Assembly: GCF_006345805.1 (NCBI RefSeq)
Contig: NC_043012.1
Location: 49,662,001 to 49,726,000, forward strand
Direction of reading: 5' to 3'
Source: Octopus sinensis
Taxonomy: Eukaryota
DNA: 64,000 bases
Shown here: positions 1-64,000 of the stretch, piece after piece
Position numbering within the stretch: the first letter of the stretch is position 1
Layout of the letters: the number at the start of each line of letters is the position of its first letter
Notes under the pieces: generated by a model
Databases searched by the model: none
The model's input: only the letters and a program-made list of their open reading frames with translations
What the model was told of the DNA's origin: nothing
Made by a program: the position numbers and the translations under genes

Positions 1-222
1 ACGCTTACATCCTTGTACATACACATATACGCAAACATATATAAGTACAATATATATTTAAAGAACCCATTTATCATATAAGACCATGTTAGTGTTCAGC
101 GGTGCAGCTGTTTTACAACTTATATACTTCCATTAATATAATTACTATTGTTGCTATAGTTACATGCGATTCGTTGTAAGATGATTCGGATGTTATTAAA
201 CATTGATTTCTGATGTCGACTC

Positions 223-520
223 CACACACACACACACACACACACATACATACATACACACACACATACATATATACATACATACATACATACATACATA
301 CATACATACATACATACACGCGTACGTACGTACATATATATATTTATATATATATATCTTACATATACACGTACAAACACACGCACACACAGACACACAC
401 TTATCTCTATATATTATATATATATATATGTCTGAGTGTGTACATGTCACTGTATGTGTATTTGTCTGTACACACCCGTATAGTTACACACGTACATACA
501 TACATATATACATGCCTATA
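223..520. repeat. Compound (CA)n/(TACA)n/(TA)n microsatellite
   Basis: Directly visible; explains the HT/YI/VC-rich ORFs at 113-700. Confidence 0.95.
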
Positions 521-1176
521 TACTTAATGAGTAATAGGCGATTTCACGAACGAATCAAAGTGCTCGATACAAATGCAGAGTGTAATGTACATATCATATA
601 CACTGTAGATGAGAACGTTATTACTTTGTGCCATAGCCTGTATAAATCTCTGTCATTATTAGGCGATGAAAATAGACTTACCAATATCTTGGAGGAATAA
701 GAGTTATGAAAGAAGACTTTAGTATTGCAATTTGGGTTAAATACACCGTAAGAGACAGAACTTACTTTATTTTTTTACATAATATTGGTGGTTAGTCATT
801 TCCGTTGTAGTACTAAAGAAAAATATAAAAGGAGACACATATGCACAAATTGAACGATAAAAAAATTTGCTAGATGCAGGAAATAGAAAGCAGAAAAATA
901 TAGGATTCTGTGTAGAATTCATAGCAAAACATAGTGAAATAAAGCTACAATGTGTATATAAACTTGAGTAATTGAGAAAATAAAGAAAATTAAAGTGAGT
1001 TAAAGCTGTGTTCTCTTATGTAAAATATACCAGGTGTGAGCGTTTAAGAATTGAGAACAGCTCTGACAGAAAAAAACACATCGTCCATTTTATCGAATAA
1101 CATTATGATGTTCCAGAATTTTGAAAAATTATTTATGAAACGGTAGTTACTAATTATTTATGGTCATGATTTATAT

Positions 1177-1432
1177 CAGTGGTTGCCAGCCGGGATCAAT
1201 ATCGCATTTAGGGTTCTATACAAGATTTTGTTGTTAAAAATCTTATACGATTATACTTCTACAATACACAAAATATATTAATGTTTTTATACTATTCCTA
1301 ATAATATTTAACTATTCGTATACAGTAAGAATTTTTTTATATATTTACAGCAAATTGTTATGGGGTTCCAGTAGAGAAAAGTAGGAATCAAAGGGGTTCA
1401 TAGGCAAAAAGAAAAAAAGAATGGAACTACTG
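1177..1432. mobile_element. Possible decayed hAT-type MITE
   Basis: Begins CAGTGGTTGCCAGCC and ends GGAACTACTG, resembling CAGTGGTTCCCAA-type terminal inverted repeats. The 8-bp flanks do not match, so no TSD. Confidence 0.3.
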
Positions 1433-1707
1433 GTTTGCAGCATTGCTAAGGAGATTTTGACTTGGATTTTCTCAGCTATACACAATTTGCATTTTATAAT
1501 CATCTTGTTTTGTATAGTCCTCATTGTTTGATATTGAGAACAGTTCAATGCTGTTTTACAATTTCCAAATGTAAATGGAACGTGTTGGATTCTTTTGCTT
1601 TTGTATGTCTATAAATGAACCAGTGTTAATTAAACTTCTTTTCTACCATACTTATATGAGGTTTAATAATTATATTCAAGGTATTTGGGTCTCCAAGCTA
1701 CTTATAT

Positions 1708-1916
1708 TCGTTTCAAATTTTAGCACAAGGCCGGCAGTTTGTAGGATGAGTTAAGTCGAGTTTATCGTCCCCAGTGCTCGAATAGTACTTATTTTATTGC
1801 TCCGAAAGGATGAAGGCAAAGTCGACTTAAGTGGGATTTGAACTCAGTACGTAAAGACGGACGAAATACCGCTAAGCATTTGACATTGGCGTTTTAATTA
1901 TTCTGCTAGCTCGCCT
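1708..1916 (-). mobile_element. Degenerate SINE family A-related copy
   Basis: Reverse complement of the family A head and central GTCGACTTTGCCTTCATCCTTTCG domain, with an older-type tail. Confidence 0.75.
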
Positions 1917-1985
1917 TCTTCCAAACTACTTATATTAAGACTAAGTGGGAGGCTCCGTAAAAGAAGGAATAAATGCCGTTTTAAA

Positions 1986-2312
1986 GCGGAAAGTGTAACC
2001 TCTCGAAAGAGCTGTTCTTCACTCCTTCTCCAGAACGTCGGCTGCGGGGTCACTCCGAAAAGCTCTATCTGCGACGATTTCAATCTCAATCGAAGGAGAG
2101 GGGCTTTCTCCGTCCGGGTTGTGGATCCGTGGAATAAGCTGCCGGACGAGATAGTGAATATGCCGACGACCGCTCGATTCAAAGACTCTCTTGACCAGAA
2201 ATGGTCTGAACTCTTTGCAGGAACACCCTCCCTGTACATAACTCCATGTCCTCCTACATGGCTTTACTTTTTACTTTTTGAGCCAAAGAATTAACTTAAC
2301 TTAACTTAACTA
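1986..2312 (+). mobile_element. CR1-clade LINE 3' fragment
   Basis: Translates (one frameshift) as ...RLRGHSEKLYLRRF/NLNRRRGAFSVRVVDPWNKLPDEIVNMPTTARFKDSLDQKW, the typical CR1 ORF2 C-terminus (RGH...FSxRVVxxWNxLP). Ends in a (TTAAC)n tail at 2291-2310. Confidence 0.85.
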
Positions 2313-2720
2313 AAACTTTCTAAATCACAGAAGCAACTCAGTTAATTGTGACATTCTTTTCAGCATAAAAACTTACGTCTTCATTATATTTCATCTCTCT
2401 TTACATTTTCTTCTTCAGATGTACGTTGTGAATAACGTTCTTGAGTTCACTATAACCTCTGCAAGAATTTTTATTCTATTATTGGTGTCCAAACTGCAGA
2501 TTTTTGATATTATTCTATAAAATTTTATGTAGTTTTTTATATTAAAAAGATATTTCCTCAAACTTTTATTTTCATTTATATTACAATGTAAAATTCTTTA
2601 ATTACTCATGGGAACTTACTCGCCCTTTGTAATATTGATAAAATACAGCTTGGTTCCTTTCGTATTTTAAAGCTAAAACTTCACAACTAATTATTGTTCC
2701 GTATATGTCTTGTATTACAG

Positions 2721-2813
2721 GTGTTTATAGTGGGGCTACTCAATCTACTACAGCCTGCATTGGAAAACGTTATTTACAAGATAAACAAGTTCTTGCATGT
2801 TTTAATCGTAATT
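2721..2813 (+). CDS. Candidate small phase 1-1 coding exon, product unknown
   Basis: Acceptor tgtcttgtattacag|G; donor options ATC|gtaatt (2807) or ATT|gtgagc (2813); open frame VYSGATQSTTACIGKRYLQDKQVLACFNRN. No partner exons identified. Confidence 0.25.
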
Positions 2814-3046
2814 GTGAGCAAAATATCTGAGGCTAAACAACATCAACGGCACTATTAGAAACATTACATATGTCATTTCTTGACTTAAAATATTATGAAA
2901 ATAATCTTCCTGAGAATAAATATGGTGATGGTAAATCCATTCAATTTAATATTTCTTGAAGTGTAACATTGAAGAGATAATAATATTCAATGCTGCTTTG
3001 ATGACCATTTCATAGCTTTAGATTAAATACCCTCACCGTAATACTG

Positions 3047-3252
3047 GTTTTAAATTTTGGCACAAAGCTAGCAATTTCGGAGGAGGGGTAAGTCCACTAC
3101 ATCGACTATAGTATTCAATTGGTCCTTCTTTTATCGACCGTGAAAAAAATGAAAGACAAAATAGACCTTGTTAGAATTTGAACATGGAAACGGACAAAAC
3201 GCCGCTAAATATTTAGCCGAGTATACTAACGATTCTGCCGGCTCACCGGCTT
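3047..3252 (-). mobile_element. Old SINE family A-related copy
   Basis: Degenerate match to the family A head and central domain on the minus strand. Confidence 0.6.
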
Positions 3253-3575
3253 AACATCACCGTATTATTGATGACGGTTTTTGTGGAAAATTATAGTTGA
3301 TACCATTTGATGAAGGTGGTGGAACAAAACTAATTGCTGCAAAGGGCTGTATTAATCAGACAGTATTGTACATATTTAAAAGTAATATCTAGAGCCGATT
3401 AAATTGTTTGAAGAATAATGTTCCTATTATTGATATCAAAACAAGTGACGTATTTGGCATGTGTATGAACTGAAATCAGAAGTGTAAGGCACTGAAATAT
3501 ATAGAATGTATTATGTAGAATCAATAACGGTTTCTTTGTCACCACCAGTATTGTAACAATATGCTACTGATGTAT

Positions 3576-4147
3576 GGCGGCGAGCTGGCAGAAACGTTAG
3601 CGTGCAGGGCGAAATGCTTAGCGGTATTCCGTCTGCCGTTACGTTCTGAGTTCAAATTCCACCGAGGTCGGCTTTGCCTTTCATCCTTTCGAAGTCGATA
3701 AATTAAGTACCAGTTATGCATTGGGTTCGATGTAATCGACTTAATACCTATGTCTGTCCTTGTTTGTCCTCTCTATGTTTAGCCCCTTGTGGGTAATAAG
3801 GAAATAGGTATTTCGTCTGCCGCTACGTCCTGAGTTCAAATTCTGCCGAGGTCGATTTTATCTTTCATCCTTTCGGGGTCGATAAATTAAGTACCAGTTA
3901 CGAACTGGGGTCGATATAATCGACTTAATCTGTTTGTCTGTCCTTGTTTGTCCTCTCTATGCTTAGCCCCTTGTGGGCAATAAAAAATAGGTATTTTGTC
4001 CGTCTGTACGCTCTGATTTCAAATTCCGTCGACTTTGCCTTTCATCCTTTCGGGGTCGAAAAATTAAGTACTATTTGCGTACTGGGTCGATCTAATCGAC
4101 TGTCTCCCTCCCTACAAATTTGGAATCTTGTGCCTAGATTAGAAAAG
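3576..4147 (+). mobile_element. SINE family A, head plus three internal units
   Basis: tRNA-like head GGCGGCGAGCTGGCAGAAACGTTAGC; units restart at GTATT at 3624, 3808 and 3991; last unit has the older-type tail. Confidence 0.9.
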
Positions 4148-4686
4148 TATATGCTTCTGATGTTTTCGTTTTCTTCGGCTCTGGAAAAATGTTGGAACAA
4201 AACAGTCTTACCTTGATTAAATGGATTGGATTTATTTCCTGTACTTATTTGATCTACTCAGGATAGAAGAAAGGTAACTACCAGAATCTGAAATTAGAGC
4301 TAAATGAACTGCACTTGAGTATCGGAAATATGGTAAATGATCTAATCCAGTTTCGCTTGAAACATGGAATGTCTGAGACGAGGCATCTTCTTACCTCTTC
4401 TAATAATTTTGTACTTCCCGTCAATATTGGCATTCCTAAGCTATGCATATGCATTCATAATCCAACTCAGAAACCGTGTATTTATGTAGAAAATCGATTT
4501 CGATACGGTGCTTGTAATGTGAAGTAACTTCCATTGGTATGGCCAACCCAGCACATCCCAAAATTCTATTTCATGCTGATTGCTTTCACACTGAGCAGTT
4601 TTTTTTTCCTGATTGACATTATCTGTGTTCGAAGGCATCGCAGCTGTGATCATCTCTTTATTCTATACCTATTTGTTTATTCTATA

Positions 4687-4875
4687 CCTATTTGTTTACT
4701 ATCCACAAGGGGCTAAACACAGAGCGGACAAACAAGGACAGGCAAACGGATTAAGTCGATTACATCGACCCCAGTGCGTAACTGGTACTTAATTTATCGA
4801 CTCCGATAGGATGAAAATCAAAGTCGACCTCGGCGGAGTTTGAACTCAGAACGTAACGGCAGTCGAAATACCGCT
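4687..4875 (-). mobile_element. SINE family A, 5'-truncated
   Basis: Reverse complement of the family A body and tail; head absent. Confidence 0.85.
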
Positions 4876-5428
4876 GAAACTGAATAATATTTCTCTTTAA
4901 CTACATTATATTTTTCGTTATGATGTATTGCCAGGAGCGTTAGCTTTTTCTCATAATCGTATCTTCATAATCACGATGAAGATACAGTGATAGGAACTAA
5001 TCTGATATGATTCTAATACAGTATATAAATATTACGCTTTAACTATAGAACAAAATCGAGGATATAAAGTGTTATATACACGATATATATATTATACGGA
5101 AGATGATTATTAAGTGATATACTATGAACGAATTTAAAAACATAATCTATTTTAATTATTTTTATATTATTTACATTATTCGGAAGACAACTGTCTGTTA
5201 AGTAAGTATTAAACCGTCTGCTAAGTAAATATTAGAAATTAAATATTACGTATGTGTGTACGTTTGAGTGCGTGTGTATATGTGTGCGCGCGCGTGTACG
5301 TGTGTGTTTAAGTACGTATGTATGTAAGAAACTACATTTCATAAAAAACTGCTATGCTTCAATCTCTAGATGTGTGTGTTCAAACCTAAACGTGTGCACC
5401 ATTATTTCTCTATGAAAATAAATGTCCT

Positions 5429-5510
5429 ACTCTTTCTCTTTCTCTTTTACTTGTTTCAGTCGTTTGATTGCGGCCATGCTGGAGTCCGCCTTTAGTCGAG
5501 CAAATCGACT
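5429..5510 (-). mobile_element. SINE family B 3' fragment
   Basis: Matches the reverse complement of the family B tail (GCATGGCCGCAGTCAAATGACTGAAACAAGTAAAAGAG). Confidence 0.7.
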
Positions 5511-5762
5511 TTAAGTCGTGTTTTTATCAATGAATGATCAACATATTAAAAGTGAAAGCATTTATTATGTAAGGAGTTATGGTGTAGAGAAAAAAAAAGG
5601 CTGAGGCTTCCAGAAATAGTACACTACGGGAATTAGACTACCATTCAATAACTACATTGGTCCCAATATATTAGTTTCGGATCAAGTATAAAGCGACTTT
5701 TGCTTAAAATAATCCATTAATTCTCCATTGTTATCATTAAACATATACGTTTAAAAGAAATA

Positions 5763-6186
5763 GGTGCAGGAGTGGCTGTGTGGTAAGAAGCTTGCTAACC
5801 AACCACATGGTTCTGGGTCCAGTCCCACTGCGTGGCATCTTGGGCTAGTGTCTTCTGCTATAGCCTCGGGCCGACCAATGCCTTGTGAGTGGATTTGGTA
5901 GACGGAAACTGAAAAGAAGCCTGTCGTATATATGTATATATATGTATGTATGTGTATGTGTGTGTATATGTTTGTGTGTCTGTGTTTGTCCCTCTAGCAT
6001 TGCGTGACAACCGATGCTGGTGTGTTTACGCCCCCGTCACTTAGCGGTTCGGCAAAAGAGACCGACAGAATAAGTACTGGGCTTACAAAGAATAAGTCCC
6101 CGGGTCGATTTGCTCGACTAAAGGCGATGCTCCAGCATGGCCGCAGTCAAATGACTGAAACAAGTAAAACAGAGTAAAATAGAGTA
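5763..6186 (+). mobile_element. SINE family B, full length
   Basis: tRNA-like head GGTGCAGGAGTGGCTGTGTGGTAAG...GTCCAGTCCC, internal (AT)/(GT) tract, tail ...GACTGAAACAAGTAAAA; homologous to several other copies in the window. Confidence 0.9.
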
Positions 6187-7878
6187 TATATGAAAAAGAA
6201 ATATAATGGGGTAGAAGTGAATGAAGTTTATTTCGGAAAAAAAAACTTCCTTTCGTTTTCGTTATTCCTCATTCAACCCATCCAGTCTTGAGCACAGGAG
6301 ATGGAAATTATTACCAGACCGAATATTTGGCCCAAATTCTTGAAACATAGAGAACTGCACTAAAAGAAAGAAGGACAAAGTGATGATATATCATATATCA
6401 TACTGCTAGGAAGACAATAAGATGATTACAAAATTAGATCATATGATCTCTATTCATAGCTGTAGGCTATGGCTAATTTCTCTTTTATTGTGTGAATCAT
6501 TATCGTGTATTATATGATGTCATATCGAATGAGTGTGTGACAAAAACAAAATAAAAAATAAAAATAAAATGTACTATAACTTAACAAAATAACATCAGAG
6601 GTCACTGCTCTGTTGTGACATGTCTGCAACAACTGGATAATTCAATAGATATGGGATATATTAATAAACAAGTTTGTAGACTACGATGTAACTAAGTGAA
6701 AAATGTAATTTTGCCAAAAGGGAACAGTAAAAGATATCATACATTTTTAACAAACTTCGACTTCACAAATTTTTAATACCACAATAATGCATCTTATGGA
6801 AGTTTATATAATATTCTTCGGTGATCCTTTATAGTAATGGTTCCCATCCAGTTTTTTGCCAATAGACGCCTTTAATTTCTACTTTAATCGAGTGAACTCT
6901 CGTAACTCCATGATTAAAAAATCCTATCATATTTTTATAATTAAGAAATTGTATAAGAAATTTGCTAAAATATTTTGCTTACTGTCGAACAATCAGCAAT
7001 TTATTGCACAAACTTGAACAACAAAATCTCATATGGACCCCACTACCCAAGGGCCGTATTGAAGCAATTCAGAACGACTGTTCTATAGTGTGTGTAATAG
7101 AAATACGTTGCTATATTTGAAGAAGCCATATGATAAATACCATTGCTCATTAAATAGACAGTTTTTAGATTTGCCTACGTTTGATTCCCACATTGTCAAG
7201 AACAACATCTATTAATTTTCCTCTTAGTTTTACTTTATTGCAATGCGATACCGCTGGTAATCAATTAAGACTTATTAATTTCTTTTCTTTCGTGCTAAAG
7301 CTCATTGCATGTGGCAGGTGCGAATATCTTGTCTTGATAAACTGTAAGACACATTGCTAATAGCAACAGTTTATATGTAATAGCGCATGCAATATCTTTT
7401 AATGTAATAATTTATGCATTAAAGAGAAAAGACATAAAATTTTGATGTTGTTATCTAACCCCCAGATCGCATCTTATTGGTTTCAAATTTTTCGTATTTG
7501 GCCAGCATGCTCTGAGGTGGAGGTAAGTCGATGATATCGACCCCAGTGATCAACTGATACTTATTTTTATCGACCCCAAAAATTGAAAGGCAAAGATGGA
7601 CTCGGCGCGATTTTGCCCTGCCTGCTAATGAGTCTGCCGCATCTTCGTCTTAACACCAGATCACATTGTGTTAAAAAGAAACATAATGGAAAGCATTTCA
7701 ACTTTGGGCTTTCCCTATTTTTATTTAAACGACTAAGCTGTATTATATACCGTGTCCTAATAATTTGTATTAGGAGGTGGGGACTTCAAAGACATATTAA
7801 CACTACTCAAGTGGATCGAAAGATCACTCAGAGGATCACGTGTTTATATATATATATAATATATATATATATATATAG

Positions 7879-8619
7879 ATAACAATTTAGGAATGGCCTT
7901 AACAGGCCATTCGTCCACCAGAGAGAGCAGCCAGAACTCAAACCGCCAAGCAGTAGTAATTCAGAAATTACTACTGCTTGGCGGTTTGAGTTCTGGCTGC
8001 TCTCTCTGGTGGACGAATGGCCTGTCAAGGCCATTCCTAAATTGTTATATTTATATATTTTAGTCTTTGACTATTTTCTCTTTTCCACTAGGCCGCTGGT
8101 AGCGATAAATTTCTATTGAATTTTTTGCTACCCTAAATTGATTAATTGATAATTTTCTGACTAATTCTGAGATTGAATCGGCAGTTTATATTTACTGCTG
8201 ATGGATTGGCGCGAATACGTTGGTCTTGAAAATTTTAAGACAGATATTCCGGAGGCATTGATACAGACGCCTCGTGTATATTTGTTTCTCCCAGGTTTTT
8301 TACTGATGAAGTGTAACCTATGGTAGATTAGCTTAATTTAATTTAATTAAGCTAGTTTATCATTAAAAACACAGAAAGGATGCATCGTCTAAAAGATGAA
8401 TTAGGGTAAACGTTTTTAAATTTTCACCTAATTTCTGAATTACTACTGCTTGGCGGTTTGAGTTCTGGCTGCTCTCTCTGGTGGACGAATGGCCTGTTAA
8501 GGCCATTCCTAAATTGTTATATTTATATATTTTAGTCTTTGACTATTTTCTCTTTTCCACTAGGCCGCTGGTAGCGATAAATTTCTATTGAATTTTTTGC
8601 TACCCTAAATTGATTAATT
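7879..8619 (+). mobile_element. Penelope/retrozyme-like element: 83-bp inverted 5' segment plus ~1.4 direct units of 472 bp, inserted in (AT)n
   Basis: 7879-7961 and 7966-8048 are inverted repeats with 1 mismatch; 7966 onward repeats at 8438; (AT)n on both sides; clearly homologous to the reverse complement of the 60133-62246 unit. Confidence 0.8.
8295..8397 (+). ncRNA. Type I hammerhead ribozyme with extended stem II (slightly degenerate)
   Basis: GUUUUUUA-CUGAUGA-AGUGU...19-bp hairpin...ACACA-GAA-AGGAUGCAUCGU-C-UAAAAGAU. Core nucleotides intact; mismatches at 10.1/11.1 (A.A) and 15.2/16.2 (G.G). Confidence 0.7.
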
Positions 8620-8695
<76 letters not shown>

Positions 8696-8698
<3 letters not shown>

Positions 8699-9100
8699 AC
8701 AGGCGCTGCTGTGTGGAAAGAAGCTTGCTTCCCAACCACATGGTTCCGGGTTCAGTCCCACTGCATGGTACCTTGGGCAAGTGCATTCTGCAATAGCCTC
8801 GGGCCCTCGGGCCAACCAAAGCCTTGTGAGTGGATTTAGTGGACGGAAACTGAAAGAAGCTCGTCGTATATATGTATATATATATGTGTATGTTTGTGTG
8901 TCTGTGTTGCCCCCCCCATCGCTTGGCAACGGATGCTGGTGTGTTTACATACACGCAACTTGGCGTTTCGGCAAAAGGAGAACGATGGAATAAGCAATAG
9001 GCTTACAAAGAATAAGTCCTGGGGTCGATTTATTCGACTAATGGCGGTGTTGCAGCATAGCCGCAGTCAAATGACTGAAAGAAGTAAAAGAAAAAAAGAA
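8696..9100 (+). mobile_element. SINE family B
   Basis: Homologous along its length to 5763-6186. Confidence 0.9.
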
Positions 9101-9112
9101 TATCTATATATG

Positions 9113-9195
<83 letters not shown>

Positions 9196-9199
9196 ATAT

Positions 9200-9230
<31 letters not shown>

Positions 9231-9234
9231 TATA

Positions 9235-9325
<91 letters not shown>
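9101..9325. repeat. (AT)n microsatellite, ~225 bp
   Basis: Directly visible. Confidence 0.95.
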
Positions 9326-9326
<1 letters not shown>

Positions 9327-10334
9327 CAAAAAAGTTCACAAGTAACTCCATCCACGTTTACCAAATCTCCCTCGATTTTGAAATGAATTCAAACAAATCC
9401 AAAATTTCTCAGTCAACATCTAATAATGCTATGCAAAAGAAGGAAAGACGGAATAATAAAATGAATGTTTTATATAAAAAGTTAAAATATATTAATAAAC
9501 AAAGGTTTTGTTAACGTTGTTGGAAATTCCAAACGTTATAACAAAAATATATTTAAAATATATATTTATATTTATATTATTTTTGATACTATATTAATAT
9601 ATGTATATCTATTATATATTTTCGTTTATTGCATTTCGTTGTGTTGCGTTTATTATATATTCGATTATAATAGGAAGTAAAATAATAATAAAAAATGATA
9701 ATGATATGAACAATAATAATGATGATGATCATGATGATGAAGATAATAAGAAGAAAAAGAACAACAGCAACAACAACGAAAAAGAACAACAACAAAAACA
9801 ACAACAACTTGGAATTCGATTCATGCATCCACGCAGTTAATTTAATAGCTTCGGAGCGCTTTTCATGTTGATATTGTTATTACTGCCTAGTAACCCCCTT
9901 CTCCGCCTCCCACTCATATATACACATACATATGCTCACATACACACACCTTTGAGCCTACAGACACACATACGCATTCATACACACTCAAACAGACACA
10001 CACACACACTGGCATACACAAATACACTTAAATTAATTATAATTCTTTTTAACGTTGAAAGACTCAGCTAATTGCGTTCATCGTTGAGGTAAATCTAAAT
10101 AAAATCCTATCAGGAAGTTTACATAAGATGTTAGACAGGAAGCCGGCTTGCCATCTGCTGGACTGCTTTTCAATCGACGAGTTTTCTGACAATGCATGCT
10201 ACCGTTTTTTTGTTTGGCTAAATTTGTAAAATTAAATATCAGAATTGCAAAAACAGCCTAGCAAATACAATAGCTTCATTTTTAACGTAAGTTCATAGCT
10301 GTATATTTGCTTCTTACTGTTCGAGAAAATTCTT

Positions 10335-10500
<166 letters not shown>

Positions 10501-10677
10501 TTTCAATAACCTCTCTGCTATGGGTGCAAGGCCTTAAGGTTATGGGAAGGGAAATAATCTATTACATCCACCTCCGTGCTTAACTGGCACTCATTTTACC
10601 GAGTTCAAAATTATAAAGAGGTAAAATCAGTTGGGTGGAATTTGAATTCTCAACGACGCATAATAATGATAATAATG

Positions 10678-10716
<39 letters not shown>

Positions 10717-10736
10717 TAATAATAATAATAATAATA

Positions 10737-11244
10737 AATGCCCGGATGCAGTATCAGCTCATGGCTTCTGATCTTATTTCATTATACATTTTATTTTAGT
10801 ATAAAAGATGGGCTACAGCAAATATTCTGCTCAATACCACAGATTTGCTTGTCGGTTGCTTGACCTCAACCAGTTGAGCATGACCCTTAGTGTCTGACGA
10901 TATGTGCATTTCTGATCACGAACAGAAGTAGTGGTGGAGCATCATAGCCATGTGTTGAGAGGGATTCTTTGGGGTTTGAATAATTCACCTCTGGAAACAT
11001 GGTTGTTTCGTTCAACATCCATAAACAACCCTTATTCAGGGACCTTTTGAGCGGGATGGGTTACTCGACCAGAAGAAAATTATTAACTGGGCCCCACCTA
11101 CAAGGTCATGTGTTGTTTATCTTGATATGGTTGTGATGCATGTGCCTAGTGTACCCTTATCAGACGGGTAGTTATGATATGTATACTGGGCTTCGTATAT
11201 TGTGCTCCAGTGTCACTTTGATTGCATACACTGCTCTCTCACTC
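10737..11244 (+). mobile_element. Repeat family D, ~500 bp, flanked by (AAT)n on both sides (strand of transcription unknown)
   Basis: Homologous to the reverse complement of 26822-27119; (AAT)n at 10660-10736 and 11245-11322. Confidence 0.75.
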
Positions 11245-12017
11245 AATAATAATAATAATAATAACAATAATAATAATAATAATAATAATAATGATAATAA
11301 TAATGATGATGATAATAATAATGCTTTCTAGTAAAGGCACAAGCCATGAGATTTGGTGGGAGGGAACTAGTCAATTATATCGTCACCAGTGTTCAATTGG
11401 TGTTTATGTTATGTTATCGGTGGAATTTGAACTCAGATTTTATAGGCGGTTGAAATGCTTCTTTGCATTTTCTCTGGAGAGCTGACGATTCTACAGTCTC
11501 GCTGCCTTAATAGCAACAACAACAACAACAACAACAACAATAAGAGTAATAATAATACTAATATAAAAAACAACCTCTGATATATGCAATAAACTGACTA
11601 TAGATCAAAACATTGTGTAATATTGAGGTCATCTTTTTTTTCTATCTTCCCATTATTATCGTGTTGTATACTGAAGGTTGCAAAAACGGTAATAATAAGC
11701 AAATGGAGGATGCGTGAGTTGCATTTCCGTCAGGATTGGAACCATTTCACGTCCAATTACGTCAGAGATATTTTTGAAATGAGTTTAGAATTTATAATCT
11801 GAGAATGTTTTCCTTAAGGAAAAGAAAACTAAAAGTGCATCTACCCAATATATTTTCTATAGATAATTCTCCTCTGGTACGCAATAAATAAACATAGAAA
11901 AAGAAATTGTATGTGTATATGTAATATGTATGTACGCATGTAAGTATTTACGTATGAATGCATGCATACATGTATGTATGTCTATATGTATGTATGTTTG
12001 AATACACGTGTGAATGC

Positions 12018-12067
<50 letters not shown>

Positions 12068-12927
12068 ACACATACATATATATTCGTATGTAGATATACG
12101 AGGAGAGAGAGAGAGAGAGAGAGACCAACAATCAGACAAACGGAGACAGGTAGAGAATAAATGATATTTCTTGCTTCCTTCAGAGGAAATTGTGTGATAT
12201 ATGAATATATCCATGTTCGATAGGCCGCTGGATGGTTTGCATTTGTAATACTGCAGTCCAACCTTATCACATTCTTGCACTGATTCTATTTAATAATAAT
12301 TAGATTACGGCTACTCGCAACTATGGAATACTCTTCCATATACACACTAATGTCACGTGAAAGACATTCTATTCGTCGTATAAAAGGACACAGATAAGTA
12401 GACCTCATTTTTAAGCGCAATGCATGTAAATCCTTCTTTATAATTTTTTCAGCGTGTGTTTGTAGTATGTATACATCTACATACCTGTGTATGCATATAA
12501 ATACGTGTGTATGCATGTATATACGTATGTATGTGTATCGACTAGTGGTTAGATGTTCGTTTCAATTCCTGGACCGAGTGGTGCGTTGTGTTCTTGAGCA
12601 GAACACTTCAAGTTGCACTGCGATTAGTTCGACGCCTGACGTCTTATTCTACCTACGCCTGTTCAGGCAACTGCGATTTGTTGGAGCGATTGAGCTGATA
12701 TACAACACATACATTTGATGACTAGAAATAAATCATTTGTGCAGGTGGTACTGAAACAGAATGCTGGACTCCCTTTCTCAGACTACAGAAGACTACCATG
12801 CATAGTTATTATTTCATGTATAAATATAGCCCTATTCGTTCCCCTATTCTCTAAATTGTTGCTAATATTACGGGCAGTCTCTTATATATATGTTTCAGTG
12901 ATATATATATATATACATTTATTTATT

Positions 12928-13141
12928 ATGCGCCCTTTTCAAGCCTAGCCAGGCTCATGTGCCCGGTTTCCCGGTTTCTATGACGTGTGTTCTCCCCAGC
13001 TGGATGGGATGCCAGTCCATCGCAGCGTTACTCAAGAAACAGGAAGGAAGAGTGAGAGAAAGTTGGGCTGGTGCCTCGTGGAGCTTTTAGGTGTTTTCGC
13101 CCAATAAACACACAAAACGCCCGGTCTGTGAATCGAAACAA

Positions 13142-13145
<4 letters not shown>
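12928..13145 (-). mobile_element. SINE, family E-type central part with the tail type seen at 62379-62615
   Basis: 5' part matches 62960-63050; 3' part matches the 62520-62615 tail. Confidence 0.7.
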
Positions 13146-13177
<32 letters not shown>

Positions 13178-13275
13178 GCGCACCTTCGTTTTGTGATCAC
13201 CACCACTTTATTATCTCCCCTTCTCGCTAGTCACTACACATTCTTTATTTTCTCTCATTGTTTCTTTCTGTGTTC

Positions 13276-13311
13276 CTTTCTGTGGAAGAGCGTAGATTCG
13301 AAACGTTAAAG
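13276..13311 (+). ncRNA. Minimal hammerhead-like motif with variant core (CUGUGGA)
   Basis: CUUU-CUGUGGA-A-GAGC-GUA-GAUUC-GAAA-CGUU-AAAG: 4-bp stem I and ACGU palindrome; A6 replaced by U and stem II imperfect. Confidence 0.4.
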
Positions 13312-15692
13312 ACTTTTTCACTTCCCGAGCGTTATACTAATACATCTGTTTGTTGTCTACACCACCTGTTTTCGTCTTTTGTTTTTTTGTGGTCCAAGCA
13401 TTTAATTTTTCTCTTTTGTATTCCCAAAAGTACTTTCATACTTTTGCAGATCATCATGGTGTATATTATATAATAATAGTTATAGCTAGATAGCTACTTT
13501 TATGAGGATATTTTAGCTACAATTATGTGAATATTTCAATGAATATTTACATTTACCAAGGAGCTGTAGCTATTACTAAAGTAAGATAACCCGTATGCTG
13601 TTATGTCATATAATACTTTTTTCTGCAAGAGATGAGTTCTTAAATAAAACCAAATTCAAAATAATAGTACTGTTTGAAAACATTTTTTCAAGTCTTTTAA
13701 ATTTATTAGAAGCATAAACTCTGTTAAATAGAAATATTACAAAATTATTTTTGCAGCATGCTTAAATATAGCTACTTAAGTGATGTGCCTGATCAGAGGC
13801 TTTCTCAACTGCTGTTTGTGTATTTTCAGGCGTTCTTATATGATTATATATTTGTTGATAATATGAGCATTTGATACAATATATCAGATACCTGCCCTTA
13901 TAATAACTATGAAGTTACATGGCGCACCAAACGTTTTGTGAACATTTTATCAAAATAGTTGATGAAATAACAAAGTTATCTGTGGATTGGAATATTCATT
14001 CATTAAACTACACACATAGGCACGCATGCACACACACCAGCCACCATACACATAAACATACATATGCATACATACACACACTCTTGTTTTTGTGTTTGGA
14101 GGTGTCGAATGTGTATCGTATATAAACAAGGCAGTAATATTTCGAACGCAGTCTTGCCGTGAAAACAGTAAAAGAATTGTTTTCACGGTTATACTATGTT
14201 TGAAATATTACATTCTTTTCGTTATGATACGCTACACATTGACCGCTCCCAAAAGGGAAATTTATAGTTCATTTATAAGTGTTGTATTTAAAAAGTTTGT
14301 TTACATTAGTAGTTGCTATGTATTTAGCGTTTAATTTGTTGGAAATTTTTGTGAGCGCGCAGTTTAGCTTATTTGTAGAGGACTCAACCGGTATCTCACA
14401 GGCGCGGGTTCTAGTCTCGTAGCTGTCTGCTTACAGCTTTTTCTGTCGTATAAAGTTGATACACCCAATCTTTCTGCCGTTTTCACGGCTATACTTCACG
14501 TTCCAAATATTATGTTCTTGTCTGTATGATATATACTTCAAACATTTCTAACAAACCTGCAGGAAATAAACAAAAATCCGCGACCATCTTACTGTGGGAG
14601 GATATCAATGACTATTAGAAAATGCATGAACACTTTAAACATTTAGCAGAATCACGAGATTCTCCGCCAAGTCATATTTGCTCGCAAGTGATGGCTGTGA
14701 ACATTTTAGTTGCTCTCCTTTTATTATTAGATAATTATAGTTATCAATTTTGACATTTGAATGGAACTTGCTTACTGCCATACTCATGGATGTTTCGATT
14801 TCAGTTTTTTTTTTAAATCTGTTTAAACTTGATAAATCCATTGAAACTAGTGATAGCGTTGGCAACAGATAATTGATAAGAGAGTTCGGTCTGTGAGCTC
14901 TATAAGTTTCTTTGCAAGAAAGAAAGAAGAGTCTATGTTTTCCGGCCTTGCCTTTAGACTGAATGTGTGGAAATAAGGGAAAAACAAAAAGATGAATGGG
15001 CTGTCATTCGTTCTAGTGTCATGACTGATGCGTCATATATCAAAGTAAACAATGTTTCAGGCTATCCGACTGAATTATCTATCTTTGATCTCGAGCAATT
15101 ATTGACGCAGAAGCATCATTAATGTGTACTGTTCGCTGCAGGAAGCAGTTAATACGCAATATTTTATGGATTGCATACCCTGATATAGAAATTCCTTGAA
15201 GAAATTCAAACTTCTGCTTGGATAAAAGCGTGTGGTTGCAGGGATTGTGTTGTGGACGACTAGCTTTATGATTCGTAGTTCCTATCCTGCTGTCGTCAAT
15301 GGTATGTTGAAATGGCACATGTCTGTAACATGCCATTTTCATCGGTTGAGTTTACTGAGACGTAATTTGTTTCTGCGCTTAATGCGCAGGACAATCATCA
15401 AAAGAAAAAATATACAGTCGTGACTGCCTCATTTGATTTTCAGACATTGAAAGTTCTTTTGAGATTTAAATTAACGAAATTTTGAAGGGCTATTGTTGCT
15501 ATTGCTTGTAAGTTGAGCAACCACGTGGGCGGTCTCTTCTTAGCCCTATTTTAGATTTTGTTATTTTTTATGCTCAGGTTTTAACCTGGCCCAGCAGACC
15601 TAAAATCAAGAACTTTCTAAACTTTAGCATCCGTCATTTTACATTATCGATCTGCATGTTACGTGATGTGTTCGTCAATTATATTGCATGCT

Positions 15693-16470
15693 AAGGCGGT
15701 GAGCTGGCAGAAACGTTAGCACGCCGGGCGAAATGCGTAGCCGTATTTCGTCTGTCGTTACCTTCTGAGTTCAAATTCTGCCGAGGTCGACCTTGCCTTT
15801 CATCCTTTCTGGGTCGATAAATTAAGTACCAGTTACGCACTGGTGTCGATAAAATCGACTTAATCTGCGTTTCTGTCCTTGTTCGTCCCCTCTGTGTTTA
15901 GCCCCTTGTGGGTAGTAAAGAAATAGGTATTTCGTCTGCATTACGTTCTGAGTTCAAATTCCGCCGAGGTTGACTTTGCCTTTCATCCTTTCCGGGTCGA
16001 TAAATTAAGTTCCAGCTACCCACTGGTGTCGATAAAATCGACTTAATCCGCGTGTCTGTCCTTGTTCGTCCCCTCTATGTTTAACCCCTTGTGGGTAGTA
16101 AAGAAATAGGTATTTTGTCTGCATTACGTTCTGAGCTCAAATTCCGCCGAAGACTACTTTGTCTTTCACCCTTTCGGGGTCGATAAATTAAGTACCAGTT
16201 ACACAGTGGGGTCGGTGTAATCGACTTAATCCATTTGTCTTTCCTTGTTTGACCCCTCTGTGTTTAGCCCCTTGTGGGTAGTAAAGAAATAGGTATTAGT
16301 CCAGGTATTATGTATTGATGGGGACTTTATGTTCTGATTCCGCCGAGGTTGACTTTACCTTTCATCCTTTTGGAGTCGATAAATTAAGATAAATTGCGTA
16401 CTAGAGTCGATCTAATCGACTAGACCCCACCCTTAAAATTTCGGGCCTTGTGCGTAGAGTAGAAAAGAAT
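15693..16470 (+). mobile_element. SINE family A array: head plus three 183-184-bp units plus an old-type terminal unit
   Basis: Units restart at GTATT at 15743, 15927, 16110 and 16293. Confidence 0.9.
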
Positions 16471-18814
16471 TATACTGCATGCTATGCTATGATTCCGGGA
16501 ATATGTGGTGAGTAATTAATTGGCTTTAAGTATTTAAATATGGTACACACGCTTGTTTTATCCCGAAAAATATTTATCCGATATTGGAAAAAATATATTT
16601 CCTTGTTTCTTTACGTTTCAGAAAGAGTAGGAGATAATACCAATTACGTAGACACGCGAAAAGTAAACAAATTCTTCAGTGTTAATACAATAAGTAAGTG
16701 AGATAATCCATTAGGTTACAAATTCACCACTATAATAAGGGAAATACATATTTTTTTTTAGTTACTATGGTTATTATATTAATATTATTGTCATTATATA
16801 AAACTTTGCATAAATCTTTCCAGTTACCGCTAGGCATCTGTGTCTGAAGCCTTGGGACAATCTCTGAAAGCAACCATTGTAAGTAAAAAATACTTTTATA
16901 CAGATGCACCCAGAGGAAATGCTAATTATAATCAACAACAATTACTAGCCAACATAAACTACAAATATTTGTTTTGGCTGTCATTAGTATAGTTTTATTG
17001 CTTCAGGCCTCCCTGCATATGAATACATTTTATGTATTATTGTGTGTATTTAAATCCCCAAGAGAAAGGTCTATGTTCATATGCCTATAAAATTACTCTT
17101 GTAGCACAATGCTGTGTGTATTATCCAAGTTAATAATTCATTTTGAAAAGGGCGTGCATTTGAGGGTTGTTGTTAATAATTTACTACTCCGAAATATATG
17201 GTGTAGTAAAAACGGTAGAGTTATAGACTAAAGTTTATGCTTTATTTATATTTCTTTATGCTCTGAGTTCATATCTTGTCAGTGTCGGCTTTGCCTTTCA
17301 TCCCACCAGGGTCGATATGATAAGTATCTATCATGTAATTGGATTGATTGTATTGAATATAACCATACATTCGAAATGTATGATATTGTGGTAGTGCAGT
17401 GAAAAATCAATATTCTCTGCACGCATAACTCGTTAGTTTTACACTATCCAAATGTCCAGCCTGGATAGATTTCATCTTTCATCGTATATGAATAGTGGTA
17501 ATGCAGTGTTTTGTCTTGAAATGATAACACGACATTTGCAGATTTTGAAGTAATAACATATACAATCCACTTAATGTATGGTATTACTTAATCACTACTT
17601 GTAATTAACTGATGATACTTGTTGTTACTTAGACCCAGATTTACTCTGAGTGAGATGAACTACGATCAAAGATGTCCCTATCTTGATCATCGTATCTCTA
17701 GTTCTTAGGCATAACGTATATAGAACAAGGTTATATAATGTCTCATTTATACTCATTATCGTGTGATTTAGCCGATATACAATAGCAATGGCAGAGGTTG
17801 CTAAAGGAATTCCTCCTTTGTTCGCGAATTTAGCAGAGTTCAGCTCGGCGAAGCTTCTTAGTAGTTTGTCTCTTTACTGTTAAATCATGGCCGCCAAATA
17901 ATACGGTGTGCATGTTGCTTACTTGGTGTGCTTCATACGCTTGAACTGAATCTAGGATGAACATTTCTCGATAATTGACGGCATGTTGGCAGAGTCGTTA
18001 TACAGCGTCGGAAACATTACGTTGTGGTATTCATTCTAATCCCAATGAAGTCAAATTCTCTTTTGTTCCTTTCGATGTTAATAAAAGAAGTGCCAGCTCA
18101 GTAGTAGGATGTTTCTCATTCTCTCATATGGAAATTTGTTACTTTTACACCTGACGAGAAAAAGGCTTCGACTGGATGAAAATTCTCATGGAACGCTGTT
18201 TTTGAAAACTGCCCCCTTACAGATAAATTGATCAATTATTAAAAGCCAGAAAAAAGATAATGATAAATACATTCTCTCCGGTAACAATGATGCGTTAGTG
18301 GCATAGCATCTCAGCATTTGGAAGTTAAAACAGTAACGAAGAAGCCTCTATTTCTGTGAGAAATACTAAGATGCGAGAAATATTAACCAAATATCTTTCA
18401 AATGCATTCTATTGGGCTTAAAGCACTCCGATATTTTTAAATTGGTGAACTATTCCACGTTGGGATGTTTTGAAATCAGAGATCTGTGTCTTCGCGGTTG
18501 ACCTTTCGCAAAAAAAAACAAAAAACAACATCGACAACGAGAATTCATGAGAAGTACAGGTTATTGACTTACCGTTCTCTGTGATATTCAAAGCACGGTT
18601 AAGAAAAATATTCTGCAGGTGAGAAACTTATTGATTTTCTCGTTTACTTTAAAACGAACTGTGTAATTTCCAACAAGATTGTAAGTATATACTTTAATGA
18701 TTTAATGAAGTAAATCATACTCTCTTAAATAGTACGTCGATAGAATAAGCAATAGAGATCTATATACGCCTCTCTCTCAGTCTCCCCCTCTCCCCCTCTC
18801 TCTCTCTATATATA

Positions 18815-19018
18815 TTCTTTTATTCTTTTATTTGTTTCAGTTATTTAACTGCGGCCATGTTGGAGCACCACCTTTTAGTCGAGCAAATCGACCCCAGGAC
18901 TTATTTTTTGTAAGCCTAGTACTTATTCTCTCGGTCTCTTTTTTCGAACTACTACGTTATGGGGACGGAAACACACCAGCATCGGATGTCAGGCGATGTT
19001 GAGGAGAGGGGGGTGACA

Positions 19019-19055
<37 letters not shown>

Positions 19056-19252
19056 ACACACACATATATATATATATATACATATATACGGCCGGCTTCT
19101 TTCAGTTTCCGTCTACCAAATCCACTCACAAGGATTTGGTCGGCCCGAGGCTATAGTAGAAGACACTTATCCAATGTGCAACGCAGTTGGACTGAACCCG
19201 GAACCATGTGGTTGGTAAGCAAGTTACTTACCACACAACCACTCCTGCGCCT
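18815..19252 (-). mobile_element. SINE family B, full length
   Basis: Reverse complement of family B, ending ...CCACACAACCACTCCTGCGCCT. Confidence 0.9.
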
Positions 19253-19254
19253 CA

Positions 19255-19255
<1 letters not shown>

Positions 19256-19319
<64 letters not shown>

Positions 19320-19429
19320 CTACATATATATATATATATATACATATATATGTATGTGTATATATATATATATTATATATATATATTATATATATATATA
19401 TATATTATATATATATATAATATATATAT

Positions 19430-19521
<92 letters not shown>
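19256..19521. repeat. (AT)n microsatellite, ~265 bp
   Basis: Directly visible. Confidence 0.95.
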
Positions 19522-19525
<4 letters not shown>

Positions 19526-20530
19526 GCAGTGATGCGGATTAAGAAATTAGATATACTAAGCATAACAGATTGTGTATAAAATAAAAATATGTACATATAT
19601 CTACATGCAAAACGAGACAAAAATATTGGAGACTTTTAGACGATGAATATTTAAGTATAAGTGTATAGATATTTTGTTAATAGAGCCATCTTACATAAAG
19701 CACAAACGATAGTCTCTAAAAACAAATTTTGGTCTTATAACTCCTTACTTCATCTCTTTAAATTTTTTCTAGTTTGTATTCTGTATAAATTGTATCAATG
19801 GATATAGATATCTATATTTTTATACTTACGTGTTCATCATCTCACAAGGTCCATTTTTTCATTTTTTTAATCGTGTTTATATGTATACCTATATACATAT
19901 TTTATGTTTCATATCCATTTTGTTATATTTCATATATCAAATTTTTTATCCGTATAACTGCCTCCATATCTGCTCATCTTAATCCCTTTTCTAGCCATTC
20001 TGTTAAGACATCGGGGTGTAATTTTCGATCGTTTGAGCACTATTAAGTATAGATGTGACTTCTATACAGGGAATCTCTGGATCTTATCAGATGACTGTAT
20101 GTGTGTCTTCGGCTATATGCGCGCGCGCGCATGTGTGTGTGTTTGTGTGTGTGTGTGGTTGGTTGGTTAGGTGTGTAATTATTTAATGGCAATTCACTGC
20201 CAATACTAGTCTGCTTAAAGAATAAGTTTGTAATCTAAAAATGTACTGAGTAATCCTTCAGTTTCATATAGGTAAAATTATCTTTATTATAATTTAACAT
20301 AAAAATAGACATCAAGATAGACATAAACGTATATATATATATATATATATATATGCGTGTGTGTGTCTGTGCCTGTGTGTGTGTGCGTGTGCCTGTATGT
20401 CAAAGTGAATATACGTATATATATATACATAATATTATATATACGATATATATATAATTATTATGTATATAATATTATCTATACAATATCATATGTTTTA
20501 CACACACACACACACCACACACACACACAC

Positions 20531-20590
<60 letters not shown>

Positions 20591-20595
20591 TATAT

Positions 20596-20884
20596 AAAAG
20601 CAGAACAGCATCGGTTACGATGATGACTGTCCCAGCTGATACGATCAACGGAACAGCTCATGAAATTAACATGCAAGTGGCTGAGCAATCCACAGACAGG
20701 TGTACCCGTAACCTAGTTCCCAGGGCGATTCAGCGTGACTCATAGTGCGACAAAGCTGGCCCTTTGATATACTGGTACAACTCATTTTTACCAGTTCAGT
20801 GATCAAGGACAAGAACGCGTCACCGGGAATCGAACTCAAAACCTTACAATCGTGAGTCGAATGCCCTTACCATTAAACCCTTAA
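20596..20884 (-). mobile_element. SINE family C, copy 1 of a tandem duplication
   Basis: Homologous to 34606-34908; B-box-like GAGTTCGATTCC on the minus strand. Confidence 0.85.
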
Positions 20885-21050
20885 TATATATATATATATA
20901 TATATTATACATATATATATATATATATACACACATATATATATAATATATATATACACACATATATATATAATACACACGCACACACACATATATATAT
21001 ATTATATATATATATATATATATAATATATATATATATACATATATATAT

Positions 21051-21339
21051 AAAAGCAGAACAGCATCGGTTACGATGATGACTGTCCCAGCTGATACGAT
21101 CAACGGAACAGCTTATGAAATTAACATGCAAGTGGCTGAGCAATCCACAGACAGGTGTACCCGTAACCTAGTTCCCAGGGCGATTCAGCGTGACTCATAG
21201 TGCGACAAAGCTGGCCCTTTGATATACTGGTACAACTCATTTTTACCAGTTCAGTGATCAAGGACAAGAACGCGTCACCGGGAATCGAACTCAAAACCTT
21301 ACAATCGTGAGTCGAATGCCCTTACCATTAAACCCTTAA
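21051..21339 (-). mobile_element. SINE family C, copy 2 of a tandem duplication
   Basis: Same as 20596-20884 except one substitution seen (gctcatg/gcttatg); period 455 bp. Confidence 0.85.
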
Positions 21340-21433
21340 TATATATATATATGTATAATTTGCATATATCTATATATACATATACAATAAATATATATAA
21401 TATATATATACACACATATATATATAATACACA

Positions 21434-21468
<35 letters not shown>

Positions 21469-21995
21469 CTATGTATCTATATCTAGTACGTATATATATA
21501 TACATATATATATATTACATACACATACATACATGTATAATACATATATATGTACTTTTATATACATATGTATATATATATTTATATACACATATATGTA
21601 TAATATATATATATCTATATCCATACATATATATGCATATATCTAGGTATAATATATATATACATATGCATACATATGTACATACATGCATGCATGCGCA
21701 CATACATGCGCACAGAAACATGAAACACCGAAGTTGTATAAGCGGGAATTTGATCTGTTACTGGCCTTTCCAGATCTCCACAACTCCTTTTACTGTATGA
21801 ATTTATTTTGTTTGATGTTTCATTTGAATTGGCAATCGTTAGTAAATTAAAAGTAAGACATGGAGCGAGCAGAGACTTCAAAAGAATGGAATTGTAAAGG
21901 AAGATAGATTACACAATATCATCGTTTATTACGTGGAATGGGAGCGAGCATTATGTGTATATCTTGAAGGATTTATACAGCAATTTCTATCCCAG

Positions 21996-22062
<67 letters not shown>
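21996..22062. repeat. (TTTC)n microsatellite
   Basis: Directly visible. Confidence 0.95.
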
Positions 22063-22189
22063 CTGTATCTTTCTCTGGTTGTCTCTCTTTCTTCTGGTCT
22101 CTGTGCGCGCGTATCTGTATATGTTTACGCGGTCACAATATGCGAAAATACATGCATATATGTGCGTGCGTGTATGTGTATACGTGCAT

Positions 22190-22224
<35 letters not shown>

Positions 22225-22999
22225 TGTGTATGTTCGGTACATGCAAAACGTGTATTAGTTTAAGATAGCCATCATAAATCATACTTTATTTCAATACATC
22301 GTGAAAGGCAAATTTACTGCGGTATCTGTCCTGAGATAATATCTAATCTAGATGCACTGCGTTTAAAACCATTATATATCTGCAAAAATGACGAAAACCG
22401 TCCTACTAGAGGCCGGTGGATATGGTCGGTACATTTCTATGTCAGCGCATCTATATAAGCTAGCCATCGCTTTCGTATGTCATCAATGAGGGCATTTTGC
22501 TGAACAATTAATGTTGTCGATAGTCACGTCAGGTTACCGAGAGACATAAATTTCACCTCTCATCTTTGGTTTAACTTTCATTCCATTAGAGCCAAGTGTC
22601 GCTAAGAAGCCGTGAACAACTAAGTCGAATCCAGTACCATGGAATCGTCTCAAATAGTCAAATTTTCACAATTGTCGAATTGTGGAGTTGGCTCTGCTCC
22701 TTTGATAGCTAAACTTGCCAAGCTCCTTTAGAGCATACTCCCTAGTTCCGAAAGTATTTTACATTAAAGAATTGTTGAAGATAATCTTGCTTTCATTGCG
22801 TAACTCAAAATGATTTTAAGTGCATGCTTCATGTCGAATTTCTTATCACAATTTCCTCTCTAACAAGCTTATTTTCACTTACCTGATAACTGTCTTTAGG
22901 AACAATGAACATGAGTTGTCGACGAATTAACTCATGTTCCATTTAACTAGTTCTTTAAGCCCGCCTGTGTAAACATGGCACGCTGAGAAAGACGTGTTA

Positions 23000-23064
23000 A
23001 GTCTGCTGCACGGACAACAAATTTGCCATCAAATATGGCAAATTTGTAATCCGTGCAGCAGACT
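23000..23064 (-). other. 65-nt near-perfect hairpin (30-bp arms, 5-nt loop)
   Basis: AGTCTGCTGCACGGACAACAAATTTGCCAT-caaat-ATGGCAAATTTGTAATCCGTGCAGCAGACT; 28/30 Watson-Crick pairs, 29/30 on the minus strand counting a G.U wobble. Function unknown. Confidence 0.6.
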
Positions 23065-23305
23065 GATTTGACTTGTAAACACCCAATGCAATTCTTGTCT
23101 TCTGGTTTTTAGAATACTCTACCGCAGTTACTCTACTGTAGTAATTGGAGCACTATACATGGTTTAAAAGGGGTCTTGAATCTTAATCAATAAAATACCT
23201 GCAAAAGTAAATATACACGATGTGCATCCCTTAAGAAAACTTCTATCCTTAACATCTTAATCCCTTTTCTGGTCTCATCACTAAAAGGCTCCAAAATCAT
23301 ACTGA

Positions 23306-23311
23306 ATTGTA

Positions 23312-23355
<44 letters not shown>

Positions 23356-23427
23356 CAAGAAGAAGAAGAAAAAAAGAAGAAGAAGAAGAAGAAGAAGAAG
23401 AAGAAGAAGAAGAAGAAGAAGAAGAGC
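23306..23427. repeat. (AAT)n followed by (AAG)n microsatellite
   Basis: Directly visible. Confidence 0.9.
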
Positions 23428-24912
23428 TATTAAACGCGAAATATTGCATTTTAACAGTTCTTTACCGCCTTCTATTAAATCCTGTGACGAAAACCGACAG
23501 CGGAAAATGGACGTTTTGAAAATATTACTGCTGTATGTCTACACACGACTACATATACATCTGCACAAATGACTTTGAAAGACAAAGCAAGATATTGCTG
23601 GAAGACAAAGTAAACTCACTTAACATGAGGTATATGGTTAAATTATACAAATGTAGTAACGTCACATGATATAGATCAAATGAATTTTTGAAATATGTGT
23701 ACCGAATAACTGTTCTTTTTGCATTCCACTCGTGATTATCACATACTAAGCAAAGTAAGTTGTTTTAGTAATGGGGGAATATATTACCTATTTTTTACGT
23801 CAGGAGTACTTTATAATTTTGATATGGGACAAGGAGCACTTTATAAAACGATTTAATACAATTTATTGTGCGATTATTGCATACGTTTATATTTTATTTC
23901 TGTTATACCACAGATACATACATATATATATATATGAATATATATAAAACATACATGCATGCGCGCACATACAGACACACACACATATATACCTACAGAA
24001 GACACAACTGAATTTTAATGAATTTCATAAGCTTAAAGTCTTGGATTAATAACTTTACATAGAAATAGTTTTAATGAAAAATGTATCTAGGGAATAAAAG
24101 TAATTTAAATATCAAAATTTCCCTCTTACTATATTGTTGCATTCTAAACCGAGTGTAGTCAGAATTGCTAGTACACCAGATGTTTAGCTACGTTTCTTCT
24201 GTCTTTACATTCTGGGTTCAAATTCTGCCCAGGACGGCTTTGCATTTTATCCTTTCAATACCGGTAAGTGACGTCGGAGCACTGCAGTCGATATATTCGA
24301 CTATTTCCCTTCCTCGATTCTTTGGAATTGCAAGAAAAATGTTCTTGCTTTCTGATTCTATCTCTTGTGATACTTTTATCTTCAGGGTCCGTAGAATACT
24401 CGGGTGTATAATTCGCCTGGTTCATTCCGTTGATTGACCAACCGCGTAGCTAGTTAAAAGACTCTGTGAGAGATGAAAGTAGTAACTATTCTGTTCGATG
24501 ACAGAATCACCAAATGAACGATTTCAGGTAATTTGTGCCCATCCACAGTTGTGATCACCCGATGGTGGGGTGGGGTATTTTGTGGTGTAAATAGATAAGT
24601 ATGAATGCATTTGCATGTATAATCACACGCATGATTTACAGATTTTATTGCAAAATTTAAACTAATATTGGTCTCAAATGTTTCCACAATGCCAGGAAAT
24701 TCGGGTTAAGGAGAGGTTAGGTCGATTACATCGACCTAAGTATTTAACTGATACTTATTTTATCGACCTCGAAAACATAAAATGAAAAATCAACCGTGGC
24801 GGAATTTGAACTCAGAATGTAAAGGCGGACGAAAATTTAATTTAATATTGACACATAATATATATGCCTACGGGTGTGTACGAGCTCATATGCATGTATG
24901 CGTGTATGCATA

Positions 24913-24952
<40 letters not shown>

Positions 24953-25037
24953 TATATATGTATGTGTGCGTGTGTGTGTGTCTGTGTGTGTATGTATATA
25001 TGTATATGCATATATATATGTATTATATATATATGTG

Positions 25038-25110
<73 letters not shown>

Positions 25111-26547
25111 CATAATATTATATTGTCTAATATTATGTTATATTCTCATGGCGTTAGCGAACAGTATTGCAATTTTTAATTTGATGAGTTACGTTTAATC
25201 TATATATCCAAACTCATATTTTTTTTTCTGAAAGTAATATTTATAATGTCGGCGACTTTTCAGTTGCATTGTGCAAATGATGCGCGTGACACAGTGGCAT
25301 ATCGTCCTTCATGATAATAAATTTAATAATTTCACTATAAATGATATCGAGCGTTTGATAAAATGTTATGAAGAATAAATGGACATTCACTTGACGAAGA
25401 TAAAATTAATTGAACAAGCTTCAAAGTTAAAATTTACCTCATCATTTCTACTTTAAAGATTTATACAACATCGAAGTGTCGTTTAACACTGTCCCCCTCC
25501 AACCCTACCCAGTAAATGAAAGTATGTCCAATGTCCAACGGTGAAATTATTGAAGAAACACACTCTGTATGTGTGCGTGTTTATTGAAATTAAACTCTAT
25601 AATAACTTTCTTAGTATTAAAAATAAAAGATTCATTTAAATATGTTCTATTAAGTAATATGATGTTAGCTGAATGTTTAATTTTCTGTCCTGAGTTAGAT
25701 AAATTATCTTTGATAGGATCTAATATACAACATTGTAAAGCAATGTCGTATGTTGATTAAATATAAAAATTCACCGCATAGGTTACCGTCATGGTATTTC
25801 CTTCATACGAATAGTTAATATTTCTCTTTTGTATGGCCTGTATGACCAGCGAAAATAAAAGCTCTGAAAAATTGTTATTACCATCGCAATTTGCTACTTT
25901 TGCTCTTACCATTATTAATAAAAAAATTGCTTAAATAGTATATATAACTACGTTTTTAACATAGACACAAGGATATATACTAGGGGGACGGAGAATAGTC
26001 AATGAATTAATAAAGTACCTGTTTTATTGGCCCTGGTAGAATGAAAAGGTAGATGAGCTCAGTGGAATTTGAACTGGAAACGGAATAAATAACTAAATAC
26101 ACCGGGAAAATTAAATGCAAGTTAAAACGCTCAAACCACCCTTCTAAAGCACCATCCTGAAAATCTGTAATTCCTAGGGGTAGAGATGTTCTATTAAAAC
26201 ACCTTATTACTCAGATATAAGAAAGCAATATCGTTATAACTGCCAGAAAAAGGTGCATTTTCTGTCACAAAAATGTACAAAAACTGTCAGCTGGAGGTGG
26301 AGAGATTGTTGGAGGTTGGCGAGAGAGGGTGTTGTTCACAGAATAACTGAGAAAAGTGCTGTTGAAGTGTTAAGTGAAATTTGGCAATCGAGGATTGAAT
26401 CCATGCTATGTCTGCATGAAGCCACTTCAAATATGTTGTGGAAAAAATATATATCTACTGTCATGGAGAAAGTGTAACTCTATGTCACGAGTACTACTAA
26501 CCAACACTTGTTGGTATGGATGATACTGAGACCATGTCAATAGTAAT

Positions 26548-26565
26548 AATACTAATAATGATAAC

Positions 26566-26642
<77 letters not shown>

Positions 26643-26726
26643 TGATGATGATGATGATGATAAAAATAATAATAATAATAACAATAATAATAATAATAAT
26701 AATAATAATCATCATCATCATCATCA

Positions 26727-26783
<57 letters not shown>

Positions 26784-26821
26784 TTATTTTTATTATTATT
26801 ATTATTATCATTATTATTATT
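26548..26821. repeat. Palindromic compound microsatellite (AAT)n(GAT)7 ... (CAT)7(TAT)n
   Basis: (GAT)7 at 26641-26661, (CAT)7 at 26710-26730, with ~90-bp AAT and TAT arms. Confidence 0.9.
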
Positions 26822-27118
26822 GAGTGAGAGAGCAGTGCATGCCATCAAAGTGACACTGGGTTAAAATATACGAAGCCCAGTAAACCCATCATGACTACCC
26901 GTCTGATAAGAGTATACCAGGCACATGCATCACAACCATATTTGCGCGACATGGTGATCTCATATCAAGATAAACAGCACATGACCTTGCAGGTGGGGCC
27001 GAGTCAGAATTTTCTTCTGGTCGAGTAACCCATCCTCCTCAAAAGGTCCCTGAGGTAAATTTCTAAAACCCCAAAGAATTCCTCTCAAAACATGGCTATG
27101 ATGCTCCCCCACTACTTC

Positions 27119-27119
<1 letters not shown>
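26822..27119 (-). mobile_element. Repeat family D, truncated and internally deleted copy
   Basis: Reverse complement of ~10925-11244; (TAT)n on both sides. Confidence 0.75.
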
Positions 27120-27149
<30 letters not shown>

Positions 27150-27182
27150 TATTATTATTATTATTATTACTATTATAACAAT

Positions 27183-28345
27183 CCTTCATGTATTGGCCAA
27201 AAGAAGTGCACTCAATAATGTAGAACGGCACAACACAAAGGACAACAGGAGTTTTTATATATGCTGCGTGTAAAGATTATAAAGCCATAATATTTAACAA
27301 TAACAAAAATGATCAATTCAATTCCCCAATATATGTAACCTCCACTCAGATACAACCAAGTAACTCCACGCCTTCTGGACACCCTGAACGCCAGGGGAAT
27401 TTTGGGCGGGCGTCTCCCTCCCCTCGGTTTCCTCTTGACTACAGGCCCATTCACACGGATCATACTCGCTACATTCGACTATCTTTCAACATAATTACTA
27501 CGGTGCAGCATATCCCTTTCCACTCTCAGTTACCTTTTGAAGAGGAACTTGAAAATGCCGGTGACGGCTTGGCCGAAAAAGAAATTATTTGGCTTCTCTA
27601 TTTACAACCTCTCCTCTACACTACCTGTTTTGGTATAGCCAGCAGGAAAAAAGAAAACTGCCTTCCCTAACCGTCTAAAATAAGGCCTTGGTGTGATCCA
27701 CACGATGGACTCGACTGATAACCGGATCTGTCCTAAACGTGCCCAAAGTTATTCGACAAAACTCCACAAGTCAGCAATGCCAGGACGTTGGACCAGTGAA
27801 TGCAGAACAGTTTCATCGCCCTTCGCACATCTATGTTAATCTGACAGAACTTCCGTGGCTGTAGACTGTATCAGTGTTCCCTGGTAACACTGACAGGCCA
27901 GGAATTTTTGGAAATTACCCACAGTAAGCGACCCGAAAGTCATCTGGAAAAGACAAGATAATTGACATCATAACCCCTCCCCTCGACGCCCAGAGTCGAT
28001 CTTGCCCCTTCCTCGCAATAATCTACTATAGGACTCTAGTTTGGAACACCAACCTACTGTATTGCATGACTGGCAGAAAACTGTGAGCGCTTATCAATAC
28101 TTCAGGCGTGAAGCGCCCTTTAAAGGTCTACGCTCGACTTAAGATGGTATTTTCGTCAATGAGATGTGCTGCAGCAAATCATGATAAGCGGCCACCACAC
28201 CTGCTAACCATCAAGGAAACGTTGGATATTTTTCAGCTTGTCATTCGCCACGGCATGCCCAGTCCACTGCTCTAGGGATCCTCACGGTGAGACACGTCCC
28301 ATTTACAAGGAGCGGAGGTCTACTTACCCACTGAGTCTCGCTGAA
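27183..28345 (-). mobile_element. Decayed L1/Tx1-like LINE, ORF2 C-terminal region and 3' UTR
   Basis: Interrupted minus-strand translation includes ...CAKGDETVLHSLVQRPGIADLWSFVE... (zinc-finger-type ETVLH motif of L1-clade ORF2) and ...ARMIRVNGPVVK; multiple stops and frameshifts. Confidence 0.7.
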
Positions 28346-29042
28346 GATCAGATGGATCAGCATCCATAACTAGTTAGGGTTTCTTTAGAAGAAGGATGCT
28401 TACTCGAGGCTCGTGTGTTAGGGGCTCTCAGGTCGTGAGGGAAGTTCTCGCTAATGTTTTTGTGTCCACTGAGATAATCACACCATCAGTGTTTCTCTCA
28501 CTTGAACGGTCCCGGTGTCAGGGATCTCAACGTCTCTCTCGGTGTCCTTCCTTCATGCTTTGAGGATCATCAATTATTTGTTGGCCCTCTTCACTAGCAG
28601 GAAGATGTGTGCTTATACGGTTGTTTGTTGTTGTTAGGAGTGTTTTATGTTCGTGGGTTGTTGCAGTTGTGGTATTGTTGGTTGAGCTGGTTGTGCTAGC
28701 TGCAGATGTGTTGACGATTGTGCTGCTGGAGGGGTTGGTAATTATGTAGGTGTGTCTGTGGACATTGTGGTAGTGTTTTCTATGTATTTTGGTGTGTGTG
28801 TTGACGTGCAGCATAATGTTTAATTGTGAGTCATCTTTGATTTTGTGTTATTTTGATTTTGATTTTTGGGGTCTCACTCATTTTCACTGCGTGACTCATA
28901 TGTATTCGTATCTGTGAAATCATTGTGCGAGCCTATGTACACAGACATGAAATAAGTAAATAGATACCCCCATAATCTTTAAAATTTATTTAAATCTGAA
29001 ATTATACATTCAAATTATTTATTATTATTATAACAAGAATAT

Positions 29043-29720
29043 CTAATATTTAGTAGACATGCCCTTTGCTTTTTTCACTGCAAGGATCCTAATAGGCATG
29101 ATACTGCTCAGATGACGAATATTCTCTTGAGAATTTCTTACCAAGTTTCATGCAGTAATCTCAAGAGATCTATCTTTGAGAATGTCTTCTTGTTCGTTTT
29201 ATGAAGTGTTCTGTCCATTATGCTGCAGAGGTGTTCAATAGTGTTCATATCTGGTGCCTAGCTTAGCCATGAAAGCTTTTTAATGCCATTCTCTTCCAAT
29301 CAATTTTGGGTCATTTTAGCCGTGTGACAAGGAGCTCCATCTTCCATAAAATAAAGAATGGGAAAATGTCCTTTCTGTAATGAAGACACATTTACCTGAG
29401 CTTATGTTTCCTTTACACTCCACCAGATCTGTTCAAACATCGCTCCAAATTTCTCCCTAGACCATCACAGAATAGCGGCGGTGTTTCGTTGTTGACTGCG
29501 ATATTTTCTCGTCAAATTCTTGATCACAGACTCTCCAGACCCACGCTCGAATGCTGTCAGAAAATACAGCAAATCTAGACTGATAAGAAAATATGACAAT
29601 GTCTCAAAATGCTAGTGGCTTTTCCACCTTCTCACTCGCCCAATCTTTTCTCCGTTTAATATCGTCTGGTCAAAGAAGTGGCTTCAGTCTCTCTGCTCTA
29701 CCACAGTAGGCAAGTTAGCG
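29043..29720 (-). mobile_element. Tc1-family transposase remnant (DD34E)
   Basis: Minus strand: F*DIVIFSYQSRF, FMEDGAPCHTAKMTQN*LEENG, APDMNTIEHL, ...AKGMSTKY*. D codon 29339-29341 and E codon 29234-29236 are 35 codons apart. Multiple stops; TIR pair not found. Confidence 0.85.
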
Positions 29721-30149
29721 GAGATACTTCTCGATAGAAGTCGGAGGATTCTGCCATGGACTGCAACTCACTATCAAAGCTACCTTTTAATTTGTCCTCC
29801 TTATAACTTACCAGGGTTGATGTCACTATGATGGTTTTCAAAATTATTTTTGTCCAAAACAAAACGAACATTTTATTTTCGGCTTTGAGCGACAAAAGTG
29901 GCAAAAATGGACCTACCAACCAGATGTATGCAATGGAAGTGCTTTCTACATTTTGTAACAAAATAAACAATTAACAACTTTTGGAGTTATAGATCAAAAG
30001 GTAAGACTTACGAGCGTGAAACACTAATAATAATAATCTTATCTATCATAGGCACATGGCCTGAAATTTGGGGGAGGATCGAGTCGATTAAATCGAACTC
30101 AGTGATCCACTGGTACTCAATTTATCGATCCCGAAAAGATGAAATATAA

Positions 30150-30370
30150 TAATAACGGCTTCAAATTTGGCTGCAAGGTCAGCCATTTTGAGTGAGGGAA
30201 CGATTCGATTTCATCGACCCCAGCGTTCAACTGGTATTTGTTTTATCGACTCCGAAAACATGAAAGACAAAGACGACCCCGACAGAATTTGAACTCAGAA
30301 CGTAGCGGCAGACGAAATACGGTTACGCGTTTCGCCCGGCGTGCTAATGTTTCTGTCAACTCGCCGCCTT
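30150..30370 (-). mobile_element. SINE family A-related copy
   Basis: Head ends ...CTCGCCGCCTT on the plus strand; older-type tail. Confidence 0.75.
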
Positions 30371-30392
30371 TAATATAATAATAATAATAGTA

Positions 30393-30452
<60 letters not shown>

Positions 30453-30456
<4 letters not shown>

Positions 30457-30597
30457 CATCGAAAAATACCTTAGGAATGAGAACCCAGGTTCGAAATTTC
30501 CTCAAGACACCTGATGAAGGCTGGAGGGTATATCAGCCGTAACGTTGTGTCAACAACAAACAAGATGAGAACAAATATCCGTCAAATGTATAATGTA

Positions 30598-30600
<3 letters not shown>
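30453..30600 (+). mobile_element. HHR-bearing short element (family H), headless copy within (AAT)n
   Basis: Homologous to 51826-51970 and to the reverse complements of 51548-51690 and 63772-63966. Confidence 0.85.
30506..30551 (+). ncRNA. Minimal type I hammerhead (A13>U lesion)
   Basis: GACAC-CUGAUGA-A-GGCUG-GAGGGUAUAU-CAGCC-GUAA-CGUU-GUGUC: perfect 5-bp stems I and II and ACGU palindrome. Confidence 0.7.
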
Positions 30601-30659
<59 letters not shown>

Positions 30660-30669
30660 TAATAATAAT

Positions 30670-30955
30670 GGCTTCCAATTTTGCCACAAGGGCAGCAATT
30701 TTGGGACAGGGAATGAATCAGTTACATCGACCGCAGTACTGGTGCTTTATTTATCAACCACTGGTCGATATATTAAGTACCACTGGCACTTAATTTATCG
30801 ACTGGTACTTCATTTATCACTAATACTTAATTTATCGACCACGAAAGGATGAAAGGCAAAGTCGACCTCGGAAGAATTTGAAATCAGAACGTAAGAACGG
30901 ACGGAATGCCGTTAAACAGCTCGACCGGCGTGCTAATGATTCTGCCTGCTCGCAA
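30670..30955 (-). mobile_element. Old SINE family A-related copy with internal micro-duplications
   Basis: CTGGTACTTAATTTATCGA-like motif repeated 3-4 times at 30738-30840. Confidence 0.6.
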
Positions 30956-31431
30956 TACAGATAGTACTTGTTGCTCAGAAAAGGTTCAAAGTATGACATT
31001 TGTGGGAAGAAAACTTGTAATTATACTGAAATCTCCAGTGCTTATCTGGTACTTGCTTTTTCGACACCAAATGATAAAATACACTTTCACCCTCAGTGGA
31101 ATTCGAACTCAGACTGACGAAATTCTCCCTACTCGCAATAATACTAATACTCATTGCATCGAAAAGGTTCAACATGTGACATTTGTAGTGTGGAAAAACC
31201 GGTAATTACATTGACTTAATTGGTCTTATTTTATCGAGTAAGGACGAACCATAGGCAATGCTGACACCACGGTGATTTGAACTCTGAACATAAAGAGCGG
31301 CAAATAAATACCGATAGGCTAACAATGTTCTTAATCCACCACACGAAGGAACTAAGAGTATTAAAATATTAACAACAATACCATCACCTCCTCCATAAAA
31401 AAGCAACATCGCTAATACAACAACAACAACA

Positions 31432-31462
<31 letters not shown>

Positions 31463-31489
31463 ACAACAACAACAACATCAACGACAACC

Positions 31490-31538
<49 letters not shown>

Positions 31539-32133
31539 TAATAATAATAATAAAACAATCATAAAACATAACAATGATAGCAATAATGCTATGTTGTAAA
31601 GATAGGAACGAAATTCTGGTAATCAACTTTGCGACATAGAATCGACATCGTTTCAGGAAGCAAAAATTAAATGGCGAGATTCTACAGAATTGTCTATATG
31701 GATGGAGAGAGAGTGTAAGCCTCGTCTATGAGTTTATTTATTTCTATGAGTTTATTTATTTATATTGCGGTTACATAAAAATAGAAGTTACGATAAGGAA
31801 ATTATTGGTTTTATGGATCATGCAAGAATCTTCCTTATGCAAACTCGCTCATTCCTCCCCTTCTCTCTCTCATTCATTCTCTCTCTCTCTCTGTCTACTG
31901 TTTGTCACTCTCTCACACACTATTCCTCTAATCTATGTAGCTAACTTTTGTTTTCATTTATGTATGCTTCTTACTCTTTTACATACACATTTTCTGAGTG
32001 CGTAAATATATATTAACATAGATGAATCCACTCACACAATCTGAACCAATACACACACATACATACACACACACGCACACACATTCATACGTATATATAT
32101 ATGGACATGTTTATGTGTATGTATGAGTACATA

Positions 32134-32185
<52 letters not shown>

Positions 32186-32554
32186 AATATATATATATAT
32201 ATATACACGTTTGTGTACTGACAAATATGTGTGATATAGGTGTGTAAATACATAGAAAGATATTCATATGCGCATGTCTATGCGCACAGATATAAGCCTA
32301 TCTGCGTGCATTTAGTGTATTTGTCTAAATATATTTCGTTGTGTCTATCAACATAACTAGCTAGTATATGTGAATAACAATTCTCAAACAAGTATTCACA
32401 TATCGAATTGTTTATATACACGAATATCCATTTTATACTTGAGTTTCTTATGTGTAAGTTCTCCTATACCACCTTGCCAATATTTATACAAATACACTCA
32501 GAAAATTATGGCCACGCCAGTCTGTATGAGAGCGGGTGCGTGTATGTGATTTTG

Positions 32555-32590
<36 letters not shown>

Positions 32591-32887
32591 TTTAATGCAT
32601 ATACGCATACGTATATTTCACATATCTGCATGGAAATATATGTATGTCTACGTCTATACATTCTATTTTTATAGATAATTATACGCACGCAGACACACGC
32701 ACACAAACATATCCATATGTGTAAATCTATACATATATAAGTAGAAATATATATAAATATGTACGTGTATATGTGTATATGTATATTTACGTACGTATGC
32801 GTGTGTGTGTGTGTGTGTGTTTGTGCGTGTATTGTCTGTTTCAAACTATATATATGTACATGTATATATATGTAGATACATACATTC

Positions 32888-32974
<87 letters not shown>

Positions 32975-34475
32975 ATATATACACTCACAGTCATATATGT
33001 GTGTGTGTGGGTGTGAATATATGTTTCTAAGTCCTTGTCTACTGGCTTTGCTTTAAGAAGCAATATCAACAGTTTGCTTGTTCAAAAGATGGCAAAACGA
33101 GATATGTAAATACATTAAAAATGTCTATTTAACCAGAGACATAAAAGTGTCGTAAAATGTAGTTTGTTTTAATAGAAGAGCTACTTTGTTTCTGGAAGTA
33201 TGTGCTTTTACGAGTGATAAATACAAGGTATTAACGAATGACTCACGAAGCTGAAGACGACAAAAGAACGAAGTAATGTACTTAGAAAAGGGAGAGAACG
33301 AAGAAGTCGAAATGTAAATCGGTTAAGGAAGATTACATGAAATTATAATACTAGCAATTGAATTACATTAAATTTTATTTGACTACTAGGAAGAAAGCCA
33401 AAATTCACATGGAATGTGTATAGTCGATTAAACTGATAGTACATTACTGGTATTTATTTAATATATTTATAGGGAGAAGGAACATGGAAAAGACATGATC
33501 CCTCATTGGATGTTTGAAAACATGCTGTGTTGGAAAAAGATTTTGCTATGATATGTTTGTAAAGATATGGGAAACCATAATGTTTTGAAACAGCAAGAAA
33601 CTGTTGAATTGCAAATGTTAGTTTCAAAGTACAAAAAAAAAAGATGACAACTTTTCTTGGGAAAATCTAATTGTGAAGGCGATAAAGATGGCCCCGTTTT
33701 ATTGCCGACACTTAATTTTAATGATCTAACATACCTAAATGTGAACTAAATAGAAACAGAAAAGGAACCAAATTCTAGGGTCCTTTATAATAAAAATATT
33801 GTAGTGGTTCTTTTACATCTTGTGACAATTATTTACTCAAGACAGACATAAAAACAAACTGATATATTCAGGTTGTACGTTGACACACTATCTAGTAATG
33901 AATGAAATATTTTCTTCTACAGGCGTTTCAAGTTAGTTTTATCTCTTTATAATTCTTACCTGCTTAACTGTAGCATTACAAAGTACAATGAGGTTAAATC
34001 TTCCCTAAAGAACTCAAACTATTATTACTATAGAAACAGTGCTACCGTTATATCTGCTACATCATTGTCACATCTGCTGTCACATTACTCTTGGCTTGAA
34101 TACATTAGTATTGCTTTCCATGGCCAACGTAACATATGGTTATCGGTCTTCATAGATAGGTAGGTATCCCGAATGTTAATTCGCTAATATAAAGAGATGA
34201 GAGAAGAGGATAAAGGCAATACTTCACAGCTGTTTCTGACGTTGGGTGATCGGCATTTGTAGTAGCATACATTGTCCGTAGTAAAACGGTGTTAGCAAAT
34301 GTATGAGGAAAAATAAACACATTTTTCGTTAGAGCGTCGCCCAAGCTATCATCAAAAGGATGACTGGGAAAATGAAGTCATTAGAGAATGTATTTACTAG
34401 CAATATCCATCAGGGTACTATTGTGATTGAATGGCGAGGATTTATATTAGGTTATCCTGTGTGCGTGCGCTTGTT

Positions 34476-34547
<72 letters not shown>

Positions 34548-34605
34548 TATATATATATATATATGTATGTATACATACATACACATATATACAAACATAT
34601 ATATA

Positions 34606-34908
34606 GTGTTTAGGGTATTTGGCTCACTATCTGTAGGTCGGGAGTTCGATTCCGGGTGACGCGTTGTGTCCTTGAGCAAGACACTATATTCCTCGTTGCT
34701 CCACTCCGCTCAGCTAGCAAATATGAGTTGTACCAGTATTCCAAAGGGCCAGATTTGTCACACTTTGTGAGAATTAAGATTAGGGTACACGTGTCTGTGG
34801 AGTGCTCAGCCACTTGCACATTAATTTCGCGATTAGGCTGTTCCGTTGATCAAATAAACTTGTGGCAATCTGTCAGTAACCCTTGTTACGGACAACGTGC
34901 TACAAGAA
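34606..34908 (+). mobile_element. SINE family C
   Basis: B box GGGAGTTCGATTCC followed by the GTTGTGTCCTTGAGCAAGACACT...CTCAGCT central domain; homologous to 20596-20884. Confidence 0.85.
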
Positions 34909-34923
34909 TGAATATATATATAT

Positions 34924-34954
<31 letters not shown>

Positions 34955-35429
34955 CCATACAGGATGTGGCTTCATAGAAAACCCTGCAGGATGAAAAGTA
35001 AGCCTGTCAAAGGGCAGACGAACTGAGTAGTGTCAAATCCCATTCAGTTGCTTCGAGTATGAATCTACTAGACTTTGCTTATAAACCTCGCTTCTTATGT
35101 AAAACTTATATAAAGCATTCGACCTTCTTAAGGCAGAATACATACGTTATTTCGGGAATGGGTTTGGCCCTCTGCATGGATTTCCTTCTCTTTAAAATGC
35201 TCCAAGTACGGGTTCCACCTCTTTTTAGCATTTCTTCTAGCATCCCTATTTTAACCTATTCCGGGTGGCTATACACCAAAAGGCAAACACCTCAATGGAA
35301 AAATTCCATGACATGAAAGCATGTGAATGAGTTGATGGTAAGCACGCTGAACGTCTGCCGTTGTAATTTACGCATTGTTTTCGTATATGTGCAGATGACT
35401 GATGGTTGGTAAAACTTTTACTATTTACT

Positions 35430-35639
35430 CGCAGACATGCTGGTACACTGTCTTGAAGAATTCAAGTCAAACAAATCGACCCCAGGACACTTTTTTGAAA
35501 GTGTGGGACTTATTCCATCGACCTCTGTTGCCAAACTGCTATGTGACGGATATAAATCACAACAACACGAGTTTTTCAAGTGCTGATTGGGGACATAGAC
35601 ACACACAAAGTCTCTCTCCACACAGACACACACACATGC

Positions 35640-35678
<39 letters not shown>

Positions 35679-35760
35679 ATACATACATATATAGATACAG
35701 TCTGTCGTATAGATACATATAAGTACGACAGATTTCTTTCAGATTCCATCTACCAAAGCG
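35430..35760 (-). mobile_element. Old SINE family B-related copy
   Basis: Degenerate reverse complement of the family B body (AAATCGACCCCAGGAC..., TTTCTTTCAG..CCATCTACCAAA). Confidence 0.6.
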
Positions 35761-35835
35761 TTCTTTGTTCTCTTTAGACATATATCACCATTGAAGGAAA
35801 CTCTATGAATTGTTATCAGTACATTTTTTCCATAT

Positions 35836-36240
35836 AGGCGTAGGAGTGGCTGTGTGGTAAGTAGCTTGTTTACCATCAACATGGTTCCGGGTTCAGTCCC
35901 ACTGCCTGGCACCTTGGGCAAGTGTCTTCTACTGTAGCATCAGGTCGACCAAAGCCTTGTGAGTGGATTTGGTAGACGGAAACTCAAAGAAACTCGTCGT
36001 ATATATGTATATGTGTATGTGTGTATATATGTTTGTGTCTGTGTTTGTTCTCTCAACATCGCTTGACAACCGATGCTGGTCTGTTTACGTCGCCGTAACT
36101 TAGCGGTTCCGCAAAAGAGACCGATATAATAAGTACTAGACTTACAAAGAATAAGTCATGGGGTCGATTTGCTCGACTAAAGGCGATGCTCTAGCATGGC
36201 CACAGTCAAATGACTGAAACAAGTTAAAGAGTAAAGAGTA
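35836..36240 (+). mobile_element. SINE family B, full length
   Basis: Head AGGCGTAGGAGTGGCTGTGTGG through tail AAAGAGTAAAGAGTA. Confidence 0.9.
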
Positions 36241-37675
36241 TATCAACACATATAACACAGAAACGGTGAAGAGTTTTGATCTCAGAACTTAAGCAATAAC
36301 TGTATGCTTTATTCCACTCTGCTTCCCTTGAGTTTGTTTCTAATAAGCAAATTTTCGTTTCGTCAAGATATAGTTACTGGTGTGAAAATGTTCAGTCCCG
36401 CCTGCTGTCATGGAAACTTAATAGCAAAGTGGATGAAAGCATAGTTAATCTAGGGAAATCAAGAAATTTCAGTAAATTAAAGTTTACACCTTTAGTGACG
36501 GGAACAATCGTTATTTAAATTATTATTTCTGTTAAAAATGCAAGTGAGGGCACTTGCCCGAATTTTAATTTAGTTTAATTAAATATGGAATGCAAGGAAG
36601 AGTCATTAAGACTTAAATTGGTCTTCAGTTGTTACAGTACTTCTAAAGACCAGACTCACTACCCTCTGCATTCCATATTTAATTAATTTTCATTAATTCC
36701 GTACTCAATTAATTTTAATTAAGTCTTTAGAGTTGTCTCCCCTGTCTTTTGGACTAGGATTATTGATTTATATAATGAATATTCTCATCACTAATATTAA
36801 TTAATAGAAGTTTTGGAATTACTAATCATGTATCCAAGGCGTAGTGGTTCTGAAACAGACTAATACTAGGCCCACCCAAAACATTGATGACAATTCTTGC
36901 CCTCCACCACTCATTATTTATGAGAATACACCGTAGAGTTTTCATCTATTTAATTCTTATGCCTTCACCATGGAGCTGGACAATTTTAAACAACTTTAAA
37001 TTTATTCACCAATGGCATTTTGTCCGCCTCTTTGCAATCAGCACAGGCTCCACCTTTTTGAAAATTACCGTTCTAGCACCTGTTTTATGATTGTCAGTTA
37101 AATTAAGAGTGTAATGTGCCACAGGAAAGTATGATTTTCGCAGTCCATTCTATATAGATCCATGTGTAAGCCTTCATCTAGACTTCCTCGCATACATGTG
37201 TCAATCAACGACGAAATGTGAGAACAATATAGCAAAGTCTTACGCTGTCACCGTCGCTGCTCAACGAAAGAACAGCTAAAAAATGTGCTGTATAGATATC
37301 ATTGCAAGACATGATTTTACCATGTTTTACCATTTGATGAGTATTTATCTAAGACAAATTTTACGATGTGAAATATTAGTATTATATTTTTAACATTATT
37401 ATATTTAGAAGTAATTCCAAGATAGGCTATGAGTTCTATTTACCAAACAGCAACGTTTTATTTGTCTCATTGTCCTTACGTAAATTACAATTTGATCAGT
37501 TCGATATATTAAACAGAGCAGTCGCTAATAAATATAACCAATTGCACTCGAGAGTATACTGTGTAGAAGATTTCGCTTTTTTTAAAATCTAATTACACTT
37601 ACTTGGAAATAAAAGGTCTCTTTTTGATTTTTGAATAAAGCTTGTACTATGTACCTTTTCGTCTTTCTTCACAAC

Positions 37676-37808
37676 CAGGTTCAGTCCCACTGCGTTGTAA
37701 CTTAAGCGAGTGTTTTCTACTGTAGTCTGCGGCCGATCAAAGCCTTGTGAGTGGATTTGGTAGTCGGAAACTGAAATAATCCCGTCGTATTTATATATAT
37801 ATATATAT

Positions 37809-37840
<32 letters not shown>

Positions 37841-37872
37841 ATATATGTATATATATATGTATGTATGTGTGT

Positions 37873-37911
<39 letters not shown>

Positions 37912-38101
37912 AGTGTTTGTCTCCCAACCATCGCTTGACAAAGGATGCTGGTATGTTTACGACCCCGTAAATTAGCAGTTCGGCAAAAGAGACCGAAAGA
38001 ATAAGTACTAGGCTTACAAAGAATAAGTCCTGGGGTCAATTTGCTCGACGAAAAAGCGATGCACCAGTATGGCCGCAATCAAATGACTGAAACAAGTAAA
38101 A
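37676..38101 (+). mobile_element. SINE family B, 5'-truncated, with expanded internal microsatellite
   Basis: Starts at the B box; ~120-bp AT/GT tract inside. Confidence 0.85.
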
Positions 38102-38162
38102 TAATTCATGAATGAGGGCATATGCATACATACGTACATACATATATCTTTGTGTGTGTGTG

Positions 38163-38215
<53 letters not shown>

Positions 38216-38598
38216 CAAGAACTAAACGCTCCTTTCTCTTAATACATGAACATTATTATGGAAATTCACACTATACTGGCCGTATGTGTATAAGGGAGTT
38301 TGTATGGTTGTGATGAAATTCCCAATCAGTGTGTCTCTGGAGGCATGTTGAATCAGATATTTCATCAACACCAAAGTTTAACATATTCATATTCACATCA
38401 ATAGCAAGCTTTGAAGTGAAATAGAATGTCGGAAGTGAACACAACAGCGACATGATCATCAATATCATCACCAGCCACGTCATTGCCACCACCACTAACG
38501 TCATCATCGTGGTTGTCATCGTCATAATCATCGTAGTCGTCGCAGTTGTGGGCGGCGGCAGCGGCGGCAGTGGTGGTGATGATGGTAGTAGTGGTAGT

Positions 38599-38623
38599 CA
38601 TCATCATCATCATCATCATCGTT

Positions 38624-38658
<35 letters not shown>

Positions 38659-38713
38659 CATCATCTTCATCATCATCTTCATCATCATCTTCATCCTCAT
38701 CATCATCGTTATC

Positions 38714-38798
<85 letters not shown>

Positions 38799-38858
38799 CT
38801 ATCATCATCATAAATTCCCATCATCTGGAATTAATAGAACAAGGCGTGCCACTGCTCT

Positions 38859-38918
<60 letters not shown>

Positions 38919-38919
38919 A

Positions 38920-38961
<42 letters not shown>
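38599..38961. repeat. Compound (CAT)n, (TAC)n, (AAT)n microsatellite
   Basis: Directly visible; source of the poly-H/M/D/I ORFs. Confidence 0.95.
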
Positions 38962-38962
<1 letters not shown>

Positions 38963-39575
38963 GAGTGCTGCTGCTACAAGCTCATCTGCAGCTACAAAAT
39001 ACAGCTTAGTAGAAGAATTATTTGAGTTTCGGAAATATTCTCTGCTGATTCTTTTGAGATACTACATCTTACATTCAATCACTGATAAGGCCAGGTTTTC
39101 TTTCCATACTTCTGGAGTCAATAATGTGAAGTATACGTTAAATACGTAGGTTCTGGCCATGTGCTGACATACAGAAACATTACAACATTTAATTGACGAG
39201 CGATTTACAGTGTCGGAAAAAATATATTTGCGTTATGTATCGTTTTTAAGTAAAAATTAAAATTAACTCACACACTAGTTCCATACCATTTCATTATTTT
39301 CCCAAGTAGTTATTCAATTGTTTGTTCATTGAGCTGATGGAACAATCAATTGGTTGCTATCTTTCTCTCTCAGCGTCCTCTCATCGCCCTTCTCGTCCTC
39401 CATCAAACGTTTAAATCTTGCCGTGGTCTTTTTTAATTTTCATCGCTCTGGTGTCAAAAAAATAATGTAGAAGTCATATAGAGGGCGACTTGGCAAATTA
39501 CCCGCAACACAGAAAGAAATTGCAGGCCTTACGCCTGTAGGAGAAAGAATAATTATTGTTGCTGTTGTTTTTCTA

Positions 39576-39838
39576 ATTCTCTTTTTCTTGTTTCAGTCAT
39601 TTGACTGCGGCCATGCTGGAGCACCGCCTTTAGTCGAGCAAATCGACCGCAGGACTTACTCTTTCGAAGCCTCGTACTTATTCTATCGGTCTCTTTTGCC
39701 GAACCGCTAAGTTACGGGGACGTAAACACACCACCATCGGGGGGTACAAACACAGACACACGAACATATACACACATACATATATATATATATATGCATA
39801 TATACGACGGGTTTCTTTCAGTTTCCTTCTACCAAACT
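39576..39838 (-). mobile_element. SINE family B, 3' half
   Basis: Reverse complement of the family B tail and body. Confidence 0.85.
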
Positions 39839-40352
39839 ACAGACGACGTAATTAATGTTTCTGCCAGCTCGCCGCCCTTTTCTTTCTTGCTAAAAGTTTG
39901 AGCCCATGTAGACTTTCTGAAATACTATTTGTGGCTAACATTGCGATAGCAAATAACAAGCCGATGAAAAATTAACTTTACAAGATAACTTTTAACAACT
40001 AATTACTCCAACGACGTTATTTTTACTATGAATTATGTTCCGCAGTGCATCATAATCGCCTGAGGAGATTAATGTGATATTCAGTTATACCGCGCATCCT
40101 ATTTAGCTGCAAAATCCAACAATATAACACCATCTAATATGTCATCTGATGTCCACCCACTCTTGCAGTTCTACGTTACGATTTTCTGTATTATTATTAT
40201 TATTATTATTATTCAGTAGTTTTATTTTGATATCGTGGTTTTACTTCACTACCAAGCGCAGCTCTGTGTGCCTTGGGTATGTGCTGTCATTTGTTGTGAT
40301 GCTCTTATGGTTATTGTATGGAAATTGTTCTGCGTAGGTATTATTATTATTA

Positions 40353-40399
<47 letters not shown>

Positions 40400-40560
40400 A
40401 TTATTATTACTATTATTATTGCGGTTGTGTCATAAAAAGTGTGCATCGTAACTACAAGGTTTAAAGTTCAGTCTCTCTGCTTGGCGACTTTGGCAAGTAT
40501 GTTTTGCTATAGCCGCAGTCGGCAAACATTTTGAGAGATTTTGGTAGGTAGAAACTGAAA

Positions 40561-40971
40561 GGCGGCGAGCTGGCAGAAGCGTTAGCACGCCGGGCGAAAT
40601 GCTTAGCCGTATTTCGTCTGCCGTTACGTTCTGAGTTCAAATTCCGCCGAGGTGAACTTTGCCTTTCATCCTTTCGGGGTCGATAAATTAAGTACCAGTT
40701 ACGCACTGGGGTCGATGTAATCGACTTAATACCTATGTCTGTCCTTGTTTGTCCTCTCTATGTTTAGCCCCTTGTGGGTATTAAAGAAATAGGCATTTCG
40801 TCTGCCGTTACGTTCTGAGTTCAAATTCCGCCGAGGTCGACTTTGCCTTTCATCTTTTCGCGACGATTTAATAAGTACCAATTACGCACTGGGGTCGATG
40901 TAATCGACTTAATCCGTTTTCTGTTCTTGTTTTCCCCCTCTATGTTTAGCACCTTAAGGGCAATAAAGAAA
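40561..40971 (+). mobile_element. SINE family A, head plus two units, interrupting an old family B-like fragment (40440-40560)
   Basis: Units restart at 40609 and 40793 (184 bp). Confidence 0.9.
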
Positions 40972-41259
40972 ATATATATATAGTAGTAGCGAAAGTTACA
41001 TTGTGCCTCTCTCTGACAATTTCCTGCAGCACAAAATCCCTGGATATTGAAATTGCGGCACCCGTAATAGACGATTCTCGTTTGCTACGATCTATGTTTG
41101 TGCTTTTATGCACTAAAGAACTATAGAGGAAGATCACGCCAAGACAATATGGCCGTATTCGGTATTCAAACAAGACATCCATCTTTATTTGGATATAAAG
41201 CTTACTCTTTGTTATTAATAATGATTATTTTAAAATATGCTACTGATAATAATAAAAAT

Positions 41260-41296
<37 letters not shown>

Positions 41297-41311
41297 ATAC
41301 ACACACATGCT

Positions 41312-41617
41312 GAGACCCCCTTCGGTCATGACTGACCATGGGATTGCACCTAGAAAGTTACCCTCCCAGGCACAAGTCCGGGCAAGTTTGTTTATTGAAG
41401 ACCAGCAGTCGCCCATGCATACCGGCCACCCCTCTCCACGTCACCAGTGTTATCCAAGAGAAAGGCAAAGCGGCCGATACAGCTTGGCACCTGTGACGTC
41501 GCAACTCATTTCTACAGCTGAGTGAACTGGAGTAACGTGAAAAAAGGTGTCTTGCTCAAGAAGACAACACGCAGCCCGGTCCAGGATTCTAACTCACAAC
41601 TAAGCCATGCGCCTTCA
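41312..41617 (-). mobile_element. SINE with family C-type central domain and a third tail type
   Basis: Minus strand: GTGAAGGCGCATGGCTTAG...TTGAGCAAGACACC...CACTCAGCTGTAGAAATGAGTTG, then a distinct tail ending GACCGAAGGGGGTCTC. Confidence 0.75.
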
Positions 41618-41666
41618 CACACGCTCACACACAAACACATATATGTATGTATGTGCATATATATTT

Positions 41667-41708
<42 letters not shown>

Positions 41709-41752
41709 TGTATGTATATATATATATATATATACATACATATATGTATATA

Positions 41753-41787
<35 letters not shown>

Positions 41788-42625
41788 CGAGTGAATGATC
41801 AAACGAAAGATGTGCCCTCAACACATTTATTCGGAGTTACATATATGGATCAAACTGTTTCGATCCATATAGATGTGTGAGTGTGTATGTGCGTGTACGT
41901 GTGCGTGTGTGTTCATGTTTCTGCGTGTGTGCGTGTGTGCGTGTGTCAGTGTATGTGCTGACCAGCAGAGAGAGACTTGTCAAAGTCTGTAAGAATGACG
42001 AGATTTTGCGTACTTTCAATTGGGAATGGGTATAAATTTTCCTCTACTCAATGTATATTTTTGTATTAATCACATGGCAACATTTTTAATTCTCCTACAC
42101 TTTTCCGAGTAGTTTAATCTTTATAAGAGTGTACCAGGTGTTGTAATACATATTTAAAGCGAAACATATGTACAATTTTATATACATTCATAATTATAAT
42201 TCATGGAGCGTTCATGTATTGGAGTTGAAATTGCATGCTTGAAAGTTTTGTACAACCCGTTTAAGTAGAAGAAACGGCATATGAAATAAAGCAGTAGAAA
42301 TATATAGGTCTTCAAGATAAATGCCTTCATTAATATTTAAAATATTTTGCTTCCGCAAAGTTCTTTTAGCCAAACATTCGTCTCCAAAAGACGGTAAGGA
42401 TAATACAAAAGAAACAACGATATTGAAGGTTTAACTTTAATTAGATTTGAACTTTCACTCTATGCATTTATTTCACATATATATGATGGTAGAGGAAAAA
42501 CAAGCATTCTTTTCCAAAAATACGTTACTGAATAATGATCTAAATTCGAAATATCATGCTTGTGCTTTATCTTCAAGAATGACTATTTTTAGCAAGAGAT
42601 AGAGATGTGTATGTGTTTGTGAATG

Positions 42626-42659
<34 letters not shown>

Positions 42660-42832
42660 TTAGAGGGGAAGAGCGAGAAAAAGAGGGCGAGAGAAAGAGA
42701 GAGAGAGCAAAAGAACAGTTAACGTTTATTTCGCCAGATGAAAACCAGCAGGAGAAAAGAAAGTGGCATGCCACGTGAAGGATAGAAAAAAAGCCACCCC
42801 CCCCACACACACACAAGGTGCAAGGGTGTGTG

Positions 42833-42869
<37 letters not shown>

Positions 42870-42989
42870 TCATATATATATATATATATTATATATATAT
42901 ATACATGTACTCATATATATATATATATACATGTACTGTATACATATTATATATACATATTATATATATATATGTTTATATGTGTGTAT

Positions 42990-43032
<43 letters not shown>

Positions 43033-44452
43033 GTATATACATATGTTCGTGTGAGTGTGTGTGTTTAAAATGCTTGTGCTCTCTTTTAAAAATCATTTGC
43101 AACTTAAGAAAGCTGAAATCTTTTTACATCTGCTGGGAATATGAATTTGTTACGAATTCAGTTATCTCTGAGCTTAATATGTTTGTGCGACACGAGAGAG
43201 GCCTCTGTGAAAATGTTAAAAATCTATTCACTCCATACAAACTTATTCTATTTTATTGTTGTTTTTTATTTTTCTGCCAAGCTAATGTAAAATCTAGCTC
43301 TCATTGTACTTTAAGCTTATTCCCATTTAATGACAGTTGATAGCAAGCTTTGGTTCATTACATTTGTATGAAGTTTCCTAGTTACAATGATGTGAAATGT
43401 GTGTTTCGCGTTAGGAATGCTATGGGCAGTGTGTGAAAAATGCATTGTTTTTTTTATTAATGCTGTACCTAAAAAAGAAACCGTACAATGATATCTGATT
43501 GTAATTAGGGTTTTATTGAACTGAGTTCATCTGGTTATATACCCTGTTTTCTTTTTGTTTCAAATGTCCGCTGATGGACAAAAAGCAACGTGAATTTGAA
43601 CTCCAAAGACTGAGAAAGTAATTATTGGAACCCTTCCTAGGCAGACCTAATCGAGGCGTAAAAGTTGCAGTCTTCCTATATGTTGGTAGCCCAGGGACAT
43701 ATTATTAAACATGACGGAATCTTTAATACCTTATATAGAAGTTTTGTTACTATTTCTTGCAGGCTGAACAGCCACATAAGTTCTTCATATGATCTGCTTT
43801 GTTGTTTAACCAGAAAAACCGTGATGGCACAAACAAACGAGAAAAGAAATTTCATCCATCAATCTCTAGATTGGATATGTAGGAAAATAAAATCGACTAT
43901 GTCCTTTCGTTTTTAAACGGTAAGTTGGAATTTGAAGGTAATTTGGCTGCTATTCAGCCACACAGAAACCCTCTGATTGGTTCTTGCATTCTAAGATACT
44001 TCACATTGTCTAACTCCTGCTGCATTTTGTACACCAACGAATACACTTGGCATGCTAAAGTTGCAATTAAATAGCCCACAAATAAAATTTGTCAGTTCTA
44101 GAAACGTGAAGAACAGCTTGCATTTGCCTGTTATTCAAACAACAAGAGCATTATCGATAATAATTATTCAGTTCACCTCATGATACGTTTTGAAAGAGGA
44201 AAGTAAGTATTATTTTATCGACCCAGGAGAAGAGTTCGTCGTACTATGATTTGAACTTGGAAAGCTGAGGGGTGGAAACTACAATATCAAAAGTTATTCT
44301 GTGAGGTTCACTATTTATTCTACTGTTCAATCTACCAGAGATCGTTACATTATATGTGTTCTGAACATAAAAATGCATAAGCATTTGCACACGGAAACGT
44401 GCTTATCTACAATATTACAGACACACATACAGAAAGACTGACAGACACACAT

Positions 44453-44500
<48 letters not shown>

Positions 44501-45487
44501 GCATGCGTATATATTCGCATTTATCCATATGCAAATGCATGTATATATATATGTGTGTATATGCATATGCACAAACACACTGGCACACACACTAATACAC
44601 TAACACAAACACATACAAAAGTGTGTGTGTACGTGTGTGTACTATGTATGAGTGAGTTTGTGTGACTTTACGAGTGTGAATGCACATACGAACCACGAAA
44701 CTACAATGATGATTGTAATTATAGATAGCACATAAAACTATGAAGTCTACAGAATTATGTTGTATTAACATTTATGAATTTCCAATAACGAATGAGTCTG
44801 ATGCTTCGATGCTATACACTACTCTTCTATGTTCGATCAATATATTTCCGCATAGATTATTCTAGACGAAGTTTTAGTGGTGGCCACGAGGATAAGCTAT
44901 TGGTGTCTTGACGGGGAAAAGTAAAAATTCTCTTCCATTTTTATTTGGCTTCACCCCTTTAACTGGAAGTTATTTCGGCCATTTTTTCTACATTGCTTGC
45001 TACTGTCTCTGAAAAGACCAAGTCATATGATGTTCAATTGACTTATCATATCTACGCGCACACACTTTTCTTAAACTTATATCTCTGTTTAGGATTGTTT
45101 CCCAATTCCATTGTTGTGTTCTGCATTTAATCCCTCTACCCTATAACTTTCTCTCGACATGGTATTATGTTGACCAAAGCCTCACTTGCTTGTACATACA
45201 TACATACATACATACATACATACATACATACATACAGTCAGACAGACAGAGATGCATGCATGCATAGATAGACGCATAGAGAATTCAAATCCTCAATTCA
45301 TATGCCAGGAATGATCGCGATATCTGGAACAATAAAAATCTGCAAGATTTTCTTAAGATTTAAAGCCTGATGGTTAAAAGAAACTACTTTCCTTCACAAC
45401 CTTGCTATCAAGAAGGTGGCTGGTCAAAATTTCTCCTAAAGTTAAAACATTCAACAGAACGCGCGCACGTACACACACACACACACG

Positions 45488-45555
<68 letters not shown>

Positions 45556-45932
45556 TAGACGTTTGTGTGTGTCGGGTGCAAGTATTACTAAGAAGATGAA
45601 AAATACCTCAAGGCATGTGTTCCTGCTCGATTTCAAACCTATATTTTCAGGTCTGATTCAGTTTTTTCTCGTAAATGTTAGTAAAATAGATTGCAGAAAT
45701 GGTACGTGGCTCAATATAATCATCCAAAGCTGTTGCTGACGTTGCCACCCATGACTTCTTGTCTGAAAATAGTTAATGCATAACGTGTGTTATTTCGGGA
45801 ATTCTATGTGGTTTGACAGTTTTGACATATGTAGCAGCATTGAGGACTCACATTTGGGAAAATATTTACATTGCATTTCTTTGTATGGGATAAACTTTAT
45901 ACTATATTCTTCCCGATGCAATAGTATTGGTC

Positions 45933-46047
45933 AAACTATCGTATCTCCAACTGCTTCAGATGCCAAGATATCAGAAAATTTCAAAGTGTAGTACAATGGT
46001 TTTGCCATAGAATGGTGAAACTATTTTCGTTTCCTGAAAAAGCAATT
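45933..46047 (+). repeat. Dispersed direct repeat, copy 1
   Basis: Matches 50266-50382 with 4 substitutions and a 2-nt indel. Confidence 0.85.
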
Positions 46048-49010
46048 ATATGAAGGCATTGTAGCAATAACGAAGCATATTCTCTGTCATTCAGATTACT
46101 AGAAATGACAGTAAAATATTCCTGAAATCAAACCTCACCGTCTTAGAAAATTGACAAATTAGATAATGTGATTCTTGTTGAACTGATGATGGAAAATACA
46201 AAATAGATTCCATTGGAATGAGCTGTATCAAGCTATATCATAAATTTGCTCGATTTCGAGTGGATGGGGGTTAAACAAATATAACAACGAAAGGGAATAT
46301 CTGTTAATTTTTGTCCTGGATATTTATAAATATTCTGTTTTGCATAAATAAAGACACCTACATGAATTATTCCCAAACGGAGTCTTTGTCTGATAAATTA
46401 TGCATTTCTAAAGAAAAAAATCTTCACAAATAAATATTCAAGGAAATTATTCTGCAAAGATACAATTCTTCTCACAAGAATTTCGTAACATACTTAACAA
46501 AACACATGTACGGCCCACACGAAATTACTTTTCACACATTTGAGTTGAACATCCTCGAAGGCCATGATTTATCATTAAGTAGCTATCATCGCTGAACTGG
46601 AAATCAAGCGATATAACTTTTGTAACGTTCCATTGTGCAAGCATTACCATTCCCAAAGGCACGCTCACTTTCCCAACACTCCCTACTTTCATGATAACAT
46701 ACATTGTGTTATCAGCCCTTCCGTGTTTAACTAATTCATTTCCGTAGGTATTAGGGTGTCTAGCAATAATACACAAGAATCGCAAGGTTTTATTCTTACT
46801 TTTATGTAAAATCCATTTGATATTGGGCATTTATACGATAAAGTGGCGACTACGTAGATTCCTTAAAACACAAAGCAAAATACTTGGTTAGTCATTCTGG
46901 CTATCTGGGTTCAAATAACACTGAGATTGACTTTGTATGTTATTATGTTGTAATCGATAAATAAATACTACCCTCCAATTGGTATAGGTTGTTATACAAC
47001 CATATATTCTCTTTCTCATTTACTGCCTCTCTTTCTTTCTCTTCGGAAGGAATTGGTTTTTAATTACTAGAGATATATATATTCCGTTAGGTTTAAAGCG
47101 CTCACATTACGCCGTATTTCAGGCGGCATCCTTCCATCCTCATCTTCTGCTAAGTATAAAAAAAGGAGGTAATACAGAGAATGTATTCGACTTCAGCCTT
47201 TATATGTTAATGTTAAACACACATTCAAGAATTACCTAACTATAGCGCGAGGAATTTGCAATTGTTTTATTTACATCCAGTTTAGCACTAACCCTGCAGA
47301 TCGATGATCAAAGCATTCCAGGATTGATTAACCGAAATTTCTGTAGATACAGGACTATGTGTTCTTTATCTTTCAAAGGTAGAGTGAGATCAGAGGGAAT
47401 TTAGGCCACTATTTCTAGTCAGTCTTGCAAGCACTTAAAAGATTGCTTTATTGGCTAACATGCTGAAGAATCTATGGTGCATTTCAAATACTGTTAACCT
47501 GTTGGAATAACATAGAAGACAATATATTGTAAATCTCTCTCTCTCTCTCGCCCTCCCTCCCCTCTCTCTCTCTAAGACCCCCCTCATTGAACTGTTATGG
47601 CAACATAACTTAATGAAAGTAGCAAACGAAATTTTGCCATTGCTCCTGCTGATTAAATCAGAAATGTGTGCCATCCTATGGCAACATATTTATATTGAGT
47701 TCAAGTGGCATGTTGAGAGTTTAGTGATTTCCACTGGGGTTCTGTGCAGTTCTGGTGGAACAATACGTCATTTCCAATCATTCAGTTAGAAACCATCATT
47801 TCATCTACACCTCTGCCTCAATGCTCTTAAGCGAATCGAATCCAGTATACTACTGATATCCATTTTATCGACCGTAATATCTTTTGAAATCGGAACAAGC
47901 TGGTCTCAAACTGCACTAATTTAGCTCTCTATTGCCTCGATCATTAAAAAAAAAGAAACAAAAACGACATAAATTGCAAAAAAAAGCAAAACTAAACAAA
48001 TATTTGTGTCGCATAATAATAACTAACGTGTGAGGGGAAAATCATTTTTTTTTTCATGTCGAAGAAGAGGTTTTGAATTTCAAATATTAACGGTCTAGCC
48101 GTTTAGATCAAAGATAAAGGAAACGGTAATTGGAAGGCATATCAAAAAATAAAATTAAGGGTAGTTTGAATTGTATGCCTCAAATATCAATAAGAATTTC
48201 GATCGGTAGTTTTGACGAATTTTTCACTACAATATCAGTTATTAACCGTATCAAAAAATGATTTTTTTTTTCGTGATTTGCAATTAAGACAATGTAAGTT
48301 TTATCAAATAAAATCCATCATTTCTATAAAGTTCGATCTCATATGCAAAACGGCTATGAGAAAAATTTTCTTTATTTGAGTAAAAAAAAAAATTACCTCT
48401 TTGAAAACAAAAGTAAATGGACATCGTTATAGTAATTTTACAATTATTGTTAGCTTTTAACGACCGGGTTGCAAATGTGAATTGTCCGGAAAGAGATTTC
48501 ACATACATGTAGCTTACATACAAAGAATCACATACAGACACACACACATATATGTATATGTGTGTATGTATGTGTGTATATATATATATATTAGATTCCT
48601 GAATTGAAAGTAGCCTTTGTAAATGGCTATCGAAACTATCAAATTAGAATACTCGTACAATGAATGTAGACATAATTTCATACGTTGATAACATAGAAAT
48701 TGTTTTCTAATAAATAAATTATTGGTTTCTTTTCTTTTGTGTCAACATAAGAGCCTTACATTTTGGAGACAGAAGGAGTGTCTGGAAAATGTGGTATCAA
48801 GAACATTAGTTTCGAACGAACTTGATATAAAACGTTGAAGCGACATTCTGGTTTTTTTTTTGTCTGCATCACTCACAACTGTTGCTCATTTATTATTGAT
48901 ACAGAGGCTTCAAAATATAATCAATTTTGTACGATCATTTGCTTGAAAGTGAGAGGGGGAGACAAAGAGAAGATATGATACAGATCAAGAGAGAGAGAGA
49001 GAGAGAGAAA

Positions 49011-49029
49011 GATAGATATATAGACAGAC

Positions 49030-49126
<97 letters not shown>
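49011..49126. repeat. (GATA)n microsatellite
   Basis: Directly visible. Confidence 0.95.
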
Positions 49127-49127
<1 letters not shown>

Positions 49128-50082
49128 GGGAGAGTGTGAGAGAGAATGATATTCAAAGTACCTTGCAATATTTTTGCTGAATATTTGAGATGAGAGTCGA
49201 ACCCGAAACATAATTCCTGACTTTCGTTACTTTCAGAGATCAATAAAATTAGCGCCATTCAAATTTTTAAGTAAATTTTAATAGGCTGTGCCCGCTACAA
49301 CATTTCTAATTTTGTGCTAATGTAAGAAATATTTTTCATTCTTATCAGAAAGTACTGTAAAGTCATATTATTTAGGTAAGCAAACTTAATAGCTTCTAGT
49401 ATGTATTTGAAACTATGCATTCAGCGTTAAAATTTCAGTTAATTTGTTTTTGTTTTCAAAACCTAGACAATGGATTTTCTTAAAATAAACACCCGTGAAT
49501 TTCTGGCAGCGAATCAATTCACAATACTCCTCATCATTAATTATTTGGCATTGAATATTATCAAATGATTTTTAGTTAATGGTATTTTTAGAAAATGGAA
49601 ACCTCAATTCAACATTAACTGATGCGAAATTTTAACTATATTTAAGGTATTTCAGAGAAATCCATTGAAAACTTTTCTCAAATAGTTATTTATAATTGCA
49701 TCGAAATATTTCCAACTGGTGTATTAGAACTAGATGCCTGATCTCGCATGCTACACATATAACAGTTTTATTGTACCATCTCTGTCTCTCCGATAGAATA
49801 AAAGTCTTTTAGACAGAAGGCTAGCAACTTTTAGGGGAGAAGGTTGAGTTGATACTGTCGGCTTCTTGTCTGTTTTCTTTTCCCGTTATCTACGTCAGAG
49901 GAATGAAAGGCGAAGTTAATATCGACAGGATTTATACACCAACTGTAAAGAACCGGGAGAATACCACAAATCATTTTTTTCCATATATGTCAAAGTAAAA
50001 CGTCTCTACCAATTCTTCGCTTTGATTTTTAATATATAATAATGATAATCTCTTGTCACAGAAATTTAGACAAATATAGTGG

Positions 50083-50120
<38 letters not shown>

Positions 50121-50167
50121 GTAATAACGCTTATTTTAACACATATAGCGATAAGGAAAGTTATTTT

Positions 50168-50209
<42 letters not shown>

Positions 50210-50265
50210 GTATGTCCAAATTAGACGAAATAGATTTTTTGTTTCAGTATTTATTTTTGCTTGTT

Positions 50266-50382
50266 AAACTATCGTATCTCCAACTGCTTCAGATGCCAAG
50301 ATATCAGAAAATTTTAAAGTGTAATACAATAGTTTTGCCATAGAATGATGAAACTAATTTTTCGTTTCCTGAAAAAGCAATT
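50266..50382 (+). repeat. Dispersed direct repeat, copy 2
   Basis: See 45933-46047. Confidence 0.85.
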
Positions 50383-50415
50383 TCTTGGTCTTATGACACC
50401 TTTGCATAATAGCAA

Positions 50416-50460
<45 letters not shown>

Positions 50461-50463
<3 letters not shown>

Positions 50464-50752
50464 GATAATAATAAGGGTAAAATTAATTAATTAATTAGTA
50501 ATTAATAATTTTACCAAGCAGTGTTCAGTATGTAAAAGGACCATTTACGGTAAATTTAAACATTATTTTATATAATTAGGGTTCAGCAAAAATTGCTTTA
50601 CCACACACCGAACTTTTTGATATATCAGCCAAAGAATTTAGCTATTTCCTCTACTTTAAGAAGAGTCTCCCAGATAATGTATACTTAAAGTAAAGGAAAT
50701 AGCTAAATTCTTTGGCTGCTATTTCTAAAAGTTCGGTGTGTGGTAAAGCAAT
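50461..50752. mobile_element. Fold-back element next to (AT)n (69-bp inverted arms)
   Basis: 50592-50660 and 50684-50752 are inverted with 4 mismatches and a 23-nt loop; (AT)n directly to the left. Confidence 0.6.
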
Positions 50753-51547
50753 ATATAAATAGTTTACTATAAATACTTATTTTAACAAATGTTCTCATTT
50801 TACCTCCATTATATGTCATACATTATAAAGAGATAGTTGGGAAATGCTTTATGATTTTTTAATGGTATTGTTTGAAGATATAATAATATTTATACACGTA
50901 TATGATAATCATGTATGATCGAAAGTTATTCGTTATGGCTGAACGTACTCAGGAAAAAATAACAAAATAAATAAATCATTTTTTTAAAGCTTTGTTGTTG
51001 CTGTTGTTGATTAACTTACAGAAAAAAAATATTTATTAGGTAGAATTTTTGTCAAAATAGAATCTTATTCAAAGCATCCCAAGTATGATAATCTCATCTC
51101 ATTGGAAAATCGTATCGCTTCATGAGAATTCGTTATTTCTAGGATGTCCCAGTAAAAATTTCTGGTCGTAGATTTAATATAGTCAGAAACTGCGATTGAA
51201 TTCTACGATAGGACATATTTGTTGTTCTAAGAGTGAAAGGACATGTTGATTGTGTGATATTGAATTTAAACGAACTCAGTACCTGGTTTACTATTGAATT
51301 AACGATCGCTCAAATGGATATATGGTAACGTCGAGAAAGTAAAAATTTAATAAAATAGTACCGTTTTGTCAGTCGCTCTATCATCTATGCTAATTCTGTC
51401 CTTGTATATATTAACGTAATCCTTTTCAAGATATGAACAGCGGCAAATATTTTAAGTCAGTATTCAGTATGATTTGTTAAGACAGACATCAAAATTTGTC
51501 AGGTAGTTAATTTAATGACCTCTGAATGACGAACCGTAAAGATGATA

Positions 51548-51720
51548 TTATTTACATTATTTACATTCGTCGGATATTTGTCCTCATTTTGTTTGTTGTT
51601 AGCACAACCTTTCGGCTGATATACCCTCCAGCCTTCTTCAGGTGTCTTGGGTAAATTTCGAACCTGGGTTCTCATTCCTAAGGTATTCTTCAATCTTATT
51701 AACCACTACGCCATATACCC
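51548..51720 (-). mobile_element. Family H element, inverted partner (partial head, 3'-shortened)
   Basis: Minus strand starts GGGTATATGGCGTAGTGGTTAA and then joins the family H body. Confidence 0.85.
51601..51646 (-). ncRNA. Minimal type I hammerhead (core intact, stem III ACGU>AGGU)
   Basis: GACAC-CUGAAGA-A-GGCUG-GAGGGUAUAU-CAGCC-GAAA-GGUU-GUGCU. Confidence 0.7.
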
Positions 51721-51722
51721 AC

Positions 51723-52000
51723 GGGCATATGGCGTAGTGGTTAAGAGCGCGGGCTACTAACCCCAAGATTCCGAGTTCGATTCCAAGCAGTGACTTGATC
51801 AATAATAATAATAATAATAATAATAACATCGAAGATACCTTAGGAATGAGAACCCCGGTTCGAAATTTCCCCAAGACACATGAACAAGGCTGGAGGGTAT
51901 ACCAGCCGAAATGATGTGTTAACAACAAACAAAATGAGGACAAATATCCGTCGATTGTAAATGATGTAAATAATGTACATAATTCCTCATCTCATATATA
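51723..52000 (+). mobile_element. Family H element, full length: tRNA-derived head, (AAT)n, HHR body
   Basis: A box TGGCGTAGTGG (51730-51740), B box GTTCGATTCC (51775-51784), (AAT)8, degenerate HHR at 51875-51920 (AUGAACA, GAAAUGAU). Confidence 0.85.
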
Positions 52001-52657
52001 GAACCGTAAAAATGATAGCGGCCATTCATGAAGATAGGCTGAACATGGATGATACTGACTTCCAATATCACACGTTACTTAGAGCGGTGCTCATCTGATT
52101 GTGTTCGTTCACGTTCCTTATATATTTTACACATTGATATCTGCCACAGACATATTAACTCAAATACGAAGGAGGATTCAAAACATTTATATCGAATCCA
52201 CCTACGGTTAGTCTACTTTTTCGAACTCGAAATAATGAAAGTAAAACTTTCTATCCATCGCTATAAGTCCACAACATAAAGAATTGAATAAAGCAAGGCA
52301 TGTCGTTCCAAATTCTAATGAATCTGATAAACCAGTCTCGTTAATTTTTCCATATCTAACAGTAATATATCTGTTAAGTAAAACAAACATATAAGCAGAC
52401 AAAGATTAAAAACTAATTTCGGATAATCTTATTATAGTAATTAAGAACATATTAAATAAATTAATTGACGTTCAGATGACAAAATTTATGCTTATGTTAC
52501 CGCATTTTTGATTTATTTCGTAACGTAATATGCTCTGAAGAAATTCATAAAACTTTAAAGGTTCCCCTTACTTAATTTCTGTTTTGCCAGCACATTTGAT
52601 ATGTCATTCTCTAATTTTAGCGCAATATAAATAAGCTGCCTCCATACAAACAGTCAT

Positions 52658-52722
<65 letters not shown>

Positions 52723-54001
52723 CATATATAGAAATACAAACGCACACAGATATTCAGTGGGCAGAAACGATAGATTACGCGTGTGTATGTGTGCCTGTGT
52801 ATGTATATATTCATGTATATAAAAATCTAAACACGCCCACATACACGGATACATAGCGTTTCTATATGTAGATGAAAATTTTCAAATATCGGCTACTTTT
52901 TCATTTATAATTTCCATTTGGCATTTAATTCATACTTTCCGTTTTATTTTCTTACGTAATCAAAAGAAATTTTTCGTCTTCTACTTTTATCCAACTTAAA
53001 TTATTAAAATCGAAAGAAAAAGAATGTATGGACTTGTTAAGGGGTTTTCATCACACATCAAGCCTATTCTGACAGGGATGTAATCATATGCCTTCAAAGT
53101 TCGTATCTTCTGTAGTTTTGAGAGACAGTGTGTCTAGGGCCATACTGTTCAATTTATCATTTTAAAATTTTCACAAGAATCCGCTTCAGTGGGATTTATA
53201 ACACCCGTGCAATACCCATAAGGCATTTTTTATACGCATGAGTGGTACTGACTAGATTTCTTGAACGTGCCAACGTACATGTGGGGCAACCACATTGGGT
53301 CAAGCAAATCATATATAGAGTATATATTAGGAATACTTTAGCATCTCAACACTAATCCCATATTTGAGATCTGCGTAGTCGACCTGCTTGTAGACGAGAA
53401 CACGGCAACTGGAAGTTGAATACGTCCTTTCCAGGTATATAAAGGCTTCAAAGATTGGATTAGCATTTTAAATACATAGCAGTTGACAAGGATAACTATC
53501 AAGAACCGTTAGTGTAACGCTCTCCAACTAAGAAGTACAGAAGAGTCGGTCAATTTTATTGGAGAAAAAGCATAAGAGAATTAGATTAGTTAATTAGTGA
53601 CTTCGAAAAGGCGATAATAATCATTGGATATTTCTCTATGAATAAAGACGAAAATTGTGTTGTCAGAGCTTATGCACATGCTTTAAGTCACGATGAAACG
53701 AAAGATTTTTGATGGGGTTGGACGACTAGGCTAGCGGTGTACAATGTGGAAATAATGTCAGGATTTGGTGTTTGATGGACCATGAAGGACATGCGCTATG
53801 CAATTTCAAGATGAGGTAGGGATGAATGGCGCTTTGCTAAATATTTGGATGTGAGAGGTAGGGATTTTATTGTTATTACTTGATTTTATCATACAGTTTT
53901 ACACGACCAATGTAATTCCATGACTATGGTTCTAACTTTGTCATTTTATATTCCCCGGCATTTCTTTGAGTTTCATTTTGGTAAAATTCAAATTCAGTAT
54001 T

Positions 54002-54190
54002 CTTTTATTCGTTTATTTGTTTCAGTCATTTGACTGCGGCCATGCTGGAGCACCGCTTTTAGTCGAGCAAATCGACCCCAGGACTTATTCTTTGTAAGCC
54101 TAGTACTTATTCTGTCGGTCTCTCTGCCGAACCGCTAAGTTACGGGGACGTTAACACACCAGCATCGGTTGTCAAGCGATATTGGGGGAA

Positions 54191-54261
<71 letters not shown>

Positions 54262-54450
54262 ACATATACGTATATATATACACGCATACAGGACGGGCTT
54301 CTTTCAGTTTCCGTCTACCAAATCCATCCACAAGGCTTTGACCGGCCCGAAGCTATAGTTAAAGAAAACAGCCCAAGGTGCCAGGCAGTGGGAATGAACC
54401 CGGAACCATGTGGTTGGTAAGCAAGCAACTTACCACACAGCCAGCCCTGC
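54002..54450 (-). mobile_element. SINE family B, full length
   Basis: Reverse complement of family B with internal (CA)n. Confidence 0.9.
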
Positions 54451-54857
54451 GTTATTATAATTATTATTTGCAATTGGATCTCTACAACCGTCATTTGCAA
54501 TGAGTACGACATGACAGCACGATATTATGCTTTCTGCAAGTGTCTTATGTACTACCTATTCGCAAACAAGTATAGCCATTTAATAATCTTTTCCACTTTT
54601 AACCTAGTGCAAGATCAGGAATATTTCAAGTGGAAAGAAAGAAAACTGTTGCAGCACTCAGTCGGTGAGCTCCGTTACAGATGAGCAGAGTGGAGCAGCG
54701 GGAATGAGAAACTTTGTTTAACTACACGAAGGTCAGCTACACAAAGGACAACTATACAAAGGTCAACCATCACGTGATCTCACGACCGTGAACCCCAAAC
54801 TCTCAAGACTATGCAACGCAACATTTTAACATAGTGTGCAGTTATTTAAACAATTAT

Positions 54858-55090
54858 AAGGCGGCGAGCTGGCAGAAACGTTAGCACGCCGGGTGAAATG
54901 CTTAGCGGTATTTCGTCTGTCGTTACGTTCTGAGTTCAAATTCCACCGTGGTCGACTTTGCCTTTCATCATTTCAGGGTCGATAAATTAAGTACCAGTTC
55001 CGCACTGGGCTCGATGTAATCGACTTAATCCGTTTGTCTGTCCTTGTTTGTCCCCTCTGTGTTTAGCCCCTTGTGGGTAATAAAGAAACA
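54858..55090 (+). mobile_element. SINE family A monomer with 15-bp TSD
   Basis: TATTTAAACAATTAT at 54843-54857 and 55091-55105. Confidence 0.92.
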
Positions 55091-56231
55091 TATTTAAACA
55101 ATTATCTAATTTTATACAATTACAATTTATTACTTTCTTTAAATAAAACAGTTGTTCAATTCCTTAATTTAACTGCGTAAGGGAGTGTGAACAATATATT
55201 GCAAAAGGCTCGCTCATAGTTTTAAGGATCTATGCCAAGAATGTATGGGACTTGTTCTACATAGGACTGAATCTATTGGCCGTTTAACACTAATATTTTT
55301 CAAATGTACTTCATGAGTTCATATTCAAGAAAATTTAAACCAACTCTCAAATTAGTGAGAGAAGAGGAAAAATAATAAAAAAAAGAAAAAAGAAAAGAAA
55401 ATCAAGAATTATTGATATTATTTTTTTCTTTATATTGTCTAATGAGTTGTCTGTTATCGTTCTCCCCCACCAATGAAGGTAGCTTTTGATATGCTAATGA
55501 TTGAGTGAAAAAATCTATAATTTCCATATTCCATTTAATTAACAACTCAAAGGGAGCGGCTTTAGACTAAAAAGAACATAATTTAGCTGAATATTAAAAA
55601 ATTATTTTCCACTCGATAAATCTTTTGCTCAGTAGTTGCAAAAGTAGTAGAAGTGGTAATAGCAGTTATAGTAGTGGTGGGTCAGAAGTGGTTGTAGTAG
55701 ATTCCCACCCGCTTCTCCCTCTTGCTCTCTTACGGGTGTAAATTGTGTGTGATGTTTCAAAGAAAATAAGTGTCAACGATAAGTGTGGTATATGTGCTGT
55801 TGTATCTATATACCATTTCTTGATGTAATTGTTTATTTGAAAAAATTAAATGAAAATACAACACTTACATACACACTGATATGAATACATACATACACAC
55901 CCATACTTACATACACACCCATACTTACATTCACACTCACACACACATATATACCGATACTCACACGTAAACACACACATGTATACATAGAGAATTTTTG
56001 TAGTCAGATGATAGATTTGGATTGGCAAAATCGTTAAAGGCATCGGACGAAATGCATTGTAGAATTTAATTATAATCCTTTGTGTTATGGGTTCAATTTC
56101 CGTTACATTCATCTTTGTTATTCTTTATTCTGGTATCAAGAAACTAAAGCATCGATCAAGCGTTTGGATCGGCATCAAAATGTATTTTCCTCCCCTCCCC
56201 ATCAAGACATAATACCTGGACTAATACCTAT

Positions 56232-56463
56232 TTCTTTATTACCCACAGGGGGCTAAACATAGAGGGGACAAACAAGGACAGACATAGGTATTAAGTCGAT
56301 TACTACGACCCCAGTGCGTAACTGGTACTTATTTAATCGACCCTGAAAGGATGAAAGGCAAAGTCGACCTCGGCGGAATTTCAACTCACAACATAACTGC
56401 AGACGAAATACTGCTAAGCATTTCGCCCGGCGCGCTAACGTTTCTGCCAGCTCGCCGCCTTAT
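56232..56463 (-). mobile_element. SINE family A monomer with 16-bp flanking direct repeat
   Basis: CTGGACTAATACCTAT at 56216-56231 and 56464-56479. Confidence 0.92.
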
Positions 56464-57088
56464 CTGGACTAATACCTATAAATGAAATTATTATTTTGTT
56501 TTTGGTCTGCAAGTAGTACAGTAGTTGTTGCTGAATGGCTATATAAGTATTCCGATAGGGAAAACAGTGACTGGTACGAAATCCAAGACAGCCTTAACAC
56601 AAGTAGGAGGACGTAAATTGGGAAAACAAATCGTCAAATGAGAGATATTGAACGTAAAACAGAAGGTATGTGCAAGGAAGTTGGGTTGAATGACGTGGAT
56701 TGAAGACAGCCAGCAGCTTGCTATCTTCTCTTAGAAGAAATATTTTCGGTTGTAGTAAAAAAGACCCAGAGGATACACACAGCAAATCTACAGTCTTAAA
56801 CATAATTGTCAATTAATTTCGTGACTCATAGACTATAAATTGCATACCATGAATCGTTTGGAGGTAGGTGTTACAAATATGTGAGAAGTAATTTTCTCGG
56901 AAGCATAGTGTCATCAACGGATCTTTGATGAACATTTTCTGTATCACGAGAGATAGTTATATATTTTCAGGATTTAGTGTGTTCTGTGGTTTATATACAT
57001 TTAAAGGAAAGTAGAAGAAACATGACAGCGGTGCACTTATCTCCACATGAAACAAACAACAAATCAGTGTTATATCTCTCTGTCCTTG

Positions 57089-57133
<45 letters not shown>

Positions 57134-57453
57134 ACACACACACACACACACATACACACGCACACACAGTCATACACACTCAGACACATGCACTTAGACA
57201 CACGCACACTCAGGTGTACAAAATCCAGGTTTATGGTTTTACTGTTCTGAAACCTGGACTTTCAATACGTACAGAATTTTGATATTACACTTGATACCGA
57301 TAAGGAAGATACACTGAAACTCGGGTTGAGGGTTGCATCGGAAAACACTATATTTCTACTCTCTTAGGACCTTATATATATACACACAATGGGATTCTTT
57401 CAGTTGCCGTCCACCAAATCCAGTCACAAGGCTTTAGTCGGCCACGCCTGCGC

Positions 57454-57487
<34 letters not shown>

Positions 57488-57835
57488 CTTAGTCTTAAGT
57501 CCTCCTGCGCTGTGTGACGCATTCGGCGCCAAGGGTTCTCCAACGTGGTAGGTTGGGCGCGGCGATTTCAACTTCATTCCATGAAACGTCAATGTCTTTC
57601 AGGTCATCGATGAAGGTGCGGTGCCAAGTCATTTTTGGTCGCTCTTGTTTTCTCTTGCCATGCGGTGGCTTCCACAGAATGGCGGTTTTCCCATGGTGTG
57701 ACTATGGGAATTTGAAGGGCATGGCCTGCGAATCGCAACTGTGTTCAGTGACAACGTCATGGAGTGGATGGGTATCAGTTCGGTGATGTATCTCGTCATT
57801 CGTGATGTTGTTGCAGTATCCGCCGGTGGCATTGT
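57488..57835 (-). mobile_element. RTE-clade LINE 3' fragment
   Basis: Minus strand: [10 protein letters not shown]...KTAILWKPPHGKRKQERPKMTWHRTFIDDL...WRTL...RRT*, typical of the RTE ORF C-terminus (GxRxxGRP, W...WR), with a TAAG-type tail. Confidence 0.85.
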
Positions 57836-57840
57836 AGCTG

Positions 57841-57903
<63 letters not shown>

Positions 57904-58142
57904 GAATGTACATGTATACATGTAGGAATATGCGTGTATGCATATATGTATATGTATGTAGATATGGATATATAGATATGAAAACATATACTCATATATA
58001 TGTATATAATTACACACACACACAGGCATATATATATATAGTTAATCCAAACAAGAAAGCACAAAAAAGAAAGCACAAAACGCGAGGATGTGGAACAAGT
58101 ATAGTTTTATTGGACGCTCAGGAAAGGAAAGAAAGAAAGAGG

Positions 58143-58177
58143 ATTTAACGTTTCGAACGGAGCTCTTTGTCAGAAAC
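58143..58177 (-). ncRNA. Minimal hammerhead-like motif (G8>A) in a short element at 58041-58225
   Basis: GUUU-CUGACAA-A-GAGC-UCC-GUUC-GAAA-CGUU-AAAU. Confidence 0.55.
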
Positions 58178-58724
58178 ACAGGAAAAGGAAAGGTCCAAGG
58201 AAGAGAAGACGGAGGAAAAACATTGTGTCTGTATTTGTGTGTTTGTTTATGTGAGTCCGTAAGTGTGAATGCGAAATTTCCGATTTAGGACGACAGAAAG
58301 TATCATGAAATAATACTAACTGCTATATAGAGAAGATCAAGGAAGTACGCAGAACCTCAATGTAAACCTGGTTGTTGTTTATCCGTAAATCTACCTTGGT
58401 TAAAGAGGCCCTTTCTGAGTGGCATTCCAGATATGACCAACCTCTTCTTGTTCATCAGGAAGAACACTTGGCAGTATTTTCTGATACATTATTTCGCCGA
58501 GGTCGACTTTAACCTTTCTTGCTTTCGAGGTCGGTAAAACAAGTACTAGCTGAAAATATAGGGATTAATGTAATCGAATTCCCCCACCCCTCTGAAATTC
58601 CTGGCCTCGTGTCAAAATTTCAAACCAATATTTCCTTACATATTTGCCTGCTATGTTCAGCTGATAAAGCGAATATGTAGAAGCTCAGATGTTGAACAAC
58701 GAAACAAACATACTGATTTCAATT

Positions 58725-58931
58725 TTCGGCACAAGGCAAGAAATTTCGGGGAGGGGGTATGTCGATTGTTTGGACCCTCAGTCCTCAACTGGTATTTTTT
58801 TTTTATCGACAATGAAAAGGATGAACGGCTAAGTCAACCTCGGCGGAATTTGAACTCAAATCCTGAAGACAGGCGAAATGCCGTTAAGCATTTTGTCCGG
58901 CGTGCTAGCGATTCTGCCAGCTTTCCGCCTT
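58725..58931 (-). mobile_element. Old SINE family A-related copy
   Basis: Degenerate head and central domain. Confidence 0.7.
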
Positions 58932-60091
58932 ATGACACACTTAGATATTGGTATCACTAATTCACGGATGAAATACTGCGAAGCAGATATAGTGCAGGCC
59001 AGACCAGACTATCATCTCATCTGCTAGAAAACAACATCATTTCTCTATTTTCTCTCCATGTGAAACATATTCTATTTCATTATTTCAGGCGAGTGGGCAG
59101 TGTACGATGTATGGTGAGGCTTACGTTGTGGCTTATTTCGACAGGGTGTAATAGGTAGAGAGAAGAAGACCTGGTTTAAATTACATGCATAAATATACAT
59201 GCACGAGCTTCATTATGATAATGATCTCCGATTTAGGCGCATGACCAAGAACTTCAGAGAATGCCCCCGCCCCCACGAAACGAATGAACACCATAGCTTA
59301 GCTTAGTTGGATTTGAAAAAATATTGCAAAAAATGTTTGCCCTACAATAATGAATCAGCTAGACCGCCTTAATATTTTACATGTTGGGGTTTATTCAGTC
59401 AATAAACCCCAACAGCTGTTGTCTGTAGAGGCAATAGCGGATGACCTGTGGACTTCAGAATTCATTGAAGAGCGTCATGCCTTAAATGAGATCAAAAGAA
59501 TGTATTACCCATCCTTGAATCTGCTGAATGAATCGCAAAATCAGTTCAACATCAACACACACATACATCTCCATTCTCACATAACTGCCATTCTGTCCTT
59601 CCTCTCTTTCCATCACCTTCCATTCTTCCACAGCAAATACACACAGAAATACTTACATATTCTTTATACTGGTCAAAAAGGATACTTGTACTTGTGTTGT
59701 ACGTCCATTAATGTTATATCGCCTGAAGAAATAAATCCACGAAGAAGATCAACCCGTTGCCCACGGATACTACGGACTACATTGTATTCATCCCAGGAAT
59801 ATGGACTGTGACTTTAAGAGGGATGAAATTTGTGGAAATGCGCGTGGCGATGTATTAAATGTTCATAAAAGCCATCCAAGGATTATTGTTATAATTATTA
59901 TATTTATCCTACGCATTATATCGGAACAACGCGATGCAACTAAAAAAAAAAGCAAAAACAAAAAAAAAACTGGTTCACCATTCAGTATCATTATGTGGCC
60001 TGCATAATAGAATAGGAGCTGTATGTGCTTATTCAAAACGTTTCCCATAAAAAATTTAATGTATATATATTATATATATATATATACACAC

Positions 60092-60140
<49 letters not shown>

Positions 60141-60360
60141 TCAATTAGGGTGGCATGAAAAATTTTGTAGAAATTTATTGCCACCAGCGGCCCAGTGGGA
60201 AAAAATTAAATAGTCATAGACCATTTTTAAGTTCAACAATTAACAATTAAGGAACGCCATAATAGGCCATTCACCCACTAGAAATAACAGCCAAAGCTTC
60301 TACCGCAAATAAAGATCAATTCCGTTAACAGGAGAAAATTAAAAAAACATTTACCCTGTA

Positions 60361-60466
60361 ATTTCTTGTACGGTATACCGTTTCATTCGCTGTTTAATGG
60401 TAAACTAACCTGATTAAATTAAATCAAGCCAATCTCCATAAGCCCTCGAATTCTTCAGCAAGAAAT
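60361..60466 (-). ncRNA. Type I hammerhead ribozyme, array unit 1
   Basis: AUUUCUUG-CUGAAGA-AUUCG...CGAAU-GAA-ACGG-UAUA-CCGU-A-CAAGAAAU; all core nucleotides canonical. Confidence 0.85.
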
Positions 60467-60837
60467 AGCTCAAGTCGGAACAGATATTTACACGAGGCAT
60501 CTCGAACCTTGCCAAGGCAATATCTGACCTAAAATTTTCAATCGCGCACTCGCGCCAAATTTATCGGCAGCAAATAAATTCAGCCGTCGATTCCATTACG
60601 GAACTACCAAAAAATCATAATTAATCAATATAGGGTGGCATGGAAAATTTTGTAGAAATTTATTGCCACCAGCCCAGTGGGAAAAAATTAAATAGTCATA
60701 GACCATTTTTAAGTTCAACAATTAACAATTAAGGAACGGCCATAATAGGCCTTCACCCACTAAATAACAGCCAAAGCTTCTACGCAAATAAGATCAATTC
60801 CGTTAACAGAGAAAATTAAAAAAACATTTACCCTGTA

Positions 60838-60943
60838 ATTCTTGTACGGTATACCGTTTCATTCGCTGTTTAATGGTAAACTAACCTGATTAAATTAAAT
60901 CAAGCCAATCTTCCATAAGCCCTCGAATTCTTCAGCAAGAAAT
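60838..60943 (-). ncRNA. Type I hammerhead ribozyme, array unit 2
   Basis: Same as unit 1; stem I 3' arm lacks one A (6-bp pairing). Confidence 0.85.
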
Positions 60944-61322
60944 AGCTCAAGTCGGAACAGATATTTACACGAGGCATCTCGAACCTTGCCAAGGCAATAT
61001 CTGACCTAAAATTTTCAATCGTCGCACTCGCGCCAAATTTATCGGCAGCAATAAATATCACCGTCGATTCCATTACGGAATTAACCAAAAAATTCATAAT
61101 TAATCAATATAGGGTGGCATGGAAAATTTTGTAGAAATTTATTGCCACCAGCGGCCAGTGGGAAAAAATTAATAGTCATAGACCATTTTTAAGTTCAACA
61201 ATTAACATTAAGGAACGGCCATAATAGGCCATTCACCCACTAGAAATAACAGCCAAAGCTTCTACCGCAAATAAAGATCAATTCCGTTAACAGGAGAAAA
61301 TTAAAAAAACATTTACCCTGTA

Positions 61323-61429
61323 ATTTCTTGTACGGTATACCGTTTCATTCGCTGTTTAATGGTAAACTAACCTGATTAAATTAAATCAAGCCAATCTTCC
61401 ATAAGCCCTCGAATTCTTCAGCAAGAAAT
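61323..61429 (-). ncRNA. Type I hammerhead ribozyme, array unit 3 (107 nt, no indels in the motif)
   Basis: Stem I 8 bp perfect; CUGAAGA 61421-61415; stem II 5 bp, 7x7 internal loop, then a 19-bp hairpin; GAAA 61346-61343; predicted cleavage 3' of A at 61331. Confidence 0.88.
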
Positions 61430-61803
61430 AGCTCAGTCGGAACAGATATTTACACGAGGCATCTCGAACCTTGCCAAGGCAATATCTGACCTAAAATTTT
61501 CAAATCGTCGCACTCGCGCCAAATTATCGGCAGCAAATAAATATCAGCCGTCGATTCCATTACGGAATTAACCAAAATTCATAATTAATCAATATAGGGT
61601 GGCATGGAAATTTGTAGAAATTTATTGCCACCAGCGGCCCAGTGGGAAAAAATTAAATAGTCATAGACCATTTTTAAGTTCAACAATTAACAATTAGGAA
61701 CGGCCATAATAGGCCATTCACCCCTAGAAATAACAGCCAAAGCTTCTACCGCATAAAGATCATTCCGTTAACAGGAGAAAATTAAAAAAACATTTACCCT
61801 GTA

Positions 61804-61909
61804 ATTTCTTGTACGGTATACCGTTTCATTCGCTGTTTAATGGTAACTAACCTGATTAAATTAAATCAAGCCAATCTTCCATAAGCCCTCGAATTCTTCA
61901 GCAAGAAAT
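61804..61909 (-). ncRNA. Type I hammerhead ribozyme, array unit 4
   Basis: Same core and stems; 1-nt deletion in distal stem II. Confidence 0.85.
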
Positions 61910-62283
61910 AGCTCAAGTCGGAACAGATATTTACACGAGGCATCTCGAACCTTGCCAAGGCAATATCTGACCTAAAATTTTCAAATCGTCGCACTCGCGC
62001 CAAATTTATCGGCAGCAAATAAATATCAGCCGTCGATTCCATTACGGAATTAACCAAAAAATTCATAATTAATCAATTAGTTTACCATTAAACAGCGAAT
62101 GAAACGGTATACCGTACAAGAAATTACAGGGTAAATGTTTTTTTTAATTTCTCCTGTTAACGGAATTGATCTTTATTTGCGGTAGAGCTTTGGCTGTTAT
62201 TTCTAGTGGGTGAATGGCCTATTATGGCCGTTCCTTAATTGTTAATATATATATATATTATATATATATATAATATATATATA

Positions 62284-62316
<33 letters not shown>

Positions 62317-62378
62317 GATATCTATATATATATATATAATATATTATATATATTATATTATATATATATATATATATT

Positions 62379-62615
62379 GGGGGCTCGTGGCTTAGTGTTA
62401 GAGTGTCAGCACCATGATCGTAAGATGGTGGTTTCTATTTCGGACCGGGCGACGCGTTGTGTTCTTGAGCAAAATACTTCATTTCACGTTGCTCCAGTCC
62501 ACTCAGCTGGCAAAAATGAGTAACACCACTGCGTTGGTCCAGCTGGGGAACACATACGCCATTGAAACCGGGAGACCGGGTCCATGAGACTGGTTAGGCT
62601 TTAAAAAGGGCGCAT
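62379..62615 (+). mobile_element. SINE with family C-type head and centre and a second tail type
   Basis: GGGGGCTCGTGGCTTAGTG...GTTGTGTTCTTGAGCAAAATAC...CACTCAGCTGGCAAAAATGAG, tail ...AAAAGGGCGCAT. Confidence 0.8.
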
Positions 62616-62616
62616 T

Positions 62617-62684
<68 letters not shown>

Positions 62685-62752
62685 GTATATATAATATATA
62701 ATAAATATATATATTATATATAAATAAATAAATAAATTAAATAAATATATAA

Positions 62753-62783
<31 letters not shown>

Positions 62784-62790
62784 TATATAT

Positions 62791-63089
62791 CACCTGACCG
62801 ACCAGGTTATCAGATGTTGTTACAGATCGCTGGTCCCATGCGCTTCGCGTTGTTTTAGCCTCAAATGACGCCACTCCGCTGGCTAAGTGAGCAGGCCAAC
62901 ATAAGAAAAAGTGAGAGAAATTTGTGGCGAAAGGGTACAGCAGGGATCACCATTACCCCCTGCCGGAGCCTCGTTGAGCTTTAGGTGTTTTCGCTCAATA
63001 AACACTCACAACACCCGGTCTGAGAATGGGCACAGCGATCCTACGACTGCGAGTTCGCTGCCCTAACCACTGGGCCATTGCGCCTCCAC
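62791..63089 (-). mobile_element. SINE family E (tRNA-derived head)
   Basis: Minus strand GTGGAGGCGCAATGGCCCAGTGGTTAGGGCAGCG... with A box; B box decayed. Confidence 0.8.
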
Positions 63090-63771
63090 ACACACACATA
63101 TATATATATGTATGCTCATGTACATGTGTGTGCGCGTTTATGCAAGCATATATGTATGTATTCCTGTATGTATGATGTATGTATGTATGTATGTATGTAT
63201 GTGTGCGTGCGTGCGTGTGCGCGCGTGCATGTGTGCGTGTGTGTGTCTGTGTATATACGTGTACGTTTGTAAGACACGCACATATATATGAATATATGTG
63301 CCGAAAATATATTTCAAAATTATGTTTAATAGCATTCTGAGTTTCGTAGGATTTAGAAGTGTAATATGTTGTAGATGAAGCAAATATCTGCATAAGTAGA
63401 AAATATCACTGTTAAATCGCTACTTATGGAAACATTTAAATTCTCATTTATAAACGGTGTACACAATAAAGAGATACACAGAAGAATATATATTGGAACA
63501 CGAGTCAATAAAACAATTTCCAGCAGACTAATGGATCCACCCATAGACTAATACAGAAAGGAAATCTGTGAAAAAGAAAAAAAATATATGCACCCAACAA
63601 ACTATTCGAATTAACGAGTCAGACATATGTGCATTACGCAAAAGAAATCCATAGAATGTTTTGAATGCATTCACACAATGAAAACCTTCGTATCGCGAGG
63701 ACAAAGTGTGTTGCATTAGAGCATACACTATGATAGGTAGAATACCAAAATAATTAAACTTAAGATTAATG

Positions 63772-63966
63772 CAGTTCTATATTTTAGAGATGAGGAATTA
63801 TGTACATTATTTACATTATTTATATTATTTACATTCGACGGATATTTGCCCTCATCTTGTTTGTAGTTAACACAACGTTTCGGCTGATATACCCTTCTGC
63901 CTTGTTCAGGTGTCTTGGGGAAATTTCGAACCTGGGTTCTCATTCCTAAGGTATTTTTCGATGTTG
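63772..63966 (-). mobile_element. Family H element (head, if present, lies beyond the window end)
   Basis: Homologous to 51826-52004; runs into (TTA)n to the window end. Confidence 0.85.
63869..63914 (-). ncRNA. Minimal hammerhead, degenerate (G8>C, stem II mismatch)
   Basis: GACAC-CUGAACA-A-GGCAG-AAGGGUAUAU-CAGCC-GAAA-CGUU-GUGUU. Confidence 0.55.
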
Positions 63967-64000
63967 TTATTATTATTTTTATTATTATTATTATTATTAT

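What the first reader, a model, noticed from the sequence alone, without database searches (positions are those of the whole stretch)
60133..62246. Tandem array of four complete hammerhead ribozymes with an unusually long stem II: candidate octopus retrozyme producing ~484-nt monomers
Seen: every ~484-bp unit encodes on the minus strand AUUUCUUG CUGAAGA AUUCG AGGGCUU [AUGGAAGAUUGGCUUGAUU UAAUUU AAUCAGGUUAGUUUACCAU] UAAACAG CGAAU GAA ACGG UAUA CCGU A CAAGAAAU. This gives an 8-bp stem I, an intact CUGANGA/GAAA/UH core, a 4-bp self-complementary stem III, and a ~68-nt stem II made of a 5-bp base, an internal loop and a 19-position hairpin with 18 pairs. Predicted cleavage sites are at 60369, 60845, 61331 and 61812. 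Established: type I HHRs in tandem repeats define metazoan non-LTR retrozymes and occur in Penelope-like elements, where self-cleavage releases monomers that can circularise; those HHRs usually have short stems II. Inference: this is a non-autonomous, self-cleaving RNA replicon family with an atypical ribozyme architecture. I cannot tell whether it is already catalogued.
Basis: partly seen in the sequence, partly recalled or inferred. Interest (0 to 1): 0.92.

Follow-up and report, generated by a model that had tools for sequence, protein, structure and literature searches.

The report
Tandem hammerhead retrozyme with Penelope-style ends
A non-coding repeat of about 484 bp, present four times in a row, encodes in every copy a well-formed self-cleaving hammerhead RNA with an unusually long second stem; it belongs to the known class of animal "retrozyme" mobile elements, and its ends look like footprints of Penelope-like retrotransposon machinery.

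Summary
Window 60133-62077 (minus strand) holds 4.0 copies of a 476-486 bp unit. Each carries a type I hammerhead: an 8-bp stem I, CUGAAGA/GAAA/UA core, a 68-nt stem II and a 12-nt palindromic stem III.

The motif is not chance. A relaxed descriptor is expected 0.05 times per random 64 kb. Its core differs only at the two free positions, N7 and H17.

Both loci share one architecture: an inverted 5'-truncated copy upstream, direct tandem copies, the same two termini in unit coordinates, and (TA)n on every flank. This is the published insertion signature of Penelope-like elements (PLEs).

It is therefore a non-autonomous, PLE-mobilised non-LTR retrozyme, a known kind. What is unusual is a conserved 19-bp hairpin grafted onto loop II and an A-U at 10.1-11.1. 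Together these keep it at 15.7 bits against Rfam Hammerhead_1 (threshold 34).

Cleavage, circular RNA and the octopus origin could not be tested here.

The parts
60133..62077 (-). F1 direct tandem array, 4.0 units of 476-486 bp. It starts at unit position q223 and ends at q235 (q1 = first nt after the hammerhead cut).
   Evidence: TRF; blastn and nhmmer; unit alignment
62069..62246 (+). F1 inverted, 5'-truncated partial unit at the upstream end of the array (unit q438-486 plus q1-130). It holds only the 3' half of a hammerhead and crosses the cleavage site.
   Evidence: Inverted repeats I1, I2 and I9; blastn; alignment; plus-strand GAAACGGTATACCGTA with H17 at 62116
61804..61909 (-). Hammerhead copy A. 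Cut after A at 61812. One nt is missing in the 3' arm of the distal stem II hairpin.
   Evidence: MFE = hammerhead junction, -30.5 kcal/mol, z = -5.28
61323..61429 (-). Hammerhead copy B, the reference copy. Cut after A at 61331.
   Evidence: Rfam RF00163 full-length sub-threshold match, 15.7 bits
60837..60943 (-). Hammerhead copy C. Cut after A at 60845. A 1-nt deletion in the 3' strand of stem I leaves 6 bp.
60361..60466 (-). Hammerhead copy D. Cut after A at 60369. One nt is missing in the 5' arm of the distal hairpin.
60134..60185 (-). F1 terminal 'site 2' module: conserved hairpin GGTGGCA...TGCCACC followed by CTAATTGATTAATTA, which abuts (TA)n. This is the 3' end of the direct array.
   Evidence: G-C to A-U covariation in the hairpin (columns 190/220)
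62212..62246 (+). F1 terminal 'site 1' module: hairpin GAATGGCC-N6-GGCCGTTC followed by CTTAATTGTTAAT, which abuts (TA)n. This is the outer end of the inverted copy.
60062..60135 (.). (TA)n microsatellite flanking the 3' end of the F1 array
   Evidence: TRF; flank read-out
62245..62377 (.). (TA)n microsatellite flanking the inverted-copy end of F1
   Evidence: TRF
7966..8621 (+). F2: second, divergent family member (67% identical). About 1.4 direct units, period 472, ending at the same unit position q235.
   Evidence: blastn; sequence; alignment; nhmmer; identity
7880..7965 (-). F2 inverted 5'-truncated partial unit (q~37-128), ending at the same site 1 terminus as in F1
8295..8397 (+). F2 hammerhead: GUUUUUUA CUGAUGA AGUGU..hairpin..ACACA GAA AGGAUGCAUCGU C|UAAAAGAU, cut after C at 8389. 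It has an A.A at 10.1/11.1 and a G.G in stem III, so it is probably a decayed copy.
   Evidence: The hammerhead fold is 7.3 kcal/mol above the MFE. No Rfam hammerhead hit.
7845..7881 (.). (TA)n flanking the F2 inverted end
   Evidence: TRF
8619..8694 (.). (TA)n flanking the F2 3' end
   Evidence: TRF

Best explanation
This is a non-autonomous retrotransposon of the metazoan non-LTR retrozyme type. It is a ~484-nt non-coding unit carrying a type I hammerhead ribozyme, and it was copied into the genome by the reverse transcriptase/GIY-YIG endonuclease of a Penelope-like element (PLE).

Shown from the sequence:
- Every unit has an intact hammerhead core with three helices that are under selection.
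- Stem III is a 12-nt perfect palindrome, so it can form either a 4-bp hairpin or a 12-bp double-hammerhead helix.
- Loop II carries a conserved 19-bp hairpin.
- Two independent loci sit inside (TA)n tracts. Both have an inverted 5'-truncated copy upstream of direct tandem copies.
- Both loci have identical termini about 130 and 235 nt downstream of the cut site. Each terminus lies just 3' of a conserved hairpin.

Inferred life cycle:
1. The array is transcribed from an unknown promoter into a multimeric RNA.
2. Each hammerhead cuts after GUA. It acts alone or as a dimer with its neighbour and releases 476-486-nt monomers with 5'-OH and 2',3'-cyclic phosphate ends.
3. A host RtcB-type tRNA ligase circularises the monomers into a stable, highly paired circular RNA.
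4. A PLE protein made elsewhere in the genome nicks AT-rich (TA)n DNA on both strands. It starts reverse transcription at the two internal sites of a multimeric or circular template.
5. One strand yields the direct tandem copies, ending at q235. The other yields the inverted truncated copy, ending at q130.
For: Hammerhead motif:
- Exact motif and cleavage sites.
- The MFE of all four copies equals the hammerhead junction, z = -4.8 to -5.5.
- Descriptor hits occur only here, with 0.05 expected by chance.
- Rfam Hammerhead_1 aligns over its full length with 57 nt inserted in loop II.

Selection:
- F1 and F2 differ by 25 substitutions in 76 helix nt, yet 36 of 38 pairs are kept. The null expectation is 21.5-24.5 +/- 2.4, and 0 of 200,000 simulations reach 36.
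- There are 8 double compensatory changes, including the palindromic loop UAUA to UGCA.
- The core differs only at N7 and H17.
- The distal hairpin is the most conserved island of the unit, at 0.88 identity.

Retrozyme traits:
- No ORF above 66 aa.
- GC 0.36.
- Monomer folds at -129 to -138 kcal/mol, z = -3.8 to -6.9, 63-67% paired.
- Shared hairpins with covariation along the unit.
- The hammerhead dimer cofold is 13 kcal/mol better than two monomers.

PLE signature:
- An inverted truncated copy lies upstream at both loci.
- The termini are identical in both loci.
- All four ends abut (TA)n, which covers only 3-5% of the window.

Literature:
- Inverted 5'-truncated copy, tail and (TA)n bias in PLEs (PMC8557442).
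- Both strands cut and extended, two internal reverse-transcription start sites downstream of the hammerhead, AT-rich targets (PMC11167929).
- PLE hammerheads have a large helix II and a palindromic helix III (PMC4209133).
- Definition of retrozymes (PMC7229834).
- Retrozymes as PLE pLTR derivatives (bioRxiv 10.64898/2026.07.22.740005).
Against: - No RNA data, so cleavage, monomers and circles are untested.
- There is no reverse transcriptase or endonuclease ORF anywhere in the 64 kb. The proposed helper is hypothetical.
- The match is below Rfam's threshold: 15.7 against 34 bits, and no hit at all in the wider searches.
- The 10.1-11.1 pair is A-U, not the near-universal G-C (PMC3088659).
- There are only two loci, and the F2 hammerhead is thermodynamically disfavoured with two mismatches.
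- The two termini lie about 105 nt apart. The published PLE 'tail' is 30-40 bp.
- In the studied PLE, hammerhead cleavage was not needed for insertion, and no reads ended at the cut site (PMC11167929). The role of cleavage in mobility is therefore open.
- Array length could also have changed by unequal crossing-over after insertion.
Confidence: 0.75

Rival explanations
1. These are leftovers of an autonomous Penelope-like element: tandem pseudo-LTRs whose ORF was lost or never copied. They are not a separate non-autonomous family.
For: PLE pLTRs carry type I hammerheads with a large helix II and a palindromic helix III (PMC4209133). PLE insertions are partial tandems with an inverted truncated copy (PMC8557442). 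Xenopus retrozyme families are sister to PLE pLTRs (bioRxiv 10.64898/2026.07.22.740005). The architecture seen fits either reading.
Against: Two diverged loci (67% identity) both consist only of the ~480-bp unit in head-to-tail register. Neither shows any trace of ORF sequence. The unit closes on itself with period 472-486, which is what a short autonomous template gives and not what a truncated 3-kb element gives.
Confidence: 0.13
2. This is ordinary satellite DNA amplified at the DNA level by unequal crossing-over or replication slippage. The hammerhead is an inert relic.
For: It is a tandem, AT-rich, non-coding repeat. F1 copies are nearly identical, as in homogenised satellites. No expression data exist.
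Against: Selection on the RNA helices is strong. Two unlinked loci share the same termini, inverted partial copies and (TA)n targets. DNA-level amplification does not predict these shared features.
Confidence: 0.08
3. This is a chance resemblance to a hammerhead, or an assembly artefact such as a fold-back chimera creating the inverted copy.
For: Rfam gives no hit at threshold. Copies differ mostly by 1-nt indels typical of long-read errors.
Against: A relaxed descriptor is expected 0.05 times per 64 kb, and the observed motifs far exceed its minimum helix lengths. Covariation with a second locus is strong. The same inverted-copy architecture recurs at the independent locus 7880-8621.
Confidence: 0.02

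Closest known systems
Metazoan non-LTR retrozymes (Cervera & de la Pena 2020, PMC7229834), for example the 350-390 bp Mytilus galloprovincialis repeats
   Same: Short tandem, non-coding, low-GC repeats with one type I hammerhead per unit. The monomer RNA is predicted to be highly self-paired. Multimers of a few units are typical: 75% of families have at most 7 (bioRxiv 10.64898/2026.07.22.740005).
   Different: The unit, at 476-486 nt, is above the 170-400 nt range of the 2020 paper, though inside the 51-972 bp range of the 2026 survey. Helix II is 68 nt instead of about 4 bp plus a loop. 10.1-11.1 is A-U. Cephalopods are not mentioned in the papers I could read. Expression is untested.
Hammerheads in the pseudo-LTRs of Penelope-like elements (Cervera & de la Pena 2014, PMC4209133; Poseidon PAc of Anolis, PMC11167929)
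   Same: Type I hammerhead with a larger-than-usual helix II and a palindromic helix III that allows dimers. AT-rich or (TA)n targets. An inverted 5'-truncated copy lies upstream. Fixed internal termini lie downstream of the hammerhead.
   Different: There is no RT/EN ORF. Helix III is a stable 4-bp hairpin rather than 0-2 bp. Helix II is far longer than the 6-8 bp of PLE min-hammerheads. The distance between the two termini is about 105 nt rather than 30-40 bp.
Newt satellite 2 and axolotl retrozymes (hammerheads active as dimers; PMC7229834)
   Same: Tandem ~330-350 bp repeats with a palindromic helix III/loop 3. The dimeric hammerhead is favoured; here the cofold is -78.8 against 2 x -32.9 kcal/mol.
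   Different: Here the monomeric helix III (4 bp plus a tetraloop) should already support single-motif folding. No loop 1/loop 2 tertiary motif is recognisable.
Rfam Hammerhead_1 (RF00163)
   Same: The full 45-position model aligns to 61427-61325. The core, all three stems and the cut site fall at the predicted places.
   Different: The score is 15.7 bits against a gathering score of 34. 57 nt are inserted in loop II, and the stem II base is AUUCG/CGAAU instead of GUCC/GGAC. Annotation pipelines that use Rfam thresholds will miss it.
Naiad-clade PLEs, which have 'HHR_half_core' cases (PMC8557442)
   Same: (TA)n insertion bias. The two halves of the hammerhead core are separated by much more than the canonical spacer (35-50 nt there, 68 nt here). 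Naiad remnants are reported in Octopus spp.
   Different: No sequence comparison was possible because the supplement is not held. The link is a lead only.

Membership tests
Hammerhead ribozyme, type I | Conserved core C3-U4-G5-A6-N7-G8-A9 ... G12-A13-A14 ... A15.1/U16.1-H17 | tested here: met
   All four F1 copies and the F2 copy have it. F1 and F2 differ only at N7 (A/U) and H17 (A/C).
Hammerhead ribozyme, type I | Three helices around the core, with helix I open-ended | tested here: met
   The MFE equals the junction in 4 of 4 F1 copies. 36 of 38 pairs are kept in F2 despite 25 substitutions, with 8 compensatory doubles.
Hammerhead ribozyme, type I | G10.1-C11.1 closing pair of helix II, the most conserved pair after 15.1-16.1 (PMC3088659) | tested here: not met
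   A-U in F1 and A.A in F2. Natural active variants with U.U at this position are known (PMC3088659), so this lowers the expected rate and does not exclude membership.
Hammerhead ribozyme, type I | Reaches the Rfam RF00163 gathering score | tested here: not met
   15.7 bits against 34. No hit at gathering or at E<=10 in 2.8 kb. F2 has no hammerhead hit.
Hammerhead ribozyme, type I | Site-specific Mg2+-dependent self-cleavage 3' of H17 | not testable with these tools
   Needs in vitro transcription or RNA end mapping.
Hammerhead ribozyme, type I | Loop 1/loop 2 tertiary contact of fast natural hammerheads | tested here: inconclusive
   Stem I is a plain 8-bp helix. The 7/7 internal loop sits 5 bp from the core, where loop 2 would be, but no conserved contact motif could be scored.
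Metazoan non-LTR retrozyme | Short head-to-tail repeats, each with a type I hammerhead, and no LTRs | tested here: met
   4.0 units of 476-486 bp, each with a hammerhead.
Metazoan non-LTR retrozyme | Non-coding and low GC (<45-50%) | tested here: met
   Longest ORF is 66 aa and not conserved between units. GC is 0.36 and 0.35.
Metazoan non-LTR retrozyme | Monomer RNA predicted to be stable and highly self-paired | tested here: met
   z = -3.8 to -6.9, 63-67% paired, both linear and circular. Conserved hairpins show covariation.
Metazoan non-LTR retrozyme | Expressed as linear and circular monomer RNAs | not testable with these tools
   No transcriptome is available.
Metazoan non-LTR retrozyme | Co-occurrence with autonomous PLEs in the genome | not testable with these tools
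   No RT/EN ORF in the window.
Penelope-like element insertion signature | An inverted 5'-truncated copy adjacent to the upstream end of direct partial tandems | tested here: met
   F1 62069-62246 and F2 7880-7965.
Penelope-like element insertion signature | AT-rich or (TA)n target sites | tested here: met
   All four ends abut (TA)n. (TA)n covers 3.4-5.1% of the window.
Penelope-like element insertion signature | Fixed internal reverse-transcription start sites downstream of the hammerhead, giving a 'tail' at one end | tested here: inconclusive
   The same two termini (q~130 and q~235) occur in both loci, each next to a conserved hairpin. There are only two loci, and the spacing is 105 nt against the published 30-40 bp.
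Penelope-like element (autonomous) | ORF with telomerase-like RT and GIY-YIG endonuclease | tested here: not met
   No ORF of 120 aa or more has a credible Pfam domain (only two sub-threshold matches in one ORF at 38452-39009), and there is none in or near the array. The element is at most non-autonomous.

The most novel reading that the evidence does not exclude
The conserved 19-bp hairpin grafted onto loop II may be a functional module, for example a recognition site for the PLE protein or a switch controlling cleavage. It would then define a hammerhead subclass that standard descriptors and Rfam thresholds cannot see. If so, PLE lineages reported to lack canonical hammerheads or to have only 'half cores' could in fact carry long-helix-II hammerheads. 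The Naiad clade is one such lineage: it targets (TA)n and has remnants in Octopus. This element could then be its non-autonomous partner.
Probability: 0.2. Interest if true: 0.7.

Novelty: new member of a known kind. Interest (0 to 1): 0.45.

Why it matters
The class is known, so the value lies in three details.

First, this is a natural hammerhead whose helix II carries a selected 45-nt hairpin and whose 10.1-11.1 pair is A-U. It scores less than half of Rfam's threshold. Genome annotations probably undercount such ribozymes, and it offers a natural test of how much helix II extension the fold tolerates.

Second, two independent insertions share two fixed termini, inverted truncated copies and (TA)n targets. 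This is genomic evidence at the level of insertion junctions that a retrozyme is copied by Penelope-type target-primed reverse transcription from internal start sites. That link has so far been supported mainly by co-occurrence and pLTR phylogeny.

Third, the inverted copy of F1 runs across the cleavage site. Its template was therefore an uncleaved multimer or a circle, which bears on whether cleavage precedes reverse transcription.

Tried and rejected
- Rfam at gathering threshold on the whole window gave 0 hits. At E<=10 on 2.8 kb it gave only AT-repeat noise. The hammerhead model surfaced only in a 131-nt search.
- I looked for relatives elsewhere. Degenerate patterns conserved between F1 and F2 gave 0 matches in metagenome contigs, 0 in viral contigs and 0 in prokaryote genomes with the first pattern.
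- The second genome pattern hit one 26-nt stretch inside a bacterial MAG contig (BTTE01000094.1, locus L001). There is no wider similarity, so I rejected it as chance.
- A 66-aa spurious ORF of the unit, used as bait for eukaryotic assemblies in the protein collection, gave no candidate.
- Organism check: ORFs of 120 aa or more have no credible Pfam domain. The ORF next to the array is low-complexity. There are no tRNA genes. Origin stays unverified.
- A literal search of papers for six sequence strings from the element and a neighbouring repeat gave 0 papers.
- The supplement of PMC8557442 and the paper PMC5785218 are not held.
- nhmmer with an F1+F2 profile found no further copies in the window.
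- I considered by eye a Pol III A/B-box reading of GGTTCGAGATGCC in F1. I dropped it because the motif is not conserved in F2 and no A box lies at a suitable distance.
- An alternative cleavage register 10 nt downstream (stem I TCTTG/CAGGG) was rejected. It leaves a 1-bp helix III and is not supported in F2.
Full report
**1. The observation**

Tandem Repeats Finder reports a 485-bp period array at 60133-62077, with 4.0 copies and 96% matches. On the minus strand, CUGAAGA occurs at 61901, 61421, 60935 and 60458. GAAACGGTATACCGTA places H17 at 61812, 61331, 60845 and 60369. The released monomers would be 481, 486 and 476 nt.

Without any constraint it folds into the proposed junction:
- an 8-bp stem I;
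- an unpaired CUGAAGA;
- a 5-bp stem II base, a 7/7 internal loop and a 19-position hairpin with one A.A and a 6-nt loop;
- GAA;
- a 4-bp stem III with a UAUA loop, then A17.

The energy is -32.9 kcal/mol, z = -4.84, and 0 of 200 shuffles fold as well. The other three copies fold the same way, with z = -4.9 to -5.5.

Three copies carry a single-base deletion each: one in stem I and two in the distal hairpin. Differences among units are mostly 1-nt indels (29 gap columns against 14 substitution columns), which could be assembly errors.

A relaxed type I descriptor finds nothing else in the window except one motif at 8303. It is expected 0.05 times per random 64 kb.

**2.

(a) The stretch 62069-62246 is not a fifth direct unit. 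It is an inverted partial copy. It covers unit positions q438-486 plus q1-130, so it crosses the cleavage site.

(b) A second, diverged member of the family lies at 7880-8621 on the plus strand. It is 67% identical over the unit. It has the same layout: an inverted truncated copy (7880-7965), then about 1.4 direct units (7966-8621). nhmmer with a profile of both finds no further copies in the window.

**3. Selection on the ribozyme**

I aligned the two hammerheads by structure.
- Stem I has two double compensatory changes (C-G to U-A, G-C to A-U) and two G.U-type changes.
- The stem II base has three doubles.
- The distal hairpin has one double and four single pair-preserving changes. Its A.A becomes U-A.
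- Stem III has two doubles, one of them inside the palindromic loop (UAUA to UGCA). That one matters only if two hammerheads pair through a 12-bp helix III.

In all, 25 of 76 helix nucleotides differ, yet 36 of 38 pairs survive. Random placement of the same number of substitutions keeps 21.5-24.5 +/- 2.4 pairs, and none of 200,000 simulations reaches 36. The 13 core positions differ only at N7 and H17, the two that are free to vary.

The F2 copy has an A.A at 10.1/11.1 and a G.G in stem III. Its hammerhead fold lies 7.3 kcal/mol above its MFE. It is probably a decayed copy.

**4. The rest of the unit**

There is no ORF above 66 aa, and the ORFs differ between units. GC is 0.36. Monomers fold to -129 to -138 kcal/mol as linear or circular RNA. 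The z-scores are -3.8 to -6.9, with 63-67% of bases paired.

RNAalifold on three F1 units plus F2 finds shared hairpins with G-C to A-U covariation at columns 97/173, 190/220, 274/294 and 334/385.

The most conserved islands are:
- the distal hairpin of helix II (0.88 identity);
- q172-195 (0.84);
- the two segments that end the insertions (0.80 each).

**5. Insertion architecture**

In both loci the direct array ends at q~235 (...CCACCCTA(T/A)ATTGATTAATTA|(TA)n). The inverted copy ends at q~130 (...GGCC(G/A)TTCCT(T/A)AATTGTTA|(TA)n). Each terminus lies about 10 nt 3' of a conserved hairpin and has a similar CCTWAATTG(A)TTAA tail.

All four ends abut (TA)n, which covers 3.4-5.1% of the window. 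The flanks beyond the (TA)n tracts are unrelated, so these are independent insertions and not a segmental duplication.

The literature describes this signature for Penelope-like elements:
- Partial tandems, an inverted 5'-truncated copy next to the upstream end, a 'tail' at one end and a (TA)n bias (PMC8557442).
- For a purified Poseidon protein: cutting of AT-rich DNA, extension of both strands, and reverse transcription starting at two internal sites about 90 nt downstream of the hammerhead cut (PMC11167929).

PLE hammerheads are type I, with a larger helix II and a palindromic helix III that allows dimers (PMC4209133). Here the dimer cofold is 13 kcal/mol better than two monomers.

**6. Mechanism**

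Shown: the motif, its selection, the structured non-coding unit, the shared termini, the inverted copies and the (TA)n targets.

Inferred:
1. The array is transcribed.
2. The hammerheads cut after GUA, giving ~480-nt monomers.
3. A host tRNA ligase circularises them, as shown for mussel and axolotl retrozymes (PMC7229834).
4. A PLE protein supplied in trans performs target-primed reverse transcription from the two internal sites.

Because the F1 inverted copy crosses the cleavage site, its template was uncleaved or circular. The direct F1 array begins at q223 and ends at q235, which is four units plus 13 nt. I note this but cannot interpret it, because F2 does not repeat it.

**7. Comparison with the known**

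The element meets the testable features of a metazoan non-LTR retrozyme (PMC7229834). Its unit length lies within the 51-972 bp range of a 2026 survey. That survey also argues that retrozymes derive from PLE pLTRs (bioRxiv 10.64898/2026.07.22.740005).

It departs from typical hammerheads in two ways: a 68-nt helix II, and A-U at 10.1-11.1. That pair is the most conserved one after 15.1-16.1 (PMC3088659).

Rfam Hammerhead_1 aligns over its whole length, with 57 nt inserted in loop II. It scores only 15.7 bits against 34, and nothing appears at normal thresholds. Giant-squid annotation found 235 Hammerhead_1 loci with Rfam (PMC6962438). Cephalopod hammerheads are therefore known, but this architecture would be missed.

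I found no paper that mentions retrozymes in octopus beyond passing references, and none that prints these sequences. Dfam and Repbase could not be consulted.

**8. What could not be done**

No relatives were retrievable from the public collections on hand. One 26-nt hit in a bacterial MAG is chance. The source organism could not be verified. Cleavage and expression are untested.

**9. Verdict**

The feature is real and correctly described. It is a new family, with a variant hammerhead architecture, of a known kind of element. Interest is moderate, because the class is established. The extended helix II and the junction-level link to Penelope-type reverse transcription are the points worth following.

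Noticed in passing
window 62380-62620 (between the (TA)n tracts 62245-62377 and 62622-62790): A ~240-bp SINE-like insert sits inside the same (TA)n tract that received the retrozyme array, with (TA)n on both sides. The tract looks like a nested insertion hotspot. ARAGORN calls no tRNA there.
   Followed up: partly
window 3623-4101 and 15743-16297: Two short tandem arrays (2.6 and 3.0 copies, 83-89% matches) of a 183-184 bp unit. The unit contains a tRNA B-box-like GTTCAAATTC segment and may be a SINE-derived tandem repeat.
   Followed up: no
window 20517-21514: A 455-bp tandem repeat (2.2 copies, 95% matches) whose unit begins with (CA)n/(TA)n microsatellite. It is another repeat embedded in TA-rich sequence.
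   Followed up: no
window 8696-8760: Immediately after the (TA)n that flanks F2 there is a tRNA-like SINE head (…GGTTCCGGGTTCAGTCCCA).
   Followed up: no
whole window: Microsatellite density is very high: 113 TRF rows, with many (TA)n, (AAT)n and (TCA)n tracts. GC is 0.29-0.41. There is no ORF of 120 aa or more with a credible Pfam domain. This is compatible with a repeat-rich, gene-poor invertebrate region, but the organism was not identified.
   Followed up: partly
window 60133-62077: Differences among the four F1 units are dominated by single-base deletions, often in homopolymers (29 gap columns against 14 substitution columns). This pattern suggests uncorrected long-read assembly errors and not divergence.
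   Followed up: partly
window 60845-61330 (unit q10-27 against q470-485): In the consensus fold of the free monomer, the 5' segment AGGGUAAAUGUUUU pairs with the GAAACGGUAUACC part of the hammerhead core and helix III (columns 14-27 with 480-494). This would be a hammerhead-inactive conformation that could protect monomers or circles from re-cleavage.
   Followed up: no
L001 5466-5491 (BTTE01000094.1, bacterial MAG): A 26-nt exact match to the conserved TTGAAAATTTTAAGACAGATATT segment of F2 lies inside what reads as bacterial coding sequence. There is no wider similarity, so I judged it a chance hit.
   Followed up: yes
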